The notes beneath the pieces are model-generated. The model ran no database searches. It was not told the origin of the DNA and saw only the letters and a program-made list of their open reading frames with translations. Both the position numbers and the translations under genes were made by a program. 20,449 nucleotides of DNA from a virus: UHGV virus genome UHGV-0138820; one strand, given 5' to 3'. This document shows, one piece after another, positions 1 to 20,449 of the stretch. Every line of letters starts with the position of its first letter. The stretch's first letter is position 1.

Positions 1-239
1 TCATTTTCAGCTTTCGCATCAGCTAACTCCTTCGTGTATTTTGCATCGAGCGCAGCAACATCACGCTGACGCATCTGTATGTCAGTAATTGCCGCGTTCG
101 CCAGCGTCAGTTCTCTGGCATTTTTGTCGCGCTGGGCTTTGTAGGTAATCGCGTTATCGCGGTAATGATTAACCGCCCATGAAAGGCAGACGATGACGCA
201 GATAACCAGAGCGGAGATAATCGCGGTTATTCTGCTCAT
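1..239 (-). CDS. Rz: Spanin Rz, inner-membrane subunit (partial; C-terminus lies beyond window start)
   Basis: Own translation of the minus strand from ATG at 237-239: [53 protein letters not shown]..., near-identical to lambda Rz as recalled. Start overlaps the R stop (ATGA). An embedded +1-frame start resembling Rz1 (MRKLKM...) begins at coordinate 19 and runs off the window. Confidence 0.85.
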
Positions 240-712
240 ACCTCACTCTCTCTGAGCGTTCCGCCAGCTTCTTTGAATTTTGCAATCAGGCTGTCAGCCT
301 TATGCTCGAACTGACCATAACCAGCGCCCGGCAGTGAAGCCCAGATATTGCTGCAACGGTCGATTGCCTGACGGATATCACCGCGATCAATCATCGGTAA
401 AGCACCACGCTCTTTAATCTGCTGTAATGCCACTGCGTCCTGGCTTTTGGGGGAGAAGTCTTTCAAACCAAGCTGTTTACGGTAAGCATCCCACCAGCGT
501 GAAAGAAGCTGATAACGTCCGGCGGCTGTTGATTTGAGTTTGGGGTGTAGCGTGACAAGTTTGCGAGGGTGATCGGAGTAATCAGTAAACAGTTCGCCGC
601 CAACAATAACATCATAACCGTGGTTACGTGTCGGTTGTCGCCCGTTATCCGTTCCTTCTGACCACGCCAACATATCGAGGAAGGCTTTACGCTGAGGATT
701 AAGATTTTGCAT
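236..712 (-). CDS. R: Endolysin R (lambda R-type lytic transglycosylase)
   Basis: 158-aa ORF; the sequence ...[48 protein letters not shown]... matches lambda R as recalled. It sits between holin and Rz as in the lambda lysis cassette. Confidence 0.9.
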
Positions 713-1016
713 TTTTCACCCCTGTCAGTCGTTCCCAGAAGTACGTCAGTGCAACCGAACCCATCGCACCACTAATCCCCGCTGTCGCGAGAATCATGTA
801 AATACTGAATCCACTTTCGATGCTGATCAGGCCACCAATAACACCGGTGAATCCTGATACCACTATTTGAGCCAGAGCATTTATCCAACTCCACGTTGCT
901 TTACTCTGCTTCACATCTATCAGGTAGCGGACCAGACCGCCCCAACCTGCGATGATCAGCAAAACGAGCCAGAACGCTCCGGCAAGGCTCTCTTTTTCGT
1001 GCATATGAATAGCCAA
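699..1016 (-). CDS. Putative holin (three predicted TM segments); start uncertain (TTG at 1016 or ATG at 1004)
   Basis: Lies immediately upstream of R and overlaps its start by 14 nt. Three hydrophobic helices are visible (LAGAFWLVLLIIAGWGGLV, WINALAQIVVSGFTGVIGGLISI, FSIYMILATAGISGAMGSVAL). It is not lambda S by sequence, so the call is positional and topological. Confidence 0.6.
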   Translation of the reverse strand: MAIHMHEKESLAGAFWLVLLIIAGWGGLVRYLIDVKQSKATWSWINALAQIVVSGFTGVIGGLISIESGFSIYMILATAGISGAMGSVALTYFWERLTGVKNAKS

Positions 1017-1118
1017 TGTTTCGCCGCCGACAAAAGGCCGGGACGTTAAATGTCAGAAATCAGGCTCACGGGGTAATTTAACGACAAAGCACGGAGTTGA
1101 TGCTCCCCGCAAGCCTGG

Positions 1119-1144
1119 AATAAAAAAGCCAGCATGTAGCTGGC
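1119..1144 (-). terminator. Rho-independent terminator candidate (minus strand) between Q-like gene and holin
   Basis: On the minus strand: GCCAGC-tacat-GCTGGC followed by TTTTTTATT. Confidence 0.5.
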
Positions 1145-1221
1145 AACAGAGGGTTAAGCAATATCAACTCAACAACTGAAGACACCCTGGCTGGGGTAGG
1201 TTGGAAGGCTACTCACCGTTC

Positions 1222-1258
1222 AGAAACAGAAAAGCCCAAGGCTTTAAACCTCGGGCTT
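1222..1258 (-). terminator. Rho-independent terminator candidate (minus strand), possible tR'-like site downstream of Q-like gene
   Basis: On the minus strand: AAGCCCGAGG-tttaaa-GCCTTGGGCTT (10-bp stem with one G-U pair) followed by TTCTGTTTCTG. The stem is weaker on the plus strand (A-C mismatch). Confidence 0.5.
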
Positions 1259-1266
1259 GAATTTGG

Positions 1267-1302
1267 ATTACTGCCAGTGCGTACAACATTGGCAAAATAT
1301 CA
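1267..1302 (-). promoter_or_regulatory. Candidate late promoter (PR'-like) downstream of Q-like gene
   Basis: Two alternative sigma70-like arrangements on the minus strand: TTGCCA-N17-AGTAAT (1295..1267) or an extended -10 TGaTATTTT (1302..1294). Positional inference only; the first would place the start site inside the downstream hairpin. Confidence 0.25.
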
Positions 1303-1325
1303 GATTTACATAAAATATATGATTT

Positions 1326-2015
1326 TTAATCCAGTTTTGCAATATCTTGCTGTGAAAATATGGTCTTTTGTTTTGAACGTGTTTTCGTTAAAAGCAATAA
1401 AGCTTGGCTATCAAGCTGTAGAAAAATGTGCTTCATTGCAATCCAGCGTTCAGTAAATGTCTCAGACCAGTTTTTTGATGTCACTCCCACCAGTGATGCC
1501 AGCTCCTGGTATTCATAGGTCTTACGCCCTGCCAGCTCGTTCTTCACATCCTGTGCCGCCAGCCAGATCAACTTCTTCAAACGTTCCAGTGTTTTACCTG
1601 CAATTTTCCTGGTACCCAACAGAGTCTTAAACTCGCTCCATGCCCACTGCGTTATGGTGACCTGATGTTCCCAGCGAACACTTTCGCTGTAACTCCACAG
1701 CAACCACGCTTTCTGATGTTCTTCGAGAGACAGAACCGCGCGGCGCCATGACGAGGTTGAGAACTCAACCTGGCTGACCAGTGCAATGGATGAACCTTTT
1801 GCGTACAACTGCTTACCGGAAATCGGCGGATTATCCAGCGTAATCATCCTGCCAGTTACCTCATCCAGAATGCGCGGCTTCTTTCGTTTGTATGTACCAG
1901 TATCAAATTGTGCATGCTCCAGCCAGGCTTCAAGCTGTCCTTTCGTTGCTCCGCTCAAATCAGCGGTAGCCACAATGAGTTGCTCGCGGACATACTGTAA
2001 ATATTGGGTATTCAT
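1326..2015 (-). CDS. Putative late-gene antitermination protein Q (positional assignment)
   Basis: 229-aa ORF between ylcG/rusA and the lysis cassette, where lambdoid phages carry Q. Its ATG overlaps the ylcG stop (ATGA). It has no cysteines, so it is not a lambda/82-type zinc-finger Q; family unverified. Confidence 0.5.
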   Translation of the reverse strand: MNTQYLQYVREQLIVATADLSGATKGQLEAWLEHAQFDTGTYKRKKPRILDEVTGRMITLDNPPISGKQLYAKGSSIALVSQVEFSTSSWRRAVLSLEEHQKAWLLWSYSESVRWEHQVTITQWAWSEFKTLLGTRKIAGKTLERLKKLIWLAAQDVKNELAGRKTYEYQELASLVGVTSKNWSETFTERWIAMKHIFLQLDSQALLLLTKTRSKQKTIFSQQDIAKLD

Positions 2016-2152
2016 GCGGCAGCTCCTTTCAGTGTTTTGGCGTAATTCTTCAGTATCCGGTAATCGGTCAAAACAGAACTAGGAAAACGATATAAGCGCA
2101 GGCGCACCCAGCGGCGGCGAAGACGTTCTGCCATATAAGACTCAAACATCAT
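2012..2152 (-). CDS. ylcG: YlcG-like small protein (46 aa), not in the supplied ORF track
   Basis: Own translation: [46 protein letters not shown], matching DLP12 YlcG as recalled. Start overlaps the rusA stop and stop overlaps the Q-like start (ATGA in both cases). Confidence 0.7.
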
Positions 2153-2511
2153 TCATCTCCCAGTTCAGTGATAGTCAGCTCCAGCTTCCCACCTTTGGTA
2201 ACGGGCATCTTCACAACGCGGTAATCAACGACCTGAGCATCATCCAGCCAGAAACCTGCTTTGGTGAGTGCGTCAAAAGCGGCCTTTTGCAGATTATCAA
2301 GGTCACGGCGACGGCGATCCGGCATGTGGCACTCAATGCTGATTTTCACAGGAATAGCCAGGCCGATATCCAGCATTGCGTTTTTAATGATTCGGGCGAC
2401 ATTATCGCGGTATGCCTGCCCCTCTGCGCTGATATGCGTGCGTCCGCGATTATGGCGGTAATAGCGATTATTGCTCGGCGGCCAGGGTAGTGTGATGCAG
2501 TAAGTATTCAC
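2149..2511 (-). CDS. rusA: Holliday junction resolvase RusA
   Basis: 120-aa [54 protein letters not shown]..., near-identical to E. coli DLP12 RusA as recalled. The start codon is GTG at 2509-2511, overlapping the ybcO stop. Confidence 0.9.
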
Positions 2512-2798
2512 GCCTTAATTACCCCCTCTTTCAGCCAGATAACCTGTGTTCTCGCCATACCTTCCAGCGCACATTCTTTTGCATATCCAGCGTCAACAAA
2601 ATGCGTGCGACGGTCGATTTCGTCGTGGCAGGCAGAACATGCAATGGTGGCAATCAGGTCTGGCGGTTTGATACCGGTACCGCACAATCCAGCCAGCCGG
2701 ATATGTGCCAGTACTGACGTTTCAGGATTGCCATTACATACGCCAGGGATTCTTACCTGGCATTCCCGACCACGCGCTGCTTTTCTCAAGTCAGCCAT
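2508..2798 (-). CDS. ybcO: YbcO-like protein (DUF1364, putative nuclease)
   Basis: The track ORF 2508..2837 contains [35 protein letters not shown]..., matching YbcO (96 aa). The internal ATG at 2796-2798 is chosen as start because it overlaps the ninE stop. Confidence 0.85.
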
Positions 2799-2961
2799 GA
2801 TTCCTCCTTGCTGCCAGTCGCAACCATTTTTTATCAACCAGGCTGGCGGTATATCCGAGCAGTGTTGGTATTTCGGATGGTTTCAGCTCAGGCTTACGCT
2901 TACGACGATTTGGTACTCTGTAGATGTGTCCGTTCATGACACGAATAAGCGGTGTAGCCAT
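2791..2961 (-). CDS. ninE: NinE (56 aa), not in the supplied ORF track
   Basis: Own translation: [56 protein letters not shown]. Its ATG shares one base with the ybcN stop (TAATG). Confidence 0.85.
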   Translation of the reverse strand: MATPLIRVMNGHIYRVPNRRKRKPELKPSEIPTLLGYTASLVDKKWLRLAARRNHG

Positions 2962-3416
2962 TACGCCTCCTGCTTGTCGCGCAGCAGCTGGAACTCGCAG
3001 CTCTGCGGAATAGTCAGGTGGCAGCCAATATTCACCGCCCAGGCTTCAACCTTACACAGGAAGACATACATCTCTCCGGTATCGAGATCGGAGGTATGGC
3101 GTAACGACTGGATAGTAGTGATTTCGCCGGTTACGACATCAACCAGGTCCTTGGTTTCATAACCGAGGTATGTGTGTTTGAGAGCATCTTTTACCCATGC
3201 TGCGGTAGCGAACGATTTCCCCCTGCTGATGAGGTATTCACTGATTTCGCTGTACCACATGTGGCTGAGTGCATTCTGGGAAAGACTGCGTTTCTCACGC
3301 CACGGTTTAAGCACCATGCGAAAGCATTTTCCGTTCTCCAGATAAGGCTGGATCTGCTGGCCGATAGCGATGAAGTTACCGCGATGCAGTTTGATGCCAT
3401 CTTGTGGTAGGTTCAC
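2961..3416 (-). CDS. ybcN: YbcN-like protein (NinB-position DNA-binding protein)
   Basis: 151-aa [61 protein letters not shown]..., near-identical to E. coli YbcN as recalled. Confidence 0.85.
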
Positions 3417-3863
3417 GCTTCACCTCCACAGAGGTCAGACGCTGGATGCAAAAAAACGCAGGTGCATTTCTGCATCTGTGAAGGGAGAAGAGAGTTTGGA
3501 TTGTGTGTGCGCATAAACGTCCCCGTTTAGCGCAGAAGTCACCGGAGTTGTTCAGGCTCCGGTGATACAATTATGGCGAATTGATTATTCATAATCAAAC
3601 AAGATAAGGTCTCAAACTTCATGCAAGCCAAGATTTATTTCTGACAGAATTATACAAAGAAGCTATTGGTCAGAATCTACTCGGACTGTAAAACATACGC
3701 ATAACCTTAAGCTCTCACTTTAAGCATTGTTGAAATAATAGCCGTCAAGTACAACCTTAACCACGACTGGGATATTTTCCTGGCTACCACGAGTTGTACG
3801 GCTATTAAACTGCCGTTAAATTCAGTAAGAGAATTTCATCCGATAAGTCAAGGCATGTAAAAC

Positions 3864-4907
3864 ATGAAAATTAACAAGATATTATCATCTGCAACACTAT
3901 TGTATGGTATGTCAATGGCCATGTCGGTCGGGAGTTGTGCAACACCTGTCCAGACTAATCTTCCTGGTTACACCCCGGGTGCAGATATCATTAGTGTTTC
4001 ACCGACCAGAAACCAGGTCGATCTCATTGGTGATGTTGTTTATTCCCAGATAAAAGGAACTCGTTCTGTCAGACAGCTTCACATGTCAGTTCTTGTCCCG
4101 CGAACAAATGATTTAAAACCAGCCATTATTTATTATCCCGGCGGCGGATTCATGTCTTCTGAACATGACAAATTTATTGAAATGAGAATGGCTCTGGCAG
4201 AAGCTGGTTTTGTTGTGGCCGCTGTAGAATACAGAACAATTCCTGATACATTTCCAGCACCAGTTGAGGATGGAAAAGCTGCAATACGTTACCTGAGAGA
4301 GCATGCCAGCAATTATGGGATTGATCCTCAAAGAATCGGAGTTCTGGGTGACTCTGCCGGTGGATGGCTTGCCCAGATGATGGGAACTACAAATGGTGAC
4401 AAAACCTTTGATAAAGGTGACTTTCTTCAGCAATCCTCAGATGTTCAGGCAGTTGCCACACTTTATGGGATTTCTGACTTGTTGAATATTGGCGAGGGGT
4501 TCCCTGAATCAGTGCAGGAGGTTCATCGCTCTCCTGCCGTAACCGAAGCCTTAATGATCAATGGCCCTGCATTCAGAAATTTTGCGGGAGCCCCCATCAC
4601 AGCGTCAAAAGAAAAAGCGCTAAACGCCAGTCCAATCGGACATATGAAAGGAGTAAAACCCCCATTTCTTATTATGCATGGTAGCAAAGACACTCTGGTT
4701 TCACCTGAGCAAAGCGCCAAACTATTCAGGATGTTGAAGAAGAACGGTGATAACGCTGAGTACGTGCTGGTAGAAGGGGCCGAGCATGGCGATAAGACAT
4801 GGTATCAGCCAATTATTATAAACAGAGTCGTTGAGTGGTTTACTAAAAACCTGGGAGCGCCTATAAAAACAGCTCCCCAACAACAAAACCCAAACGCTAA
4901 CCTGTAA
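3864..4907 (+). CDS. Secreted alpha/beta-hydrolase esterase/lipase, family IV (HSL-like), possible lipoprotein
   Basis: 347-aa ORF with an N-terminal signal peptide (possible lipobox Cys25), oxyanion-hole motif YYPGGGF, nucleophile elbow GDSAGG and a C-terminal EGAEHG carrying the probable catalytic His. Lower GC than the flanking phage genes. Confidence 0.75.
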   Translation: MKINKILSSATLLYGMSMAMSVGSCATPVQTNLPGYTPGADIISVSPTRNQVDLIGDVVYSQIKGTRSVRQLHMSVLVPRTNDLKPAIIYYPGGGFMSSEHDKFIEMRMALAEAGFVVAAVEYRTIPDTFPAPVEDGKAAIRYLREHASNYGIDPQRIGVLGDSAGGWLAQMMGTTNGDKTFDKGDFLQQSSDVQAVATLYGISDLLNIGEGFPESVQEVHRSPAVTEALMINGPAFRNFAGAPITASKEKALNASPIGHMKGVKPPFLIMHGSKDTLVSPEQSAKLFRMLKKNGDNAEYVLVEGAEHGDKTWYQPIIINRVVEWFTKNLGAPIKTAPQQQNPNANL

Positions 4908-4940
4908 AAAGAGGGAGGGCTAAGCCCTCCCCATTCAATT
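4906..4940. terminator. Bidirectional rho-independent terminator between the convergent esterase and adhesin genes
   Basis: GGGAGGGC-taa-GCCCTCCC stem flanked by AAAAA upstream and CATTCAATTTTG downstream, giving U-tracts on both strands. Confidence 0.6.
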
Positions 4941-4943
4941 TTG

Positions 4944-7900
4944 TTAACTATCCTTTTCAGGTAGTTTTACAACATAAGTCCTTATTGTTTTCTCATATGT
5001 ATTTTTGCTATTCGTTATTTTGGCCTTAATCCAGTGATAACCACTTTCATAGGTGCTGAATTCCGAAGCTGCATTACCTGTCCAGTGTAACGTTACTGTA
5101 GCAGGCTCCATTTTGACCCGTTGAGAGTCTGGACTATCTTCACTACCAGCAGAAAACTCAACCGTACCAGATAATGGGTTTCCAAAATGATCGACAAATC
5201 GAGCATAAATACCTACTGGAGATCCATCGTTTGTCTCATAACCAGGATCTTTTGTTAGAGTCAATACTCCATTTGCGTCATCAGCGTACAGGGAGAATGA
5301 TTTCACCGCGCTAACATCACTGCCAAGTTCGTTTAAGGTCGCCGTTAATTTATACGAACCAACCGTTCGACCATGTACGCTTACCGTAGCCTGACCGTTC
5401 TCATCAGTCGTTACTGTGGTTTTATCAACCACCAACGCACCATATTTAGACGGCCCAGATGTCTTAACATTCAATGCTCGACCACTTAATGCTTCGCCTG
5501 ACTTACTTTTCAACAGTAACGTAAATACCAGATTGTTGGTATCGCTCACTACAGCCGAAGATGCAGATGATGTGATCTCCAACACAGCCCCCTTCACATC
5601 CGTCACGGCATCAATATTCTGGCTTGCGGTTATGCGTTTCCCATCCAGAACATACTCGGCCTGAATTGTGTACTGGCCTGATTTCGATGCAGTGAACTGC
5701 GTTGTTGCCTGTCCATGAGCATCCAGTTGCAGATTACTACTGGTCAATGATGCTCCCGTCGATGGTGTAATCGTTAAATCCACCTCGCCTGTAAACGCAT
5801 TGTTATTCGCATCAACCAACTGAATGTTTACTGTTGCGTTTTCACTGCCATCGGCCACAATCTCCTGTTTTGATACACTCATATTCAGTTCTGCAGAAGC
5901 AACATCGGGCACAAAAGTTAACTTAACGCTGCCAGATTCCACGCTATGGGAACCGTCAGTCACCCGTGCAGTCACCGTGTACTCACCAGCTTTCACCGTT
6001 GTAAGCGGAACAGAAACATGCCCTGTTGAATCAGTCACGATATTTGTTGGTACAGATAATCCTTCAGATGAGGTGATGAGCTGAATCTTTTGCCCATTGA
6101 CCGACGCATTCGTATTTGTCAGCTGCACATCTAATACCGCTGCATCCTTACCATTAGCAGGAATATTGGAAATTAAACTACTGCTTTCAGGCGTCAGTGA
6201 CAGTGAAGCTCCGGTCATATTTGATGCAAAGGTCACTGTTAACTCAGTAGACATCTGAGAACCAGCATGAGCTGTAATCACGTAAGACCCCGGAGTGGAG
6301 CTTATTAACGCAAAAATAGCATTACCATTTTCGTCAGTTGAAACAGCATGTTCACCACCAACTTGAGTTATCCCTGCTGGTAAAGACAATGTGACAGCAT
6401 AACCAGGAACAACATTGCCGAAACGGTCCGCAAGGCTTACAGTTACCATATTTCTCTGTTTTCCATCAGCCAATGCATTATTTTGGCTGGCTTCAAACTG
6501 AGAGAATGTAACCTGCTGCCGGTCCTCAATAAAGGTGATTTCTTTCTTAACACCTGAGAAATCATGACTATCAGATTTAACACCGATAGTAATCTTACCA
6601 GCTCGTTTTGAAGTTACTGTCGCGCTATAGACACCGTCTTTTTCCGTTACAGTCCCAAACTCGACTCCTTCTGCCTGGTTAAGAGCATAAAAGCTCAGAG
6701 TGTTATCACCAGTGATTGCATTTCCTTGTGAATCCTTCACTGCCAGTTGTAGATTGATATTGTAACCAACTACCTGTTCTGCTGGTGCAGCGGTTAAAAC
6801 AGCACTGACCTCAGAATCAGGTTCTGTTGCTGCTGTTTGCTTAATACTGAGAGTAAATGTTTTTCCCTGAACTTTTGCAGTTACACGTACCGTACCAGCC
6901 TGCGAACCAGCAGCCAGAACAGAGCGATATACACCAGCAGAGATTTCCTCTACCGCGCCTAATGACGGAGCAGTTACCGTTTCACGCTGTCGAGCACTAT
7001 TGCTATCTGCTGTAAATTCCACTGACATTTCAATGTCATCAGCCAGTCCGGTTAATGCCTTACCGTTACTATCTTTCAGGCTTAATACTATCGGATAAGT
7101 GGATTGGCTATCAGCAGAGATCGTCGGCGACGAATCTCCATCCAGTGTAAAAGACGAATCAGCTGTCGATACATCACTATCAGTAATGGCTGCCTGCTTA
7201 ATATTCAGAGTAAAGGTTTTTCCCTGAACTTTTGCAGTTACACGTACCGTACCAGCCTGCGAACCAGCAGCCAGAACAGAGCGATATACACCAGCAGAGA
7301 TTTCCTCTACCGCGCCTAATGACGGAGCAGTTACCGTTTCACGCTGTCGAGCACTATTGCTATCTGCTGTAAATTCCACTGACATTTCAATGTCATCAGC
7401 CAGTCCGGTTAATGCCTTACCGTTACTATCTTTCAGGCTTAATACTATCGGATAAGTGGATTGGCTATCAGCAGAGATCGTCGGCGACGAATCTCCATCC
7501 AGTGTAAAAGACGAATCAGCTGTCGATACATCACTATCAGTAATGGCTGCCTGCTTAATATTCAGAGTAAAGGTTTTTCCCTGAACTTTTGCAGTTACAC
7601 GTACCGTACCAGCCTGCGAACCAGCAGTCAGAACAGAGCGATATACCCCAGCAGAGATTTCCTCTACCGCGCCTAATGACGGAGCAGTTACCGTTTCACG
7701 CTGTCGAGCACTATTGCTATCTGCTGTAAATTCCACTGACATTTCAATGTCATCAGCCAGTCCGGTTAATGCCTTACCGTTACTATCTTTCAGGCTTAAT
7801 ACTATCGGATAAGTGGATTGGCTATCAGCAGAGATCGTCGGCGACGAATCTCCATCCAGTGTAAAAGACGAATCAGCTGTCGATACATCACTATCAGTAA

Positions 7901-20449: not shown

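Follow-up and report, generated by a model that had tools for sequence, protein, structure and literature searches.

The window (the whole stretch of viral DNA that was analysed, 20,449 nucleotides) carries on its minus strand the genes for NinB, YbcO and RusA, a small YlcG-like open reading frame and the gene for the Q antiterminator, followed by a gap of 309 nucleotides and then by a holin gene and a lysozyme gene (Table 1). The initial annotation had described the gap, positions 1017-1325, as non-coding DNA between a Q-like gene and a holin gene, and its boundaries are as described there. The holin gene has two candidate start codons, a TTG at 1016 and an in-frame ATG at 1004, and its counterpart in Escherichia phage PhiR47_2 is annotated as holin S. 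PhiR47_2, which has been propagated as a phage, has the same gene order as the window, and its gap is 99.7% identical. The gap was also present in 816 of 5426 complete Escherichia coli genomes, O157:H7 strains among them. A search of the whole window with Rfam at gathering thresholds, together with a tRNA scan, yielded no matches.

Table 1. Genes and predicted control features around the gap, in the direction of transcription.
Feature	Positions	Strand	Basis or remark
NinB gene	2961-3416	-	part of lambdoid nin/late junction
YbcO gene	2508-2837	-	gene order
RusA gene	2149-2511	-	gene order
YlcG-like ORF, 46 aa	2012-2152	-	gene order
Q antiterminator gene, 229 aa, no cysteines, phage 82 type	1326-2015	-	Pfam PF06323, E 2e-93
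Predicted late promoter pR': -35 TTGCAA 1342-1337, 17-nt spacer 1336-1320, -10 TATATT 1319-1314	1314-1342	-	promoter scan
Inferred transcription start (+1), first A of AAA	1307	-	fit to published 82 pR' positions
Predicted sigma70-dependent pause module	1282-1302	-	match to PMC5001585 features
Leader hairpin A (+13 to +37), UGCCA...UGGCA	1271-1295	-	minimum-energy fold of leader
Predicted first intrinsic terminator (tR' of 82 type), 12-pair stem 1258-1232, interrupted U run to 1222	1222-1258	-	scan, folding and variants
Predicted second intrinsic terminator, GCCAGC-TACAT-GCTGGC then TTTTTTATT	1118-1144	-	scan, folding and variants
Conserved stem-loop of ~60 nt, 13-pair outer stem CAGGCUUGCGGGG/CCCCGUGAGCCUG, loop with GUGCUUUGUCGUUAAAU	1059-1117	-	folding and covariance model
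Holin-proximal leader with small hairpin (~1045-1022), just 5' of holin start codons	1017-1045	-	folding
Holin gene, LydA type, first late gene	699-1016	-	Pfam PF16083, E 8e-22
Lambda R-like lysozyme gene	236-712	-	follows holin gene

The Q protein encoded by the window is 96.9% identical to Q of phage 82 (X92588.1), 99.1% identical to Q of PhiR47_2, 86.5% identical to Q of phage 434 and 69% identical to Q of the Salmonella prophage Gifsy-1. A Pfam search with the window protein gave PF06323 as the sole match. PF06323 is the Q82 family, one of three families of Q proteins without mutual sequence similarity (PMC9388147). The protein had been described at the outset as a Q without zinc-finger cysteines; this was borne out, since the translated gene contains no cysteine at all, and the missing zinc finger is simply a property of the Q82 family. 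No solved structure related to Q was found by sequence search.

The predicted sigma70 promoter pR' lies at the 3' end of the Q gene and overlaps its stop codon (1328-1326). We compared the DNA downstream of it with the published features of phage 82 pR', as these are described in words; the public phage 82 record, X92588.1, ends with Q. The wild-type 82 transcript has AAA at its 5' end, and the pause-inducing -10-like element is nearer to consensus than that of lambda and has an extended -10 motif (PMC5001585). Its discriminator is GCC at +15 to +17, and pausing occurs at +25/+26 with U at +25 as the RNA 3' end (PMC5001585). A G is present at -11 from the pause and no G follows the pause, and a one-base insertion at +18 would bring a G to the pause site (PMC5001585). 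Position 1307 was taken as +1 because the published transcript starts with AAA and all of the other published positions then fit. With this start the window reads AAATCTGATATTTTGCCAATGTTGTA, with AAA at +1 to +3, TG at +6/+7 (1302-1301), the -10-like hexamer TATTTT at +9 to +14 (1299-1294), GCC at +15 to +17 (1293-1291), G at +24, and the U and A of the pause at +25 and +26 (1283/1282). All of the features described for the 82 initial transcribed region are therefore present at the right positions. The published location of the Q-binding element is the promoter spacer, from -35 to -10, inside the interval -31 to +30 (PMC4914094). In the window the candidate location of this element is the 17-nt spacer as a whole.

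The same arrangement was seen in other members of the Q82 family (PPompW, ENT1, RCIP0114, Klebsiella phage 2 LV-2017, ST11-VIM1phi8.1, phiES15, 434 and Gifsy-1), in which Q is 48-100% identical to that of the window. All have a TTGCAA-like -35, a TATATT-like -10, a TGnTAT pause element and a G+C-rich discriminator. The -35, the spacer core AACTGGATTAAA and the -10 are conserved in Q82-family phages across this range of Q identity, the spacer core being the same in the window, 434, Gifsy-1 and ENT1 and variable in the other members. pR' is thus a predicted promoter that is conserved across the Q82 family.

We mapped where homology with the window ends beyond the Q stop codon in 80 viral contigs with Q proteins 85-100% identical. 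Homology extended past the stop codon in all 80. It spanned the whole gap or broke at 1293, 1284, 1282 or 1272, mostly at 1293 or 1282 (+15 or +26), and in two contigs it broke at 1228, after hairpin 1. No break was found upstream of 1293 in this set, as would be expected if Q and its site were inherited as one unit. Judged by these breakpoints, Q is passed on with its predicted DNA site, and the whole of the DNA beyond the pause is open to exchange.

A terminator scan of positions 600-2200 gave seven sites, compared with 1.7 +/- 1.3 in shuffled sequences. The two minus-strand hairpin-plus-U-tract structures that had been reported for the gap were both non-random, and their stems have been kept by pair-preserving substitutions. 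Hairpin 1 (1258-1232) has 12 pairs and the tail TTCTGTTTCT, and its folding energy is -18.4 kcal/mol (z -4.6), which none of 200 shuffles equalled. Hairpin 2 (1144-1128) has six pairs, GCCAGC/GCTGGC, and the tail TTTTTTATTC with a run of six U residues; its folding energy is -11.9 kcal/mol (z -3.8), and one of 200 shuffles was as good. In 29 distinct close variants from viral contigs, 0 of 348 stem cells of hairpin 1 and 0 of 174 stem cells of hairpin 2 were unpaired. Substitutions in the two stems were all C-to-U opposite G or G-to-A opposite U, with one double change from G-C to A-U; the double change belongs to hairpin 1, where every change preserves pairing. Both hairpins have the features of an intrinsic (Rho-independent) terminator as predicted from sequence. 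The U run of hairpin 1 is interrupted (UUUUCUGUUUCU), so that its termination efficiency may be modest.

Each of the Q82-family leaders compared has a terminator at about +35 to +110. AAGCCC...GGGCTT hairpins related to hairpin 1 were found in VIM1phi8.1, UPF_BP1 and mEp237, and the relation is visible in the terminator of ST11-VIM1phi8.1. The laboratory terminator t500 (AAAGCCCGCCGAAAGGCGGGCTTTTCTGT) has its origin in the terminator of phage 82, and hairpin 1 has AAGCCCG...GGGCTTTTCTGT in common with t500.

A leader RNA starting at 1307 and ending at hairpin 1 (at about 1226) is predicted to be approximately 82 nt long. It folds as two hairpins, hairpin A at +13 to +37 and then the terminator. 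Hairpin A was unpaired in only 1 of 261 cells in the 29 variants, and other Q82-family members have different stems in its place. Phages 21, phi80, 82 and P22 are noted to make short RNAs that begin at their late promoters and are then terminated (PMC7547250). By analogy with this experimental precedent, a short 6S-like terminated leader RNA is to be expected from the window. The initial annotation had likewise proposed a short late leader RNA, starting at about 1290 and 65-170 nt in length. Such an RNA is still expected, but with its start at 1307 and with predicted sizes of approximately 82 nt and, for RNA ending at hairpin 2 (1307 to about 1121), approximately 187 nt.

Taken with the near identity of Q, these features make it highly probable that the late genes of a phage 82-type lambdoid prophage are controlled from this gap, through pR', a pause site, two terminators and readthrough by Q82. 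The core of this finding is already known: it is the classical phage 82 system, in one more copy. The region had been put forward as an analog of PR'/qut/tR', which was right in kind, as a Q-controlled promoter, a pause and a terminator are all represented, but it is the classical system rather than an analog, given a Q protein nearly identical to that of phage 82 and the fit of all the 82 pR' features. The late region of phage 82 has in common with the window a near-identical Q, every described feature of the initial transcribed region and a terminator downstream.

In the proposed mechanism, sigma70 RNA polymerase would start constitutively at pR', with +1 at 1307. Rebinding of sigma70 to the extended -10-like element (+6 to +14) would then lead to a pause at +25/+26. 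Without Q, polymerase would escape from the pause and stop at hairpin 1, yielding the RNA of about 82 nt with two hairpins, a presumed counterpart of lambda 6S RNA and of Salmonella IsrJ. Polymerase that leaked through would meet hairpin 2 and its U6 run, giving the RNA of about 187 nt before the lethal holin gene is reached. Q82 would bind its DNA site in the promoter spacer, join the paused complex and make it resistant to terminators, so that transcription would pass both terminators and the stem-loop into the holin, lysozyme and Rz genes. The start, pause and Q steps are drawn from the identity with a system whose mechanism has been established experimentally, and the positions at which transcription would start, pause and stop in the window are deduced from the DNA. 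A possible role of hairpin 2 as a back-up terminator is supported by its persistence under sequence turnover (see below) and by the interruption in the U run of hairpin 1.

Sigma-dependent pausing and antitermination have a textbook model in phage 82 Q and its promoter, and laboratory 82 templates usually replace the natural downstream context. The window and the near-identical PhiR47_2 offer a natural full-length context for the 82 system, with both terminators and the lysis leader. These terminators and this leader need not be phage 82's own, because the DNA downstream of approximately +26 is mosaic among carriers of this Q.

A double terminator had been regarded as unusual, but the same layout, in which a first terminator is followed, sometimes after a gene, by a second terminator and the holin gene, occurs in mEp237, UPF_BP1 and Gifsy-2, all with other Q types. 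In UPF_BP1, which is P22-like, AAGCCCTGAGG...CCTTGGGGCTT-TTTTGTGG is followed 160 nt on by GCTCGC...GCGGGC-TTTTTTATTC. The order in mEp237 is AAGCCCTGCGG...CCGTGGGGCTT-TTGCGTTTCT, a gene, GCCCCG...CGGGGC-TTTTTTATTT and the holin gene. Gifsy-2 has a lambda-type pause element (AACGATGGG), unlike that of the window, and downstream of it two terminators with a small gene between them. In all three, a hairpin and U run dissimilar in sequence to hairpin 2 occupies its position, just 5' of conserved sequence that matches window positions 1117-1059. The series of second terminator, stem-loop and lysis gene is thus common to the window, these three phages, HK225 and many Klebsiella prophages. All of these phages and prophages differ from the window in the type of their Q genes, and therefore also of their promoter and pause sites, and some of them carry a gene between the terminators.

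The conserved sequence at 1117-1059 lies only a few nucleotides from hairpin 2 and folds as a stem-loop with an energy of -27.6 kcal/mol (z -4.5). Related sequences were collected by scanning viral contigs for the loop motif GTGCTTTGTNGNTAAAT, a 17-mer pattern, which gave 120 stretches; of the 122 matches to the pattern, about 30 had arisen by chance in unrelated contigs and were discarded. The commonest clade served to build a covariance model, which detected 88 copies of the stem-loop in 91 sources (the loci searched), ahead of lysis genes. The model matched the window at 1120-1046 with 43.9 bits, as a divergent type, and also found types with the stems CCCAGACCC/GGGUCUGGG and GUGCCG/CGGCAC. 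Named carriers include HK225, mEp237, Gifsy-2 and many Klebsiella prophages. In the model-based alignment 91.7% of cells were paired, compared with 23-37% when the partners were slid, seven pairs changed on both sides, and 0-1 of 500 shuffles reached the observed values; these statistics refer to an alignment fitted to the model, a set seeded by the loop motif and covariation from about four clades. A plain MAFFT/RNAalifold run recovered part of the helix only, because the clades differ by a bulge, and the model-based alignment was used in its place.

Rfam gave no match at the position of the stem-loop in either the window or Gifsy-2, and a full-text search for the stem-loop motif and for the window's own sequence strings returned no relevant paper. 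Inspected by eye, the stem-loop did not fit a sigma70, sigmaE or sigma54 promoter, an RfaH ops site, an IHF site, a DnaA box or a small open reading frame. A 29-codon open reading frame starting at ATG 1135 has no ribosome-binding site and shows no clear bias of substitutions to the third position (5 of 9), and was rejected. The weak third "terminator" given by the scan at 1111-1090 is the inner part of the stem-loop rather than a terminator in its own right. On the holin side of the stem-loop, the small hairpin at about 1045-1022 (-11.8 kcal/mol, z -1.7) is not significant alone; the stretch 1017-1045 in which it lies is kept in contigs L055/L063 and in the L033 type, ahead of the same holin start.

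Hairpin 2 might have no role of its own, and be left over from an accessory gene or mark the edge of a lysis-module leader acquired by module exchange, so that hairpin 1 alone would set the off state. The genes between the two terminators in mEp237 and Gifsy-2 agree with this, as do contigs in which two copies of the stem-loop flank a small gene or a reversed accessory gene (L117, L196), and homology blocks identify 1170-1060 as a separate mosaic piece common to phages of other Q types. Against it, 62 of 72 distinct contexts have a terminator-like hairpin with a U run immediately 5' of the stem-loop, and these hairpins have 47 different sequences, which argues that a terminator is maintained while its sequence turns over. 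Within the window's own lineage hairpin 2 is invariant except for one wobble change, and with the U run of hairpin 1 interrupted, a back-up is sensible before a lethal holin gene. We consider it rather unlikely that hairpin 2 is such a passenger.

Another possibility is that hairpin 2 and the stem-loop form one cis-acting RNA device for control of the lysis genes once transcription is past the Q checkpoint, acting for instance on the processing or stability of the mRNA or on translation of the holin. The two elements are tightly adjacent and usually stand 30-60 nt before the holin start, the holin genes downstream of the pair belong to different families, and the stem covaries between clades around a nearly invariant loop, GUGCUUUGUyGwUAAAU. 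Yet the sequence points to no mechanism, the invariance of the loop is partly built in by seeding the collection with the loop motif, and the limits of the covariation given above apply here also. Moreover, the L055/L102 lineage, which is missed by the model, keeps the loop with a weak outer stem, and this would fit a role at the level of DNA or primary sequence. A device of this kind is accordingly proposed with considerable reserve. A broader view is similarly tentative: the stem-loop of about 60 nt, nearly always fused on its 5' side to a terminator hairpin, would be a structured RNA element, not described before, that stands in lambdoid late leaders ahead of lysis cassettes of any Q family and gates or tunes holin expression. 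The unit of terminator and stem-loop before holin genes is widespread and unannotated. Its occurrence before lysis genes may be a new point, and is the only new lead here besides the relation to IsrJ considered below; if functional, the unit would constitute a second lysis-gene checkpoint independent of Q type.

The promoter elements originally assigned to 1267-1302, with TTGCCA (1295-1290) as -35, AGTAAT (1272-1267) as -10, a start at about 1260-1290 and RNAs of 65-170 nt, are very improbable as a promoter, although TTGCCA is a fair -35 hexamer at a 17-nt spacing from AGTAAT. The promoter scan made no call at 1267-1302 because the second base of AGTAAT is not A. Transcription starting some 7 nt downstream of 1267 (at about 1260) would begin within the 5' arm of hairpin 1, and this terminator could then not form. 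AGTAAT lies beyond the end of the Q-linked homology (1282-1293) and is thus not inherited with Q, and TTGCC coincides in part with the GCC discriminator published for +15 to +17 of the transcript. That stretch consists of the pause module and transcribed sequence, and the predicted promoter pR' is 40-50 nt upstream.

With pR' as the late promoter, the window can be compared with the lambda PR'-qut-tR' region and its 6S RNA, and with StxS of Stx phages. These systems share with the predicted organisation of the window a constitutive late promoter, a sigma70-dependent promoter-proximal pause, loading of Q and a short terminated RNA in lysogens. They differ in several details. Lambda Q belongs to an unrelated family, PF03589, and has a zinc finger, whereas PF06323 proteins are without cysteines. 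The lambda pause is at +16/17, compared with +25/26 here. The leader predicted for the window, at about 82 nt, is shorter than that of lambda (194 nt) and than the precursor of StxS (258 nt). A lambda-type qut would have a PF03589 Q, AACGAT with GGG, and a pause at +16/17; the window instead has a PF06323 Q and TGATATTTT with GCC.

A permissive Rfam scan gave a full-length match of the window at 1310-1231 to isrJ (RF01393), with 30.4 bits (E 3e-4 to 9e-4), below the curated gathering score of 37 bits; isrJ of Gifsy-1 itself scored 100.3 bits. The first helix of the isrJ model corresponds to leader hairpin A. In Gifsy-1, isrJ is preceded by ATTGCAAAACTGGATTAAAAcggcTATATTTTATGTAAATCTGATA, which is the window sequence from -36 to +14 except for four variable spacer bases next to the -10, given in lower case. 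The promoter, apart from those bases, and the first 14 transcribed bases are thus the same in the two, and both leaders consist of two hairpins, the second of which is the terminator; the RNAs differ in their middle part and in the stem of the terminator. By sequence comparison, the window leader is homologous to isrJ at its 5' end and similar in shape, and by Rfam's rule it is not a member of RF01393. In Gifsy-1 the promoter also lies about 850 nt downstream of the Q gene, parted from it by an inserted module that contains isrK, a C4-type antisense RNA with its targets and the antirepressor gene anrP. The DNA right after the Gifsy-1 Q gene gave no alignment with the window, this stretch being the inserted isrK/C4 module.

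IsrJ is a Salmonella RNA of about 74 nt that was detected by Northern blotting and is expressed in all conditions in lysogens (10.1101/787010). From the shared promoter and 5' end, IsrJ appears to arise when transcription from a Q82-type late promoter terminates in the leader. We found no paper that describes IsrJ as a Q82-type pR' leader, and this may be a new point. The StxS paper gives the credit to IsrK, an RNA that in Gifsy-1 looks like a component of a P1-type C4 antisense/antirepressor module. With StxS and lambda 6S RNA, IsrJ would then be recast as an incidental product of antitermination control. The invasion role reported for IsrJ in Salmonella is not transferable to the window leader. 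By analogy with StxS, the pR' leader of about 82 nt may itself act in trans. The pR' leader may be an E. coli counterpart of Salmonella IsrJ, carried by approximately 15% of complete E. coli genomes.

A stem-loop of about 60 nt lies on the minus strand between the second terminator hairpin and the holin gene, and a covariance-model search of loci collected through its loop motif identified 88 copies. The loop, GUGCUUUGUyGwUAAAU, is nearly invariant, and the stem covaries between clades. A terminator hairpin is almost always found directly 5′ of the stem-loop, which is itself separated from the holin gene by 30–60 nt in almost all cases, and the prophages that carry it have different Q families. 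The stem-loop has no Rfam entry, and a full-text search found no paper containing the loop motif. A further small hairpin (approximately 1045–1022) is located just 5′ of the two possible holin starts, an arrangement that recalls the dual start and upstream stem-loop of lambda S.

Features on both strands of the window and in the comparison loci
Feature	Location	Strand	Details
Stem-loop	1059-1117	-	~60 nt; 88 copies in L083-L206
Stem-loop copies, examples	L083:1511-1587; L206:2501-2576
Holin ORF, alternative starts	1004-1016	-	TTG 1016 or ATG 1004 (MAIHM...)
Leader hairpin	1271-1295	-	+13 to +37
TTGC-N6-TTGC	1337-1350	+	11-24 nt inside Q 3′ end
Sigma70-like match TTGGCA-16-TAAAAT	1289-1316	+	10/12, promoter scan
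IsrK / IsrJ regions	L085 (Gifsy-1) 2198-2396 and 3047-3121
Esterase/lipase gene, predicted	3864-4907	+	347 aa
Invasin/intimin-like ORF	4944-9566	-	1540 aa

At the start of the leader, a hairpin with the GCC discriminator in its 5′ arm forms just past the +25 pause. Other leaders of the Q82 family have different stems in the equivalent place (UUUUGCC/GGCAAAA, GCUGCC/GGCGGC and GUCGnC/GnUCGAC), whereas the hairpin is seemingly absent from phages 434 and phiES15. About a dozen contigs (L033, L040, L049 and similar loci, at approximately 2735–3900) share Q, the pause module and the holin start with the window, but beyond +26 their DNA gives way to another leader, about 1.2 kb long. No obvious terminator was seen within the first 140 nt of this replacement.

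The promoter of the Salmonella sRNA IsrJ is identical to the phage 82-type pR′ apart from four spacer bases, and IsrJ therefore appears to be the late leader of the Gifsy-1 prophage in its terminated form. IsrK lies directly 3′ of Q in Gifsy-1 and overlaps Rfam matches to C4 antisense RNA and the a1/b1 targets of that RNA, which suggests that an inserted P1-type antirepressor control module separates Q from its promoter. PMC7547250 names IsrK, rather than IsrJ, as the RNA under antitermination control.

Two candidate plus-strand signals were found over pR′ and the end of Q. In the phage 434 record, the position equivalent to TTGC-N6-TTGC is annotated as a CII-binding site and as the −35 of the antisense promoter paQ. 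As the motif overlaps the pR′ −35 hexamer (1342–1337), CII bound here could also block the late promoter. The region's best sigma70-like match is directed into Q and lies antisense to the start region of pR′; it may be a chance match, the DNA there being A+T-rich and partly palindromic.

Just outside the prophage nin region, and adjoining the predicted esterase/lipase gene, is an invasin/intimin-like ORF with four nearly identical tandem repeats of about 100 aa each (TDSDVSTADSSFTLDGDSSPTISADSQ...).
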